The notes under the pieces are model-generated. The model was given only the letters and a program-made list of their open reading frames with translations, had not been told where the DNA came from and did not search any database. The translations under genes and the position numbers were made by a program. This document shows positions 1 to 64,000 of a stretch of 64,000 nucleotides of DNA, piece after piece. How positions within the stretch are numbered: position 1 is the stretch's first letter; the number at the start of each line of letters is the position of its first letter. This stretch comes from Escherichia coli. GTDB taxonomy: Bacteria > Pseudomonadota > Gammaproteobacteria > Enterobacterales > Enterobacteriaceae. The DNA is taken from assembly GCF_003334315.1 (NCBI RefSeq), contig NZ_QOWR01000004.1. One strand, 5' to 3'.

Positions 1-315
1 CTTTTCAAAAGGGTATTTTGGCTTTGACATATTAGGGGCTATTCCATTTCATCGTCCAACAAAATGGGTGCAGTACACCGGATAATTCCGGCTTGGTGTG
101 GATACTACGTCTCAATTCATCTTCACTTCATCCCTGAAATGTTTGCAATAAAGAGTACATTACGGCTTTTCAACAGCTGTTGCAGTGGTTTCGTGCAGGG
201 TGTGGTACAGGCTCGCAATTCTGATTAACGAGCTGTCCAGGTAGTATGAAGAAATACAATAAGCAGGAATTTATCTTATCTCCCCCGATTTCCGTCATCG
301 GAGGAGATATAACTG

Positions 316-1416
316 TCAGGCAAATATCGTCATCAAATAGGCGGCAAACAGTGCCAGATGCGCTGCGCCATTGAGCACGTTAGTACGTCCGGTGGAGAAG
401 GAGATATGGCACAGCACTAAAGAGGCCACCATCACCACCATTTCTGGCGCACCAAGTGCAAACTGTAATTCGTTACCCGTCATAAAGGCAATTAGCGTGA
501 CGACAGGTACGGTAAGCGAAATGGTTGCTAACACTGAACCAAAGAACAGATTCATCGCGCGCTGGACCTGGTTGTTCAACACTGCTTTTAACGCACCTAA
601 ACCTTCCGGCGACAGAATCAACAGAGCCACCAGGAAGCCAGTAAAGGCGACAGGGGCATTCATGCTGTCGAGCAATGTCTCCAGCGGGCTGGCATTCATT
701 TTGGTGACTGCAATAACGGCAATCAGATGGATAATCAACCAGATAGCATGCCACACGCTGCTATGGGCAGACGGTTTACCGTGATGCGGGTCGTCGTCAT
801 CACTGTCATCTTCGTGCTCGTAGACAAACAAACTTTGATGCGTTTTGGTCTGGATCAGCAAAAATACGCCATACATTGCCGCAGAAATTAATGCTACCAG
901 TAACGCCTGACCGGTTGAAAAATTCGCCGCAGGCAGAGCCATTGGAAATACCAGTACGATTATCGCCAGGGGGAACAGCGCAATTAAATACTGCTTGATA
1001 CCAAACAGATTCATATATTGGGTGGCAAACTTACGACCGCCCAACAATAATGAAAAGCCAACCAGCCCACCGGTAACAATCATAATGATTGAATAGAGCG
1101 TATCACGCATTAGCGTTGGCGCGGCGTCGCCGGTTGCCATTAAAGCTGAAATCAAACTGACTTCAAGAATAACCACTGAAAGGCTAAGAATAAGCGAACC
1201 GTAAGGTTCTCCCAGGCGATGGGCTAATACGTCCGCATGACGGACAACACTAAAGGCGCTACTTAAAATACCAATAAGCGCAAGAAGATTGATGGCAATG
1301 ACCACTGGTAGTGTCTGGCTGCTTCCCCACAGGAACAGCACTACCAGCGCCAGAACCGGGAAAATAAGCGAAGTCTCCTTGTGGCGGGTTTTTACCGCCT
1401 CTTGAGCATTTGACAT
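316..1416 (-). CDS. chaA: Ca2+(Na+)/H+ antiporter ChaA
   Basis: 366-codon ORF beginning MSNAQEAVKTRHKE..., polytopic membrane protein with acidic DDSDDDD loop; track ORF (395 aa) is 5'-extended, internal ATG at 1414-1416 chosen. Confidence 0.93.
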   Translation of the reverse strand: MSNAQEAVKTRHKETSLIFPVLALVVLFLWGSSQTLPVVIAINLLALIGILSSAFSVVRHADVLAHRLGEPYGSLILSLSVVILEVSLISALMATGDAAPTLMRDTLYSIIMIVTGGLVGFSLLLGGRKFATQYMNLFGIKQYLIALFPLAIIVLVFPMALPAANFSTGQALLVALISAAMYGVFLLIQTKTHQSLFVYEHEDDSDDDDPHHGKPSAHSSVWHAIWLIIHLIAVIAVTKMNASPLETLLDSMNAPVAFTGFLVALLILSPEGLGALKAVLNNQVQRAMNLFFGSVLATISLTVPVVTLIAFMTGNELQFALGAPEMVVMVASLVLCHISFSTGRTNVLNGAAHLALFAAYLMTIFA

Positions 1417-1685
1417 TATGGTTATCCCTTTGCAGATGAATTTATCGAAAATGTAAAAAATAGGTAGGAAAAATAACAGAAAGTGTCTGGGTATCGGTAA
1501 CATTTTACGAATTTTTACCCCACTGTCGATTTTTTACTCATTGGGACATAAAAATAAGTATTACGTTTAGACAATGTTTGTTTTAGCGTTTCTTAAGAAC
1601 AGTCTGACATGAAAATTCTTATGTTTTGGCAAGAGTAGATATTGTTGACCACACTTAATGTTCAACTTTGTAAAAGGAGTCAACG

Positions 1686-1916
1686 ATGCCGTATAAAACG
1701 AAAAGCGATCTGCCGGAAAGCGTAAAGCACGTTCTACCGTCTCATGCCCAGGATATCTATAAAGAAGCGTTCAACAGCGCGTGGGATCAATATAAAGATA
1801 AAGAGGATCGGCGTGATGACGCCAGTCGCGAAGAAACCGCGCATAAAGTGGCCTGGGCTGCTGTGAAGCATGAATATGCCAAAGGGGATGATGATAAATG
1901 GCATAAAAAATCGTAA
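1686..1916 (+). CDS. chaB: cation transport regulator ChaB
   Basis: 76-aa ORF MPYKTKSDLPESVKHVLPSHAQDIYKEAF...; divergent from chaA. Confidence 0.93.
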   Translation: MPYKTKSDLPESVKHVLPSHAQDIYKEAFNSAWDQYKDKEDRRDDASREETAHKVAWAAVKHEYAKGDDDKWHKKS

Positions 1917-2073
1917 AACCGGTAGCTTAGTTAAAGCTATTCGTGCGGTGTTGCCTTGCAAGTGGTCCGTGGATTGCATATTGTCCCGTTAGTGGTTTCA
2001 AAATGAGCAGTAAAAATGTCCGGAAGACACCAAAAAGTTGTCGCAGGGAAGTATGCAGTGGCGGAGGTGTAAG

Positions 2074-2769
2074 GTGATAACGCGTGATTTCTTGATGAAT
2101 GCCGATTGTAAAACGGCATTTGGTGCCATTGAAGAATCACTCTTATGGTCAGCAGAGCAACGGGCGGCTTCGCTGGCGGCGACGCTGGCTTGTCGACCTG
2201 ATGAGGGACCGGTGTGGATCTTCGGTTATGGATCGTTGATGTGGAATCCGGCACTGGAGTTTACCGAGTCGTGCACCGGTACACTGGTTGGATGGCATCG
2301 CGCGTTTTGCCTGCGCCTGACCGCCGGGCGCGGGACTGCGCACCAGCCGGGACGGATGCTTGCACTGAAAGAGGGCGGACGCACTACAGGCGTCGCCTAT
2401 CGACTGCCAGAAGAGACGCTGGAGCAGGAACTAACCCTGTTGTGGAAGCGCGAGATGATTACCGGCTGTTATCTGCCAACCTGGTGTCAGCTTGATCTTG
2501 ATGATGGATGCACAGTAAACGCCATTGTGTTTATTATGGACCCGCGACATCCAGAATATGAATCTGACACTCGCGCTCAGGTCATCGCGCCGTTGATTGC
2601 GGCGGCGAGCGGTCCGCTGGGAACCAACGCACAATACCTGTTTTCACTGGAACAGGAGCTTATCAAACTGGGAATGCAGGACGATGGGCTGAATGATTTG
2701 CTGGTATCGGTAAAAAAACTGCTGGCGGAGAATTATCCGGATGGTGTGTTACGGCCGGGATTCGCCTGA
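2074..2769 (+). CDS. chaC: glutathione-specific gamma-glutamylcyclotransferase ChaC
   Basis: ORF 2038..2769; ChaC-like sequence (..WIFGYGSLMWNP..) from GTG at 2074 gives the 231-aa form; start could also be ATG 2053. Confidence 0.85.
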   Translation: MITRDFLMNADCKTAFGAIEESLLWSAEQRAASLAATLACRPDEGPVWIFGYGSLMWNPALEFTESCTGTLVGWHRAFCLRLTAGRGTAHQPGRMLALKEGGRTTGVAYRLPEETLEQELTLLWKREMITGCYLPTWCQLDLDDGCTVNAIVFIMDPRHPEYESDTRAQVIAPLIAAASGPLGTNAQYLFSLEQELIKLGMQDDGLNDLLVSVKKLLAENYPDGVLRPGFA

Positions 2770-2787
2770 GTAAACTTCCCTCATAGT

Positions 2788-2804
2788 GGGGCGTCAGACG
2801 CCCC
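2788..2804. terminator. GC-rich hairpin GGGGCGTCAGACGCCCC between convergent chaC and ychN (probable bidirectional terminator)
   Basis: perfect inverted repeat located between the two stop codons. Confidence 0.5.
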
Positions 2805-2812
2805 CTCAAACA

Positions 2813-3166
2813 TTAAAATGTGAGCACTTTATCGGCTGACAGCGTCCATTGCGCCAGTTCCACAAGAGTACCGATTTCCACCCCATCAATAAGAGGAAGT
2901 GTGCTAATCCCGCGCCCGTCGGTACAGGTTTTGCACAATTTCACCGGTACATTCTGAGCGGTAAGGATCTCCAGCATTTGCTGAATGTTGTAGCCTTCCC
3001 CTGGTTTTTGCCCGCGCAACCCGGCTGTGACCGCATCAGACATGAGGAACAGACGCAGATCCAGATTGCTCTCCTGCTCTCGTAACGCAATGGCCAGCCG
3101 CAAGCTGTTAAACAAGGATTCGCTCCCGTAAGGTGCGCCATTGGCAACGATCACGATTTTTTGCAT
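2813..3166 (-). CDS. ychN: DsrE/DsrF-like family protein YchN
   Basis: 117-aa ORF MQKIVIVANGAPYGSESLFNSLRLAIALRE... Confidence 0.92.
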   Translation of the reverse strand: MQKIVIVANGAPYGSESLFNSLRLAIALREQESNLDLRLFLMSDAVTAGLRGQKPGEGYNIQQMLEILTAQNVPVKLCKTCTDGRGISTLPLIDGVEIGTLVELAQWTLSADKVLTF

Positions 3167-3183
3167 TATTTACTCCTGTATTC

Positions 3184-3287
<104 letters not shown>

Positions 3288-3315
3288 TTGCCAGTAATCG
3301 TTATTCTTAAAGGAT

Positions 3316-4746
3316 ATGGTTTTTCATTTTTTACCGGAAGTTACCGACGTTTTGAGCCGTTTCGTTCCTCGCATTATTTCGTTTTATTTACTCTTGCTGG
3401 CGGCAGGCGGTACAGCTAACGCACAATCTACCTTCGAGCAAAAAGCGGCAAATCCCTTTGATAATAACAATGATGGTCTGCCGGATTTAGGCATGGCACC
3501 TGAAAATCATGATGGGGAAAAACACTTTGCTGAAATTGTGAAAGATTTCGGCGAAACCAGTATGAATGATAACGGGCTGGATACTGGCGAGCAGGCAAAA
3601 GCTTTCGCATTGGGAAAAGTCCGCGACGCGCTTAGTCAACAGGTTAATCAGCACGTAGAGTCCTGGCTATCACCGTGGGGAAATGCCAGTGTTGATGTCA
3701 AAGTGGATAACGAAGGTCATTTTACCGGCAGTCGTGGAAGCTGGTTTGTGCCGTTACAAGATAATGATCGTTATCTCACCTGGAGCCAGCTTGGTCTTAC
3801 TCAGCAGGATGATGGGTTGGTGAGCAATGTGGGCGTTGGGCAACGCTGGGCGCGCGGCAACTGGCTGGTGGGTTATAACACTTTTTATGACAACTTGCTG
3901 GACGAAAATCTTCAGCGAGCGGGCTTTGGTGCCGAAGCGTGGGGCGAATATTTGCGACTATCGGCAAACTTTTATCAGCCATTTGCTGCATGGCATGAAC
4001 AGACAGCCACGCAGGAACAACGGATGGCGCGCGGGTACGACCTGACAGCCCGGATGCGCATGCCGTTCTATCAACACCTCAATACCAGTGTCAGCGTAGA
4101 ACAGTATTTTGGTGATCGTGTTGATTTGTTTAACTCTGGTACGGGTTATCACAATCCCGTCGCGTTGAGTCTGGGATTAAATTACACCCCTGTGCCATTA
4201 GTCACTGTGACGGCCCAGCATAAACAGGGTGAAAGTGGCGAGAATCAAAATAACCTCGGGCTGAATCTTAATTACCGCTTTGGTGTACCGCTCAAAAAAC
4301 AACTTTCTGCGGGCGAGGTTGCCGAAAGTCAGTCGTTACGTGGCAGTCGCTATGATAATCCGCAGCGAAATAATCTACCGACTCTTGAGTACCGACAGCG
4401 AAAAACGTTAACGGTGTTTCTGGCGACACCGCCGTGGGATCTAAAACCTGGCGAAACAGTGCCGCTGAAATTACAAATCCGCAGTCGTTACGGTATTCGG
4501 CAACTGATTTGGCAGGGCGATACGCAGATATTAAGTTTGACGCCAGGCGCACAAGCCAACAGCGCGGAGGGCTGGACGCTGATCATGCCTGACTGGCAGA
4601 ACGGGGAAGGGGCGAGCAATCACTGGCGATTGTCGGTGGTGGTGGAAGATAACCAGGGGCAGCGTGTCTCCTCCAATGAGATCACGCTAACGCTTGTCGA
4701 ACCGTTCGACGCATTGTCAAACGACGAACTGCGCTGGGAACCGTAA
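3316..4746 (+). CDS. ychO: invasin/intimin-family outer-membrane protein YchO (short form without long passenger domain)
   Basis: 476-codon ORF with signal-like N-terminus and invasin beta-domain-like region; true start uncertain (ATG 3316 or in-frame TTG 3352). Confidence 0.85.
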   Translation: MVFHFLPEVTDVLSRFVPRIISFYLLLLAAGGTANAQSTFEQKAANPFDNNNDGLPDLGMAPENHDGEKHFAEIVKDFGETSMNDNGLDTGEQAKAFALGKVRDALSQQVNQHVESWLSPWGNASVDVKVDNEGHFTGSRGSWFVPLQDNDRYLTWSQLGLTQQDDGLVSNVGVGQRWARGNWLVGYNTFYDNLLDENLQRAGFGAEAWGEYLRLSANFYQPFAAWHEQTATQEQRMARGYDLTARMRMPFYQHLNTSVSVEQYFGDRVDLFNSGTGYHNPVALSLGLNYTPVPLVTVTAQHKQGESGENQNNLGLNLNYRFGVPLKKQLSAGEVAESQSLRGSRYDNPQRNNLPTLEYRQRKTLTVFLATPPWDLKPGETVPLKLQIRSRYGIRQLIWQGDTQILSLTPGAQANSAEGWTLIMPDWQNGEGASNHWRLSVVVEDNQGQRVSSNEITLTLVEPFDALSNDELRWEP

Positions 4747-5397
4747 TCAGAAAATGCGCTCCTGATGCACCCATACCGCTGCTTCCACGCGAGACTTGAG
4801 CTTCATTTTCTTCAGCATGTGCTTGACGTGCACTTTTACTGTGCTTTCGGTGATATCCAGGCGGCGGGCAATCATCTTGTTCGGCAAACCCTGGGCAATC
4901 AGCTTGAGAATATCGCGCTCGCGTGGGGTTAACTGGTTAACATCGCGCTCAGTAGTGGCACGGTTAGCGCGCAAGCTGGCGGCCAGAACAGGCGTTAATG
5001 CTTCGCTTAATACCATTTCGCCAGCAGCTGCCTGATGCAATGCTTTCAGCAGATCTTCCGGTTCCATATCTTTTAACAGATAGCCATCCGCGCCGCGTTT
5101 CAGTGCGGTGACCACATCTTCTTCATGGTTAGAGACGCTGAATACCACAATGCGCCCTGAGAGGGACTTTTCGCGCAGTTTATCCAGCGTTTCCAGACCG
5201 TTCATGCCGGGCATATTGAGATCTAACAGGATCAGATCGGGATCAAGAGACTCCGCCAGTTCAATACCCTGTTCGCCATTACTCGCTTCGCCAACCACGG
5301 TGATATCTGGTGCCATACTGATAAGCTGTTTTACGCCAGTTCGCAGCATCGGGTGATCGTCAATCAGCAGGATAGTAGCCGGTTCCTGATTACTCAT
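4747..5397 (-). CDS. narL: nitrate/nitrite response regulator NarL
   Basis: 216 codons starting [25 protein letters not shown]..., receiver plus LuxR-type HTH; track ORF is 5'-extended; start overlaps narX stop by 8 bp. Confidence 0.96.
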
Positions 5398-7186
5398 GGG
5401 TATCTCCTTGGACGTCTGTGAAAGTTTTTTCGGGAATAAAGGTGACCACCACTTCGGTGCCACCTGATTCACGACGGCGGACGCGGCAATCGCCTCGTAA
5501 ACTTTGCGCACGGTCGCGCATTATTATCATGCCGTAGTGATTGCTGCGGATGGCATTTTCAGGCACGCCGCAGCCGTTATCCTGGACGGTCAGTTTGACC
5601 TGATTATCGTTTTGCGCCACCGTCACCACGACCTCACTCGCTTGCGAATGTTTGAGGGCGTTACTTAATGCCTCACGGGCAATTTGCAACAAGTGGATTG
5701 CCTGATGTGAAGGCACCAGACGAGGCGGCAATTGATAATCCAGCTTCACCGGGAAGCCAAATTTGGCGCTGTACTCTTCGCAACTCGCTTCCAGCGCCGG
5801 ACGTAATCCAGGCTCGGTGAGCTGCAAGCGGAATGTGGTGAGCAATTCACGCAACTGCGCCCAGGATGCATTCAGTTCGTTACGGATCTGACTTAACAGT
5901 TCGCGGCTGCTTTCTGGCAGCGCATCGCCCTGCATCTGTAAACAACTCACCTGCATCTTCATGCAAGAGAGAGATTGGGCAATAGAATCATGCAGTTCGC
6001 GCGCAATGGTGGCACGCTCTTCCATCACGATCAACTGTTGCTGACGTTCCTGATGCCGATCCAGCGCCAGCGTGGCGGTGAGTTGTTCAACCAGGGTATC
6101 CACCAGTTGTTGTTGATCATGGCTAAGATGACGCCCCTGCGGTAGGGTCGCCAGCAAAATACCGTACTGCGTATGTGAGTCAGCCAGCCGCCACTTCAGG
6201 GTTGTGCCGCGATCGCCAACGGGTAATACGCCGCGCGGGCAGAGCTGGCAGCCTTTATCATCACAAGTCATATCTGGCTGGCAGGTAAACTCCTGATGAT
6301 TCTCTTCATCATCAGTGTCATACACCCGCAATTCGATATCACGTAGCAGGGTTAAATTCTGTAAGCCGTTGAGTACAGGTGACAGGCGTTCACACAGCGG
6401 GGCGCGGGAATGCAAACGGCGGTTAGCCTGCCATAAAAAAGAGAGGATCTGATTTTTATGCTCCAGCCCGGCGGTTTTCTCCTGAACCCGCTGCTCAAGT
6501 ACGGCATAACTTTCGGCCAGTTCTGCAGACATATTGTTCAATGCAGTTCCAAGCATCGCCATTTCGTTGCGCCCGCTGATGTTCGCGCGTTGGGTAAAAT
6601 CGCGATGACTGACGGCACTCGCCATTGCCAGCAGTTGCCGCCACGGTTGTAGCAGTCGCGCCCGCAACCAGATAATAGTGAACACCAGTAAAAGTGCCAT
6701 AAATACCGCCATTACCCGATGGACCAGTACCACTGTCTCAATGCGCATTTCCGTGGTGCGGTCAAAACCAGATACCAGCTGATCAAGCCCGGCAACAAAC
6801 TGGCTGACATCCGCTGACACCGTTTCGCGGTTTTGTGCACGCATCAGTGCAGGGATCAGTTCATTACGCCAGTAATCTTGTAAACCCTGTAATTGCGCCA
6901 GTTGTCCGTCTCGTTCTGCTGCTCGAGTCAACTCGGCGCTAAATGCCGTTTGTTCCATCTCTTTAATTAAGGGCTTGTCTTTCTCGCTTAATGGCACTGC
7001 TGCCAACAGACGGTAACTTTGCATGCGCAGCGATCCCGCTTTGTTGATCGCATGGGCGCTGCCCTGAACGCCTTGCACCAGCCAGCCAGAAACCGCCATC
7101 CCTGCCAGTCCAATAGCAGTAGAAAGCAACACAATAAGCGCAACCTGATTAACCAGGGTGAGCGGAGAGAGACAACGTTTAAGCAT
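5390..7186 (-). CDS. narX: nitrate/nitrite sensor histidine kinase NarX
   Basis: 598-aa [24 protein letters not shown]..., two TM segments, HAMP and histidine kinase regions. Confidence 0.96.
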
Positions 7187-7282
7187 GTAAACCTCTTCCT
7201 TCAGGCTTTAAATGAGCAATAACCTTAATGAATGTGACGATACATTCTGGAATGGCAGTATTCTCGGCTATTGGCTGAAGTA

Positions 7283-7309
7283 TACCCATACCCGGAAAGA
7301 GTTACTCCT
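7283..7309 (+). promoter_or_regulatory. NarL heptamer-like motifs (TACCCAT, TACTCCT) upstream of narK
   Basis: matches to the NarL heptamer consensus TACYYMT at 7283-7289 and 7303-7309. Confidence 0.5.
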
Positions 7310-7451
7310 TATTTGCCGTGTGGTTAGTCGCTTTACATCGGTAAGGGTAGGGATTTTACAGCACCGTGAAAAATCTCATAATTTTTATGAAATCACTGTA
7401 CTCACTATGGGTAATGATAAATATCAATGATAGATAAAGTTATCTTATCGT

Positions 7452-7465
7452 TTGATTTACATCAA
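7452..7465 (+). promoter_or_regulatory. FNR box TTGAT-N4-ATCAA in narK promoter
   Basis: perfect FNR consensus TTGATttacATCAA about 60 bp upstream of the narK ATG. Confidence 0.8.
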
Positions 7466-7524
7466 ATTGCCTTTAGCTCCAGACACTAAGGTGGCAGACA
7501 TCGAAACGAGTATCAGAGGTGTCT

Positions 7525-8916
7525 ATGAGTCACTCATCCGCCCCCGAAAGGGCTACTGGAGCTGTCATTACAGATTGGCGACCGGAAGATCCTGCGTTCT
7601 GGCAACAACGCGGTCAACGTATTGCCAGCCGCAACCTGTGGATTTCCGTTCCCTGTCTGCTGCTGGCGTTTTGCGTATGGATGTTGTTCAGCGCTGTTGC
7701 GGTGAACTTACCGAAAGTCGGTTTTAATTTTACGACCGATCAGCTATTTATGTTGACTGCGCTGCCTTCGGTTTCTGGCGCGTTATTACGTGTTCCATAC
7801 TCCTTTATGGTTCCTATCTTCGGTGGTCGTCGCTGGACGGCGTTCAGCACCGGTATTCTGATTATTCCTTGCGTCTGGCTGGGTTTTGCCGTGCAGGATA
7901 CCTCCACGCCTTATAGCGTCTTCATCATCATCTCTCTGCTATGCGGCTTTGCTGGCGCGAACTTCGCATCCAGTATGGCAAACATCAGCTTCTTCTTTCC
8001 GAAACAGAAGCAGGGTGGCGCGCTGGGTCTGAATGGTGGTCTGGGAAACATGGGCGTCAGCGTCATGCAGTTGGTTGCTCCGCTGGTGGTATCACTGTCG
8101 ATTTTCGCAGTATTTGGTAGCCAGGGCGTCAAACAGCCGGATGGGACTGAGCTGTATCTGGCGAATGCGTCCTGGATATGGGTGCCGTTCCTTGCCATCT
8201 TCACCATTGCGGCGTGGTTTGGCATGAACGATCTTGCTACCTCGAAAGCCTCCATCAAGGAGCAGTTGCCGGTACTCAAACGGGGTCATCTGTGGATTAT
8301 GAGCCTGCTGTATCTGGCAACCTTCGGCTCCTTCATCGGCTTCTCCGCGGGCTTTGCAATGCTGTCAAAAACGCAGTTCCCGGATGTTCAGATTCTGCAA
8401 TACGCTTTCTTCGGGCCGTTTATTGGTGCGCTGGCGCGTTCTGCAGGTGGTGCATTATCTGACCGTCTGGGCGGAACTCGTGTCACGCTGGTGAACTTTA
8501 TTCTGATGGCGATTTTCAGCGGCCTGCTGTTCCTGACCTTACCGACTGACGGGCAGGGCGGAAGCTTCATGGCGTTCTTCGCGGTCTTCCTGGCGCTGTT
8601 CCTGACAGCTGGGCTGGGTAGTGGTTCCACTTTCCAGATGATTTCAGTGATCTTCCGTAAACTGACAATGGATCGCGTGAAAGCAGAAGGGGGTTCTGAC
8701 GAACGTGCGATGCGTGAAGCGGCAACCGACACGGCGGCGGCGCTGGGTTTCATCTCTGCGATTGGCGCGATTGGTGGCTTCTTTATCCCGAAAGCGTTTG
8801 GTAGCTCGCTGGCATTAACGGGTTCGCCAGTCGGCGCAATGAAGGTATTTTTGATTTTCTATATCGCCTGCGTAGTGATTACCTGGGCGGTATATGGTCG
8901 GCATTCTAAAAAATAA
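7525..8916 (+). CDS. narK: nitrate/nitrite antiporter NarK (MFS)
   Basis: 463 codons from ATG 7525 (MSHSSAPERATGAVITDWRPEDPAFWQQRG...); 12-TM MFS-like. Confidence 0.96.
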   Translation: MSHSSAPERATGAVITDWRPEDPAFWQQRGQRIASRNLWISVPCLLLAFCVWMLFSAVAVNLPKVGFNFTTDQLFMLTALPSVSGALLRVPYSFMVPIFGGRRWTAFSTGILIIPCVWLGFAVQDTSTPYSVFIIISLLCGFAGANFASSMANISFFFPKQKQGGALGLNGGLGNMGVSVMQLVAPLVVSLSIFAVFGSQGVKQPDGTELYLANASWIWVPFLAIFTIAAWFGMNDLATSKASIKEQLPVLKRGHLWIMSLLYLATFGSFIGFSAGFAMLSKTQFPDVQILQYAFFGPFIGALARSAGGALSDRLGGTRVTLVNFILMAIFSGLLFLTLPTDGQGGSFMAFFAVFLALFLTAGLGSGSTFQMISVIFRKLTMDRVKAEGGSDERAMREAATDTAAALGFISAIGAIGGFFIPKAFGSSLALTGSPVGAMKVFLIFYIACVVITWAVYGRHSKK

Positions 8917-9062
8917 ACCGTTACTCGTCATACTTCGGGTTACATGTGCTGCGGCTGCGTTCATTCACCCCAGTCACTTACTTTAGTAAGCTCCTGGGAT
9001 TCATTCACTTGCCGCCTTCCTGTAAACCGAATTATATAGAGTAAAATATTTGATTATCCTTT

Positions 9063-9088
9063 GCGCGGCATGATGTCGCGCTTTTTTT
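9063..9088 (+). terminator. narK rho-independent terminator candidate
   Basis: GC stem GCGCGGCA..TGTCGCGC followed by T7 run. Confidence 0.6.
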
Positions 9089-9163
9089 ATGCGTTATTTA
9101 GTTACAACATACTAATGTTATATGGTTTATTTCGCCGGATTTCATTAAGAGCCATTAAAATGT

Positions 9164-9193
9164 TACCCATGGGGAATACTCCTTAATACCCAT
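9164..9193 (+). promoter_or_regulatory. cluster of NarL heptamers (TACCCAT, TACTCCT, TACCCAT) in narG upstream region
   Basis: three consensus heptamers within 30 bp, about 190-220 bp upstream of the FNR box. Confidence 0.6.
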
Positions 9194-9326
9194 CTGCATA
9201 AAAATCTTAATAGTTTAAATAACTACAGGTATAAAACGTCTTAATTTACAGTATGTTATGTGGTGGCTGTTAATTATCCTAAAGGGGTATCTTAGGAATT
9301 TACTTTATTTTTCATCCCCATCACTC

Positions 9327-9340
9327 TTGATCGTTATCAA
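9327..9340 (+). promoter_or_regulatory. FNR box TTGAT-N4-ATCAA in narG promoter
   Basis: perfect FNR consensus TTGATcgttATCAA about 100 bp upstream of narG ATG. Confidence 0.8.
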
Positions 9341-9431
9341 TTCCCACGCTGTTTCAGAGCGTTACCTTGCCCTTAAACATTAGCAATGTCGATTTATCAG
9401 AGGGCCGACAGGCTCCCACAGGAGAAAACCG

Positions 9432-20668: not shown

Positions 20669-21577
20669 ATGGCTGCCATTAATACGAAAGTCAAAAAAGC
20701 CGTTATCCCCGTTGCGGGATTAGGAACCAGGATGTTGCCGGCGACGAAAGCCATCCCGAAAGAGATGCTGCCACTTGTCGATAAGCCATTAATTCAATAC
20801 GTCGTGAATGAATGTATTGCGGCTGGCATTACTGAAATTGTGCTGGTTACACACTCATCTAAAAACTCTATTGAAAACCACTTTGATACCAGTTTTGAAC
20901 TGGAAGCAATGCTGGAAAAACGTGTAAAACGTCAACTGCTTGATGAAGTGCAGTCTATTTGTCCGCCGCACGTGACTATTATGCAAGTTCGTCAGGGGCT
21001 GGCGAAAGGTCTGGGACACGCGGTATTGTGTGCTCACCCGGTAGTGGGTGATGAACCTGTGGCTGTTATTTTGCCTGACGTTATTCTGGATGAATATGAA
21101 TCCGATTTGTCACAGGATAACCTGGCAGAGATGATCCGCCGCTTTGATGAAACGGGTCATAGCCAGATCATGGTTGAACCGGTTGCTGATGTGACCGCAT
21201 ATGGCGTTGTGGATTGCAAAGGCGTTGAATTAGCGCCGGGTGAAAGCGTACCGATGGTTGGCGTGGTTGAAAAACCAAAAGCGGATGTTGCGCCGTCTAA
21301 TCTCGCTATTGTGGGTCGTTACGTACTTAGTGCGGATATTTGGCCGTTGCTGGCAAAAACCCCTCCGGGAGCTGGTGATGAAATTCAGCTCACCGACGCA
21401 ATTGATATGCTAATCGAAAAAGAAACGGTTGAAGCCTATCATATGAAAGGGAAGAGCCATGACTGCGGTAATAAATTAGGTTACATGCAGGCCTTCGTTG
21501 AATACGGTATTCGTCATAACACCCTTGGCACGGAATTTAAAGCCTGGCTTGAAGAAGAGATGGGCATTAAGAAGTAA
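20669..21577 (+). CDS. galU: UTP-glucose-1-phosphate uridylyltransferase
   Basis: 302-aa [38 protein letters not shown]... Confidence 0.96.
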
Positions 21578-21600
21578 CATCCGTATCGGTGTTATCCACG

Positions 21601-21632
21601 AAACGGCGTTGAGCAATCGACGCCGTTTTTTT
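21601..21632 (+). terminator. galU rho-independent terminator
   Basis: AAACGGCGTTGAGCAATCGACGCCGTTT hairpin followed by T-run. Confidence 0.8.
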
Positions 21633-21670
21633 ATAGCTTATTCTTATTAAATTGTCTTAAACCAGACAAT

Positions 21671-21697
21671 AAAAAATCCCGCCGATGGCGGGATTTT
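21671..21697 (-). terminator. hns rho-independent terminator
   Basis: AAAATCCCGCCATCGGCGGGATTTTTT on minus strand just downstream of hns stop. Confidence 0.8.
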
Positions 21698-21720
21698 AAG
21701 CAAGTGCAATCTACAAAAGA

Positions 21721-22134
21721 TTATTGCTTGATCAGGAAATCGTCGAGGGATTTACCTTGCTCATCCATTGCTTTTTTGATTACAGCTGGAGTACGGCCCT
21801 GGCCAGTCCAGGTTTTAGTTTCGCCGTTTTCGTCAACGTAGCTATATTTTGCCGGACGCTGAGCACGTTTAGCTTTGGTGCCAGATTTAACGGCAGCAAG
21901 GCTATTCAGCAGTTCGTTCGGGTCAATACCGTCAGCGATCAGCATTTCGCGATATTGCTGCAGTTTACGAGTGCGCTCTTCAACTTCAGCAGCAGCCGCG
22001 CTTTCTTCTTCGCGACGTTCGTTAACAACAACTTCTAATTTTTCCAGCATTTCTTCCAGCGTTTCAAGTGTACATTCTCTTGCCTGCGCACGAAGAGTAC
22101 GGATGTTGTTCAGAATTTTAAGTGCTTCGCTCAT
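21721..22134 (-). CDS. hns: nucleoid-associated protein H-NS
   Basis: 137-aa [44 protein letters not shown]... Confidence 0.97.
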
Positions 22135-22738
22135 TGTAGTAATCTCAAACTTATATTGGGGTGGTTTGTTGAGGTAATAATAGAGCCTTAAATTCAGTTG
22201 TGCAATAGCCAGGAATGTAAGGAATTCAAAATTGTTCTTTATTTTGTGCCGCCAATAAATATCTTTTCATAAAATTAGCCAGAAAAGACGCGGCATATAG
22301 CCCTATTTGTACCGATGATTTCGCAGCTCGTGAGGTTAAAACTTCCTGATTCATGTCACATTTTATGGGGAGATTATCGTAGGCTGACGACCTTTCAGTC
22401 TTCTGTATTAGTCGTGTTTACGAGAATTCCCTATTAAGCGAATGATGAAAAGTAGAACAGTCGCAATAAGAGCAGGGACTTAGTATTGCACTATCTCCTG
22501 GAGGTCAACAGAGGGCTATTACTTGCGCAACAGATTAAAGATTGTGAATAGTTACCAGCAGTCATTTACCCGCTTATAACAAGCGAGGCAGTTGTAATGA
22601 TAGCTCAGAAGGATTATGCAAGGCTTCGTAAGGGAGAACGCATATACCCACTTCTGTGCATACTGTTGAGCTGAAAAACTGACGAATTATGATAAACTCC
22701 AGCCAACTTTATTTCATATCATTGAGGGCCTGTGGCTG

Positions 22739-23356
22739 ATGGCACAGCTATATTTCTACTATTCCGCAATGAATGCGGGTAAGTCTACAGCATTGTTGCA
22801 ATCTTCATACAATTACCAGGAACGCGGCATGCGCACTGTCGTATATACGGCAGAAATTGATGATCGCTTTGGTGCCGGGAAAGTCAGTTCGCGTATAGGT
22901 TTGTCATCGCCTGCAAAATTATTTAACCAAAATTCATCATTATTTGATGAGATTCGTGCGGAACATGAACAGCAGGCAATTCATTGCGTACTGGTTGATG
23001 AATGCCAGTTTTTAACCAGACAACAAGTATATGAATTATCGGAGGTTGTCGATCAACTCGATATACCCGTACTTTGTTATGGTTTACGTACCGATTTTCG
23101 AGGTGAATTATTTATTGGCAGCCAATACTTACTGGCATGGTCCGACAAACTGGTTGAATTAAAAACCATCTGTTTTTGTGGCCGTAAAGCAAGCATGGTG
23201 CTGCGTCTTGATCAAGCAGGCAGACCTTATAACGAAGGTGAGCAGGTGGTAATTGGTGGTAATGAACGATACGTTTCTGTATGCCGTAAACACTATAAAG
23301 AGGCGTTACAAGTCGACTCATTAACGGCTATTCAGGAAAGGCATCGCCACGATTAA
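22739..23356 (+). CDS. tdk: thymidine kinase
   Basis: 205-aa ORF with P-loop MNAGKST. Confidence 0.96.
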
Positions 23357-23370
23357 TAAGAATTTCTTTA

Positions 23371-23405
23371 CTGACAGGGTGAGCAGGGCACTTTTATCCT
23401 GTCAG
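23371..23405 (+). terminator. hairpin downstream of tdk (CTGACAGG..CCTGTCAG)
   Basis: 8-bp stem with long loop followed by TTCGTTTTA; weak terminator candidate. Confidence 0.3.
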
Positions 23406-23637
23406 TTCGTTTTACGCACTTCTTCCGGGCTATATACCCTTCTCGGCAGTTTTTTAACGCCGCTATACGCCTCACAGGGCTCTTAAGCACCGACGTTGAC
23501 TTGTGACCTGTAAAGTACAATATCCCTGTGTTTAGGCGTTATACATCGTCGCAAATATGATGAAGGCTAATGCTGTCGGTTTATGGAAAAGTTGCTTTGG
23601 GTAAACAAAAAATACGGCCCCAGAAGGGCAATGCCGT

Positions 23638-24534
23638 TCACTTAAGAGGAGCGGCACTATGTTTCACAGGATAACGGGTTTTTGATATCTTAACCGACCT
23701 CGGCCTTGATGGTCGGGGGCGTTTTGTTATGAACACCACTTCCAGAGCACCCCGAAGATGCTCCAGTCGTTTCGGGATGGTCCCTGGTGACGCCGTGTTT
23801 CCCAGCTCTATCATTTCTGATGCGATATTCTTCCACGCAGGCAGTAGCCAGTGGCGGTTACAACCCTTCTGGTTCAGCGTCAGCAGCAGGTCTTCGCTGT
23901 AAAAAAGTTTATCAAACAACGTAATAGAGTTATCCGGGATGGTGGCGAGCATGGAGTGGGCCAGCACAGTTTCGCTCTGCCGGTAAGGTGCGGTCACGGC
24001 ATTCAGCAGAATGTGACTTCCCAGGTTCATTAAGGCCACCAGACGCATAACCGGGTAGGCGTTCTGCCGCTTAGTGGATGTGTTGGCAGACCCATAATAT
24101 TCACGCAGCTCGGGTTTATCAGGTGTCCTGAACTGTGCGCCATCAATGGCAAAAAGTTGCAGGCCGTGCCAGTCATCCTTCAGGTAACGTTCCGCGCCCC
24201 TGTCTGTGCGGTCTGGCGGAAGAGCCATTCCACTGGGGCGGCCCCCACGCGCTGACGCGCCTGGGTGACAGCGCTGCGGGCCAGCAGGTTCATCCCCGCT
24301 TCGCCATCCGCGCTCAGGTTCAGACGGCGAACAACATCGGTAATTGGCTCATTGCACCACCATCCAGATAACCATGTCCCCCGGTAAACGACGGCGGCGA
24401 ACGGTCGCATGAGCAGAAAGCGTCAGGCAGTGTTGTATCCACTCGGTGGGAAGGTGTTCTGCAAATAGTTGTGCAGAGGGCGGAGGCATAAGCGGATGGT
24501 CACTGAAATCGAGCAGATCATTGAGAAGTGGCAT
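23638..24534 (-). pseudogene. insZ: IS4-family transposase pseudogene (three frameshifted fragments, C-terminus missing)
   Basis: consecutive minus ORFs 24349..24534, 24180..24410 and 23638..24228 in different frames, each resembling successive parts of the IS4 transposase (e.g. TVRRRRLPGDMVIWMVV, SAVTQARQRVGAAPVEWLFRQTAQ, LFAIDGAQFRTPD); gene name from memory of K-12 annotation. Confidence 0.7.
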
Positions 24535-24617
24535 AAGAAAACGGCTCCCTGTTGTGGAAGCCGTTATAGTGCCTCAGTTTAAGGATCGGTCAACTAATCC
24601 TTAACTGATCGGCATTG
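23640..24617 (-). mobile_element. truncated IS4-family insertion sequence remnant (left end present, right end missing)
   Basis: IS4-type terminal repeat (reverse complement AATGCCGATCAGTTAAGGATTAGTTGACCGATCC) at about 24580-24617, about 80 bp before the transposase-like start; transposase similarity ends near 23640, no second inverted repeat seen. Confidence 0.75.
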
Positions 24618-24657
24618 CCCAGAAGGGGCCGTTTATGTTGCCAGACAGCGCTACTGA

Positions 24658-27333
24658 TTAAGCGGATTTTTTCGCTTTTTTCTCAGCTTTAGCCGGAGCA
24701 GCTTCTTTCTTCGCTGCAGTTTCACCTTCTACATAATCACGACCGTAGTAGGTATCCAGCAGAATCTGTTTCAGCTCGGAGATCAGCGGGTAACGCGGGT
24801 TAGCGCCGGTGCACTGGTCATCGAATGCATCTTCAGACAGTTTATCCACGTTCGCCAGGAAGTCTGCTTCCTGAACGCCAGCTTCACGGATAGATTTCGG
24901 AATACCCAGTTCAGCTTTCAGCGTTTCCAGCCATGCCAGCAGTTTCTCGATCTTAGCAGCAGTACGGTCGCCCGGTGCGCTCAGACCCAAGTGGTCGGCA
25001 ATTTCAGCATAACGACGGCGAGCCTGCGGACGGTCATACTGGCTGAATGCAGTCTGCTTGGTCGGGTTGTCGTTCGCATTGTAGCGAATAACGTTACAAA
25101 TCAGCAGGGCGTTTGCCAGACCGTGCGGAATATGGAACTGGGAACCCAGTTTGTGCGCCATTGAGTGACATACACCCAGGAAGGCGTTCGCAAACGCGAT
25201 ACCCGCGATAGTCGCTGCACTGTGAACACGTTCACGCGCTACCGGATTTTTAGACCCTTCGTGGTAGGACGCTGGCAGATATTCTTTCAGCAGTTTCAGT
25301 GCCTGCAGAGCCTGACCATCAGAGAACTCAGATGCCAGTACAGAAACATAAGCTTCCATGGCGTGAGTTACTGCGTCCAGACCACCGAAAGCACACAGGG
25401 ACTTCGGCATGTCCATAACCAGGTTGGCGTCGACAATCGCCATATCCGGAGTCAGCGCATAGTCTGCCAGCGGATATTTCTGACCAGTAGCGTCGTCAGT
25501 TACAACCGCAAACGGAGTGACTTCAGAACCTGTACCAGAAGTGGTGGTGACAGCGATCATTTTCGCTTTCACGCCCATTTTCGGGAACTTGTAGATACGT
25601 TTACGGATATCCATAAAGCGCAGCGCCAGCTCTTCGAAGTGAGTTTCCGGATGTTCGTACATAACCCACATGATCTTCGCGGCGTCCATCGGGGAACCAC
25701 CACCCAGCGCGATAATCACGTCTGGTTTGAAGGAGTTTGCCAGTTCTGCACCTTTACGAACGATGCTCAGGGTCGGGTCCGCTTCTACTTCGAAGAAGAC
25801 TTCAGTTTCAACGCCTGCTGCTTTCAGTACGGAAGTGATCTGATCAGCATAACCATTGTTGAACAGGAAGCGGTCAGTCACGATGAGCGCACGTTTGTGG
25901 CCATCAGTAATCACTTCATCCAGCGCGATTGGCAGGGAGCCACGGCGGAAGTAGATAGATTTCGGAAGTTTGTGCCACAACATGTTTTCAGCTCGCTTAG
26001 CAACGGTTTTCTTGTTGATCAGGTGTTTCGGACCAACGTTTTCAGAGATGGAGTTACCACCCCAAGAACCACAACCCAGAGTCAGGGAAGGTGCGAGTTT
26101 GAAGTTATACAGGTCACCGATACCACCCTGAGACGCTGGGGTGTTAATCAGGATACGCGCCGTTTTCATTTTCTGACCGAAGTAAGAAACGCGAGCCGGT
26201 TGGTTATCCTGGTCAGTGTACAGGCAAGAGGTATGACCGATACCGCCCATAGCAACCAGTTTCTCTGCTTTTTCTACCGCGTCTTCGAAATCTTTAGCGC
26301 GGTACATTGCCAGAGTCGGGGACAGTTTTTCATGTGCGAACGGTTCGCTTTCATCAACAACGGTCACTTCACCGATCAGAATCTTGGTGTTTTCTGGTAC
26401 AGAGAAGCCTGCCAGTTCAGCAATTTTATAGGCTGGCTGACCAACGATAGCCGCGTTCAGCGCACCGTTTTTCAGGATAACATCCTGAACAGCTTTCAGC
26501 TCTTTACCCTGCAACAGATAGCCGCCGTGGGTTGCAAAACGTTCACGTACAGCGTCATAAACAGAGTCAACAACAACAACAGACTGTTCAGAAGCACAGA
26601 TTACGCCGTTGTCGAAGGTTTTGGACATCAGTACAGATGCAACTGCACGTTTGATATCAGCAGTTTCATCGATAACAACTGGAGTGTTGCCCGCGCCTAC
26701 ACCGATAGCTGGTTTACCGGAGCTGTATGCGGCTTTAACCATGCCCGGACCACCAGTCGCGAGGATCAGGTTGATGTCTGGGTGGTGCATCAGTGCGTTA
26801 GACAGTTCAACAGAAGGTTGATCGATCCAGCCGATCAGATCTTTCGGAGCACCGGCAGCGATAGCAGCCTGCAGAACGATATCAGCCGCTTTGTTGGTGG
26901 CATCTTTTGCACGCGGGTGCGGGGAGAAGATAATGGCGTTACGGGTCTTCAGACTGATCAGCGATTTGAAGATAGCAGTTGAAGTCGGGTTAGTGGTCGG
27001 AACGATACCGCAAATAATACCGATTGGTTCAGCGATAGTGATGGTACCAAAAGTGTCGTCTTCAGACAGAACACCACAGGTTTTTTCATCTTTATAGGCG
27101 TTGTAGATATATTCAGAAGCAAAGTGGTTTTTGATCACTTTATCTTCGACGATACCCATGCCGGATTCGGCAACGGCCATTTTCGCGAGTGGGATTCGAG
27201 CATCTGCAGCAGCCAGAGCGGCGGCGCGGAAGATTTTGTCTACTTGCTCTTGAGTGAAACTGGCATATTCACGCTGGGCTTTTTTTACACGCTCTACGAG
27301 TGCGTTAAGTTCAGCGACATTAGTAACAGCCAT
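24658..27333 (-). CDS. adhE: bifunctional acetaldehyde-CoA / alcohol dehydrogenase
   Basis: 891-aa [45 protein letters not shown]... Confidence 0.97.
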
Positions 27334-27809
27334 AATGCTCTCCTGATAATGTTAAACTTTTTTAGTAAATCATCTGCTCGAATACGAGAGTATAGTCAGT
27401 GCGGTGATGATTTGCTTAACCTATGAAAATCAAAAGCTTACTCGCGCTCACACTCACTGTGATTTACTAAAAGAGTTTAAACATTAGAGTTATTATCTCT
27501 AATGCGTCACTTCCAGGTGGCGTAAGCAAGATTACTCACTTCTGGGTACTGATTACGTGATCCAAATCAAATTTTTGCAAAGCTGACACCTTTCAGCATC
27601 GCTTTTCGCCATTATAGCTAACAGTTAATAAATTGTAGTATGATTTGGTGGCTACATTAGCATGTTTTGCACAACTAGATAACAATAACGAATGATAGCA
27701 ATTTTAAGTAGTTAGGAGGTGAAAAATGCTGTCAAAAGGCGTATTGTCAGCGCGTCTTTTCAACCTTATTTATGGCTAACATTATCCGGCTTTTGCTTCG
27801 GAGCTAACC

Positions 27810-28457
27810 GTGATTCAGACCTTTTTTGATTTTCCCGTTTACTTCAAATTTTTCATCGGGTTATTTGCGCTGGTCAACCCGGTAGGGATTATTCCCGTCT
27901 TTATCAGCATGACCAGTTATCAGACAGCGGCAGCGCGAAACAAAACTAACCTTACAGCCAACCTGTCTGTGGCCATTATCTTGTGGATCTCGCTTTTTCT
28001 CGGCGACACGATTCTACAACTTTTTGGTATATCAATTGATTCGTTCCGTATCGCCGGGGGTATCCTGGTGGTGACAATAGCGATGTCGATGATCAGCGGC
28101 AAGCTTGGCGAGGATAAACAGAACAAGCAAGAAAAATCAGAAACCGCGGTACGTGAAAGCATTGGTGTGGTGCCACTGGCGTTGCCGTTGATGGCGGGGC
28201 CAGGGGCGATCAGTTCTACCATCGTCTGGGGTACGCGTTATCACAGCATTAGCTATCTGTTTGGTTTCTTTGTGGCTATTGCATTGTTCGCTTTATGTTG
28301 TTGGGGATTGTTCCGCATGGCACCGTGGCTGGTACGGGTTTTACGCCAGACCGGCATCAACGTGATTACGCGTATTATGGGGCTATTGCTGATGGCATTG
28401 GGGATTGAATTTATCGTTACTGGTATTAAGGGGATTTTCCCCGGCCTGCTTAATTAA
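27810..28457 (+). CDS. ychE: MarC-family inner membrane protein YchE
   Basis: 215-aa hydrophobic ORF from GTG 27810 (MIQTFFDFPVYFKFFIGLFALVNPVG...). Confidence 0.9.
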   Translation: MIQTFFDFPVYFKFFIGLFALVNPVGIIPVFISMTSYQTAAARNKTNLTANLSVAIILWISLFLGDTILQLFGISIDSFRIAGGILVVTIAMSMISGKLGEDKQNKQEKSETAVRESIGVVPLALPLMAGPGAISSTIVWGTRYHSISYLFGFFVAIALFALCCWGLFRMAPWLVRVLRQTGINVITRIMGLLLMALGIEFIVTGIKGIFPGLLN

Positions 28458-28470
28458 TTCCTTTCAAATG

Positions 28471-28500
28471 AAACGGAGCTGCCATGCTCCGTTTACTTCG
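28471..28500 (+). terminator. ychE terminator candidate
   Basis: AAACGGAGCTGCCATGCTCCGTTT hairpin then T-rich tract. Confidence 0.6.
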
Positions 28501-28614
28501 TCATTATTTTTACTTTGTTCCCGCGCAGTTATCAAAAGCAAAAGGAATAGGTAAAAATATTCTTCTCAAATTACAGTTAGTTATAAGGATTTCCTTAACT
28601 GCTTCTCCTCACCA

Positions 28615-28929
28615 TCATGTTATTTTCGCCACATCATAATCCTGGGCTTGCTGAAGAATAATTGAAATGATATTAGTAATTCCACTGCCTTTGGTAGAGG
28701 AAAGTGCTAAATAATAATCAATTGTTAAATTATTGTGCATTTCACTACTGGAACTGTAATCAGAAAAGATAGACATGCTTAGCCAATCTCTATTTGATTG
28801 AATTGAAAGATGTTTGTTAAGGCATGGATGCAAGCTATAGATTCTGATACGGTCAATAAAAGAGAATTGCTTAACAATTTTGCAAAATGTATTGGCGAGT
28901 AAGAACCGCATTTGGTACTTTCCGGGCAA
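28615..28929 (-). CDS. unassigned hypothetical ORF in AT-rich ychE-oppA spacer (possibly non-coding)
   Basis: 104 codons from TTG (98 from first ATG); no recognisable motif, weak SD-like GGAA; AT-rich context. Confidence 0.15.
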   Translation of the reverse strand: MPGKYQMRFLLANTFCKIVKQFSFIDRIRIYSLHPCLNKHLSIQSNRDWLSMSIFSDYSSSSEMHNNLTIDYYLALSSTKGSGITNIISIILQQAQDYDVAKIT

Positions 28930-29194
28930 CCGCCAGACGATTCTTTATTGGTAATGAGAATAATTAACAATTAAAGAGCGTCGCGAAAGAATAATGTGTC
29001 TCGACAGGGGAGACACAGTACGAATCGACATAAGGTGATCGTCTGAATCACCAGAATAAATAAAGTCGGTGATAGTAATACGTAACGATAAAGTAACCTG
29101 ACAGCAGAAAGTCTCCGAGCCTGTGCAGGGTCCCAATCCGGGATTACACATGCTGGTTAATACCAGTAATTATAATGAGGGAGTCCAAAAAACA

Positions 29195-30826
29195 ATGACC
29201 AACATCACCAAGAGAAGTTTAGTAGCAGCTGGCGTTCTGGCTGCGCTAATGGCAGGGAATGTCGCGCTGGCAGCTGATGTACCCGCAGGCGTCACACTGG
29301 CGGAAAAACAAACACTGGTACGTAACAATGGTTCAGAAGTTCAGTCATTAGATCCGCACAAAATTGAAGGTGTTCCGGAGTCTAATATCAGCCGAGACCT
29401 GTTTGAAGGCTTACTGGTCAGCGATCTTGACGGTCATCCAGCACCTGGCGTCGCTGAATCCTGGGATAATAAAGACGCGAAAGTCTGGACCTTCCATTTG
29501 CGTAAAGATGCGAAATGGTCTGATGGCACGCCAGTCACAGCACAAGACTTTGTGTATAGCTGGCAACGTTCTGTTGATCCGAACACTGCTTCTCCGTATG
29601 CCAGTTATCTGCAATATGGGCATATCGCCGGTATTGATGAAATTCTTGAAGGGAAAAAACCGATTACCGATCTCGGCGTGAAAGCTATTGATGATCACAC
29701 ATTAGAAGTCACCTTAAGTGAACCCGTTCCGTACTTCTATAAATTACTTGTTCACCCATCAACTTCACCGGTGCCAAAAGCCGCTATCGAGAAATTCGGC
29801 GAAAAATGGACCCAGCCTGGTAATATCGTCACCAACGGTGCCTATACCTTAAAAGATTGGGTCGTAAACGAACGAATCGTTCTTGAACGCAGCCCGACCT
29901 ACTGGAACAACGCGAAAACCGTTATTAACCAGGTAACCTATTTGCCTATTGCTTCTGAAGTTACCGATGTCAACCGCTACCGTAGTGGTGAAATCGACAT
30001 GACGTATAACAACATGCCGATCGAATTGTTCCAGAAGCTGAAAAAAGAGATCCCGGACGAAGTTCACGTTGATCCATACCTGTGCACTTACTATTACGAA
30101 ATTAACAACCAGAAACCGCCATTCAACGATGTGCGTGTGCGTACCGCACTGAAACTAGGTATGGACCGCGATATCATTGTTAATAAAGTGAAAGCGCAGG
30201 GCGACATGCCCGCCTATGGTTACACTCCACCGTATACTGATGGCGCAAAATTGACTCAGCCAGAATGGTTTGGCTGGAGCCAGGAAAAACGTAACGAAGA
30301 AGCGAAAAAACTGCTGGCTGAAGCGGGTTATACCGCAGACAAACCGTTGACCATCAACCTGCTGTATAACACCTCCGATCTGCATAAAAAGCTGGCGATT
30401 GCTGCCTCTTCATTGTGGAAGAAAAACATTGGTGTAAACGTCAAACTGGTTAACCAGGAGTGGAAAACGTTCCTCGACACCCGTCACCAGGGTACTTTTG
30501 ATGTGGCCCGTGCAGGCTGGTGTGCTGACTACAACGAACCAACTTCCTTCCTGAACACCATGCTTTCGAACAGCTCGATGAATACCGCGCATTATAAGAG
30601 CCCGGCCTTTGACAGCATTATGGCGGAAACGCTGAAAGTGACTGACGAGGCGCAGCGCACAGCTCTGTACACTAAAGCAGAACAACAGCTGGATAAGGAT
30701 TCGGCCATTGTTCCTGTTTATTACTACGTGAATGCGCGTCTGGTGAAACCGTGGGTTGGTGGCTATACCGGCAAAGATCCGCTGGATAATACCTATACCC
30801 GGAATATGTACATTGTGAAGCACTAA
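29195..30826 (+). CDS. oppA: periplasmic oligopeptide-binding protein
   Basis: 543 codons from ATG 29195 (MTNITKRSLVAAGVLAALMAGNVALAADVP..., signal peptide); track ORF 5'-extended. Confidence 0.96.
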   Translation: MTNITKRSLVAAGVLAALMAGNVALAADVPAGVTLAEKQTLVRNNGSEVQSLDPHKIEGVPESNISRDLFEGLLVSDLDGHPAPGVAESWDNKDAKVWTFHLRKDAKWSDGTPVTAQDFVYSWQRSVDPNTASPYASYLQYGHIAGIDEILEGKKPITDLGVKAIDDHTLEVTLSEPVPYFYKLLVHPSTSPVPKAAIEKFGEKWTQPGNIVTNGAYTLKDWVVNERIVLERSPTYWNNAKTVINQVTYLPIASEVTDVNRYRSGEIDMTYNNMPIELFQKLKKEIPDEVHVDPYLCTYYYEINNQKPPFNDVRVRTALKLGMDRDIIVNKVKAQGDMPAYGYTPPYTDGAKLTQPEWFGWSQEKRNEEAKKLLAEAGYTADKPLTINLLYNTSDLHKKLAIAASSLWKKNIGVNVKLVNQEWKTFLDTRHQGTFDVARAGWCADYNEPTSFLNTMLSNSSMNTAHYKSPAFDSIMAETLKVTDEAQRTALYTKAEQQLDKDSAIVPVYYYVNARLVKPWVGGYTGKDPLDNTYTRNMYIVKH

Positions 30827-30840
30827 TGGCAATGCGTGGG

Positions 30841-30866
30841 GCAGGAGTGTCCTGCTCCACGGTGTC
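30841..30866 (+). other. oppA-oppB intercistronic stem-loop (GCAGGAGTGTCCTGC)
   Basis: inverted repeat followed by TGATTTTTAT; plausible mRNA stabiliser or partial terminator. Confidence 0.45.
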
Positions 30867-30911
30867 TGATTTTTATCGCATTACAGAAGGCACAGGCCAG
30901 AAGGTAGGGCA

Positions 30912-31832
30912 ATGTTAAAATTTATTCTACGTCGCTGTCTGGAAGCGATTCCGACGCTATTTATTCTTATTACTATTTCGTTCTTTATGATGCGCCTCGC
31001 GCCGGGAAGCCCTTTTACCGGCGAACGTACTTTACCGCCAGAAGTGATGGCCAATATCGAAGCGAAATATCATCTTAATGATCCGATCATGACACAGTAT
31101 TTCAGCTACCTGAAACAACTGGCGCACGGTGATTTCGGTCCATCGTTTAAATATAAAGATTATTCGGTCAATGACCTGGTTGCATCCAGTTTTCCCGTTT
31201 CTGCCAAATTGGGAGCCGCAGCATTTTTCCTTGCGGTAATACTGGGTGTTAGTGCTGGCGTTATTGCCGCATTAAAACAAAACACCAAATGGGACTATAC
31301 CGTGATGGGCCTGGCAATGACCGGGGTTGTTATCCCCAGTTTTGTGGTTGCACCATTATTAGTCATGATATTTGCGATCATTTTGCATTGGCTGCCGGGC
31401 GGTGGCTGGAATGGTGGGGCGCTTAAATTCATGATATTGCCGATGGTGGCGTTGTCACTCGCTTATATCGCCAGTATTGCGCGTATTACCCGTGGCTCTA
31501 TGATTGAAGTATTACACTCCAACTTTATTCGTACTGCCCGGGCGAAAGGGTTACCTATGCGGCGGATCATTTTACGCCACGCATTAAAACCTGCTCTGTT
31601 ACCCGTGCTCTCCTATATGGGCCCCGCATTTGTCGGCATTATTACCGGTTCTATGGTCATCGAAACCATTTATGGTTTGCCGGGGATTGGGCAACTGTTC
31701 GTTAATGGCGCATTGAACCGTGACTATTCCTTAGTGTTAAGCCTGACCATCCTGGTTGGTGCGTTAACCATTTTGTTTAATGCCATTGTCGATGTGCTAT
31801 ATGCGGTTATCGACCCGAAAATCCGTTACTGA
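30912..31832 (+). CDS. oppB: oligopeptide ABC transporter permease
   Basis: 306-aa polytopic ORF. Confidence 0.96.
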   Translation: MLKFILRRCLEAIPTLFILITISFFMMRLAPGSPFTGERTLPPEVMANIEAKYHLNDPIMTQYFSYLKQLAHGDFGPSFKYKDYSVNDLVASSFPVSAKLGAAAFFLAVILGVSAGVIAALKQNTKWDYTVMGLAMTGVVIPSFVVAPLLVMIFAIILHWLPGGGWNGGALKFMILPMVALSLAYIASIARITRGSMIEVLHSNFIRTARAKGLPMRRIILRHALKPALLPVLSYMGPAFVGIITGSMVIETIYGLPGIGQLFVNGALNRDYSLVLSLTILVGALTILFNAIVDVLYAVIDPKIRY

Positions 31833-31846
31833 TACTGGAGCTCGCG

Positions 31847-32755
31847 ATGATGTTAAGTAAGAAAAACAGCGAGACGCTGGAAAATTTCAGTGAAAAGCTG
31901 GAGGTCGAAGGGCGCAGCTTGTGGCAGGACGCACGTCGACGTTTTATGCATAACCGTGCGGCGGTTGCCAGTCTGATAGTGCTGGTGCTGATCGCGTTAT
32001 TTGTAATCCTGGCACCGATGCTTTCGCAGTTTGCCTATGACGATACTGACTGGGCGATGATGTCCAGCGCCCCGGATATGGAGTCCGGTCACTACTTTGG
32101 TACTGACTCATCCGGTCGCGACCTGCTTGTGCGCGTTGCGATTGGCGGGCGTATCTCACTCATGGTCGGTGTTGCTGCGGCACTGGTGGCAGTGGTCGTG
32201 GGGACACTTTATGGTTCGCTTTCCGGTTATCTGGGCGGTAAAGTGGATTCGGTAATGATGCGTCTGCTGGAAATCCTCAACTCCTTCCCATTCATGTTCT
32301 TCGTCATTTTGCTTGTGACCTTTTTCGGTCAAAACATCCTGCTGATTTTCGTGGCGATTGGCATGGTTTCCTGGCTGGATATGGCTCGTATTGTGCGTGG
32401 ACAAACCCTGAGTCTGAAGCGCAAAGAGTTTATTGAGGCGGCACAAGTTGGCGGTGTATCGACATCGGGCATTGTTATTCGCCACATTGTGCCGAATGTA
32501 CTCGGTGTGGTGGTGGTCTACGCATCACTTCTGGTGCCCAGCATGATCCTCTTTGAATCTTTCCTTAGCTTCCTGGGGTTGGGTACGCAAGAGCCGTTAA
32601 GCAGCTGGGGTGCATTGCTGAGTGATGGCGCGAACTCGATGGAAGTCTCTCCATGGTTATTGTTGTTCCCAGCGGGATTCCTCGTGGTGACGCTGTTTTG
32701 TTTCAACTTTATCGGCGATGGCTTGCGTGATGCCCTCGACCCGAAAGATCGTTAA
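31847..32755 (+). CDS. oppC: oligopeptide ABC transporter permease
   Basis: 302-aa polytopic ORF. Confidence 0.96.
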   Translation: MMLSKKNSETLENFSEKLEVEGRSLWQDARRRFMHNRAAVASLIVLVLIALFVILAPMLSQFAYDDTDWAMMSSAPDMESGHYFGTDSSGRDLLVRVAIGGRISLMVGVAAALVAVVVGTLYGSLSGYLGGKVDSVMMRLLEILNSFPFMFFVILLVTFFGQNILLIFVAIGMVSWLDMARIVRGQTLSLKRKEFIEAAQVGGVSTSGIVIRHIVPNVLGVVVVYASLLVPSMILFESFLSFLGLGTQEPLSSWGALLSDGANSMEVSPWLLLFPAGFLVVTLFCFNFIGDGLRDALDPKDR

Positions 32756-32766
32756 GGAGTGCAGCC

Positions 32767-33780
32767 ATGAGCGTAATTGAAACTGCAACTGTGCCGCTCG
32801 CACAACAACAGGCTGACGCACTGCTGAACGTGAAAGATTTGCGTGTCACCTTTAGTACCCCGGACGGCGACGTCACGGCGGTCAATGATTTGAATTTTTC
32901 CCTACGTGCCGGAGAAACGCTGGGTATTGTAGGTGAGTCTGGTTCGGGTAAATCGCAAACTGCATTTGCGTTGATGGGCCTGTTGGCTGCCAACGGACGT
33001 ATTGGCGGATCGGCAACCTTCAATGGGCGTGAAATCCTCAATTTGCCAGAGCATGAACTCAATAAACTGCGCGCTGAACAAATCTCAATGATTTTTCAGG
33101 ACCCAATGACTTCGTTGAATCCCTATATGCGCGTCGGTGAGCAGTTGATGGAAGTGCTGATGCTGCATAAGAACATGAGCAAAGCTGAGGCGTTTGAAGA
33201 GTCGGTGCGGATGCTCGATGCGGTAAAAATGCCGGAAGCGCGTAAACGCATGAAAATGTACCCGCACGAATTTTCTGGCGGCATGCGTCAGCGAGTCATG
33301 ATTGCGATGGCCTTGTTATGTCGACCTAAGCTGCTGATTGCGGATGAACCAACAACTGCGCTGGACGTCACCGTACAGGCGCAGATCATGACGCTATTAA
33401 ATGAACTGAAGCGGGAATTTAATACCGCCATCATTATGATCACCCACGATCTTGGCGTGGTGGCGGGGATCTGCGACAAAGTGCTGGTAATGTACGCCGG
33501 GCGCACGATGGAATATGGCAACGCGCGCGATGTCTTTTATCAACCCGTTCATCCTTATTCTATCGGTTTGCTCAACGCGGTGCCGCGTCTCGATGCGGAA
33601 GGTGAAACAATGTTGACCATCCCGGGTAATCCGCCAAACCTGCTGCGATTACCGAAAGGTTGCCCGTTCCAGCCACGTTGTCCGCATGCGATGGAAATTT
33701 GTAGTAGCGCACCGCCGCTGGAAGAGTTTACGCCTGGCCGTCTGCGTGCTTGCTTTAAACCGGTGGAGGAACTGTTATGA
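32767..33780 (+). CDS. oppD: oligopeptide ABC transporter ATPase
   Basis: 337-aa ORF with Walker A GESGSGKS and ABC signature; 4-bp overlap with oppF. Confidence 0.96.
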   Translation: MSVIETATVPLAQQQADALLNVKDLRVTFSTPDGDVTAVNDLNFSLRAGETLGIVGESGSGKSQTAFALMGLLAANGRIGGSATFNGREILNLPEHELNKLRAEQISMIFQDPMTSLNPYMRVGEQLMEVLMLHKNMSKAEAFEESVRMLDAVKMPEARKRMKMYPHEFSGGMRQRVMIAMALLCRPKLLIADEPTTALDVTVQAQIMTLLNELKREFNTAIIMITHDLGVVAGICDKVLVMYAGRTMEYGNARDVFYQPVHPYSIGLLNAVPRLDAEGETMLTIPGNPPNLLRLPKGCPFQPRCPHAMEICSSAPPLEEFTPGRLRACFKPVEELL

Positions 33781-34781
33781 ATGCTGTAACTGAAGGAAGA
33801 AAAGTCCTCCTTGAAATCGCCGATCTTAAAGTGCACTTTGAAATCAAAGATGGCAAACAGTGGTTCTGGCAACCGCCGAAAACGCTCAAAGCCGTCGATG
33901 GTGTCACTCTTCGCCTGTATGAAGGGGAAACATTAGGTGTGGTAGGGGAATCGGGATGCGGTAAGTCCACCTTTGCTCGCGCCATCATCGGTTTGGTCAA
34001 GGCGACCGACGGTCATGTTGCCTGGTTAGGTAAAGAGTTGCTGGGCATGAAACCCGATGAATGGCGTGCCGTTCGCAGTGATATTCAGATGATTTTCCAG
34101 GATCCGTTGGCATCGCTAAACCCGCGTATGACCATCGGCGAGATCATCGCTGAACCACTACGTACTTATCATCCGAAAATGTCACGCCAGGAAGTTCGCG
34201 AGCGCGTGAAGGCGATGATGCTGAAAGTCGGGTTATTGCCTAACCTGATTAACCGCTATCCGCATGAGTTCTCTGGTGGGCAGTGCCAGCGTATCGGGAT
34301 TGCGCGTGCTCTTATTCTTGAACCGAAGCTGATTATCTGTGATGAGCCGGTGTCGGCGCTGGACGTGTCAATTCAGGCACAGGTGGTCAACCTGCTCCAG
34401 CAATTGCAACGTGAGATGGGATTGTCATTAATTTTTATCGCTCATGACCTGGCCGTGGTAAAACACATTTCCGATCGTGTGTTGGTGATGTATCTCGGCC
34501 ATGCGGTAGAACTGGGGACCTATGATGAGGTCTACCACAATCCACTACATCCTTACACCAGGGCATTGATGTCGGCAGTCCCCATACCTGATCCGGATCT
34601 GGAGAAGAACAAAACCATCCAGTTACTGGAAGGGGAATTACCGTCGCCGATCAACCCGCCTTCCGGTTGTGTTTTCCGTACCCGTTGCCCGATTGCCGGT
34701 CCAGAGTGCGCCAAAACACGTCCTGTTCTGGAGGGGAGTTTCAGACACGCCGTTTCTTGCCTGAAAGTCGATCCGCTTTAA
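33777..34781 (+). CDS. oppF: oligopeptide ABC transporter ATPase
   Basis: 334-aa ORF with Walker A GESGCGKS. Confidence 0.96.
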   Translation: MNAVTEGRKVLLEIADLKVHFEIKDGKQWFWQPPKTLKAVDGVTLRLYEGETLGVVGESGCGKSTFARAIIGLVKATDGHVAWLGKELLGMKPDEWRAVRSDIQMIFQDPLASLNPRMTIGEIIAEPLRTYHPKMSRQEVRERVKAMMLKVGLLPNLINRYPHEFSGGQCQRIGIARALILEPKLIICDEPVSALDVSIQAQVVNLLQQLQREMGLSLIFIAHDLAVVKHISDRVLVMYLGHAVELGTYDEVYHNPLHPYTRALMSAVPIPDPDLEKNKTIQLLEGELPSPINPPSGCVFRTRCPIAGPECAKTRPVLEGSFRHAVSCLKVDPL

Positions 34782-34790
34782 AAACAATAA

Positions 34791-34815
34791 GGGCTGACAG
34801 TTGTCAGCCCTTTTT
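34791..34815. terminator. bidirectional terminator between oppF and yciU
   Basis: GGGCTGACAGTTGTCAGCCC hairpin flanked by A-run and T-run. Confidence 0.75.
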
Positions 34816-34833
34816 CACGCTAAAAGCGATTAT

Positions 34834-36658
<1,825 letters not shown>

Positions 36659-36800
36659 AGATTAGAAATCCTTTTGAAAGCGCATTGTTATGAGTTTACG
36701 CATATGGATTCATCTGGCAAATAAAAACGCGGGAAAAGCACTGGTCAGCGTCGGGGGTGGGGGTATAATGACCATTCTGTTATTGCATAGAGTAGTTAAC

Positions 36801-36974
36801 ATGAAGCGGAGTAGAACGGAAGTGGGGCGCTGGCGCATGCAGCGTCAGGCTAGCCGACGTAAATCGCGTTGGCTTGAGGGGCAATCGCGCCGAAATATGC
36901 GTATCCACAGCATCAGGAAGTGCATTCTAAACAAACAGCGTAACTCGTTATTGTTTGCGATCTACAATATCTAA
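36801..36974 (+). CDS. yciY: small basic protein YciY
   Basis: 57 codons from ATG 36801 (MKRSRTEVGRWRMQRQASRRKSRWLEGQSRR...); part of longer track ORF 36690..36974. Confidence 0.6.
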   Translation: MKRSRTEVGRWRMQRQASRRKSRWLEGQSRRNMRIHSIRKCILNKQRNSLLFAIYNI

Positions 36975-36980
36975 ATGTAC

Positions 36981-37001
36981 TGGGCACCATTGCGGTGCCC
37001 A
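36981..37001. terminator. hairpin between yciY and kch (TGGGCACCATTGCGGTGCCCA)
   Basis: 7-bp GC-rich stem between convergent stops. Confidence 0.5.
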
Positions 37002-37028
37002 ATAAGTTTACTCTTCCGTCTTTAAACT

Positions 37029-38282
37029 CTATTTTTGCGCCGATTCTTTACTGTCAGCTTTCGTTTCTAGTTCATCGTTATCGCTGAAAATACCATGACC
37101 TGAGTTCAACAACATTGAAACGAGCATATCATTATTAATCTCTTCACCATTTAAAACTCGCGCCAGAATTTCGCTGCCAAACAGTTGCGGTGAGAGAATG
37201 ATATCCGGATGTACCATCTTAATCTTATTCAGGTTTTTGCTATCACTGACGGCGAGAACTGTTTTGACATCACTGCTCATATCTTTTGCCGAGAGTACAA
37301 CAAACGCGTTATCTGCATCGTTATCACTCAGCGCCAGAATGGCCCGGCAACGATCGATTCCCGCTTTCTTTAATACAGAACTGTCATTACTGTCACCGGG
37401 GATAACATCAGCATTATCGCCTAAGCGTTGCTCAAGTTGCTTGATATCATCTTCAGGCAAGTTGCTGATAACCGTTACGTTTTGTCCGCGTTGATTCAGT
37501 TGCAGGATCGTATTGATGGCGAGAATCGAATGTCCGCAAACAATAAAATGATCTTTACGATGCATTGTATGATTGTTTCCTTTTACAAGTTTGTTGAATC
37601 CCCCGCGGATAAGCGGACCAAAAATTGAGGTCATAGATGTGGCAAAAACGGTAATGCCGGAAATAATGACCGAAATAGTGAACAATCGTGCTGATTCAGA
37701 AACAGGGACAATATCGCCATAGCCGACGGTTGACATGGTTTCTATCGAAAAATAGAACGCGGTCATCAAACTTTCTATTCGCGGATTAAAACCTTCGCTT
37801 AAATAAAGCGCACCGTAGGTTGAGTAAAACAGTAATGTCGTGAAACTAATAAATGCAAAAATTGTCCCGGCTGCGGCGCTACTGTGGGAGAAGTCTTTGC
37901 GCAGTATCAGCAAAAACACCAGCGTAAAAATGCAAAATCCAATACTAAATTTCAGCCAGGGATAAAAATGCAGGGTGTAAATTAGCGCTATCAACAACAA
38001 AATGATACTGATTGCCCATGCGAGCTTTGCCCGGAACAGTAAGCCAATGGAGTTCAGGACAAGAAAGACGCCGAGCATAAAGAGTGGGGCGTTTGCCAGC
38101 AAGGAGAGATCCAACTCTGAAAATGCTTTGATATGGAAAATATCAAGCAAATTGACCGACATACCATAGATTGTTTTAAAAATAAGCAATCCATTTAAAA
38201 AGACGGCCAGCGCGAGAATGTCGTGCCGAAGGGTCACCCATAAATTTGTTGCTGTTTGTTTGAATGTAGCCCAGTGACTCAC
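37029..38282 (-). CDS. kch: voltage-gated K+ channel homologue Kch
   Basis: K+ selectivity filter TVGYGD plus C-terminal RCK/TrkA-like domain; 417-aa form from GTG 38282 (track ORF from GTG 38300). Confidence 0.93.
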   Translation of the reverse strand: MSHWATFKQTATNLWVTLRHDILALAVFLNGLLIFKTIYGMSVNLLDIFHIKAFSELDLSLLANAPLFMLGVFLVLNSIGLLFRAKLAWAISIILLLIALIYTLHFYPWLKFSIGFCIFTLVFLLILRKDFSHSSAAAGTIFAFISFTTLLFYSTYGALYLSEGFNPRIESLMTAFYFSIETMSTVGYGDIVPVSESARLFTISVIISGITVFATSMTSIFGPLIRGGFNKLVKGNNHTMHRKDHFIVCGHSILAINTILQLNQRGQNVTVISNLPEDDIKQLEQRLGDNADVIPGDSNDSSVLKKAGIDRCRAILALSDNDADNAFVVLSAKDMSSDVKTVLAVSDSKNLNKIKMVHPDIILSPQLFGSEILARVLNGEEINNDMLVSMLLNSGHGIFSDNDELETKADSKESAQK

Positions 38283-38581
38283 TGATACCTCTGTAACCAC
38301 AATTTTGTTTAATTATCTTAGCGTGCACATTTTCTGAACATACATGCAGCGCGTGAATGTGTTAAACAATAGTAGATGACTTTATCCGCAGTAATCAAAG
38401 GATTTGAGCGAGCAACTGTACCTCAGGAAAGGTCATTTTTCCTGAATATGCTCACATCATATAAAGAAATACAGATAAAGTTATTATCTGCTTGTGGTGG
38501 TGAATGCACTGACCGGCTATAAGGAAAGGCCAAACAAGAACACGGTTGCAAAAACCGTGCCCTTAAATATTGAATCTCTAT

Positions 38582-38878
38582 TCAGAACACTTTCTTAAAT
38601 GGTTTCACTGAAACGTGTTCATAGACTCCTGCCGCTACGTACGGGTCAGCATCGGCCCAGGCCTGAGCTGCTTCCAGCGATTCAAATTCAGCAATAACGG
38701 TTGAGCCAGTAAATCCCGCAGCCCCTGGATCGTTACTGTCTACCGCTGGCATTGGACCAGCTGTCAACAAACGACCTTCATCATGCAGTAACTGTAAACG
38801 TGCTAAATGTGCCGGACGAACGGAAAGGCGTTTTTCGAGGCTATCAGCTTTGTCTTGAGCGTAAATAACATACAACAC
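38582..38878 (-). CDS. yciI: YciI-like (Dabb-fold) protein
   Basis: 98 codons from GTG 38878 (.[28 protein letters not shown]...); track ORF 5'-extended. Confidence 0.85.
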
Positions 38879-39035
38879 GGGCACAACTCCTTGTTCGGGA
38901 AAGTTGTAAAGTACGTTATTTGAAAGGGCGAAGATCTGCAACGGAAAGATGATGTCTTTGTTAAGGCCATGCATAAAGTAAGGGTAATTACGCCAAAAAT
39001 GACATTTTCACTGATCCTGATCGTCTTGCCTTATT

Positions 39036-39054
39036 GAATATGATTGCTATTTGC
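39036..39054 (+). promoter_or_regulatory. Fur-box-like sequence in tonB promoter
   Basis: GAATATGATTGCTATTTGC resembles Fur consensus GATAATGATAATCATTATC; position approximate. Confidence 0.45.
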
Positions 39055-39101
39055 ATTTAAAATCGAGACCTGGTTTTTCTACTGAAATGATTATGACTTC
39101 A

Positions 39102-39821
39102 ATGACCCTTGATTTACCTCGCCGCTTCCCCTGGCCGACGTTACTTTCGGTCTGCATTCATGGTGCTGTTGTGGCGGGTCTGCTCTATACCTCGGTACAT
39201 CAGGTTATTGAACTACCTGCGCCTGCGCAGCCGATTTCTGTCACGATGGTTACGCCTGCTGATCTCGAACCGCCACAAGCCGTTCAGCCGCCACCGGAGC
39301 CGGTGGTAGAGCCAGAACCGGAACCTGAGCCGATCCCCGAACCGCCAAAAGAAGCACCGGTGGTCATTGAAAAGCCGAAGCCGAAACCTAAGCCAAAACC
39401 GAAGCCGGTGAAAAAGGTACAGGAGCAGCCAAAACGCGATGTCAAACCCGTAGAGTCGCGTCCGGCATCACCGTTTGAAAATACGGCACCGGCACGCCCG
39501 ACATCAAGTACAGCAACGGCTGCAACCAGCAAGCCGGTTACCAGTGTGGCTTCAGGACCACGCGCATTAAGCCGTAATCAGCCGCAGTATCCGGCACGAG
39601 CACAGGCATTGCGCATTGAAGGGCAGGTTAAAGTTAAATTTGACGTCACGCCGGATGGTCGCGTGGATAACGTACAAATCCTCTCAGCCAAGCCTGCGAA
39701 CATGTTTGAGCGTGAGGTGAAAAATGCGATGCGCAGATGGCGTTATGAGCCGGGTAAGCCAGGCAGTGGGATTGTGGTGAATATCCTGTTTAAAATTAAC
39801 GGCACCACCGAAATTCAGTAA
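39102..39821 (+). CDS. tonB: energy transducer TonB
   Basis: 239 codons from ATG 39102 (MTLDLPRRFPWPTLLSV...), Pro-rich (EP)n/(KP)n spacer; track ORF 5'-extended. Confidence 0.96.
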   Translation: MTLDLPRRFPWPTLLSVCIHGAVVAGLLYTSVHQVIELPAPAQPISVTMVTPADLEPPQAVQPPPEPVVEPEPEPEPIPEPPKEAPVVIEKPKPKPKPKPKPVKKVQEQPKRDVKPVESRPASPFENTAPARPTSSTATAATSKPVTSVASGPRALSRNQPQYPARAQALRIEGQVKVKFDVTPDGRVDNVQILSAKPANMFEREVKNAMRRWRYEPGKPGSGIVVNILFKINGTTEIQ

Positions 39822-39828
39822 GCAGAAA

Positions 39829-39858
39829 GTCAAAAGCCTCCGATCGGAGGCTTTTGAC
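39829..39858. terminator. bidirectional terminator between tonB and yciA
   Basis: perfect palindrome GTCAAAAGCCTCCGATCGGAGGCTTTTGAC. Confidence 0.85.
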
Positions 39859-39860
39859 TA

Positions 39861-40259
39861 TTACTCAACAGGTAAGGCGCGAGGTTTTCCTTCAGGATCA
39901 ACCGCGACATACTTAAATAATGCTTCTGTCGCTTTATACCGTTGCCCGATTGGTTCAGACGCTACTTTTTTCACCCACACTTCAATATTAATGCTGACCG
40001 ATGTCGTCCCTTTCTGGACACAGCGTGCATAGCAGCACACCACATCGCCGACCGCAACCGGCCGTAAGAAAGTCATTCCTTCAACCCGCACAGTCACTAC
40101 GCGACCGTGGGCAATTTCTTTTGCCAGAATAGCGCCGCCAATATCCATTTGTGACATTAACCAACCACCAAAGATGTCACCATTGGCATTGGTATCGGCG
40201 GGCATGGCTAAAGTACGTAAAACAAGATCGCCCTGAGGGACGTTATGTGTTGTAGACAT
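39861..40259 (-). CDS. yciA: acyl-CoA thioesterase YciA (hotdog fold)
   Basis: 132-aa ORF. Confidence 0.93.
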   Translation of the reverse strand: MSTTHNVPQGDLVLRTLAMPADTNANGDIFGGWLMSQMDIGGAILAKEIAHGRVVTVRVEGMTFLRPVAVGDVVCCYARCVQKGTTSVSINIEVWVKKVASEPIGQRYKATEALFKYVAVDPEGKPRALPVE

Positions 40260-40363
40260 GGTAAAACCGACTTAAAAGGAAAATCACAGGCGCGATGCTA
40301 CTATGATTTTCCTGAGGAGAACAGAGGAGATACAGCGCCAGCCCCGAAGGACTGGCAGTCTGG

Positions 40364-40903
40364 TTAGGATTTATCTTCCTGCGGCATGTGGCGGTAGATA
40401 TAGATACCGCTTAACAATGTGAAGATTAAGGTAAGGGCGGTCAGGCCAAAGACTTTAAAGTTGACCCAAATATTTTGCGGCAGCCAGAATGCGATGTAGA
40501 TGTTTGCCAGACCGCAAAGGATAAAGAAAACAGCCCAGGCCAGATTCAGCTTCGACCATACCGGTTGCGGCAGCGTGAGTTCTTTACCCAGCATCCGCTG
40601 AATTAGCGGCTTTTTCATCACCCATTGGCTGACTAACAGGGCTCCCGCAAATAGAGCATAAATGACTGTAACCTTCCATTTAATAAACTCATCATTGTGG
40701 AAGAACAGCGTCAAGCCACCGAAGACGACCACCAGAACAAAAGTGATCAGGGCCATCTTCTCAACCTTACGAAAGCGAACCCAGCTATAGATAAGCACAA
40801 TCGCCGTGGCGACGATCAGCGCCGCAGTAGCTGCATAGATGTCATAAATCTTGTAAAACGCGAAAAAGACAACCAGCGGTAAAAAATCAAGAAACTGCTT
40901 CAT
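40364..40903 (-). CDS. yciB: inner membrane protein YciB (intracellular septation protein A family)
   Basis: 179-aa hydrophobic ORF. Confidence 0.93.
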
Positions 40904-40932
40904 TTTACGATTCCGTAATCAAATGCTTAAGG

Positions 40933-41676
40933 TTATTGGCGAATCAACATATACAGGCGGAACAGATAGATGAGCAATATGGCTGAAATCAGGTTGCTCA
41001 AGGTGTTCGCCAGTACGGCACCAATTTCCGGGGTTAATGCGGCAAAAGAAGAGGCAAAAAGCAGCAACAGTGTTTTTGCCAGCAACCAGCTCAGTACTGC
41101 GGGTGCCACCAGACGCATATTCGCCCAAGTCAGCCGCATACTGCTACGCATCGAGGCAAAAATGCCCATTTTGTCCTGTACCAGCATCACCGGTGCCAGG
41201 GCCAGCAAAATGGCCATGATAATTCCCGGAACGACCACCAGCATGATGCCAATCTGTACTAAAAGGGTAGTCAGAAAAATCAGAATAAATAACTTGGGCA
41301 ATATCGGCGCACTGGCACCAATAGCTCGCAGCGCACTGACTCTCTGACCCGCAGACACCAGCTGGATAATTAATATTACGCCTCCGGCGAGAATGGCGTT
41401 ACCGATCAATCCTGAAAAAGTGGAAGCCGCTGAAGCTTGCAGCAAAATTTGTTGCTGTTCCGGTGACATATTCTGAACCAGGTCGAACAACCCACTACTG
41501 CCGCTAACGGGTACGCCGTCATTGAGCTGCGCAAGCTGTGCATCACTGGGTGAGAAAACATGCCCTAACACCACTGTGATAAACGCACATAGCAACGATA
41601 CCAACAGAATGGTCATAAATTGATTACGGAAGAAATTTCCGGTGTCACGGTATACGGACTGCGCCGTGATAGACAT
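40933..41676 (-). CDS. yciC: UPF0259 membrane protein YciC
   Basis: 247-aa hydrophobic ORF. Confidence 0.93.
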
Positions 41677-42032
41677 GCACTCTCCTTGAGTTTTATGCAG
41701 GTGTTAATTAGCGGGCAATTGTACCCTGGTTAAGCCTCGGGTGGCAGCATCAGGTCTTGTATGGAAAAGCATATCTTTGTAAAGCGGAGGTAATTGCTGG
41801 CCTTCAGGCATGGGCAAATCGCGGCAAGTGGCGACCGAGTTAATATTTGCGTAGCGAAAATATTTAAAAATTGATTTAAATCACATTAACCAGGATTCTC
41901 AATGCAACTTCTAAATTAATCCAGATCAATAAAGGGTGAATTATCATATGTAATGTGATCTATGTAGGATCATTTGTTACTCCAATGTAGGTATATTCGT
42001 CACGTTTTTATAACCATAACGACGGAGCGGAT

Positions 42033-42671
42033 ATGAAAAAGTTAACAGTGGCGGCTTTGGCAGTAACAACTCTTCTCTCTGGCAGTGCCTTTGCGCATGA
42101 AGCAGGCGAATTTTTTATGCGTGCAGGTTCTGCAACCGTACGTCCAACAGAAGGTGCTGGTGGTACGTTAGGAAGTCTGGGTGGATTCAGCGTGACCAAT
42201 AACACGCAACTGGGCCTTACGTTTACTTATATGGCGACCGACAACATTGGTGTGGAATTACTGGCAGCGACGCCGTTCCGCCATAAAATCGGCACCCGGG
42301 CGACCGGCGATATTGCAACCGTTCATCATCTGCCACCAACACTGATGGCGCAGTGGTATTTTGGTGATGCCAGCAGCAAATTCCGTCCTTACGTTGGGGC
42401 AGGTATTAACTACACCACCTTCTTTGATAATGGATTTAACGATCATGGCAAAGAGGCAGGGCTTTCCGATCTCAGTCTGAAAGATTCCTGGGGAGCTGCC
42501 GGGCAGGTGGGGGTTGATTATCTGATTAACCGTGACTGGTTGGTTAACATGTCAGTGTGGTACATGGATATCGATACCACCGCCAATTATAAGCTGGGCG
42601 GTGCACAGCAACACGATAGCGTACGCCTCGATCCGTGGGTGTTTATGTTCTCAGCAGGATATCGTTTTTAA
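42033..42671 (+). CDS. ompW: outer membrane protein W
   Basis: 212-aa ORF with signal peptide MKKLTVAALAVTTLLSGSAFA and C-terminal ..FSAGYRF. Confidence 0.96.
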   Translation: MKKLTVAALAVTTLLSGSAFAHEAGEFFMRAGSATVRPTEGAGGTLGSLGGFSVTNNTQLGLTFTYMATDNIGVELLAATPFRHKIGTRATGDIATVHHLPPTLMAQWYFGDASSKFRPYVGAGINYTTFFDNGFNDHGKEAGLSDLSLKDSWGAAGQVGVDYLINRDWLVNMSVWYMDIDTTANYKLGGAQQHDSVRLDPWVFMFSAGYRF

Positions 42672-42685
42672 TTCCGCACAAAAAC

Positions 42686-42706
42686 GACCCCGTAATATAC
42701 GGGGTC
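42686..42706. terminator. hairpin between ompW and yciE (GACCCCGTAATATACGGGGTC)
   Basis: perfect 7-bp stem between convergent stops. Confidence 0.65.
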
Positions 42707-42730
42707 AATAAGGACATGGTATAAAGGGTA

Positions 42731-43237
42731 TTATTTCTTCGCTTCTACGCCATCAGTTTCAGAGCGAATTAAAAATTTCTCAGTTGTTTGCGGAATATTC
42801 TGAATCAGCCAGTCGGCCATTTGCTTTTCCTCATTTAAAATCGCTTCGATGGTTGGAATTGAAGCTGTATCACCGGCATTTTTTGCTGCTGCTAATAGTG
42901 AGGTGTAACAGGCGATTTCAAATTGCTCGAAGACATATCCGCTAATAGAGCCTTTGACTATTTCATCAGAAGGGAATATACCACCGATTGACTGCCCAAG
43001 CGCAGCCATTTTACTCATGGAATCTTTAATGACTGAACGTGAAATGTCATTACGATCAAGAATAGTTTCCAGTTGAACAATCTGGTTTTTGGTTTCACTA
43101 AGATGTTGTTCAATACGAGCGCGTAGTTCAGGATAATTATCTATACGGCTGGCCATGGATTCAAGCATAGATTCGGCTTGCTTTTCCATTGCGTGGGCGT
43201 CACGTAACCAGTCATGATAATGTTCAATACGATTCAT
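42731..43237 (-). CDS. yciE: ferritin-like DUF892 protein YciE
   Basis: 168-aa ORF. Confidence 0.92.
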   Translation of the reverse strand: MNRIEHYHDWLRDAHAMEKQAESMLESMASRIDNYPELRARIEQHLSETKNQIVQLETILDRNDISRSVIKDSMSKMAALGQSIGGIFPSDEIVKGSISGYVFEQFEIACYTSLLAAAKNAGDTASIPTIEAILNEEKQMADWLIQNIPQTTEKFLIRSETDGVEAKK

Positions 43238-43282
43238 GAAAATGTCCTCTTTATAAAATGACTAAAAGTTAAAATTCATATT

Positions 43283-43783
43283 TCAGGCTTTATTTTCGGC
43301 TTTCTTATTTACGTTATTAATGGCCAGATCAGTCAGTTTGATGTCGGTGGCCTTTTCTTCTTCCAGGGTTTCTTTCAGAAGCTTCGCTGCTTTACGGTAA
43401 CCTAATTGTTCAGCCAGCGTCGCTAATGTCCCGTAACTGGCAATCTCATAATGCTCGACTTTCTGTGCTGCGGCAATCAGTGCGGCATCACGCACTTCGT
43501 TTTTCTCGGTACTTTCGATGACCTCATTAGCTTCTTCAATAAGACCTTCCATTGCCACACATTTCATGCGCTTAATTTTCAGGTTCGATTCGGACTCCAC
43601 AACTTGATCAATACGTTCAATCTGTCCATGAGTTTCCTCGAGGTGCGCATGAAAAGCCTGACTTAATTTTTCATTTGATGTTGCTCTTGCGAGTTTTGCC
43701 AGTGCCCGGGTTAATTGTTTTTCTGCGCTGTAGGTATCTGAAAGCAGGTGAATAAATACATCTTCAATGGTCTTCATATTCAT
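43283..43783 (-). CDS. yciF: ferritin-like DUF892 protein YciF
   Basis: 166 codons from ATG 43783 (MNMKTIEDVFIHLLSDTYSAEKQ...); track ORF 5'-extended. Confidence 0.92.
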   Translation of the reverse strand: MNMKTIEDVFIHLLSDTYSAEKQLTRALAKLARATSNEKLSQAFHAHLEETHGQIERIDQVVESESNLKIKRMKCVAMEGLIEEANEVIESTEKNEVRDAALIAAAQKVEHYEIASYGTLATLAEQLGYRKAAKLLKETLEEEKATDIKLTDLAINNVNKKAENKA

Positions 43784-43868
43784 ATTTTTCTCCAGTGAAA
43801 TCACTGCGAGCCATACGGCCCGCAGATGCAATTATCTTTATCAGCTGATATTAATAATTAACGGTGAA

Positions 43869-44048
43869 TCAGGATTTGCCTGATTTATTACCACCGCTTT
43901 GTTGACCGCCTTTTTTACCCGCTTCAGATGCGCGTTGCGGATCATTTTTAAAATTACCGCCGCTATGCTGACCGCCTTTACGGCCTGCGTCGGATGCCTT
44001 CTCACGGTCTTCGGCGAAATTTCCTGAACCACCACGATGTTCGGCCAT
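43869..44048 (-). CDS. yciG: KGG-repeat stress-induced small protein YciG
   Basis: 59 codons from ATG 44048 (MAEHRGGSGNFAEDREKASDAGRKGGQHSGGNFKNDPQRASEAGKKGGQQSGGNKSGKS). Confidence 0.85.
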   Translation of the reverse strand: MAEHRGGSGNFAEDREKASDAGRKGGQHSGGNFKNDPQRASEAGKKGGQQSGGNKSGKS

Positions 44049-44389
44049 GTTATTTCTCCCGTTGCGTTGCATTGTTTCATTAATATGAGTGTTGTGTGTC
44101 GACACTCATTAAAATTAGTCGCTAATGAGAATTAGTCAAATTAAGCGCAACGAGAAGATAGAGGGAAAATATATTTTGAGGAACATTCTGGATATATTAA
44201 CAATTACCTGAGGAATAAGTGACTTAGAGAAAATTATTGATTTTACTGGTGTTATGTTGCGGGATTAATTTGTTTGATTATATTACTGTTGGGCGGAAAA
44301 ATGACGTAAGTTGACGTTCGACCGGGGTAAGCGAAACGGTAAAAAGATAAATATTAAATGAATTTAGGATTTTTCCGGCTTCATTAAAG

Positions 44390-44421
44390 AAAGTTAAAAT
44401 GCCGCCAGCGGAACTGGCGGC
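44390..44421 (-). terminator. trp operon terminator (trp t)
   Basis: minus strand GCCGCCAGTTCCGCTGGCGGC followed by ATTTTAACTTT, just downstream of trpA stop. Confidence 0.85.
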
Positions 44422-44428
44422 TGTGGGA

Positions 44429-45235
44429 TTAACTGCGCGTCGCCGCTTTCATCGGTTGTACAAAAACTTTCAGTGCCGCCAGCATTTTCTCTGGCTCATT
44501 AATATGTTGCTCGATGATTTTAACAATGGCCGAACCAGAAATCGCGCCCGCAGCTCCTGCATCAATCGCTGCTTTTACCTGATCCGGGGCGGAAATACCA
44601 AATCCCTGCAATGGAGGTGCAGCGTTGTACTCTTTCAGCTTCGCAACCAGATGATTGAGGGGTAACGCGGCGCGGTTTTCTGCGCCGGTCACGCCTGCTC
44701 GTGACAGCAAATAGGTGTAACCACGACCGTAAGAGGCTATCTGGCGCAGCAGGTCGTCATCGGCATTTGGCGGGCAGATGAAGATAGGTGCGACATTATG
44801 ACGCAACGCGGCCTGGCGGAAGGGCGCGGACTCTTCAACTGGCACATCGGCAACCAGCACCGAATCGACGCCGACTTTTTCGCACTGGGCATAAAACTCA
44901 TCAATGCCTTTGTTAAACACCAGATTGGCATACATCAACAGGCCAATGGGAATGGTCGGGTGTTTCTGGCGAATCAGTGCCAGCATTTCAAAACATTGTG
45001 CCGGAGTCACACCTGCCGCAAAGGCGCGCAGAGTGGCGTTTTGAATCGTCGGGCCATCCGCCAGTGGGTCGGAGAAGGGGATACCTAACTCCAGCGCGTC
45101 AGCACCGGCTTCAATTAGCGTATCGATAATTTTCAATGACTGCTCAATGCCCGGATCACCGAGCGTGACGAAAGGAACGAATGCGCCTTCTTTGCGCTCC
45201 TTCAACTGGGCAAACAGAGATTCGTAGCGTTCCAT
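44429..45235 (-). CDS. trpA: tryptophan synthase alpha
   Basis: 268-aa [40 protein letters not shown]... Confidence 0.97.
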
Positions 45236-46428
45236 CAGATTTCCCCTCGTGCTTTCAAAATATCGTGAACGGTGAAGATGTCTTTATCGCCGCGACCGGA
45301 AAGGTTAACCACCAGTAGCTGCTCTTTATCCGGGTTTTCGCGCATCATTTTCAACGCATGGGCCAGGGCGTGGGAGGATTCCAGCGCCGGGATGATTCCT
45401 TCGTGCAGGCACAGCGTTTTGAAGGCTTCAAGGGCTTCATCATCGGTAATAGACACGTAATCAGCGCGTCCAGTGCTGTTAAGATACGCGTGTTGTGGGC
45501 CGACAGACGGGAAATCCAGTCCGGCGGAGATGGAGTAAGATTCTTCAATCTGCCCGTCTTCGGTTTGCATCATCGGCGCTTTCATACCGAAATAGATACC
45601 CACGCGACCATGTTTTAGCGGTGCGCCGTGCTCGCCAGTTTCGATACCGTGACCACCTGGCTCCACACCAATCAGGCCGACGTTGGTTTCATTGATGAAA
45701 TCAGCAAACATGCCGATGGCATTCGAACCGCCGCCAACACAGGCGATAACGGCATCCGGCAGGCGACCTTCTCTTTCCAGAATCTGCGCTTTGGTTTCTT
45801 CGCCAATCATCCGCTGAAACTCACGCACAATGGTCGGATAAGGATGCGGGCCAGCTGCGGTGCCCAGCATATAGTGCGCGGTTTCGTAACTACCGGACCA
45901 GTCGCGCAGCGCCTCGTTACAGGCATCTTTCAGCGTCGCGGAACCGCTATGCACCGGGATCACTTCCGCACCCATTAAGCGCATACGAAAAACGTTAGGC
46001 GACTGGCGTTCAACGTCTTTGGCACCCATATAAATACGGCATTTCAGGCCGAGCAGGGCGCTGGCAAGGGCCGACGCCACGCCATGCTGACCGGCACCGG
46101 TTTCGGCGATGATTTCGGTTTTACCCATCCGCTTCGCCAGCAACGCCTGCCCCAGCACCTGGTTAGTTTTATGCGCGCCGCCGTGCAGCAAATCTTCACG
46201 CTTGAGATACAGCGTGGTGTTCGTCCCGGCTGTAATGTTCTGGCATTTGGTCAGCGCGGTTGGACGCCCGGCATAGTTTTTCAGCAGGTCGTTGAACTGA
46301 GCCTGAAATTCAGGATCTTTTTGCGCACTGACAAAAGCTTCTTCCAGCTGGCGCAGAGCAGGCATCAGGATTTGTGGCACGTACATGCCGCCAAACTCAC
46401 CAAAATAGGGGTTAAGTAATGTTGTCAT
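45235..46428 (-). CDS. trpB: tryptophan synthase beta
   Basis: 397-aa ORF; 1-nt stop/start overlap with trpA (TGATG). Confidence 0.97.
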
Positions 46429-46439
46429 TGTTCCTTTCC

Positions 46440-47801
46440 TTAATATGCGCGCAGCGTCTGGAAAACCGAGGCCAAAAGACGTGCGTCTTTGATGCCCGGT
46501 TGCGACTCTACAGCAGAATTAAAATCAAGTCCGGCGCAGCCGGTTTGTGCCGCTTCCACGCAGTTATCTGCGCCTAAGCCCCCCGCCAGCAGAACGTTGC
46601 CAAGCGATTGACCATTTAATAGTGACCAGTCAAAACGTTGCCCGCTTCCACCCTGGCCGTTGTCTAAAACATATTTATCAACGTGCTGAAACTCGCGGGC
46701 GGGCAGGGTTTCACCGACGCTTAATGCTTTCCAGATGGCAACATGTGCTGGCAGAGCTTCACGCAGCGTATCGATATACAGCTGTTCTTCATTACCATGC
46801 AGTTGCACTGCCGCCAGCGATAACACCTTAGCTTTGTCCACCACATCGGCAATATCGTGATTGCGGAACACGCCAACATACTGCAACGGTGCCGCAGCCA
46901 TCATTTCCTGCGCCTGTTCAACGTTGACGCAACGCGGTGATGTCGCAACAAAAATCAACCCACCGTAAATCGCGCCCGCGTCATAAGCTGCTTTAGCATC
47001 TTGCCCACGCGTCAGGCCACATACTTTATTCTCACCCAGCAACACCCGGCGCACGGCGGCGTGCAAATCGTCATGGGCCATCAACGCCGAACCAATCAGA
47101 AAACCGTTAGCGAAGTGGCTTAACTCGCGCACCTGAGCGTAAGTATTGATGCCGGATTCGCTGATTACCGTCACGTTGTGCCCCAGTTTCGGCGCAAGCT
47201 CGCGGGTACGGTTGAGATCAATCGACAAATCACGCAGATCGCGGTTGTTGATGCCAACGACCTTTGCTCCCAATGCAATGGCGCGCTCCTGTTCCTCTTC
47301 ATTACTGACTTCGGTCAGCACCCCCATCTCCAGACTGTGAGCGACGGCGGCAAGCTGGCGATATTGGTCGTCATCCAGTACTGAAAGCATTAATAAGCAG
47401 GCATCGGCCTGGTAATAGCGCGCCAGATAGATCTGGTAAGGGTCGATAATGAAGTCTTTACATAAAATCGGCTGCGGGGCGATTTGGCTGACGATGGGGA
47501 GGAAATCAAAGCTCCCCTGAAAATATTTCTCATCAGTCAGCACCGAAATTGCCGAAGCGTAATGTTTATAAATGGCGGCAATGCGTGCTGGATCGAAATC
47601 ATCACGGATCACGCCTTTTGACGGCGACGCTTTCTTGCACTCCAGAATAAACGCCGTGCGCGCACCCTGTAGCGCATCATAAAAATGTCGCGTGCTCGGC
47701 TGAACCTCATTCTGAAAACTGGCCAGCGGTTGCTGCTGTTTGCGGGCTTCTACCCAAATCGCCTTGTCTGCGACGATTTTCGCTAAAACGGTTTGCATCA
47801 T
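46440..47801 (-). CDS. trpC: bifunctional indole-3-glycerol-phosphate synthase / phosphoribosylanthranilate isomerase
   Basis: 453-codon ORF (452 from second ATG); start abuts trpD stop (TAAATGATG). Confidence 0.97.
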
Positions 47802-49397
47802 TTACCCTCGTGCCGCCAGTGCGGTGACTCTGTCGTAAGCGGAACCACTGCGCAGTACCTCAAGAACGGTTTGCGCATTGGCTTGCAGATCTTCATGGCC
47901 ATGCAGGCGCATTAACATGGCGACGTTCGCAGCGACGGCTGCTTCATGGGCGGCGTCGCCTTTACCTTGTAACAAACGTGTTAAAATGTCACGGTTTTCT
48001 TCCGGTGTTCCGCCTGCCAGTTGCTCCTGGTGGTAGGGTGTCAGGCCAAAGTCTTCTGCGGTGAGCTGATAGCTTTTAATTTCGCCGTCATGCAGTTCGG
48101 CAACGATTGTCGGCGCGTGTAATGAAACTTCATCCATCCCGCCGCTGTGCACCACCGCCGCGCGTTGATACCCCAGCACGCGCAAGGTTTCGGCAATCGG
48201 CAGCACCAGTTCCGGACTATAAACACCAATTAACGCCAGCGGCGGATGCGCCGGGTTAATCAATGGCCCCAGCACATTGAACAGGGTGCGGGTTTTCAGT
48301 TGCTGGCGAACCGGCATCGCGTGGCGGAATCCGGTGTGATACTTCGGCGCAAAGAGGAAACATACACCTAACTCATCCAGCGCCTGGCGCGATTTATCGG
48401 CGTTCATATCAAGATTAATACCGAACGCCGCCAGCAGATCGGACGAACCAGATTTACTGGAGACGCTACGGTTGCCGTGTTTCGCCACTTTCAGCCCACA
48501 GGCCGCGGCGACAAACGCACTGGCGGTAGAAATATTGATACTGTTGCTGCCGTCACCGCCAGTACCGACGATATCAGCAAACAGATAATCCGGGCGCGGG
48601 AACGGCGCTGCGTTTTCCAGTAGCGCGGTTGCTGCTCCGGCGATCTCGTTCGGGTGCTCACCGCGAATTTTCATGCTCACCAGCGCCGCCGCCAGTTGTT
48701 CCGGCTTCAGCTCGCCACGCACCACCGCTGAAAACAGCTGGTGGCTTTCTTGTTGGCTAAGCGTCTGCGCCTGATACAGTTTTTCCAGAATCGGTTGCAG
48801 CGTGTTGGCTGGCTCTAGTTTCTGCTGCGCCCAGGCCAGCGTTTGTTCCAGCAGGCGAGCGCCCTGGGTGGTGAGAATGGATTCCGGATGGAACTGGAAT
48901 CCACAAACGCGATCCGCATCGTGACGTACTGCCATCACCATGCCATTAAAATGGGCGTTGATGGTTAAACCGGCCGGAATGTTACTGCCAACCAGCGAGT
49001 GATAACGCGCCACCGGCAGCGGGTTTGTTAATCCGGCAAACATCGCCTGACCGTCATGTTCAATGCTCGACGCTTTACCGTGAAGAATTTCGCCCGCCTG
49101 ACCGACATAGCCCCCGTAAGCTTCGACAATTGCCTGATGTCCGAGGCAAATGCCAATAATGGGCAGCTTGCCACGCAAGCGGGTGAGGAGTTCCGGCATA
49201 CAACCGGCTTCGCTCGGCACACCGGGGCCAGGAGAAAGCATCAGTACCGGATTGCTCATCGTCGCCAGGCGTTCAATTAAGGTCTGCGCCGGAATATGGT
49301 TGCGGTAAATCACCACGTTATGACCATTGCTGCGCAACTGATCTGCCAGGTTGTACGTAAAAGAGTCGATATTATCGAGCAGCAGAATGTCAGCCAT
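47802..49397 (-). CDS. trpD: anthranilate synthase component II / anthranilate phosphoribosyltransferase
   Basis: 531-aa [36 protein letters not shown]... Confidence 0.97.
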
Positions 49398-50959
49398 CAG
49401 AAAGTCTCCTGTGCATGATGCGCGGTGGCAATAGCGCGCAGTACAGCGCGGGCTTTATTACGGGTTTCGTCGGCTTCCGACTGCGGAACAGAATCAAGGA
49501 CTACGCCAGCACCGGCTTGCACGGTGGCGATACTGTTTTCCACCAGCGCCGAGCGGATCACAATGCAGGTGTCGAGATCGCCATGCGCGGTGAAATAACC
49601 TACCGCGCCGCCGTAGCTGCCGCGGCGACGACCTTCAGCCTCGGCAATTAACTGCATAGCGCGTACTTTCGGCGCACCGCTTAACGTTCCCATATTCATA
49701 CAGGCGCGGTAAGCGTGCAGGGCGTCGAGATCGTGGCGCAGCTCACCGACCACGCGGGAGACCAGGTGCATCACGTAAGAGTAACGGTCAACTTTGGTAA
49801 GATCGGCGACGTAGCGGCTGCCGGGGGTGCAAATGCGTGCCAGATCATTACGGGCGAGATCCACCAGCATCAGATGTTCAGAAAGCTCTTTATGATCGGT
49901 ACGCATTTCCAGTTCGATGCGGCTGTCGAGGTCTCTGTCCAGTGAACCATCGGCACGACGACCGCGTGGGCGTGTCCCGGCAATCGGGTAGATCTCAATC
50001 TGGCGGCTGGTGGCGTCATATTTGAGCGAACTTTCCGGCGACGCGCCAAACAGGGTGAAATCATTATCCTGCATAAAAAACATGTACGGGCTGGGATTAC
50101 TCTTTTTCAGCACGTAATAGGCCGCCAGCGGTGACGGGCAGGGCAGAGAGAAACGGCGAGATGGCACCACCTGGAAAATTTCTCCAGCGCGAATCGCTTT
50201 TTGCAACAAACGCACTACGCCACCGAACTCTTCATCGCTCTGGTTACATTCACAACGCATATGCGGCACGGAAACCACTGGCAGCGGCGGCGCGGCTTCG
50301 GTCAGTTGCTGACGTAGTTCGTTCAGGCGAGCAGTGAGACGTTGTTTTTCTTCTTCATTCGGAGCAAACAGGCTGGCCTGAATACGGGTGCTTTTTTTCT
50401 GATGGTCAATCACCATCAGCGTTTCAGCGAGATAAAAACAGAAATCAGGGCAGTTATTTTCCGCTGACAGTTGCGGTAAATCTTCAAATCCCGCCACAAG
50501 GTCATAAGAGAACAGGCCGCCGAAGAACATGGCTTCTCGTTCTTCCTTCGGTACATTCAACAGATTCTGCAATAAACGGAAAGCGTCAAAAACCGAAAGG
50601 GAGCATAAGCGGGCGTCTTCATCCAGCAGTGGACTGACAGGGGGGAAGCGCAGCACACGGCAGTTTGGTGATTGTTCACTTTCCACACCCGCAGGCAGGG
50701 CGTTATCCAGTAGTGCCAGCAGGGCTTCGCCGTTGCCGGAAAGTGCCTGGATTGTGACAGTGTCACCTAAAGCTGTAATGCGCAGCGCACTGTCTACCAG
50801 CAGCAGGCTTTTTAAATCATCTTTGCTGTCGATATCTGCGGATTCCAGCAGCAGCGTTGCCGGACGATCCCCACACAACTGGTGAAAAAGCGCGGTGGGA
50901 TTGTCGCGATAAGCGCCTTCGCAGGTTAGCAGTTCGAGAGTCGGTTTTTGTGTTTGCAT
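49397..50959 (-). CDS. trpE: anthranilate synthase component I
   Basis: 520-aa [46 protein letters not shown]...; 1-nt overlap with trpD. Confidence 0.97.
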
Positions 50960-50980
50960 TGTTATTCTCTAATTTTGTTC

Positions 50981-51008
50981 AAAAAAAAGCCCGCTCATTA
51001 GGCGGGCT
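50981..51008 (-). terminator. trp attenuator (3:4 terminator hairpin)
   Basis: minus strand CAGCCCGCCTAATGAGCGGGCTTTTTTTT between trpL and trpE. Confidence 0.9.
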
Positions 51009-51050
51009 GGGTATCTGATTGCTTTACGCATGGTGAATACACTGCCCGTT

Positions 51051-51095
51051 TCAGGAAGTGCGCCACCAACCTTTCAGTACGAAAATTGCTTTCAT
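51051..51095 (-). CDS. trpL: trp operon leader peptide
   Basis: minus strand ATGAAAGCAATTTTCGTACTGAAAGGTTGGTGGCGCACTTCCTGA = [14 protein letters not shown] with tandem Trp codons. Confidence 0.95.
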
Positions 51096-51122
51096 TGTCG
51101 ATACCCTTTTTACGTGAACTTG

Positions 51123-51157
51123 CGTACTAGTTAACTAGTTCGATGATTAATTGTCAA
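51123..51157 (-). promoter_or_regulatory. trp promoter and TrpR operator (-35 TTGACA, -10 TTAACTA, operator CGAACTAGTTAACTAGTACG)
   Basis: minus strand reads TTGACAATTAATCATCGAACTAGTTAACTAGTACGCA; operator palindrome 51123-51142, -35 at 51152-51157. Confidence 0.92.
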
Positions 51158-51232
51158 CAGCTCATTTCAGAATATTTGCCAGAACCGTTATGATGTCGGC
51201 GCAAAAAACATTATCCAGAACGGGAGTGCGCC

Positions 51233-52114
51233 TTGAGCGACACGAATTACGCAGTGATTTACGACCTGCACAGCCATACCACAGCTTCCGATGGCTGCCT
51301 GACGCCAGAAGCATTGGTGCACCGTGCAGTCGAGATGCGCGTCGGCACCCTGGCGATCACCGACCATGACACCACAGCTGCAATCGCACCAGCAAGAGAG
51401 GAAATTTCACGTTCGGGACTGGCGCTGAATCTTATTCCCGGCGTGGAAATTTCCACGGTCTGGGAAAATCATGAAATTCATATTGTCGGGCTGAATATTG
51501 ATATTACTCATCCGCTAATGTGTGAGTTCCTCGCGCAGCAGACAGAACGGCGCAATCAGCGGGCGCAGCTCATTGCCGAAAGACTTGAAAAAGCGCAAAT
51601 ACCTGGGGCGCTGGAAGGCGCGCAACGACTGGCTCAGGGCGGCGCAGTGACGCGCGGTCATTTTGCGCGTTTCCTTGTGGAGTGCGGCAAAGCCAGTTCA
51701 ATGGCGGATGTCTTTAAAAAGTATCTGGCGCGCGGGAAAACCGGATACGTTCCGCCACAGTGGTGTACAATAGAACAAGCTATTGATGTCATTCATCATT
51801 CTGGCGGTAAGGCGGTGCTAGCTCATCCTGGGCGGTACAATCTTAGTGCTAAATGGCTGAAAAGATTGGTTGCGCATTTTGCCGAACACCACGGCGACGC
51901 GATGGAAGTCGCGCAGTGCCAGCAATCGCCCAATGAACGCACCCAGTTGGCGACCCTTGCGCGTCAGCATCATTTATGGGCATCACAAGGATCTGATTTT
52001 CATCAGCCATGCCCGTGGATCGAACTGGGTCGTAAACTCTGGCTGCCCGCAGGCGTTGAAGGCGTCTGGCAGCTATGGGAACAGCCGCAGAACACCACAG
52101 AGAGGGAATTATGA
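51233..52114 (+). CDS. yciV: PHP-domain phosphoesterase YciV (TrpH)
   Basis: 293-aa ORF from TTG 51233 with PHP His motifs (YDLHSHTTASDG). Confidence 0.9.
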   Translation: MSDTNYAVIYDLHSHTTASDGCLTPEALVHRAVEMRVGTLAITDHDTTAAIAPAREEISRSGLALNLIPGVEISTVWENHEIHIVGLNIDITHPLMCEFLAQQTERRNQRAQLIAERLEKAQIPGALEGAQRLAQGGAVTRGHFARFLVECGKASSMADVFKKYLARGKTGYVPPQWCTIEQAIDVIHHSGGKAVLAHPGRYNLSAKWLKRLVAHFAEHHGDAMEVAQCQQSPNERTQLATLARQHHLWASQGSDFHQPCPWIELGRKLWLPAGVEGVWQLWEQPQNTTEREL

Positions 52115-52731
52115 GCCAGTTTTTTTATATTCATCCTGATAACCCACAGCAACGTCTGATCAACCAGGCGGTGGAGATCGTGCGTAAAGGCGGGGTGATT
52201 GTTTATCCAACTGATTCCGGCTATGCGCTCGGCTGTAAAATTGAAGATAAAAACGCCATGGAGCGTATTTGTCGTATTCGCCAGCTGCCGGACGGTCACA
52301 ACTTTACCCTGATGTGTCGCGATCTTTCTGAACTCTCGACCTATTCATTTGTCGATAACGTTGCGTTTCGTTTAATGAAAAACAACACGCCGGGCAACTA
52401 TACCTTCATCCTGAAGGGGACGAAGGAGGTGCCACGCCGTCTGTTGCAGGAAAAACGCAAAACCATCGGTATGCGTGTGCCTTCTAACCCGATTGCGCAA
52501 GCGTTGCTTGAAGCATTGGGCGAACCGATGCTTTCCACTTCGCTAATGCTGCCAGGCAGCGAATTTACCGAATCCGATCCGGAAGAAATTAAAGACCGTC
52601 TGGAAAAACAGGTAGATTTGATTATTCACGGCGGTTATCTCGGGCAGAAACCAACAACGGTTATTGATCTTACCGATGATACGCCGGTCGTGGTGCGTGA
52701 AGGCGTAGGTGATGTGAAGCCTTTCTTATAA
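52111..52731 (+). CDS. yciO: Sua5/YrdC-family RNA-binding protein YciO
   Basis: 206 codons from ATG 52111 (MSQFFYIHPDNPQQRLINQAVEIVRKGGVIVYPTDSGYALG...); ATGA overlap with yciV stop. Confidence 0.92.
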   Translation: MSQFFYIHPDNPQQRLINQAVEIVRKGGVIVYPTDSGYALGCKIEDKNAMERICRIRQLPDGHNFTLMCRDLSELSTYSFVDNVAFRLMKNNTPGNYTFILKGTKEVPRRLLQEKRKTIGMRVPSNPIAQALLEALGEPMLSTSLMLPGSEFTESDPEEIKDRLEKQVDLIIHGGYLGQKPTTVIDLTDDTPVVVREGVGDVKPFL

Positions 52732-52758
52732 CAAATTGCGTTCCATGGATGGAAGACT

Positions 52759-54654
52759 ATGGCAGGGAAGTTTCGCTGCATTTTGCTGTTGATAGCAGGG
52801 CTGTTTGTATCATCTCTAAGTTATGCAGAAAACACGGAGATCCCTTCTTATGAAGAAGGGATCTCGCTCTTTGATGTTGAAGCCACTCTGCAACCAGATG
52901 GGGTGCTCGACATCAAAGAAAATATTCATTTTCAGGCGCGAAATCAGCAGATTAAGCACGGCTTTTATCGTGATTTACCACGACTCTGGATGCAGCCTGA
53001 TGGGGACGCTGCACTGCTGAACTATCATATTGTTGGCGTCACCCGTGATGGTATTCCTGAACCCTGGCATCTTGACTGGCATATCGGGTTAATGAGTATT
53101 GTCGTGGGCGATAAACAACGTTTCTTGCCTCAAGGCGACTATCATTATCAAATTCATTATCAGGTTAAAAATGCTTTCCTGCGTGAGGGGGATTCTGATC
53201 TGCTAATCTGGAACGTGACCGGTAACCACTGGCCGTTTGAAATTTATAAGACCCGTTTTTCTCTCCAGTTCTCTAATATTGCGGGTAATCCATTTAGCGA
53301 AATCGATCTCTTTACCGGAGAAGAGGGCGACACATATCGTAATGGCCGCATCCTTGAGGACGGAAGAATTGAATCCCGCGATCCGTTTTATCGTGAAGAT
53401 TTCACGGTCCTCTACCGCTGGCCTCACGCTTTACTTAGCAATGCCTCGGCTCCGCAAACGACGAATATTTTCAGCCATCTTCTTTTACCCTCCACGTCAT
53501 CGTTGTTAATTTGGTTTCCGTGTCTGTTCCTGGTTTGTGGATGGTTATATCTCTGGAAGCGCAGGCCGCAATTTACGCCGGTAGATGTGATTGAAACCGA
53601 TGTCATTCCGCCAGATTACACGCCCGGCATGTTACGTCTCGATGCGAAGCTAGTTTACGACGATAAAGGTTTTTGTGCCGATATCGTAAATCTGATTGTG
53701 AAAGGAAAAATTCATCTGGAAGATCAGTCTGACAAGAACCAGCAAATCCTGATTCGTGTTAATGAAGGCGCGACCAGAAATAATGCGGTATTACTGCCCG
53801 CAGAGCAGTTATTACTGGAAGCGTTATTTCGTAAAGGCGATAAGGTCGTTCTTACGGGGAGACGCAACAGAGTCTTACGCAGGGCATTTTTACGGATGCA
53901 GAAATTTTATCTGCCGCGTAAAAAGTCTTCGTTTTACCGGTCTGATACTTTTTTGCAATGGGGTGGACTGGCAATATTGGCGGTCATTCTTTACGGTAAC
54001 TTGAGTCCTGTAGGCTGGGCAGGAATGAGTCTGGTGGGCGATATGTTTATTATGATCTGCTGGATTATTCCTTTTTTATTTTGTTCCCTTGAGCTTTTGT
54101 TTGCCCGCGATGATGACAAGCCTTGCGTTAATCGTGTAATCATCACTTTGTTTTTACCACTGATTTGTTCAGGCGTGGCCTTCTATTCTCTCTACATCAA
54201 TGTCGGAGATGTATTCTTTTACTGGTATATGCCAGCGGGTTATTTTACCGCTGTTTTCCTGACCGGTTATCTCACTGGCATGGGGTATATTTTTCTGCCA
54301 AAGTTTACCCAAACTGGACAGCAACGTTATGCCCACGGTGAAGCTATCGTTAACTATCTTGCGCGTAAAGAGGCGGCAACACACAGTGGGCGGCGTCGGA
54401 AAGGGGAAACACGGAAACTGGATTATGCGTTGCTAGGTTGGGCGGTCTCGGCAAACCTTGGCAGAGAATGGGCAGCACGTATCACCCCATCACTCACAGC
54501 GGCTGTTCGCGCCCCGGAAATTGCCCGTAGCGGCGTTTTATTCTCATTACAGACGCACCTAAGTTGCGGGGCCTATACCAGTTTGTTGGGGCGAAGTTAT
54601 TCCGGTGGTGGTGCTGGCGGCGGCGCGGGTGGCGGAGGCGGTGGTGGCTGGTAA
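52759..54654 (+). CDS. yciQ: DUF2207-type membrane protein YciQ with Gly-rich C-terminal tail
   Basis: 631-aa ORF, N-terminal signal/TM, several TM segments, ends GGGAGGGAGGGGGGGW. Confidence 0.9.
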   Translation: MAGKFRCILLLIAGLFVSSLSYAENTEIPSYEEGISLFDVEATLQPDGVLDIKENIHFQARNQQIKHGFYRDLPRLWMQPDGDAALLNYHIVGVTRDGIPEPWHLDWHIGLMSIVVGDKQRFLPQGDYHYQIHYQVKNAFLREGDSDLLIWNVTGNHWPFEIYKTRFSLQFSNIAGNPFSEIDLFTGEEGDTYRNGRILEDGRIESRDPFYREDFTVLYRWPHALLSNASAPQTTNIFSHLLLPSTSSLLIWFPCLFLVCGWLYLWKRRPQFTPVDVIETDVIPPDYTPGMLRLDAKLVYDDKGFCADIVNLIVKGKIHLEDQSDKNQQILIRVNEGATRNNAVLLPAEQLLLEALFRKGDKVVLTGRRNRVLRRAFLRMQKFYLPRKKSSFYRSDTFLQWGGLAILAVILYGNLSPVGWAGMSLVGDMFIMICWIIPFLFCSLELLFARDDDKPCVNRVIITLFLPLICSGVAFYSLYINVGDVFFYWYMPAGYFTAVFLTGYLTGMGYIFLPKFTQTGQQRYAHGEAIVNYLARKEAATHSGRRRKGETRKLDYALLGWAVSANLGREWAARITPSLTAAVRAPEIARSGVLFSLQTHLSCGAYTSLLGRSYSGGGAGGGAGGGGGGGW

Positions 54655-54783
54655 TTAAGCTGATGTTAATCGAAACAAGCTTTAACCATAAAGATAGTGT
54701 AGTATGTTGCGCCTCAAAGCCAGGCCAGTTAAAACGTCGAGTCGTTTACTTAAGGCCTGAGGAGTTCAAACAGACTTTACTAT

Positions 54784-54814
54784 CAGTGAGTCAGATGTAA
54801 GTTCTGACTCACTG
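54784..54814. other. perfect 12-bp inverted repeat CAGTGAGTCAGA-N7-TCTGACTCACTG
   Basis: seen directly between yciQ stop and rluB start; not followed by a T-run on either strand. Confidence 0.6.
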
Positions 54815-54866
54815 TTGCACAAAAGCATATCAGACGCCTGGGAAGGCGACACCAAAAGGAAGCTCT

Positions 54867-55742
54867 ATGAGCGAAAAGCTACAGAAAGTGCTGGCGCGTG
54901 CCGGCCACGGTTCTCGCCGTGAAATCGAATCTATTATTGAAGCCGGTCGTGTGAGTGTTGATGGCAAAATTGCTAAACTCGGCGATCGCGTTGAAGTTAC
55001 CCCTGGATTGAAAATCCGTATCGATGGTCACCTTATTTCGGTACGTGAGTCCGCTGAACAAATTTGTCGCGTTCTGGCTTATTACAAACCGGAAGGTGAG
55101 TTGTGTACCCGTAACGATCCGGAAGGGCGTCCGACGGTGTTTGACCGTCTGCCAAAGCTGCGTGGCGCACGCTGGATTGCCGTAGGTCGTCTGGACGTTA
55201 ACACCTGTGGTCTGCTGCTGTTCACCACTGACGGTGAACTGGCAAACCGTTTAATGCATCCAAGCCGTGAAGTTGAACGTGAATACGCCGTGCGTGTATT
55301 TGGTCAGGTTGACGACGCGAAACTGCGTGATTTGAGTCGTGGCGTGCAACTGGAAGATGGTCCGGCAGCTTTTAAAACCATCAAGTTCAGCGGCGGCGAA
55401 GGGATCAACCAGTGGTACAACGTTACTCTGACCGAAGGCCGTAACCGTGAAGTTCGTCGTCTGTGGGAAGCGGTTGGTGTGCAGGTCAGCCGCCTGATCC
55501 GTGTTCGTTACGGTGATATCCCACTGCCAAAAGGTCTGCCACGCGGTGGCTGGACGGAGCTGGACCTCGCCCAGACTAACTATCTGCGCGAACTGGTGGA
55601 GCTACCGCCAGAAACCAGCTCTAAAGTCGCTGTAGAAAAAGACCGTCGTCGCATGAAGGCGAATCAGATTCGTCGTGCGGTGAAACGTCACAGTCAGGTG
55701 AGCGGCGGTCGTCGTTCTGGCGGACGTAATAATAACGGTTAA
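54867..55742 (+). CDS. rluB: 23S rRNA pseudouridine synthase RluB
   Basis: 291-aa ORF with S4 domain and RsuA-family catalytic region, Arg/Gly-rich tail. Confidence 0.95.
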
Positions 55743-55749
55743 TCAAAGT

Positions 55750-55776
55750 ATGCCGGACGTCATATCCGGCATTTTT
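55750..55776. terminator. hairpin between rluB and btuR (ATGCCGGACGTCATATCCGGCAT + TTTT)
   Basis: 8-bp stem and T-run. Confidence 0.7.
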
Positions 55777-55781
55777 ACAGA

Positions 55782-56372
55782 TTAATAATCGATCCCTATC
55801 TGCGCTTTTACACCGGCATCAAACGCATGTTTGACGGGGCGTAATTCACTTACCGTATCTGCCAGTTCAAGAATATCCCGATGACAACCACGACCCGTGA
55901 TAATCACCGTCTGTTGATGTGGACGTTCATTTAACGCCTGCACCACTTCTTCCAGTGGCAAATAGTCATACGCCACCATATACGTCAGTTCATCAAGCAA
56001 AACCATATCCAGTGAGGAATCAGCAAGCATCCGCTTTGCATGTTGCCAGACTTCGCGGCAGGCGGCGGTATCAGACTCGCGGTTTTGTGTATCCCAGGTA
56101 AAGCCCGTTGCCATCACCTGAAACTCAACGCCATGTGGCTCCAGCAGATTGCGTTCGCCATTAGGCCAGGTGCCTTTAATAAACTGCACGACGCCTACTT
56201 TTTTTCCGTGACCAACTGCGCGTGTTGCCGTACCAAATGCCGCGGTGGTTTTGCCTTTTCCATTGCCGGTAAAGACGATGATAATACCGCGTTCATCCTG
56301 GGCCTGGGCCACACGAGCATCTACTTTTTCTTTCACTCGCTGCTGACGCTGTTGGTAGCGTTCATCACTCAT
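55782..56372 (-). CDS. btuR: cob(I)yrinic acid a,c-diamide adenosyltransferase
   Basis: 196-aa ORF with P-loop GNGKGKTT. Confidence 0.95.
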   Translation of the reverse strand: MSDERYQQRQQRVKEKVDARVAQAQDERGIIIVFTGNGKGKTTAAFGTATRAVGHGKKVGVVQFIKGTWPNGERNLLEPHGVEFQVMATGFTWDTQNRESDTAACREVWQHAKRMLADSSLDMVLLDELTYMVAYDYLPLEEVVQALNERPHQQTVIITGRGCHRDILELADTVSELRPVKHAFDAGVKAQIGIDY

Positions 56373-57127
56373 TGGGAAATTCCTAGTTTACGGCCCGGTT
56401 GGGCGTCAAAGGTCATGCCGGTTTTACGGCGGCTGTCATCGCCCATCAGCCAGAGGTAGAGCGGCATGATATCAGCGGGTGTTTTAAGTTTCTGTGGATC
56501 TTCGGTCGGGAAGGCGCTGGCACGCATTGCGGTGCGCGTACCGCCTGGGTTAATGCAGTTGACGCGCAGGCGCTGCTGATATTCATCGGCCAGTACCTGC
56601 ATCATCCCTTCGGTGGCAAATTTCGACGCTGCATATGCGCCCCAGTTGGCTCGTCCCTGACGTCCAACGCTTGATGAAGTAAAGACCAGTGAACCGGCGT
56701 CCGATTTGAGTAATAAAGGAAGCAGTGCCTGGGTGAGCATAAAGGTGGCATTAACGTTGACCTGTATGACGTCCTGCCAGACCTGTGGATTTTGTTCGCT
56801 CATTGGACAAACATCGCCGAGCAATCCGGCATTATGCAAAACACCATCCAGACGCGGATAATTAACGGCAATGCGCTGTGCCAGTTGTTGGCAATCTTCG
56901 GACGTGCAGGTCAGCAAATCGAGAATAAACCACTGTGGCTGACGCCCAGTTTCTTCGTTTATGTGGCTGGCTACCTGACGTAATTTTTCTTCATTACGGC
57001 CCAACAGAATCACTGTCGCACCATAGCGTGCATACGTCATCGCGGCTTCACGACCAATACCATCACTGGCTCCCGTCACCAGGATAATGCGATCATTGAG
57101 TAAATCTTGTTTTGGCTGGTAATGCAT
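56369..57127 (-). CDS. yciK: short-chain dehydrogenase/reductase YciK
   Basis: 252-aa ORF with Rossmann motif TGASDGIG; 4-bp overlap with btuR. Confidence 0.94.
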   Translation of the reverse strand: MHYQPKQDLLNDRIILVTGASDGIGREAAMTYARYGATVILLGRNEEKLRQVASHINEETGRQPQWFILDLLTCTSEDCQQLAQRIAVNYPRLDGVLHNAGLLGDVCPMSEQNPQVWQDVIQVNVNATFMLTQALLPLLLKSDAGSLVFTSSSVGRQGRANWGAYAASKFATEGMMQVLADEYQQRLRVNCINPGGTRTAMRASAFPTEDPQKLKTPADIMPLYLWLMGDDSRRKTGMTFDAQPGRKLGISQ

Positions 57128-57346
57128 GGCTACTCCTCAACGACGTTGTCTGTCGCGCTGCCAGTGTACTTTATGACTTTGGGGCTTTATGCCTGAAACA
57201 GAAGGGCATTTCAATCAGCCTGGGGCGATAACACCGCAAAATGGATACTTTGTCATACTTTCGCTGCAATAACATCTCTGCGAGACGGCTTAACATGCCT
57301 GTTGTAAACTGTGAGCCAAAGCGTTGTTTAACCAAGGTGGGGACTC

Positions 57347-58396
57347 GTGGAATTGTTGTCTGAATATGGTTTGTTTTTGGCGAAAATCGTTACCGTTGTG
57401 CTAGCGATTGCGGCGATTGCCGCCATTATTGTCAATGTTGCTCAACGTAATAAACGCCAGCGTGGCGAGTTACGGGTCAACAATCTCAGCGAACAGTATA
57501 AGGAGATGAAAGAAGAACTGGCCGCGGCGCTGATGGACTCACATCAGCAAAAACAGTGGCACAAAGCGCAGAAGAAAAAGCATAAGCAAGAAGCGAAAGC
57601 AGCAAAAGCGAAAGCCAAACTGGGCGAGGTGGCAACTGACAGTAAACCCCGCGTCTGGGTGCTGGATTTTAAAGGCAGCATGGACGCCCATGAAGTGAAC
57701 TCGCTACGTGAAGAGATAACGGCTGTACTCGCAGCATTCAAACCGCAGGATCAGGTTGTGCTACGTCTGGAAAGCCCTGGTGGCATGGTGCATGGTTACG
57801 GGTTGGCGGCTTCGCAGCTGCAGCGTCTGCGTGATAAAAACATTCCTTTAACTGTTACGGTAGACAAAGTCGCTGCCAGCGGCGGTTACATGATGGCCTG
57901 TGTGGCGGACAAAATTGTTTCCGCACCGTTTGCTATTGTGGGTTCCATTGGCGTGGTGGCGCAAATGCCCAACTTTAACCGCTTCCTGAAAAGCAAAGAT
58001 ATTGATATCGAACTGCACACCGCCGGGCAGTATAAGCGCACGCTGACCTTGCTGGGTGAAAACACCGAAGAAGGGCGGGAGAAATTCCGCGAAGAGCTGA
58101 ACGAAACGCATCAGTTATTTAAAGATTTTGTGAAGCGTATGCGTCCGTCTCTGGATATTGAACAGGTGGCAACGGGTGAACACTGGTACGGACAACAGGC
58201 GGTAGAGAAAGGCCTGGTTGATGAAATCAACACCAGTGATGAAGTTATTCTTAGCCTGATGGAAGGCCGTGAAGTGGTTAATGTACGCTATATGCAGCGT
58301 AAACGACTCATTGACCGATTCACCGGCAGCGCGGCAGAGAGCGCCGATCGATTGTTGTTACGCTGGTGGCAGCGGGGTCAAAAGCCATTGATGTAA
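57347..58396 (+). CDS. sohB: S49-family periplasmic protease SohB
   Basis: 349-aa ORF from GTG 57347 (MELLSEYGLFLAKIVTVVLAIAAIAAI...). Confidence 0.94.
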   Translation: MELLSEYGLFLAKIVTVVLAIAAIAAIIVNVAQRNKRQRGELRVNNLSEQYKEMKEELAAALMDSHQQKQWHKAQKKKHKQEAKAAKAKAKLGEVATDSKPRVWVLDFKGSMDAHEVNSLREEITAVLAAFKPQDQVVLRLESPGGMVHGYGLAASQLQRLRDKNIPLTVTVDKVAASGGYMMACVADKIVSAPFAIVGSIGVVAQMPNFNRFLKSKDIDIELHTAGQYKRTLTLLGENTEEGREKFREELNETHQLFKDFVKRMRPSLDIEQVATGEHWYGQQAVEKGLVDEINTSDEVILSLMEGREVVNVRYMQRKRLIDRFTGSAAESADRLLLRWWQRGQKPLM

Positions 58397-58404
58397 AAGA
58401 CAAA

Positions 58405-58431
58405 CGCGAGGGTAAGACCTCGCGTTTTGCT
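58405..58431. terminator. bidirectional hairpin between sohB and yciN (AACGCGAGG..CCTCGCGTT)
   Basis: inverted repeat followed by TTTGCTTT. Confidence 0.6.
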
Positions 58432-58683
58432 TTAATCAACCAGGTGATATTTTTCTGAAAGCACATGGGCCAGGTGTTTGAACATATTAAACACCGCGGT
58501 GCTTTTGGCTGTTGGCAATCCTTGTTCATCTAAAAAGTAGTCGCCGGTAAATACCAGCACGCCATTACGCTGCGTGACGCCGGTGGCTTCAATCCCTGCG
58601 AGCGTATCCTCATGCTCACGAATGATTTTGTTGGCCTCTTTCAACAGCGTTTCGCGGTCGATGGGTTGTGTCTCTTTGTTCAT
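58432..58683 (-). CDS. yciN: small protein YciN
   Basis: 83-aa [38 protein letters not shown]... Confidence 0.9.
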
Positions 58684-59062
58684 TATTTACTCCTTAAACA
58701 AGGACATTAGTCTACGCCAGGCATGGCTTGCAGACAAATATACCACGCTGGTGGCAAGAGCGCCTTACTGGCAACTTTGGATTTTGCATGCTAATAAAGT
58801 TGCGTATCGGATTTTATCAGGTACAGTGTGACGCTTTCGTCAATCTGGCAATAGATTTGCTTGACATTCGACCAAAATTCCGTCGTGCTATAGCGCCTGT
58901 AGGCCAAGACCTGTTAACTCAGTCACCTGAATTTTCGTGAACAGAGTCACGACAAGGGGTTGATATCCGCAGAGAGCGAGTCCATATCGGTAACTCGTTG
59001 CCAGTGGAAGGTTTATCAACGTGCGACGCATTCCTGGAAGAATCAAATTAGGTAAGGTGAAT

Positions 59063-61660
59063 ATGGGTAAAGCTCTTGTCATCGTTGAGTCCCCGGCAAA
59101 AGCCAAAACGATCAACAAGTATCTGGGTAGTGACTACGTGGTGAAATCCAGCGTCGGTCACATCCGCGATTTGCCGACCAGTGGCTCAGCTGCCAAAAAG
59201 AGTGCCGACTCTACCTCCACCAAGACGGCTAAAAAGCCTAAAAAGGATGAACGTGGCGCTCTCGTCAACCGTATGGGGGTTGACCCGTGGCACAATTGGG
59301 AGGCGCACTATGAAGTGTTGCCTGGTAAAGAGAAGGTCGTCTCTGAACTGAAACAACTGGCTGAAAAAGCCGACCACATCTATCTCGCAACCGACCTTGA
59401 CCGCGAAGGGGAAGCCATTGCATGGCACCTGCGGGAAGTGATTGGTGGTGATGATGCGCGCTATAGCCGAGTGGTGTTTAACGAAATTACTAAAAACGCG
59501 ATCCGCCAGGCATTTAACAAACCGGGTGAGCTGAATATTGATCGTGTTAATGCCCAGCAGGCGCGTCGCTTTATGGACCGCGTGGTGGGGTATATGGTTT
59601 CGCCGCTGCTATGGAAAAAGATCGCTCGTGGTCTGTCTGCCGGTCGTGTGCAGTCGGTGGCGGTTCGCCTGGTGGTCGAGCGTGAGCGTGAAATTAAAGC
59701 GTTCGTGCCGGAAGAGTTCTGGGAAGTCGATGCCAGCACGACCACGCCATCTGGTGAAGCGTTGGCGTTGCAGGTGACTCATCAGAACGACAAACCGTTC
59801 CGTCCGGTCAACAAAGAACAAACTCAGGCTGCGGTAAGTCTGCTGGAAAAAGCGCGCTACAGCGTGCTGGAACGTGAAGACAAACCGACAACCAGTAAAC
59901 CTGGCGCTCCTTTTATTACCTCTACGCTGCAACAAGCTGCCAGCACCCGTCTTGGATTTGGCGTGAAAAAAACCATGATGATGGCGCAGCGTTTGTATGA
60001 AGCAGGCTATATCACTTACATGCGTACCGACTCCACTAACCTGAGTCAGGACGCGGTAAATATGGTTCGCGGTTATATCAGCGATAATTTTGGTAAGAAA
60101 TATCTGCCGGAAAGTCCGAATCAGTACGCCAGCAAAGAAAACTCACAGGAAGCGCACGAAGCGATTCGTCCTTCTGACGTCAATGTGATGGCGGAATCGC
60201 TGAAGGATATGGAAGCAGATGCGCAGAAACTGTACCAGTTAATCTGGCGTCAGTTCGTTGCCTGCCAGATGACCCCAGCGAAATATGACTCCACGACGCT
60301 GACCGTTGGTGCGGGCGATTTCCGCCTGAAAGCACGCGGTCGTATTTTGCGCTTTGATGGCTGGACGAAAGTGATGCCTGCACTGCGTAAAGGCGATGAA
60401 GATCGTATCTTACCGGCAGTCGATAAAGGCGATGCTCTGACGCTCGTTGAACTGACACCAGCCCAGCACTTTACCAAGCCGCCAGCCCGTTTCAGTGAAG
60501 CATCGCTGGTTAAAGAACTGGAAAAACGTGGTATCGGTCGTCCGTCTACCTATGCGTCGATCATTTCGACCATTCAGGATCGTGGCTATGTGCGAGTAGA
60601 AAATCGTCGTTTCTATGCGGAAAAAATGGGCGAAATCGTCACCGATCGCCTGGAAGAGAATTTCCGCGAGTTAATGAACTACGACTTCACCGCGCAGATG
60701 GAAAACAGCCTCGACCAGGTGGCAAATCACGAAGCAGAGTGGAAAGCTGTACTGGATCACTTCTTCTCGGATTTCACCCAGCAGTTAGATAAAGCTGAAA
60801 AAGATCCGGAAGAGGGTGGTATGCGCCCGAACCAGATGGTTCTGACCAGCATTGACTGCCCGACTTGTGGTCGCAAAATGGGGATTCGCACAGCGAGCAC
60901 CGGGGTATTCCTTGGCTGTTCTGGCTATGCGCTGCCGCCGAAAGAGCGTTGCAAAACCACCATTAACCTGGTGCCGGAAAACGAAGTGCTGAACGTGCTG
61001 GAAGGCGAAGACGCTGAAACCAACGCGCTGCGCGCAAAACGTCGTTGCCCGAAATGCGGCACGGCGATGGACAGCTATCTCATCGATCCGAAACGTAAGT
61101 TGCATGTCTGTGGTAATAACCCAACCTGCGACGGTTACGAGATCGAAGAGGGCGAATTCCGCATTAAAGGTTATGACGGCCCGATCGTTGAGTGTGAAAA
61201 ATGTGGCTCTGAAATGCACCTGAAAATGGGGCGTTTCGGTAAATACATGGCCTGCACCAACGAAGAGTGTAAAAACACACGTAAGATTTTACGTAACGGC
61301 GAAGTGGCACCACCGAAAGAAGATCCGGTGCCATTACCTGAGCTGCCGTGCGAAAAATCAGATGCTTATTTCGTGCTGCGTGACGGCGCTGCCGGTGTGT
61401 TCCTGGCTGCCAACACTTTCCCGAAATCGCGTGAAACGCGTGCGCCACTGGTGGAAGAGCTTTATCGCTTCCGCGACCGTCTGCCGGAAAAACTGCGTTA
61501 TCTGGCAGATGCGCCACAGCAGGATCCTGAAGGTAATAAGACCATGGTTCGCTTTAGCCGTAAAACCAAACAGCAATATGTCTCTTCGGAAAAAGACGGA
61601 AAGGCGACTGGCTGGTCAGCATTTTATGTTGATGGCAAATGGGTTGAAGGGAAAAAATAA
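59063..61660 (+). CDS. topA: DNA topoisomerase I
   Basis: 865 codons from ATG 59063 ([22 protein letters not shown]...), TOPRIM domain and C-terminal Zn-ribbon CxxC repeats; track ORF 5'-extended. Confidence 0.97.
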
Positions 61661-61687
61661 CCTTTAATTCTGTCAGGTTTTTATAAA

Positions 61688-61715
61688 CAAAGGGTCGCGA
61701 AAGCGGCCCTTTTTT
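61688..61715 (+). terminator. topA terminator candidate
   Basis: GGGTCGCGAAAGCGGCCC imperfect hairpin followed by TTTTTTATT. Confidence 0.6.
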
Positions 61716-61846
61716 ATTGCATATTATTTTTTCTTCACACCTATACACTAAGGCTATAAATGATATAGTGGTTATAGTTAGCACCTTTTTTATTATTAAA
61801 TCGTATTAGTCACGCCGCCTGGTGTGACGAAAAAACGATGTTCTGA

Positions 61847-62845
<999 letters not shown>

Positions 62846-63163
62846 TTTCTTGCGTTATTTTCGGCACCTTTTATGTAGCGAAGGTGCCGGAATATATTCT
62901 CTTTTGTTACTTATTTGTATACCGTGCACAATATTTTTATCCCTCATATTTATAGGGTAAATTACCTGTAAAGTAGTGTCTAATTACCCGCCTCGCAAAT
63001 TCCAGTTTTCAAATATCTATTTCAGGTCAAAAGATTGAATTATTCACTGGAGACGATTCGTAAATTCGCTGGATTTTTGACTAAAGTTTCTTTAGGATTT
63101 GTCTCATCGTATGATTAATTACACCAATCGTTCAACGTCTTGCTGATAAGTGATGGCGATTAT

Positions 63164-63304
63164 ATGAGGTTAGCAATGCCTTCTGGAAATCAGGAACCCC
63201 GCCGCGATCCTGAATTAAAACGTAAAGCCTGGCTGGCGGTTTTTCTTGGTTCTGCACTTTTCTGGGTGGTTGTCGCACTGCTGATTTGGAAAGTGTGGGG
63301 ATAA
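63164..63304 (+). CDS. ymiA: small single-pass membrane protein YmiA
   Basis: 46 codons MRLAMPSGNQEPRRDPELKRKAWLAVFLGSALFWVVVALLIWKVWG (42 from second ATG 63176); below track cutoff, read directly from sequence. Confidence 0.55.
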   Translation: MRLAMPSGNQEPRRDPELKRKAWLAVFLGSALFWVVVALLIWKVWG

Positions 63305-63306
63305 CT

Positions 63307-63474
63307 ATGGTCGGTCAGGAGCAACTGGAGTCGTCACCATTATGCCAGCATAGTGACAATGAAACAGAAACGAAACGGGAATGTTCCGTCGTTATTCCAG
63401 ACGACTGGCAACTAACATCGCAGCAGCAAGCCTTTATAGAACTGTTTGCTGAAGATGATCAGCCGAAACAATAA
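63307..63474 (+). CDS. yciX: small acidic protein YciX
   Basis: 55 codons from ATG 63307 (MVGQEQLESSPLCQHSDNETETKRECSVVIPDDWQ...), starting 2 nt after ymiA stop. Confidence 0.55.
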   Translation: MVGQEQLESSPLCQHSDNETETKRECSVVIPDDWQLTSQQQAFIELFAEDDQPKQ

Positions 63475-63846
63475 TTATCATCATTCTTATTACCCATTTT
63501 TAATGAATTACAGGGCTTTTAATACACCGCAGCAATAACAGGTTGAGTTATCTCAACACAAAGTAATAACCGTTAAGGGTGTAGCCTATGATCAACACAA
63601 ATATGAAATATTGGTCCTGGATGGGCGCGTTTTCTCTGTCGATGCTCTTCTGGGCCGAACTCCTCTGGATCATTACTCACTGATCCCTGACCCCGTTGCG
63701 GCGGGGTTTTCATTTGCTTTGCCACAAGGTTTCTCCTCTTTTATCAATTTGGGTTGTTATCAAATCGTTACGCGATGTTTGTGTTATCTTTAATATTCAC
63801 CCTGAAGAGAATCAGGGCTTCGCAACCCTGTCATTAAGGAGGAGCT

Positions 63847-64000
63847 ATGTCGTCAACCCTACGAGAAGCCAGTAAGGACGCGTTGCAGGCCAAAGATAAA
63901 ACTTACCACTACTACAGCCTGCCGCTTGCTGCCAAATCACTGGGCGATATCACCCGTCTACCCAAGTCACTCAAAGTTTTGCTCGAAAACCTGCTGCGCT
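63847..64000 (+). CDS. acnA: aconitate hydratase A (5' partial, continues beyond window)
   Basis: ATG 63847 followed by MSSTLREASKDALQAKDKTYHYYSLPLAAKSLGDITRLPKSLKVLLENLLR. Confidence 0.92.
   Translation, partial: MSSTLREASKDALQAKDKTYHYYSLPLAAKSLGDITRLPKSLKVLLENLLR

Follow-up and report, generated by a model that had tools for sequence, protein, structure and literature searches.

A sigma-S-type promoter starts transcription inside the palindrome upstream of yciG in Escherichia coli, which may be a relic of a leader hairpin

The palindrome upstream of yciG in Escherichia coli lies across the transcription start of the yciG-yciF-yciE stress operon, and we put it at about even that this palindrome is a decapitated relic, or by-product, of a leader hairpin and contributes little or nothing to regulation in E. 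coli. The operon has a sigma-S-type promoter (TTGACT, 16-bp spacer, C at -13, TAATTT, TAA). The literature has it silenced by H-NS through AT-rich upstream DNA and counter-activated by McbR/YncC. Its products are an abundant small hydrophilin, YciG, and two ferritin-like proteins of the DUF892 family. Read-through into yciF-yciE is probably lowered by a stem-loop after yciG. In the reading that we propose, the promoter of E. coli has moved onto a leader hairpin, of which the palindrome would be the vestigial positional counterpart.

The operon and its boundaries

The window, by which we mean the whole stretch of 64,000 nucleotides that was analysed, carries a yciG-yciF-yciE region that agrees with E. 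coli K-12 and BL21 records at 100% identity over 1851 and 3401 nt, and by identity and synteny it matches the K-12 gene order trpA-yciG-yciF-yciE-ompW; adding 1,271,987 to a window position gives the position in MG1655 (NC_000913.3). The locus is the known E. coli yciG-yciF-yciE general-stress operon, and its content at the gene level, including the sigma factor, the silencer and the activator, is all already known. An earlier sequence-only reading of this DNA had described three co-directional genes, and the open reading frames do all lie on the minus strand, as annotated in K-12: yciG (43869-44048, 59 aa, b1259 in MG1655), which encodes a hydrophilin-type general stress protein, yciF (43283-43783, 166 aa) and its paralogue yciE (42731-43237, 168 aa). 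The ATG of yciG is at 44048 and the trpA-yciG spacer is 380 nt long, with the trpA terminator hairpin (44401-44421, minus strand) as the upstream boundary of the yciG regulatory region; 3' of yciE there is an intrinsic terminator (42685-42707, minus strand) with a 10-bp stem followed by TTTTTGTG. This is the same locus as yciGFE(katN) of Salmonella and E. coli K-12, with katN missing as in K-12 and with no difference at the gene level; the palindrome and the stem-loops discussed below are without description in the yciGFE(katN) literature that we examined.

A conserved promoter and two concordant start sites

The core promoter, pyciG (44112-44139, minus strand), consists of a -35 element TTGACT (44134-44139), a 16-bp spacer with C at position -13 (44118), a -10 element TAATTT (44112-44117) and the triplet TAA (44109-44111). 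We compared the region upstream of yciG in the window with that of 21 other enterobacterial genera, using yciF-containing loci and one genome per species, and found the architecture kept in 21 of the 22 genera: TTGACT and TAnnnT, separated by 16 bp of which the last is C, and, usually, TAA directly after the -10. A C at -13 and a following TAA are recognised features of sigma-S promoters. The sequence-only reading had suggested looking upstream of yciG for a -10 of the sigma-S type, and such a signature is there, C-TAATTT-TAA at 44109-44118, at the proper distance from the start sites at 44103 and 44105. A sigma-70 consensus scan left pyciG unflagged because its -10 poorly matches the sigma-70 consensus, and a promoter scan found no further upstream promoter-like site on the yciG strand.

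Two published data sets bear on the start itself. Salmonella pyciG is among the sigma-S-activated promoters of a transcriptome study, in which its sequence from -39 to +1 is TCAATTTGACTAATCGGTTTAACCAACTAATTTTAATAGG (PMC5437024, Fig. S7), and the window promoter equals it in -35, spacer length, C at -13, -10 and TAA. The Salmonella start is the seventh base after the -10 and is therefore homologous to G44105 of the window. In the same study the yciG RNA of a Salmonella rpoS mutant has a log2 fold change of -8.6. The general-stress setting proposed in the sequence-only reading was right. For E. coli MG1655, the yciG start has been placed at position 1,314,114 of NC_000913.2 on the minus strand, with a 55-nt leader and with upstream sequence that ends in CGACTAATTTTAATGAGTG (Kim et al., 2012, Table S1). 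This start corresponds to G44103 of the window and is backed by 2 reads, a small number, in keeping with how little yciGFE is expressed in K-12. The E. coli start and the base homologous to the Salmonella start agree within 2 nt and place transcription initiation at 44103-44105 on the minus strand; the supplements of Adams 2021 and Ettwiller 2016 hold no yciG start entry in either coordinate system. The remainder of the leader (44049-44102, minus strand) has a CA-rich 5' end, a (GCAAC)2 repeat at 44061-44070 and a Shine-Dalgarno sequence GGGAGA at 44055-44060.

The palindrome at the start site

The palindrome ATGAGTGT-N9-ACACTCAT occupies 44085-44109 on the two strands alike, with 8-nt arms that are 100% complementary and a 9-nt spacer. 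The sequence-only reading had reported this inverted repeat with the correct letters and with coordinates (44075-44099) that are 10 nt off. It lies 37-61 nt upstream of the yciG ATG and spans about -6 to +19 of pyciG, its centre being near +7; within it, the core GTGTCGACAC (44096-44105) is a perfect 10-bp palindrome in its own right.

The 64-kb window has 41 perfect inverted repeats whose arms are 8 nt long and whose spacer does not exceed 20 nt, versus about 20 in dinucleotide-type shuffles. For one or more of them to occur by chance, the probability is 14% anywhere in the trpA-yciG spacer (380 nt) and 2% within 100 nt upstream of the ATG. The palindrome is modestly unlikely by chance: mildly unusual, and not compelling on its own. 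One may ask whether the 8/8 repeat arose by pure coincidence in a CA/GT-rich stretch, with no relation to the leader hairpins that other genera possess. The roughly 20 repeats expected per 64 kb and the 14% for the spacer speak for this, as do the restriction of the repeat to E. coli and the fact that it was picked from a feature search across the whole window; against it stand the 2% within 100 nt of the ATG, a low level of polymorphism and a distance from the ATG close to that of the leader hairpin in other genera. Overall we regard coincidence as an unlikely origin.

The mapped starts have a direct consequence for what the palindrome could do. Both lie inside its left arm, and 2-4 of the 8 bases of that arm (GU or GUGU) are transcribed. 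A 5'-UTR stem-loop needs both arms in the transcript, and the E. coli palindrome does not have them there; transcripts from pyciG therefore cannot form the mRNA hairpin, and any function is narrowed to the DNA level. The folding energies agree: the full palindrome as RNA folds at -8.9 kcal/mol (z -3.6), and the leader that is actually transcribed folds at -3.7 kcal/mol (z +0.4 versus shuffles), without significant structure.

Within E. coli the palindrome varies little. Among 41 E. coli-type sequences from genomes and metagenomes, the 25 nt contain a single polymorphic site, G44103A, a density of 0.04 polymorphic sites per nt compared with 0.14-0.21 per nt in the flanks; this hints at constraint on the sequence, with P ~0.1 by our own estimate. 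G44103A was seen in the O157:H7 strain examined. It disrupts the 8-nt arm and also the inner 10-bp palindrome, and no compensating change accompanies it. Between genera the picture is different: the right arm is missing from Salmonella and from 20 other genera, making the palindrome E. coli-specific, and GTGTCGACAC alone is common to Salmonella and E. coli, with differing flanks, all other genera having other sequences at this place.

Regulator binding at the yciG promoter

Both H-NS, as a silencer, and the GntR-family protein McbR/YncC, as an activator that binds the yciG promoter, are named as regulators of yciGFE in papers that cite Beraud et al. (2010). The sequence-only reading had suggested that the palindrome could be a regulator site. 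A DNA operator would mean that a dimeric repressor, or McbR, blocks RNA polymerase by binding at the start site, either to the 25-bp palindrome or to its 10-bp core GTGTCGACAC, adding to H-NS silencing. The position is the classic one for a repressor, -6 to +19 across +1. The lac O1 operator overlaps its transcription start in the same way and is centred at +11. The palindrome resembles such start-overlapping operators in what it covers and in its centre near +7; the 10-bp core is kept between E. coli and Salmonella, polymorphism within E. coli is low, and some extra repression is conceivable given that the literature describes yciGFE as H-NS-repressed in K-12. Unlike lac O1-type operators, however, the palindrome is unconserved in orthologous promoters, has an odd half-site spacing and lacks a known cognate protein. 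Its outer arms are not conserved even in Salmonella, the O157:H7 variant leaves arm and core both broken and uncompensated, and the half-site centres are 17 bp apart, or about 1.6 helical turns. Such a spacing is unusual for a dimer.

McbR is described in the literature as an activator of yciG, and ChIP-seq of McbR in K-12 is said to give an AT-rich motif containing ATATAT. We searched the regions upstream of mcbA and mcbR and found no GTGTCGACAC-like site within 2 mismatches of the 10-bp core; the sole arm-like match in these two regions was ACACTTAT, with 1 mismatch, in the mcbA upstream region, and it had no partner arm. To our knowledge the palindrome has no convincing match to the consensus of CRP, Fur, LexA, PurR, Cra, NikR, OmpR or PhoB, and searching the literature for ChIP or SELEX results at yciG yielded nothing useful. 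A regulator site at the palindrome is unsupported by these observations: it straddles the mapped start, bears no likeness to anything upstream of mcbA or mcbR and is not kept in sequence outside E. coli, the last being the conservation half of what the sequence-only reading had named as counting against its proposal. We hold an operator here to be quite unlikely. If an McbR site exists at this promoter, a better candidate than the start-site palindrome would be the AT-only palindrome AAAATATATTTT (44166-44177, on the two strands alike), which lies about 61-74 bp upstream of the start in a spacer of 36% G+C and is a candidate target of McbR or H-NS, judging from its composition and from the sequence AAAATATAT that it shares with the mcbA promoter; the latter, the other classical target of McbR, carries TATTTTgtaAAAATATAT.

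Leader hairpins in other genera

Outside Escherichia and Salmonella, the early part of the yciG leader forms a stable hairpin in most genera; it lies at about +8 to +41, with folding energies of -6 to -12 kcal/mol. Its arms fall into at least 8 unrelated types (for example GAUACG/CGUAUC, GAUGC/GCAUC, CGACAU/AUGUCG, UGAACAUGA/UCAUGUUCA and GGGGGAA/UUCCCUC), and 27 of the 47 distinct leaders that are not of the K-12 type fold better than their shuffles at p<0.05. In the group with GATACG-type arms, the arms are kept while the loop ranges from 8 to 13 nt in length; one change is compensatory, and each of the nine one-sided changes yields a G.U pair. Loop spacing that varies in this way speaks for a hairpin and against a dimeric DNA-binding site. 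A search of Rfam at permissive thresholds, with the E. coli locus and an Enterobacter leader, gave no relevant match. A restricted version of a GcvB-leader duplex calculation gave a weak, post-hoc lead, and its whole-molecule version was uninformative.

These hairpins raise the question of whether the E. coli palindrome itself acts as a functional RNA stem-loop, folding in the yciG leader and stabilising the mRNA or modulating translation. The ompA leader is a 5'-UTR stem-loop that stabilises its mRNA. The early leader hairpin of most other Enterobacteriaceae is of this general kind, with the difference that it begins at about +8 to +13, away from the very 5' end; in E. coli the start lies within the 5' arm and the hairpin is absent from the RNA. 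The full palindrome would fold well as RNA, leader hairpins of comparable size occur in most other genera, every one-sided change in the GATACG-type group preserves pairing as G.U, and YciF of Salmonella is downstream of the RNA chaperone CspE (bioRxiv 10.1101/2023.01.20.524870). Against this, both start data sets put +1 in the left arm, so that 2-4 bp of stem are left, the transcribed leader does not exceed its shuffles in structure, and no promoter-like site lies further upstream on the same strand; the comparison of sense with antisense folding of the leaders (27 versus 20) gave no decisive lean towards RNA. We find a functional stem-loop in the E. coli leader very unlikely.

The reading that we prefer, that the palindrome is a relic or by-product of a leader hairpin, follows from its position. 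Judged from leader lengths, the 3' end of the leader hairpin lies about 26-36 nt upstream of the ATG across genera; the E. coli palindrome ends 36 nt upstream of the ATG and a small Salmonella hairpin 35 nt upstream, and on the 5' side the leaders of E. coli and Salmonella fall short of those of other genera by about 10-15 nt. The palindrome thus stands at leader-hairpin distance from the ATG in a leader with a shorter 5' part, and we therefore infer that it is a relic or by-product, probably without function. Several observations count against this. The arms are perfect, 8/8, at a chance of about 2% in the 100 nt before the ATG; polymorphism is low, GTGTCGACAC is shared with Salmonella although the flanks differ, and the position across +1 is operator-like; and the E. 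coli start rests on 2 reads. The practical result is that the palindrome is retired as a lead.

A conserved stem-loop between yciG and yciF

The spacer between yciG and yciF carries a candidate regulatory element. In E. coli this spacer is 85 nt long and folds at -25.2 kcal/mol (z -3.0), and the corresponding spacers of 15 other genera have z values of -2.4 to -6.7. Its second hairpin, CUGCGGGCC-GUAU-GGCUCGCAG (43804-43825, minus strand), resembles a terminator or attenuator, or a 3' stabiliser. In an alignment of 27 sequences it comprises 10 pairs, 3 of them with compensatory (double) changes, at a consensus energy of -17.7 kcal/mol; at two positions, G.U or U.G alternates with Watson-Crick pairs on the sense strand. 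It is a conserved G+C-rich stem with covariation, and it is kept in most of the genera compared. What follows the stem varies: in E. coli it is UGAUUUCAC, a weak U-run that a terminator scan did not call, and in many other genera UAUUUU or AAUUUUU.

Expression data from Salmonella are consistent with a role for this element. Normalised RNA-seq counts there are 41,351 for yciG and 4,372 for yciF (same study as PMC5437024), and under bile stress YciF is downstream of the RNA chaperone CspE, a cspE mutant having compromised YciF expression (bioRxiv 10.1101/2023.01.20.524870). Both the excess of yciG over yciF RNA and the dependence of YciF on CspE would fit a partial terminator, or a 3' stabiliser, downstream of yciG, and the conserved stem-loops in the leader and between the cistrons could together explain the roughly tenfold difference and the CspE dependence. 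As a broader and tentative proposal, which we consider rather improbable as a whole, two cis-acting RNA elements, uncatalogued and without an Rfam match, may be present in the yciG transcript of Enterobacteriaceae: a leader stem-loop that is kept in position and structure and not in sequence, and a stem-loop after yciG, kept in both sequence and structure, that would set the yciG:yciFE ratio. Both would be possible targets of CspE-type chaperones, and the E. coli leader element would have been decapitated by a promoter shift, which would be one cause of the weak expression of yciGFE in K-12.

The encoded proteins

YciG has two PF10685 KGG repeats, at residues 10-30 and 32-52 (Pfam, E 4.9e-9 and 3.5e-8), and YciF and YciE both match DUF892 (PF05974) over their full length (E 5e-52 and 2.2e-50), with 25% identity between them. 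A KGG-repeat protein and two ferritin-like DUF892 paralogues had been recognised from the sequence alone, and the Pfam results bear this out; a scan of the three proteins against NCBIfam gave no family at E<=0.001. The further statement that the biochemical function of the cluster is unresolved is partly outdated, there being crystal structures for both DUF892 proteins (2GS4 has the same sequence as YciF, and 3OGH as YciE) and a reported ferroxidase activity for YciF of Salmonella.

Salmonella YciF is reported to bind iron and to act as a ferroxidase through two metal sites (bioRxiv 10.1101/2023.01.20.524870). It belongs to the same family as YciF and YciE of the window (PDB 2GS4, 4ERU and 3OGH), and Q54, E113 and E143, which were mutated in the Salmonella study, are kept at the same positions in the translation of the window yciF. 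Compared with the Salmonella protein, E. coli YciF and YciE are predicted ferroxidase candidates on family membership, YciE with the reservation that it is 25% identical to YciF. YciG, with its two PF10685 repeats, resembles other small KGG-repeat stress proteins (YmdF, STM14_1829, con-10 and PA2146 of P. aeruginosa). STM14_1829, the Salmonella paralogue of yciG, also has the promoter architecture in common with it, together with a leader hairpin. A serovar-specific YhjH-YciG interaction has recently been reported.

Distribution of the cluster

The yciGFE cluster forms a 1.76-kb islet of low G+C content, 40.9% versus 49.6% for the window, and about 690 of the 5,426 complete E. coli genomes lack it. 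In a genome without the cluster, trpA and ompW are about 50 bp apart around a single hairpin, which may be a shared terminator; one strain lacks yciG only. The K. pneumoniae orthologues, KPN_01149-51, are listed beside orthologues of b1136 and b0608 and not beside trpA (Kim et al., 2012). Such mobility of the cluster fits its silencing by H-NS.

A conserved stem-loop between yciG and yciF

The spacer between yciG and yciF (43784-43868) carries a G+C-rich stem-loop (43804-43825, minus strand) that is conserved across genera through compensatory and G·U changes and often has a U-rich tail. Possible roles for this element are partial termination and 3' stabilization, either of which would account for yciG RNA being about 10-fold more abundant than yciF RNA in Salmonella. 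The same stem-loop is also a possible target of CspE, the RNA chaperone that acts upstream of YciF in Salmonella.

Leader and upstream region of yciG

The yciG leader includes a (GCAAC)n repeat (44061-44070, minus strand) immediately 5' of the Shine-Dalgarno sequence, with two copies in K-12 and four in strain E57 (locus L086) and metagenome contig L110, a 10-nt difference in leader length. The leader begins with a CA-rich stretch of 25 nt (GUCGACACACAACACUCAU..., 44079-44103, minus strand), and in a post-hoc test the predicted duplex between this stretch and R1, a G/U-rich region in the sRNA GcvB, reached -19.9 kcal/mol, placing the pairing in the top 1.5% relative to random 25-mers of the window.

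Leaders upstream of yciG were compared across loci L003-L018, L021, L040, and L051 and metagenome loci L091-L170. Most genera other than Escherichia and Salmonella have a hairpin at about +8 to +41, conserved in position and unrelated in sequence from genus to genus; a search of Rfam with an Enterobacter leader gave no relevant match. The Salmonella paralog STM14_1829 (L098) shares the promoter architecture of yciG and has a leader hairpin as well.

About 61-74 bp upstream of the yciG transcription start lies a perfect AT-only palindrome, AAAATATATTTT (44166-44177). Because it has AAAATATAT in common with the promoter of mcbA (L211), the other classical McbR target, the palindrome is a candidate site for McbR or H-NS. 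Farther upstream, a terminator hairpin follows trpA (44401-44421, minus strand), and the rho-dependent trp t' site lies about 250 bp downstream of that hairpin, just before the yciG promoter. The same spacer may thus serve both read-through from trp and the regulation of yciG.

Variable presence of the yciGFE islet

The yciGFE islet (42672-44428) is low in G+C (40.9%), and among complete genomes of E. coli about 13% lack yciGFE. In one such genome (L090), about 50 bp with a single hairpin separate trpA from ompW. In an O18:H1 strain yciG alone is missing, and some genomes carry IS1 or IS903 insertions at yciGFE.

Follow-up and report, generated by a model that had tools for sequence, protein, structure and literature searches.

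The spacer between yciQ and rluB of E. coli contains a palindrome, and this raises the question whether the palindrome acts in the DNA or in the RNA and, if in the RNA, whether it ends a transcript, marks a processing site or forms a structural part of the rluB leader. The analysis covered a stretch of 64 kb, referred to as the window, in which a perfect 12-bp inverted repeat with a 7-nt spacer, CAGTGAGTCAGA-TGTAAGT-TCTGACTCACTG, was confirmed at positions 54784-54814, its arms being 100% complementary. According to ORF calls and the RefSeq annotation of identical E. coli DNA and of K-12, it is flanked by yciQ (52759-54654, + strand), encoding a DUF2207 membrane protein, and by the 291-aa open reading frame of rluB (54867-55742, + strand). 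The distance from the end of the stem to the rluB ATG at 54867 is 52 nt, which agrees with the original prediction that had placed the repeat about 50 bp upstream of rluB. The strong hairpin claimed there was found as well: the stem of 12 bp, 6 of them G-C pairs, folds as RNA with -20.1 kcal/mol (z = -5.4 vs dinucleotide shuffles). First-order Markov simulations and an analytic estimate give an expectation of 0.02-0.03 perfect 12-bp inverted repeats with loops of 3-10 nt per 64 kb. Allowing up to three mismatches, the pattern is present in one copy in the 64-kb window and in none of 100 shuffles. Moreover, a search for the palindrome elsewhere in the genome returned one place per genome in 3,977 of 3,977 carrier E. 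coli genomes, i.e., it is a single-copy element. Another inverted repeat, with perfect 13-bp arms around a 3-nt spacer, GAGATCCCTTCTT-ATG-AAGAAGGGATCTC, is located in the coding sequence of yciQ (52837-52865), about 80 nt past the start codon; it is identical in K-12 and its chance improbability equals that of the palindrome upstream of rluB.

The palindrome is transcribed as part of the rluB mRNA. Published SMRT-Cappable-seq data contain a primary transcript on the forward strand running from 1326700 to 1327761 of K-12, which covers gene b1269 (rluB) only, with 37 reads at the transcription start site (TSS) and 18 of them ending at the termination site; full-length reads begin at 1,326,700, cross the hairpin and extend up to the rluB terminator (Yan et al. 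2018, PMC6131387). Mapped via the K-12 sequence, position 1,326,700 is a C, 8 nt past a TAGTAT motif, and corresponds to window position 54713 on the + strand. The palindrome therefore comprises +72 to +102 of a 154-nt 5' UTR, the rluB ATG being located at +155 and the published primary 5' end 71 nt upstream of the hairpin. The Cappable-seq supplement has no entry at the rluB start, and the TSS is based on one dataset with 37 reads. The SMRT-Cappable-seq study lists another start for rluB at K-12 1,326,297 in the 3' part of yciQ, i.e., at about 54312 of the window by offset, with small indels ignored (PMC6131387).

The TAGTAT motif at 54700-54705 (+ strand) is a -10-like hexamer that is followed by a GC-rich discriminator, GTTGCGCC, and ends 8 nt upstream of the TSS. 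A sigma-70 consensus scan of 54300-55300 called no promoter on the + strand, because the -35 region is poor; the assignment of the rluB promoter is thus based on the published TSS and on cross-genus conservation. A block GTGTA..AT....GCC upstream of rluB is conserved in 11 of the 12 long-leader loci searched, and loci with a shorter leader contain a related block composed of TATACT and ACGCGGCC.

Folding of the whole leader on the + strand resulted in three hairpins. Hairpin P1 (54721-54759), in which AGGCC...GGCCU encloses AAACG...CGUUU, is present in the minimum free energy (MFE) and the centroid folds; its sequence is specific for Escherichia, it holds most of the variation within this genus and it is missing from the cross-genus consensus structure. 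The palindrome forms stem-loop P2 (54784-54814, 12 bp with a 7-nt loop), which likewise appears in both the MFE and the centroid fold of the whole leader and is supported by its stability, G·U variants, covariation and its single-copy occurrence. It is followed by a single-stranded linker, UUGCACAAAAGCAUAUCA (54815-54832), containing the block AAAGYAUAYCA that is conserved in the alignments, by hairpin P3, GACGCCUGGGAAGGCGAC (54833-54850), and by the Shine-Dalgarno sequence AAGGAAG with the rluB start codon (54856-54869; sequence and RefSeq). P3 consists of five pairs closed by a GNRA-type loop, GGGA or GUGA; it is near-invariant across genera, paired in nine of nine sequences essentially without variation, and common to the E. 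coli allele that lacks yciQ. Nothing is annotated at the palindrome in RefSeq genomes, and Rfam returned no family match at 54300-55300, the three snoRNA hits being noise (13-16 bits vs gathering scores of 49-90). The hairpin and the rluB leader are therefore unannotated in RefSeq and absent from Rfam, no paper describing them was found, and in kind the element is a structured 5'-UTR stem-loop.

The region downstream of P2 is conspicuous in its own right. The stretch 54833-54866, i.e., the hairpin GACGCCUG(G/U)GAAGGCGAC followed by ACACC..AAGGAAGCUCNAUG, is near-invariant in every rluB leader examined, including the short-leader and the Cronobacter types, and it is far more conserved than the rest of the spacer. 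Judged from this conservation, it is a candidate translational operator or enhancer. A CsrA-type reading, with GGA presented in the P3 loop, was rejected on inspection, since most genera have GUGA at this place and the motif thus lacks conservation. A search for the P3 core in viral contigs gave nothing useful.

As P2 is located between the end of a gene and the next ribosome-binding site, termination was considered. The original prediction was right in stating that there is no U-tract on either strand: the stem is followed by TTGCACAAAAGC on the + strand and by ATAGTAAAGTCT on the - strand, and the tail UUGCACAA contains two U in the first 8 nt after the E. coli stem. A consensus terminator scan of 54300-55300 found none on either strand. 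In Term-seq data the 3' end of rluB is present at 1,327,761, and none is listed at or after the hairpin, near K-12 1,326,799-1,326,810 (Adams et al. 2021, PMC7815308). No + strand 3' end is listed between 1,310,519 and 1,327,761, and the 3'-end data contain neither a yciQ end nor an end in the rluB 5' UTR (PMC7815308); this negative result is bounded by the detection thresholds and the low expression of yciQ. With neither a U-tract nor a consensus match nor a Term-seq 3' end, the statement that P2 is not a canonical intrinsic terminator is upheld for E. coli. Further upstream, a bicyclomycin-sensitive and hence Rho-dependent site was mapped at K-12 1,325,258 inside yciQ, about 53271 of the window by offset, with small indels ignored (PMC7815308). 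Compared with the annotated rnm-yciO-yciQ unit, the operon starting from rnm (yciV) carries the flag 'ShorterEnd' in published data. Taken together, the Rho site, this flag and the start at 1,326,297 point to weak transcription of yciQ under laboratory conditions and to two promoters for rluB.

A further bicyclomycin-sensitive site lies on the minus strand at K-12 1,326,939 (window about 54954), antisense to the 5' part of rluB (Adams et al. 2021, PMC7815308), and the promoter scan detected a minus-strand sigma-70-like site at 54961-54933. The antisense site may reflect a Rho-suppressed antisense transcript, which would read back through the leader. As an example of a regular terminator in the same window, the perfect 13-14 bp palindrome AGTCAAAAGCCTCC-GATC-GGAGGCTTTTGACT at 39828-39859, located between convergent ORFs (39051-39821, + strand; 39861-40259, - strand), is an ordinary bidirectional intrinsic terminator.

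Within E. coli, 3,977 of 5,426 complete genomes contain a single copy of the 41 nt around the palindrome; 2,645 of these copies are identical and 1,332 carry one mismatch. In about 940 other genomes the match is confined to the last ~45 nt before rluB. These genomes are devoid of yciQ; yciO is followed ~100 bp later by rluB, and the different, shorter leader has its own unrelated hairpin, AAUGGCGC-N6-GCGCCAUU, before homology resumes at window position 54833. About a quarter of the E. coli genomes are without the palindrome hairpin. Thus, yciQ and the palindrome-bearing long rluB leader are co-inherited as a presence/absence haplotype in E. coli (window 52732-54832 vs L001 2935-3000, L001 being a locus of the short type). 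What the two haplotypes have in common is limited to the yciO stop codon at the left end and the sequence from GACGCCTG.. onward at the right end. The GC content of yciQ is about 45% vs about 52% in the flanks, and a search of genome contigs with YciQ returned matches in two sister Escherichia species only.

The sequence variation among carriers was surveyed in 73 Escherichia sequences, comprising genomes and 66 metagenome contigs. There are four substitutions in the arms: C29T, which is common, C21T in Escherichia sp. MOD1-EC7003, A6G in E. whittamii, and T20C. The first three create a G·U pair if the RNA is transcribed from the + strand and an A·C mismatch if it is - strand RNA. T20C opens the loop-closing pair alone and was seen once, in a contig of 0.4x coverage; two further changes fall in the loop. 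The leader diverges by 5.2% from E. whittamii and by 1.9% from MOD1, whereas four-fold degenerate sites of yciO, yciQ and rluB diverge by 17-29% and 11-21%, respectively, i.e., the leader diverges 3-6 times slower than synonymous sites. As judged from these divergences, the rluB leader is under purifying selection.

The loop of P2 contains an AUG-UAA start-stop pair (54795-54800), which is in frame with rluB 24 codons downstream; translation from this AUG is unlikely because there is no Shine-Dalgarno sequence. In E. whittamii (L008 4946-5983) the UAA is changed to UAC, resulting in a mechanical 345-aa ORF that runs from upstream of the TSS into rluB. A leader peptide or upstream ORF was rejected on inspection, as the leader offers just a four-codon GUG..UAA in the stem and the AUG-UAA in the loop, with neither a Shine-Dalgarno sequence nor conservation.

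The comparison was extended to enterobacterial contigs around RluB orthologues (L076-L090), in which the genera of metagenomic loci are putative. Conservation of the palindrome in related genomes, on which the original prediction had been made to depend, was found in the form of the helix, which is conserved across several enterobacterial genera. A homologous P2 helix with homologous flanks is present in four loci: AACAAUGAG-N13-CUCAUUGUU in L078, which is probably Klebsiella, CAGCGAG-N14-CUCGUUG in L082/83, CAGUAGGUUAGUU-N6-AACUAACUUACUG in L087, and CAGUGAGUUGA-N13-UUAACUCAUUG in L089/90, the loop of the latter retaining UGUAAGU. The changes in the arms are compensated. The third pair is G-C in E. 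coli, G·U in the E. coli C29T variant, L082 and L089, and A-U in L078; the fourth pair is U-A or C-G, and the fifth pair G-C or A-U. On a MAFFT alignment, 98.9% of the cells of the 12-pair helix are paired vs 27-52% with the 3' partner slid. Both sides are changed in 6 of the 12 pairs, and the covariation score is 0.357 vs 0.221 in shuffled alignments. None of 500 shuffles scored as high; as the alignment comprises 8-9 sequences, 3-4 of them from close Escherichia relatives, this count is not to be read as a probability. RNAalifold, applied to nine complete leaders with no structure supplied, predicted exactly two helices, P2 and P3, and in this alignment Salmonella and L079 also fall into register. 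These comparisons, unambiguous in direction, argue for selection for RNA pairing on the rluB-sense strand across several enterobacterial genera. Together with the mapped 5' end upstream of the hairpin, this covariation supports the suggestion in the original prediction that the palindrome is a structure in the rluB leader.

The geometry of the helix is variable. In other genera the stem has 7-11 bp with large loops, a perfect duplex of 12-13 bp is found in Escherichia and L087, and loop lengths range from 6 to 16 nt. In every rluB leader that was folded, P3 is preceded at a distance of 7-18 nt by a hairpin of -7.6 to -21 kcal/mol. L082/83 and L089/90 have five U in the first 8 nt of the tail vs two in E. 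coli. TTTTT directly follows the stem in three lineages, L082/83, L089/90 and the truncated L088, and Salmonella has UGUUUU; the positions matching this U5 tract read UUUCAU in L078 and UUGCAC in Escherichia. A consensus terminator scan of the orthologous loci called no hairpin, because their loops of 13-16 nt are outside its reach. The distribution of the U-tracts suggests, as a hypothesis, that the ancestral element was attenuator-like and that Escherichia lost the U-tract while the stem was lengthened to 12 perfect pairs.

Upstream of rluB nearly all loci follow a common plan: a -10-like hexamer with a GC-rich discriminator, one or more variable hairpins, the invariant hairpin, the Shine-Dalgarno sequence and ATG; the -10/discriminator block is not evident in L084/85 or L086. 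This bears on the origin of the palindrome. An initial reading had taken yciQ and the spacer as a simple insertion that brought the palindrome along. It was rejected as promoter, P2 and P3 are homologous to those of rluB leaders in genera without yciQ; the palindrome is thus a component of the rluB leader rather than of yciQ.

Across Enterobacteriaceae, the junction between yciO and rluB serves as a slot for changing cargo. No cargo is present in C. koseri, L080 and Cronobacter; the slot is occupied by an OprB-family porin gene in Salmonella and L086, by EamA and a LysR regulator in L078, by an alpha/beta hydrolase gene in L082, by a TonB-dependent receptor gene in L084/85 and by yciQ in Escherichia. 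The cargo is located upstream of the rluB promoter wherever the promoter is recognisable. In several non-Escherichia leaders a 7-bp inverted repeat, ATTCGTG-N15-CACGAAT, brackets the -10 hexamer and the start site (L076 ~2345-2375, L087 ~165-195, L089 ~445-475, L082/L083 ~1455-1490). It is compensated in L082 (ATTCATGT...ACATGAAAT) with a G·T intermediate in L083, and E. coli is without it (GATAGTG...CTCAAAG). This repeat could be a repressor operator or form a hairpin in read-through transcripts.

The following course of events would account for these observations. Transcription would start at 54713 from the promoter with the TAGTAT -10 hexamer and the GC-rich discriminator, and the nascent leader would fold into P1, P2 and, next to the Shine-Dalgarno sequence, P3. 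P2 would represent an autonomous structural module that probably descended from an attenuator-type hairpin, since several orthologues still have a U5 tail; in Escherichia the U-tract would have been lost and the stem would have grown to 12 perfect pairs. Most likely, P2 influences what becomes of the leader RNA by obstructing ribonucleases or the loading of Rho along the long untranslated leader, rather than by ending transcription or covering the ribosome-binding site. Overall, we consider it probable, with the mechanism as the inferred part, that the palindrome is the template of P2 in the 154-nt rluB leader, that P2 is descended from an attenuator and that it serves as a barrier affecting the fate of the rluB mRNA. 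P2 tolerates alterations of its sequence and of the lengths of stem and loop, which speaks more for a generic structural role than for a specific protein site. A role as mask or insulator of the ribosome-binding site was rejected: the region from the Shine-Dalgarno sequence to the AUG has a predicted unpaired probability of 0.52 in the wild type; complementing or shuffling either arm gives 0.48-0.52, and restoring or deleting P2 gives 0.52. Breaking or deleting P2 thus leaves the accessibility of the ribosome-binding site almost unchanged, and no mechanism is therefore positively indicated by these predictions.

The main rival to the barrier role is a factor-binding regulatory hairpin, i.e., P2 as recognition site of a trans-acting factor such as an RNA-binding protein, possibly RluB itself via its S4 domain, or an sRNA, with P2 and the invariant P3 forming a regulatory leader that tunes rluB to the demand of ribosome biogenesis. 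The conservation of the whole leader, including the single-stranded ACUUUAC and AAAGYAUAYCA and the invariant GNRA hairpin beside the Shine-Dalgarno sequence, the partial conservation of the outer stem CAGYGAG and, in L089, of the loop motif UGUAAGU are consistent with such a site, and the GC-rich discriminator fits growth-rate-controlled genes. GC-rich discriminators are linked to stringent control. However, the loop differs greatly from genus to genus in length (6-16 nt) and sequence, as would not usually be expected of a specific protein site, mimicry of the RluB substrate, helix 93 of 23S rRNA, is marginal and not conserved in other genera, and no paper was found that links rluB to Hfq, ProQ, CsrA or RNase III. 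We therefore regard a trans-acting factor at P2 as unlikely, though worth keeping in view. The mimicry was assessed against 23S 2588-2606 and rejected: the best match is located in P1 and not in P2 (score 17, shuffle p = 0.037), a score as high is reached by 7.7% of 23S windows, and the match is missing from 8 other leaders. Within P1, UUAAAACGUCG (54730-54748) matches 23S rRNA 2584-2594 (UUAGAACGUCG, the 5' strand of helix 93, the RluB substrate) in 10 of 11 nt; being marginal and absent from other genera, this match is probably due to chance. That P2 is a working terminator or attenuator in E. coli despite the missing U-tract, ending yciQ transcripts or stopping rluB transcripts prematurely, appears still more doubtful: a strong hairpin between a gene end and the next ribosome-binding site and the T-runs after the orthologous hairpins in L082/83, L089/90, L088 and Salmonella speak for it, but the two U in 8 nt past the stem, the missing consensus match and Term-seq 3' end, the full-length reads crossing the hairpin up to the rluB terminator, the retention of the helix in loci without yciQ and the apparent Rho-dependent stop of transcripts entering yciQ within that gene all speak against it.

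The remaining readings are regarded as less likely. Endonucleolytic processing, by RNase III on the duplex or by RNase E in the AU-rich linker after it, would yield a shorter rluB mRNA and could make use of the perfect 12-13 bp duplex in Escherichia and L087 as well as of the conserved AU-rich single-stranded linker between the two hairpins. The stems of 7-11 bp with large loops in other genera are, however, too short for a conserved RNase III substrate, and the main text of an in vivo RNase III target study does not mention rluB, making processing quite improbable. A double-stranded DNA operator at which a dimeric transcription factor would act as roadblock at +72 to +102 would match the perfect dyad symmetry in E. 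coli, yet every common variant breaks the symmetry of the DNA and keeps the RNA pairing via G·U, across genera the sequence of the half-sites and the spacing of the arms (6 to 16 nt) change with complementarity kept, and neither the window nor E. coli genomes contain a further copy of the pattern, which leaves no regulon. The protein-binding palindrome that had been offered as one option is thus unsupported at the DNA level, because the sequence drifts while complementarity stays and the intermediates are G·U pairs, and we regard an operator as very improbable. Finally, the presence or absence of the segment among E. coli strains might reflect a chance palindrome or a functionless relic of a mobile or repeated REP/MITE-like element that arrived with yciQ. 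We give this the least credence, as 0.02-0.03 such repeats are expected per window, every carrier genome has a single copy, and covariation in genera without yciQ as well as a leader that diverges 3-6 times slower than synonymous sites contradict it.

The preferred reading, P2 as a structural barrier in the leader, can be placed among known systems. Like leader attenuators and intrinsic terminators in 5' UTRs, P2 is a stable stem-loop between a mapped promoter and a ribosome-binding site, and several orthologous P2 hairpins precede a run of five U; the trp leader provides such an attenuator for comparison in the same window, and 5'-UTR 3' ends have been catalogued (Adams et al. 2021, PMC7815308). 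Unlike attenuators, E. coli P2 has no U-tract, Term-seq 3' end, leader peptide or evident antiterminator, and the U-tailed orthologues have loops of 13-16 nt and fail the consensus scan. The hairpins of the ompA 5' UTR are stabilising or obstacle stem-loops, and such structures hinder 5'-end-dependent scanning by RNase E. P2 resembles them in being autonomous, tolerant in sequence and selected for pairing and in having no predicted effect on the accessibility of the ribosome-binding site. However, the classical ompA stabiliser has to be placed at the very 5' end, and P2 has an internal position (+72). The S4/alpha-operon, L20 and L1 leaders are autoregulatory ribosomal protein leaders mimicking rRNA. 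The rluB leader is similar in that it is conserved and structured and precedes a ribosome-biogenesis gene, the product of which is an rRNA-binding S4-domain protein (RluB homologues contain the S4 domain, Pfam PF01479), but it shows no convincing likeness to helix 93 and no match to an Rfam family. With REP/BIME palindromes P2 shares the nature of an imperfectly conserved intergenic palindrome downstream of a gene that can form an RNA hairpin; it differs from them by its single copy per genome and by being part of one particular conserved leader, with homologues at the corresponding locus of other genera.

As a summary, a formerly anonymous palindrome is now defined, and accessible to tests, as a stem-loop that shows covariation and has a constant position within the conserved and unannotated leader of rluB. 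Nature provides experiments in the form of two E. coli leader haplotypes, with and without yciQ and P2, and of orthologues with and without the U-tract. If the leader is not regulatory, P2 would constitute a well-documented structural 5'-UTR hairpin and a warning against reading palindromes without U-tract as terminators or operators. To our knowledge, almost nothing is known about the regulation of genes for rRNA-modification enzymes. Tentatively, and with more doubt than confidence, the rluB leader with its covarying P2, invariant P3 and single-stranded blocks may be proposed as an undescribed cis-regulatory RNA family of Enterobacteriaceae, which would act by attenuation in lineages with the U5 tail and in a factor-dependent manner in Escherichia. 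If the leader is regulatory, it would represent a new leader RNA family, and it would couple a 23S rRNA pseudouridine synthase to the status of ribosome biogenesis.

Follow-up and report, generated by a model that had tools for sequence, protein, structure and literature searches.

Two short open reading frames lie side by side on the plus strand of the window, by which we mean the whole 64,000-nt stretch of Escherichia coli DNA analysed here. The first, ymiA, runs from an ATG at 63164 to a TAA at 63302-63304 (46 codons) and encodes MRLAMPSGNQEPRRDPELKRKAWLAVFLGSALFWVVVALLIWKVWG; the second, yciX, opens with the ATG at 63307 and closes with a TAA at 63472-63474 after 55 codons (MVGQEQ...DDQPKQ). 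Read from the sequence and the list of open reading frames, both match RefSeq K-12 features exactly, namely ymiA (b4522, 141 nt) and yciX (b4523, 168 nt), which in K-12 also lie 2 nt apart and are placed between cysB and acnA. A preliminary description of this DNA had given the two frames, their coordinates, the 2-nt gap and the names, all of which agree with the K-12 annotation. The window YciX is K-12 b4523 in coordinates and length, and its exact sequence occurs in a cluster named YCIX_ECOLI. Table 1 lists these genes along with the other features of the locus.

Table 1. Genes and sequence elements at the ymiA-yciX locus (positions in the window)
Feature	Position	Strand	Remarks
Terminator-like hairpin after cysB	62859..62892	+	13-pair stem then T-rich tail; putatively delimits the ymiA transcription unit on its 5' side
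Conserved non-coding promoter/leader of ymiA	62970..63163	+	strongly conserved; column identity averages 80% over 20 genera
ymiA (b4522)	63164..63304	+	annotated 46 aa; predicted tail-anchored, single-pass inner-membrane micro-protein
GAGGT Shine-Dalgarno for ATG 63176	63167..63171	+	4 nt upstream (6 nt counting the GAG core alone)
GGGG Shine-Dalgarno-like element for yciX	63297..63300	+	within the two final ymiA codons, TGG GGA, 6 nt before ATG 63307
Putative coupling junction	63302..63309	+	ymiA stop TAA, 2-nt spacer ct (63305-63306), yciX ATG; from sequence
yciX (b4523)	63307..63474	+	55 aa, predicted soluble; variable disordered N-terminal half, conserved C-terminal helix motif
Conserved YciX motif VIPDDWQLTSQQQAFIELFAEDD	63391..63459	+	residues 29-51; predicted helix residues 38-51
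Rfam STnc180 (RF02079) match	63515..63717	+	200.8 bits, E = 1.3e-43; covers ymiC and terminator
ymiC (b4741)	63588..63683	+	31-aa small membrane protein, third operon gene
Intrinsic terminator of ymiA-yciX-ymiC	63689..63718	+	8-pair GC-rich stem then T run; upstream of acnA

In the window cysB ends at 62845 and the acnA ATG is at 63847. The pair had been described as lying upstream of acnA, which is correct as to order, but ymiC and an intrinsic terminator intervene. Of 5426 complete E. coli genomes, 5420 carry the pair. Our comparative set comprised 78 usable species loci, and the reading frame 3' of ymiA was read in 80; cysB is found 5' and acnA 3' of the pair in nearly all of them, making ymiA-yciX a single-copy core locus with cysB-acnA synteny kept across about 80 species.

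This is a real, ordinary and previously known pair. It does not differ from the K-12 ymiA-yciX-ymiC operon in locus, coordinates, proteins or 2-nt gap (Vellappan et al., 2024-25 preprint, PMC11429745), and operon structure, PhoQP dependence, expression and overexpression phenotype have all been published earlier. Coming upon an annotated pair again has little discovery value and modest value as a lead; what is added here to the known operon is how widely the YciX family occurs, the conservation of the junction, and a conserved 42-codon ymiA core.

Conservation of the two proteins

Conservation of both reading frames and of their synteny, the check put forward in the preliminary description, comes out clearly: in all 78 species loci both frames are open and under purifying selection, which puts the pair far beyond chance, and the synteny is kept in nearly all. 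For ymiA, dN/dS is 0.12 across species loci and 0.07 within Escherichia, where third-position variation is of the classic kind. YmiA scores 96.8 bits against NCBIfam NF000536 (cut-off 30), residues 5-46 filling model positions 1-42 of 42, and Pfam PF22868 (YmiA-like) is precomputed for essentially all YmiA homologues. The first frame had been noted to carry a hydrophobic single-pass segment, and this is borne out: the segment lies at about 63230-63289, AF2 models a helix over residues 12-41 at a pLDDT of about 90, and a GFP-YmiA fusion is found at the membrane (PMC11429745). It is a single C-terminal transmembrane helix that follows a basic KRKAW tail, in which K19, R20, K21 and W23 are invariant in the YmiA alignment, and the net charge of the N-terminal tail is positive in most loci. 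This is a tail-anchor topology, and YmiA is indeed listed as a predicted tail-anchor protein (10.1101/111716).

Where ymiA translation starts is a matter of which evidence one consults. Initiation profiling supports a translation start at ymiA, and in E. coli it favours the MRLAMP start at 63164 (Weaver et al., 10.1101/511675). The 46-codon length given in the preliminary description matches that experimental call, but the comparative data indicate a conserved coding core of only 42 codons, beginning at the second ATG (63176). The ATG for M5 is present in 77 of the 78 loci and that for M1 in 47. The GAGGT serving the second ATG overlaps the first ATG codon of annotated ymiA; it is found in 69/78 loci, with GAGG invariant in 20 genera, and the Shine-Dalgarno duplex energy is -6.3 kcal/mol for ATG 63176 versus -4.6 for ATG 63164. 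Longer forms of ymiA (54 aa from TTG 63140, or from an ATG at -33 in other genera) were rejected, the 33 nt 5' of the second ATG having no codon periodicity.

Downstream of ymiA, a yciX frame of at least 45 codons begins 0-4 nt after the ymiA stop in 78/78 usable species loci. These positional orthologues are roughly 55 codons long and share a C-terminal motif, VPxSWxLTxxQxxFIxxF, in which P31, W34, L36, Q40, F43 and I44 are invariant among 57 YciX sequences; the more permissive form derived here from the positional orthologues, PxSWxL(T/S/N)xxQxxFIxx(F/M/L), is matched by the window YciX. The dN/dS of yciX is 0.25 overall, with 0.14 in the C-terminal half and 0.40 in the N-terminal half. In the AF2 model the N-terminus is disordered and there is one confident C-terminal helix (residues 38-51, pLDDT 85-91). 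The sequence is devoid of any hydrophobic segment, and the prediction for YciX is a soluble protein with extensive disorder. Its description as acidic holds for E. coli, where the net charge is -9, but this is a peculiarity of Escherichia: the family mean is +1.3.

Searches with YciX against Pfam, NCBIfam, PDB sequences, PADLOC and PHROGs gave nothing significant, and beyond Escherichia the orthologues carry the label "hypothetical protein". A word-indexed homology search returned only Escherichia and Shigella, as though YciX were an Escherichia orphan. That reading is overturned by the 80 species loci read downstream of ymiA and by a full-library profile search, which recovers 87 representative clusters, almost all of 50-60 aa. 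Neither YmiA nor YciX has an established molecular function, as had been stated at the outset. Published support for the YciX protein is indirect, in the form of a proteomic peptide listed under 'yciX (ymiA)'; YmiA itself is present at about 1000-3000 copies per cell by targeted mass spectrometry (PMC12529367).

Transcript boundaries and expression

The leader in front of ymiA lacks codon periodicity and has a substitution level of 0.15, versus 0.59 at synonymous sites in the ymiA core. A conserved RNA fold or riboswitch was not found in the leader (RNAalifold -2.5 kcal/mol, no covariation; no Rfam match there). A 27-aa TTG open reading frame that overlaps the conserved block (63035-63118) was considered as a conserved upstream micro-ORF and discarded, since it contains stop codons in Pseudescherichia and Cedecea.

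The ymiA-yciX-ymiC operon is PhoQP-dependent and induced by low Mg2+, the operon assignment and reporter data coming from one study (PMC11429745). When we searched for a PhoP box near -35, defined as (T/G)GTTTA-N5-(T/G)GTTTA, the only matches, at 63078-63094 and 63089-63105, had three mismatches, and matches of that quality often arise by chance in the window; the hexamers at 63078-63105 resemble PhoP half-sites weakly and are phased at 11 bp. Matches to a CpxR-box pattern were likewise at chance level. The PhoQ dependence of the operon could be exerted by an indirect route.

From the start of ymiA to the terminator behind ymiC (63164 to 63689), the plus strand was searched for terminator-like sites and none was found. 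The third gene is recognised by NCBIfam NF041484 (66.3 bits, cut-off 42) and occurs in 66/78 loci, usually some 100-150 nt past yciX; an equivalent hairpin and T tract follow ymiC in most loci. A 31-aa small open reading frame in the yciX 3'UTR, with no promoter of its own, had been reported in the sPepFinder preprint, which cites dRNA-seq for there being no internal promoter before ymiC (10.1101/2020.05.05.079178); the region right before ymiC is reported to be inactive. The same part of the transcript, right after yciX and including neither yciX nor ymiA, is what the enterobacterial sRNA family STnc180 matches. Carrying as it does a conserved 31-codon frame, the matched stretch is a coding 3' segment and not a purely non-coding sRNA.

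Geometry of the junction and probable translational coupling

The distance between the two genes bears on their joint translation. Of 76 junctions, 57 have a gap of 2 nt, 15 a gap of 1 nt, three a gap of 4 nt and one a gap of 0; two further loci also have a gap of 0, giving 0-4 nt in 78/78. The spacer dinucleotides nevertheless differ between loci and ymiA may end in any of the three stop codons, while the yciX-ymiC spacer, which serves as an internal control in these loci, is between 43 and 152 nt long. The Shine-Dalgarno-like element is conserved too: all 76 junctions examined have TGGGGN or TGGAGC there (final Trp-Gly or Trp-Ser codons), and the predicted pairing with the anti-Shine-Dalgarno, -5.5 kcal/mol in E. 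coli, is -4.7 or stronger in each of the 78 loci, a range in which few background positions fall (only 16% are at -4 or below). The pair therefore has the hallmarks of coupled genes, that is, a start codon near the upstream stop, conserved as such, and a ribosome-binding site for the second gene that is embedded in the coding sequence of the first.

In being on the same strand, co-transcribed, and joined by a start a few nucleotides from the stop with an embedded Shine-Dalgarno sequence, ymiA-yciX resembles trpE-trpD, trpB-trpA, ribosomal-protein operons, mgtS-mgtT and yriA-yriB. The last two are overlapping pairs in the same low-Mg2+ regulon. Unlike pairs of the trpE-trpD type, ymiA and yciX are usually separated by +2 nt and do not share an ATGA or TAATG overlap, and coupling is here read from sequence; one distant relative does have an ATGA overlap.

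Taken together, the fixed gap and the Shine-Dalgarno-like element favour translational coupling of ymiA and yciX. The gap is held at 0-4 nt while stop codon and spacer bases vary and the next spacer along changes by tens of nucleotides. The two are genuine genes, and we consider it probable that they are the conserved core of a single stress-induced ymiA-yciX-ymiC transcript and are co-produced by coupling at their junction. Since the yciX start sits 0-4 nt past the ymiA stop, with a Shine-Dalgarno sequence contained in the final two ymiA codons, ribosomes ending on ymiA would unfold and load the yciX start, either by termination-reinitiation or by facilitated de novo initiation, and translation of yciX would depend on that of ymiA. 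YmiA and YciX might then be made together and in a fixed ratio whenever the promoter fires, at low Mg2+ through PhoQP and probably under envelope stress.

One could object that the genes are simply packed closely, with yciX initiated independently, a 2-nt gap devoid of mechanistic role, and proteins that need not cooperate. This is a minority reading in our judgement, albeit one with some substance. yciX owns a Shine-Dalgarno-like element, conserved in all loci, so that independent initiation is possible. Partition-function folding of the 78 junctions did not reveal consistent occlusion of the yciX start by RNA structure, nor a conserved hairpin that would hide it, the mean unpaired probability being 0.43 at the yciX start versus 0.50 at the ymiA start. 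A gap of 13 nt is seen in a more distant relative, a stand-alone YciX-like gene occurs elsewhere, and a linked AF2 model of the two proteins (see below) carries no interface signal. Against mere packing stand the constancy of the gap in 78 loci despite changing spacer bases and stop codon, the contrast with the adjacent yciX-ymiC spacer, and the co-occurrence of the pair in nearly every locus. Moreover, the yciX Shine-Dalgarno is part of the ymiA coding sequence, and ribosomes that translate ymiA must therefore cross it.

Possible functions of the pair

If coupling yields the two proteins side by side, what might they do? YmiA is expected to expose a basic N-terminal tail of roughly 20 residues to the cytoplasm and almost nothing beyond its membrane helix. 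YciX, about 55 residues long, would reside in the cytoplasm, its C-terminal half forming one amphipathic helix with an N-cap (PxSWxLTxxQxxFIxxF). We infer that the two act in one pathway, for example with YciX at the membrane together with YmiA, or with its helix docked on a larger target. A direct complex is a different matter. Joined as YmiA-(GGGGS)5-YciX and modelled by AF2 from a paired alignment of 59 sequences, a weak test given its shallow alignment and lack of PAE, the proteins reach a pTM of 0.27, and confidence in the YciX helix is about 72 as opposed to 85-91 for YciX alone; low pTM and lowered helix confidence leave a direct YmiA-YciX complex unsupported. The preliminary description had called the second protein a soluble partner, of which solubility stands as a prediction, but partnership is conjecture, the linked model giving no sign of a complex.

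Among PhoP-regulated small membrane proteins that modulate larger membrane proteins, MgrB acts on PhoQ, MgtS on MgtA and PitA, and PmrR on LpxT. YmiA is like these in size, in its single transmembrane helix, in its induction condition and in its comparable overexpression phenotypes (PMC11429745). It is unlike them in having essentially no periplasmic part, being tail-anchored, and a conserved soluble protein encoded alongside it; family searches did not find sequence similarity of YmiA to MgrB, MgtS or PmrR. Overexpression of YmiA slows growth, lengthens the lag and produces elongated cells, all of which requires the start codon, while deletion of ymiA has no reported phenotype in the same study, which did not include a yciX deletion (PMC11429745).

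On a bolder and rather doubtful view, YmiA and YciX are the two components of a hitherto unrecognised envelope-stress effector that occurs across Enterobacterales, in which YmiA positions or releases co-translated YciX at the inner membrane and the YciX helix (W34, L36, Q40, F43, I44) docks on a larger target. Candidates for that target would be a sensor kinase, a transporter or a cell-division or envelope enzyme, and the fast-evolving disordered N-half of YciX might tune the interaction by lineage, being acidic in Escherichia and basic elsewhere. Such docking would explain the elongation seen when YmiA is overexpressed. Less speculatively, YciX appears to accompany YmiA across Enterobacteriaceae as a conserved and, judging from the junction, tightly coupled second protein. 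For work on small proteins of the low-Mg2+/PhoQP response, this means that YmiA phenotypes should be studied with YciX and not with ymiA alone, and the six invariant residues of the helix motif are specific targets for mutation in YciX.

Two other readings were considered. ymiA might be a regulatory leader frame, where the act of translating it and not its peptide controls yciX and ymiC, as with mgtL in Mg2+-responsive operons. A short frame directly before yciX, in an operon induced by low Mg2+, invites the comparison, but we regard it as very improbable: the peptide is conserved (see dN/dS above), detected at 1000-3000 copies per cell and localised to the membrane, its overexpression phenotype depends on the start codon, and neither the leader nor the junction yielded a conserved RNA structure or attenuator. 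Equally hard to credit is a toxin-antitoxin-like module with YmiA as hydrophobic membrane toxin and YciX as acidic neutraliser. The growth delay caused by excess YmiA and the strongly acidic E. coli YciX would fit. However, YciX acidity is not kept in the family, loss of ymiA has no reported phenotype (in a study without a yciX deletion), no PADLOC or PHROGs match places the pair in a toxin, antitoxin or defence family, and the locus is single-copy, core and syntenic across about 80 species, not carried on mobile elements.

That yciX is a chance frame in the ymiA 3' untranslated region, as the Escherichia- and Shigella-only word matches and the lack of a Pfam or NCBIfam model might suggest, is refuted by its conservation (a positional orthologue open in 78/78 loci, six invariant residues, the dN/dS of the C-terminal half and the 87 profile-search clusters, nearly all of 50-60 aa) and retains a negligible probability.

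A few matches to YciX call for separate comment. Two long algal-type low-complexity proteins that match its profile (P0220 and P0229) were judged spurious. In three database frames (P0004, P0013 and P0038) the YmiA N-terminus is fused to YciX via a 17-nt deletion; none of the 5426 complete E. coli genomes contains the fusion junction, and we therefore regard the three frames as either rare variants or artefacts of assembly. In one lineage, S. enterica subsp. arizonae, the YciX motif has been lost by deletion and ymiA is kept.

Identity of the pair and published work

Reading the sequence at 63164-63474 recovers the two ORFs and the 2-nt gap that the preliminary description had placed there, the bases ct separating the ymiA stop from the yciX ATG. 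The identical features in the RefSeq annotation of K-12 MG1655 are ymiA (b4522, 141 nt) and yciX (b4523, 168 nt), again 2 nt apart, with cysB upstream and ymiC (b4741) and acnA downstream; 5420 of 5426 complete E. coli genomes also carry the 311-nt pair, each match being at least 95% identical. Because sequence read, K-12 features and genomes agree, the observation is confirmed: the pair is real, previously annotated and partly characterised, and as such already known. The locus is the same as that of the known ymiA-yciX-ymiC operon, and every testable feature of membership was found here.

Features in and around the ymiA-yciX locus
Feature	Position	Strand	Remarks
cysB	61871-62845		upstream of ymiA
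Terminator-like hairpin	62859-62892		after cysB
Hexamers TGACTA, TCTTTA, TGTCTC	63078-63105		11-bp phasing
ymiA	63164-63304	+	ATG opens 46-codon frame MRLAMPSGNQEPRRDPELKRKAWLAVFLGSALFWVVVALLIWKVWG; TAA at 63302-63304
yciX	63307-63474	+	ATG opens 55-codon frame MVGQEQLESSPLCQHSDNETETKRECSVVIPDDWQLTSQQQAFIELFAEDDQPKQ; stop at 63472-63474
Rfam STnc180 (RF02079) match	63515-63717	+	200.8 bits
ymiC (b4741)	63588-63683	+	downstream of yciX
Intrinsic terminator	63689-63708		after ymiC
acnA	start 63847		downstream of ymiC

Mg2+ starvation induces 17 small proteins, YmiA and YmiC among them (2024-25 preprint, PMC11429745). In the same study GFP-YmiA is located at the cell periphery, ymiA deletion has no phenotype, and overexpression brings a lag of 8-10 h and cell elongation, an effect that needs the start codon and does not need PhoQ. 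Targeted mass spectrometry puts YmiA at ~1000-3000 copies per cell (PMC12529367), and YmiA is listed among predicted E. coli tail-anchored proteins (10.1101/111716). A Salmonella transcriptome study places yciX with the Cpx-regulon genes that egg white induces (PMC6374596). YciX itself is analysed in none of these ymiA/yciX studies, and they give neither protein a molecular function, in line with the earlier statement that neither has an established one. We group the locus with MgrB, MgtS and PmrR, small membrane proteins regulated by PhoP, from which it differs in having no known target and in having a conserved soluble companion. What the present comparison adds is YciX as a conserved family without a model, with a defined motif and apparently tight coupling to YmiA; motif and coupling make a specific set of experiments worthwhile.

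The YmiA core and the YciX family

YmiA scores 96.8 bits against NCBIfam NF000536 (cut-off 30), the 42 positions of the model aligning to residues 5-46, and homologues with Pfam PF22868 occur in Escherichia, Citrobacter, Salmonella, Enterobacter, Leclercia, Kosakonia and many further Enterobacteriaceae. For comparison we fetched 80 species loci, of which 78 were usable; the exceptions to the yciX pattern described below, all outside the 78, are S. enterica subsp. arizonae, a non-syntenic Sodalis locus and a Leclercia assembly that clearly contains frameshift errors. The ATG at 63176 (M5) is kept in 77 of the 78 and preceded by GAGGT in 69, whereas that at 63164 (M1) is an ATG in only 47 and is replaced by non-start codons (ACG, AAG, GAG, others) in 25. 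No codon periodicity was found across loci in the 33 nt before M5, where entropy per site at the three codon positions is 0.29, 0.34 and 0.27 (core: 0.37, 0.27 and 1.07) and "synonymous" divergence is only 0.15 (core: 0.59). Since M5 is conserved, M1 is not and the preceding sequence lacks periodicity, the unit conserved as coding sequence is the 42-codon core. What precedes M5 evolves as a constrained non-coding leader holding the Shine-Dalgarno (SD) sequence; in E. coli the SD energy is -6.3 kcal/mol for M5 versus a weak -4.6 for M1.

Experiment (63164, 46 aa) and comparison (only 63176 with GAGGT conserved, 42-aa core) are at odds over the ymiA start. TetRP placed the main initiation signal at a site unlike the 2006 and 2014 annotations (PMC4909307), and Weaver et al. 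(10.1101/511675) state that ymiA "likely initiates with MRLAMP", not MLISDG or MPSGNQ. The experimental 46-aa call for E. coli, where M1 is present and favoured by profiling, is not overturned; the four extra residues are, on this comparison, lineage-specific.

Searched by word index, E. coli YciX matched Escherichia and Shigella sequences only; neither Pfam nor NCBIfam, both searched, holds a family for it, and a search for a relative of known structure found none. Past the ymiA stop, however, a 49-59-codon ORF occupies the same position in nearly all 80 loci, and the YciX profile matched 87 clusters, nearly all of 50-60 aa, among 1.84 billion representative proteins, which rules out YciX as an Escherichia orphan. 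Its orthologues in Enterobacter, Kosakonia, Citrobacter, Salmonella, Kluyvera and Atlantibacter are named "hypothetical protein" and nothing else. Conservation of both frames, proposed earlier as a check, is borne out: yciX is found in 78 of 78 usable loci, and dN/dS (Nei-Gojobori, all pairs) is 0.12 for ymiA and 0.25 for yciX (0.07 and 0.36 within Escherichia only).

The N-terminal half of YciX is poorly conserved (dN/dS 0.40, against 0.14 in the C-terminal half). The alignment has six invariant residues, P31, W34, L36, Q40, F43 and I44, and the consensus is VPxSWKLTPQQQAFIDxFAEDxxKKQ. In an AlphaFold2 model built on this alignment the first 30 residues are disordered (pLDDT about 50), and a short turn at the SW motif precedes a single helix at residues 38-51 (pLDDT 85-91). 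The description of YciX as acidic stands for E. coli (net charge -9) and falls for the family: because -9 is the extreme and the mean is +1.3, acidity is not a family trait, the common charged feature being the C-terminal AEDD/AEDE patch only. In S. enterica subsp. arizonae (L040, ~2630-2720) an internal yciX deletion takes out the PxSWxL...FI motif, ymiA and ymiC being intact.

Klebsiella and Raoultella are absent from the YmiA matches listed and from the 80 loci, many sister genera being present; the pair may be absent there, or these genera may have fallen outside the sample. In one fetched locus (L082:1501-1680) a stand-alone YciX-like ORF (…IPASWQLNEAQQAFIEDLW…) is flanked by an ABC-transporter gene and an MFS gene, with no YmiA-like ORF found upstream; it may be a paralogue acting without YmiA. 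Four predicted ORFs from metagenome and Logan assemblies (P0004, P0013, P0038, P0002) join the N-terminus of YmiA to the YciX frame, 17 nt being deleted from the stretch of ymiA that encodes the transmembrane segment; as none of 5426 complete E. coli genomes carries this junction, each probably reflects an assembly artefact or a rare allele.

The stop-start junction and its interpretation

A gap of 2 nt separates the ymiA stop from the yciX start in 57 loci; gaps of 1, 4 and 0 nt occur in 15, 3 and 1 loci, and two further loci also have a 0-nt gap. In C. amalonaticus and S. enterica subsp. diarizonae a GTG or ATG abuts the stop, the latter (L037) having an intact yciX that starts with GTG. The junctions comprise 11 distinct spacer sequences and use all three stop codons; as a control in the same genomes, the spacer from yciX to ymiC is 43-152 nt. 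In a distant low-GC relative (L084:1394-1662) a 36-codon YmiA-like ORF (…LRRKVLLTIIISCTFFWLAVILFIWCFT) overlaps a YciX-like ORF by ATGA, and the pairing therefore reaches past the cysB-acnA context; in a second distant relative, where the cysB-aconitase context is the same, the gap is 13 nt. Before its stop, ymiA ends in TGG GGN in most loci and in TGG AGC in Cedecea and relatives, and the GGGG or GGAG so supplied precedes the yciX ATG by 6 nt in E. coli. SD:anti-SD energy there is -5.5 kcal/mol and no weaker than -4.7 at any locus, with only 16% of background positions reaching -4. When 115 nt around each junction were folded, the yciX start was not consistently occluded (mean unpaired probability 0.43, versus 0.50 at the ymiA start).

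These comparisons support selection that keeps stop and start side by side, the ribosome-binding site of the second gene lying within the first: an anatomy of translational coupling that does not prove dependence, and one that likens the pair, from sequence comparison, to stop-start coupled bicistrons. The best-supported reading, which we consider probable, is that a single stress-induced mRNA would yield two products, a membrane micro-protein with a tail anchor and a soluble protein that is disordered for the most part and has one conserved helix, with yciX translationally coupled to ymiA so that both are made together. That the two also act together physically is suggested by co-occurrence and coupling but is a tentative proposition, against which a linked YmiA-YciX AlphaFold2 model counts (pTM 0.27, confidence of the YciX helix lowered).

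Independent initiation of yciX, with the spacing merely compact, is an unlikely alternative to coupling. Far less probable is a role for ymiA as a regulatory leader ORF, which is contradicted by conservation at the peptide level and by detection of the protein. Equally improbable is a toxin-antitoxin-like pair, given a core, syntenic, single-copy distribution, PADLOC and PHROG searches without a match, and an acidity of YciX that is not conserved. A chance yciX ORF is refuted by its conservation.

Transcript and flanking DNA

Synteny holds, with cysB upstream in almost all loci and acnA downstream in most. Because ymiC occurs in only 66 of 78 loci, ymiA-yciX is the more conserved core. The STnc180 match consists of the ymiC ORF and terminator; this catalogued enterobacterial "sRNA" is therefore a protein-coding 3' segment of the ymiA-yciX-ymiC mRNA.

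The ~200 nt before ymiA (~62970-63175, +) have 80% mean column identity across 20 genera, unusually high for intergenic DNA, and a substitution level of 0.15, far under the ymiA synonymous level of 0.59. Across loci no conserved RNA fold was found in this region, nor any Rfam match; the three hexamers look like weak PhoP half-sites at a mismatch level common by chance, and a CpxR-box search stayed at chance level. The block's conservation is thus not explained by an RNA fold, Rfam or a convincing PhoP or CpxR box. A seemingly conserved 27-codon TTG ORF (MNYSLETIRKFAGFLTKVSLGFVSSYD, 63035-63118, +) overlaps the most conserved part, and because stops break it in Pseudescherichia and Cedecea, what is conserved there is the DNA and not a coding sequence.

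Cunningham, Gruer and Guest (1997) reportedly placed one acnA promoter some 407 bp ahead of acnA, a position that would be inside yciX. In some strains IS1 elements sit in or beside the cysB-acnA intergenic block, as in the E. coli records NZ_CM135183.1 and NZ_CP074680.1, the latter keeping 57% of the region, with ymiA and yciX unannotated.

Follow-up and report, generated by a model that had tools for sequence, protein, structure and literature searches.

The ymiA-yciX-ymiC operon of Escherichia coli is PhoQP-dependent, and its last gene encodes a small protein localised to the membrane (PMC11429745), the synthesis of which was demonstrated with a chromosomal epitope tag (PMC6001520). In the literature on products of the DNA considered here (positions 63611..63793 of the sequence analysed), YmiC alone was reported (PMC6001520, PMC11429745). 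An RNA 3' end was found in E. coli less than 200 nt downstream of ymiC, and ymiC-acnA was listed among the validated small ORFs with such ends (Adams et al. 2021, PMC7815308). The authors thereby placed ymiC-acnA in the class of upstream ORFs with premature 3' ends in the leader, such as mdtU-mdtJI. This class assignment concerns ymiC and not the 60-codon ORF that is the subject of this work; furthermore, acnA has its own P2 promoter 3' of the terminator, and a regulation of acnA through ymiC translation is putative only.

Other descriptions bear on the same DNA. In Salmonella, cDNAs of STnc180 were recovered by deep sequencing after Hfq co-immunoprecipitation, and its northern signals of 500-2000 nt were judged to be processed mRNA species (PMC2515195). 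The promoter region of acnA carries a PhoP binding site, supported by EMSA in Salmonella Enteritidis (PMC10294627). For ArcA, a site scoring at least 15 bits was predicted upstream of acnA (Park et al., PMC3798270), and initiation at the acnA promoter uses UTP followed by CTP (PMC5737558). Finally, NCBIfam holds a model, NF033069, named "acnA regulatory region 60-length spurious protein".

Identity of the 60-codon frame

The window, that is, the whole 64,000-nt stretch of E. coli DNA analysed, ends on its right side with the chromosomal order topA-cysB-ymiA-yciX-ymiC-acnA. It contains a 60-codon ORF on the plus strand (63611..63793), with a TTG start and a TAA stop at 63791-63793, the translation of which is (M/L)VLDGRVFSVDALLGRTPLDHYSLIPDPVAAGFSFALPQGFSSFINLGCYQIVTRCLCYL. 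The ORF adjoins acnA on its 5' side, the acnA ATG being at 63847. A sequence-only reading of the window had reported this ORF just upstream of acnA, in the promoter/leader region; length and position were exact, and the location is borne out by the acnA P2 promoter block (63740..63794), which overlaps the end of the ORF. The same reading had described the ORF as unassigned and devoid of recognisable features. Neither description holds: RefSeq annotates ymiC at 63588..63683, Rfam recognises STnc180 at 63515..63717, and the ORF itself bears the NF033069 name, so that the stretch contains a gene annotated in a different frame, an RNA-family match, a terminator and a conserved promoter block.

The match of the 60-aa product to NF033069.2 (acnA_upstr_60) was scored at 151.5 bits (E 7.1e-45), with residues 1-60 aligned to positions 1-60 of the 60-position profile; the curated cutoff for the whole-protein HMM score is 50 bits. 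By exact-sequence look-up in NCBI/UniRef, the peptide of the window and its K-12-type variant both carry the NF033069 name, on at least 1000 contigs, and both also bear older 'hypothetical protein' labels. The match is full-length and the site, directly upstream of acnA, is the same; no difference was found, and the ORF is that entry. The 60-aa ORF is thus a false gene call that keeps recurring and is already on record with curators. Everything about it is already known, and the ORF itself offers nothing novel.

RefSeq annotation of the locus comprises ymiA, yciX, ymiC and acnA, with nothing in the 60-aa frame. The locus is nearly universal in the species, as a 901-nt query around the ORF matched 5422 of 5426 complete E. 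coli genomes with 95-100% identity. Over a 361-nt stretch (63500-63860), strains such as CP53 and NCTC9080 were 100% identical to the window and a K-12-coordinate strain was 98.3% identical; the window allele is not of the K-12 type.

The 5' part of the ORF lies on ymiC (63588..63683, plus strand), which encodes a 31-aa small membrane protein (MINTNMKYWSWMGAFSLSMLFWAELLWIITH; UniProt YMIC_ECOLI) and is recognised by RefSeq annotation, by conservation and by the NCBIfam equivalog model NF041484 (66.3 bits, for a cutoff of 42). Codons 1-24 of the ORF (its first 73 nt, 63611-63683) overlap ymiC, in a frame offset by 2 nt. Both frames thus use the same DNA, but that of ymiC is annotated, conserved and experimentally detected, is only 31 codons long, starts at an ATG preceded by a Shine-Dalgarno sequence and ends 5' of the terminator. 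The ymiC ATG is at 63588; ymiC and the terminator were missed in the sequence-only reading, even though a mere 23 nt separate the start of the 31-aa ORF from the TTG at 63611. Within the 22 nt preceding this TTG (tgatcaacacaaatatgaaata), no Shine-Dalgarno-like purine run was detected; for comparison, the Shine-Dalgarno sequences are AAGGG for ymiC and AAGGAGGAG for acnA.

An ORF of this length is not remarkable. In the six frames of the window, 214 ORFs of at least 60 aa were counted, of which 125 belonged to the 60-99 aa class; mononucleotide shuffles yielded 173 +/- 11 ORFs of at least 60 aa. At the composition of the window, the probability that a random frame is open for 60 codons is about 0.05. 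ORFs of 60 codons are no commoner than chance expects.

Conservation of the two overlapping frames

Species-representative genomes were scanned once with a 27-nt degenerate ymiC pattern, which retrieved 20 loci, none of them from Salmonella. A chance match in Pontibacter (L013) and a contaminant (L005) were dropped; two further loci (L015 and L019) are cut by contig ends. The contaminant is a 454-bp low-coverage contig (NZ_JAHZMP010000227.1) in the assembly of Terrisporobacter mayombei DSM 6539; its ymiC coding sequence is identical to that of E. coli and its flanks are near-identical, and it almost certainly reflects contamination of the Terrisporobacter assembly. The loci kept were from Escherichia species, Citrobacter, Enterobacter, Kosakonia, Lelliottia, Pluralibacter and other Enterobacteriaceae, and 22 distinct sequences were compared.

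In every locus the YmiC frame was open and ended at the same stop codon, and the protein had the core KYWSW(M/I)GAF..S..FW. Variation was concentrated at the third positions of ymiC codons. Over the 22 distinct sequences, the ymiC frame had a pN/pS of 0.27; the corresponding values were 1.67 for the 60-aa frame and 0.96 for the third. The search pattern holds ymiC codons 7-15 fixed at their first and second positions, a source of bias in pN/pS, and the ratios were therefore recomputed without these 27 nt; they became 0.40, 1.95 and 0.76, respectively, with the same conclusion. The 60-aa frame was interrupted by a stop inside the ymiC overlap in 7 of the 22 distinct sequences, and it terminated after 7, 15, 22 or 26 codons in many relatives; CTG replaced the TTG start in half of the sequences (11 of 22). 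The judgement, made from the sequence alone, that the ORF was most likely non-coding is therefore upheld for the 60-aa frame by its pN/pS and its disruption, and fails for the region, the first 73 nt of which are coding in the ymiC frame.

The same measurements bear on the possibility that the DNA acts as a non-coding, Hfq-associated small RNA, STnc180, and that neither frame matters. The Rfam RF02079 match is strong (63515..63717, plus strand, 200.8 bits for a gathering threshold of 50 bits in this covariance model, model positions 1-208 of 208), and the Salmonella cDNAs did come from an Hfq co-immunoprecipitation (PMC2515195). We consider this reading improbable, since the only signals seen in that work were long ones attributed to processed mRNA, the ymiC frame is under purifying selection with variation at third positions, and the YmiC protein has been detected. 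The STnc180 segment is in effect the part of the ymiC mRNA that ends at the terminator. It covers the 5' 107 nt of the 60-codon ORF, including the terminator, and as an RNA-family entry it is silent on the 60-aa frame; the RNA from 63515-63717 may be dual-function, which would make the 60-aa frame no more real.

The ymiC stop and the acnA ATG were separated by a distance that varied among the loci (140, 152, 166, 167, 168, 172, 176, 178, 186, 187 nt and others), so the promoter block is read in different frames in different taxa. The spacer was plastic (L010, L012, L016, L021 and L014, for example) and the promoter block invariant throughout. Insertions of about 40-170 nt, 5' or 3' of the terminator, were observed in Citrobacter amalonaticus, C. 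sedlakii and strain RIT693, and an Enterobacteriaceae MAG (L014) had a 140-nt spacer without the terminator hairpin.

Many non-B2 E. coli have the full 60 codons open, as do two other Escherichia lineages (L004, with TTG, and L007, with CTG) and Enterobacter soli, where the frame starts with GTG. The open frame in Enterobacter soli and in some Escherichia was considered as a sign of conservation. This was rejected, as the C-terminus that they have in common is supplied by the invariant promoter block, and in other taxa that block lies in another frame. The recurring C-terminal sequence FINLGCYQ.VT..CYL followed by TAA is this block read through.

The two frames were also compared within E. coli, using the window and seven strains picked across the identity range (n=8). 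The YmiC protein was identical in all eight sequences (WP_001310756.1 in the seven annotated strains). All SNPs seen in ymiC were synonymous for YmiC; in the 60-aa frame they caused V>I, R>C or D>N changes or converted R to a stop, and one isolate has a TGA at codon 16 of that frame. Another strain carries compensating +1/-1 indels within the ORF, and a 14-bp deletion (equivalent to 63699..63712 of the window) frameshifts its second half in ATCC 25922-type strains (L022, L023 and L024). The frame was intact at 60 codons in the window and in the K-12-like, O157:H7 and EC-10 strains. The conservation check proposed on the basis of the sequence thus gave a clear answer: the frame is disrupted in close relatives (the stops in 7 of 22 sequences), and even within E. 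coli (frameshifted in 1519 of 5420 genomes).

These results leave very little room for a young, lineage-restricted gene overprinted on ymiC and translated only in those E. coli that have both the TTG and an undeleted terminator. Such a gene would account for the 60 codons being intact in the E. coli just named and in one neighbouring Escherichia species, and for the predictions made by gene callers on more than 1000 contigs, but not for a pN/pS of 1.67-1.95 in its own frame, nor for the premature stop of one isolate, the +1/-1 indels of another and a frameshifting deletion in 28% of complete genomes. It would have to be initiated at a TTG without a Shine-Dalgarno sequence, its translation would have to pass a terminator hairpin at which most transcripts presumably end, and its product is classed as spurious by NCBI curators. 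We therefore consider this second reading very improbable.

The ymiC terminator and the acnA promoter

An intrinsic terminator follows ymiC on the plus strand (63689..63717). It was identified by a terminator scan (8-bp stem, 4-nt loop and T-rich tail), by folding and by compensatory changes. The hairpin (63689..63708) consists of GACCCCGT-TGCG-GCGGGGTT and is followed by the T-rich tail TTCATTTG; its minimum free energy is -12.9 kcal/mol for the window allele and -18 for the K-12-like allele. In covariation, compensatory changes keep the pairing at 4 of 9 terminator pairs (15 sequences, several genera). The T-tract after the hairpin is weaker in the K-12 allele (GGGGTTGTCATTTG, compared with GGGGTTTTCATTTG in the window).

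Downstream of the terminator, the acnA P2 promoter/operator block (63740..63794) was near-invariant in the alignment of Escherichia, Citrobacter, Enterobacter, Kosakonia, Lelliottia and Pluralibacter. It is made of two segments, TTTATCAATTTGGGTTGTTATCAAATCGTTAC (63740..63771) and TTTGTGTTATCTTTAAT (63778..63794), and the published PhoP box TGTTTGTGTTATCTTTA was located inside the block, at 63776..63792. Repeats of the TGTTA type at 63755, 63766 and 63776, about 11 bp apart, would fit an ArcA operator, and TGtTATCTT (63782..63790) is the likely extended -10. Cunningham, Gruer and Guest are said to have placed P2, in 1997, 50 bp upstream of the acnA coding region. The distal promoter P1 would lie within yciX, close to 63440, at a distance of about 407 bp. 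From the initiation with U then C and the reported 50-bp distance, we infer that P2 transcription starts on the plus strand at T63797, followed by C63798, 50 nt 5' of the acnA ATG. The TAA stop of the 60-codon ORF falls inside the promoter block and, with the elements at these inferred positions, it likely sits between the -10 and the +1 of P2.

Several other features of the acnA leader and gene were recorded. Directly after the inferred +1, the 5' UTR can form a hairpin, CCCTGA/TCAGGG (63800-63805 with 63812-63817), which is conserved across genera (63800..63817) with one covarying pair. In an alternative pairing, CAGGG (63813-63817) could pair with CCCTG (63826-63830), just 5' of the acnA Shine-Dalgarno sequence; the minus-strand 'terminator' hit of the scan is this alternative hairpin (63813-63830). 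The acnA gene itself (aconitate hydratase A, plus strand) starts at 63847 and continues past the window end (63847..64000). Residue 12 of AcnA (63880-63882) is Ala in the window (MSSTLREASKDALQA) and Thr in all other fetched sequences of Escherichia, Citrobacter, Enterobacter, Kosakonia, Lelliottia and Pluralibacter; the Ala12 allele occurs naturally, as several E. coli genomes match the stretch with 100% identity.

There is little doubt that the 60-codon ORF is open by chance and has no product. Three functional elements, unrelated to one another, would merely be free of stops in this frame. Codons 1-24 (63611-63683) are ymiC coding sequence in a frame shifted by 2 nt, ymiC being the real gene and the last on the PhoQP-dependent ymiA-yciX-ymiC transcript. 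Codons 27-36 cross the ymiC/STnc180 terminator, the presumed end point of most upstream transcripts. Codons 44-60 and the TAA correspond to the acnA P2 promoter/operator, kept as protein-binding DNA (PhoP box, putative ArcA-like repeats and likely -10). Many strains owe an identical C-terminal 'peptide' and stop to the invariant promoter block, and the shared N-terminal part is ymiC under selection in another frame. The recurrence of this C-terminus and stop, together with that of the ymiC-derived N-terminus, would have led to repeated predictions by gene callers and to the NF033069 model. Weak pervasive translation from the TTG at 63611 may occur.

The least probable reading, which we hardly consider credible, is a regulatory leader peptide, where ribosomes crossing the hairpin would suppress termination and cause read-through into acnA: the ORF does span the hairpin and ymiC-acnA is among the possibly regulatory arrangements of an upstream ORF with a 3' end (PMC7815308), but that work names ymiC and not the 60-aa frame as the upstream ORF, the 60-aa frame across the hairpin is not conserved in relatives, it has no Shine-Dalgarno sequence, and the hairpin is wholly absent in the B2-type allele.

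The 14-bp terminator deletion and the meaning of the locus

The 14-bp deletion that frameshifts the ORF removes the 3' arm and the T-tract of the ymiC/STnc180 terminator. With a junction-specific query, the deletion allele was found in 1519 of 5420 complete E. coli genomes (about 28%), including those of ATCC 25922, Nissle 1917 and the type strain ATCC 11775. These three strains belong to phylogroup B2. The deleted allele forms no stable hairpin (-4.7 kcal/mol, z = 0.28, compared with -12.9 and -18 for the undeleted alleles). The deletion appears to be derived, since the hairpin is kept in 15 of 16 aligned non-E. coli relatives, the exception being one MAG.

Insertions were also observed in the ymiC-acnA interval: two E. 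coli strains carry IS1A there (L029, NZ_CP141736.1, 655-1445; and NZ_CM135183.1), and in 2023CK-01509 the element truncates the C-terminus of ymiC, which is annotated as a pseudogene.

In conclusion, the value of this analysis is mainly negative, and the ORF needs no further consideration. It is a textbook example of how false gene calls recur: conserved non-coding DNA, here a promoter/operator block, and a real small gene read out of frame together give a 'conserved' 60-aa ORF, for the suppression of which NCBI needed a model of its own. What is truly coding here is the 31-aa frame of ymiC; as this frame is shorter than the 60-aa ORF, reasoning from the longest ORF conceals validated genes for small proteins.

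Follow-up might be worthwhile for one point alone, the common natural deletion of the ymiC terminator in B2-type E. coli. In its carriers, about 28% of sequenced E. coli, PhoQP- or P1-driven transcripts could continue past ymiC into acnA. We would only tentatively propose that the hairpin insulates acnA from the ymiA-yciX-ymiC transcript and from P1, and that in the deletion lineages acnA is fused to the upstream operon. If true, the expression of aconitase A would have been naturally rewired throughout the lineages that carry the deletion.
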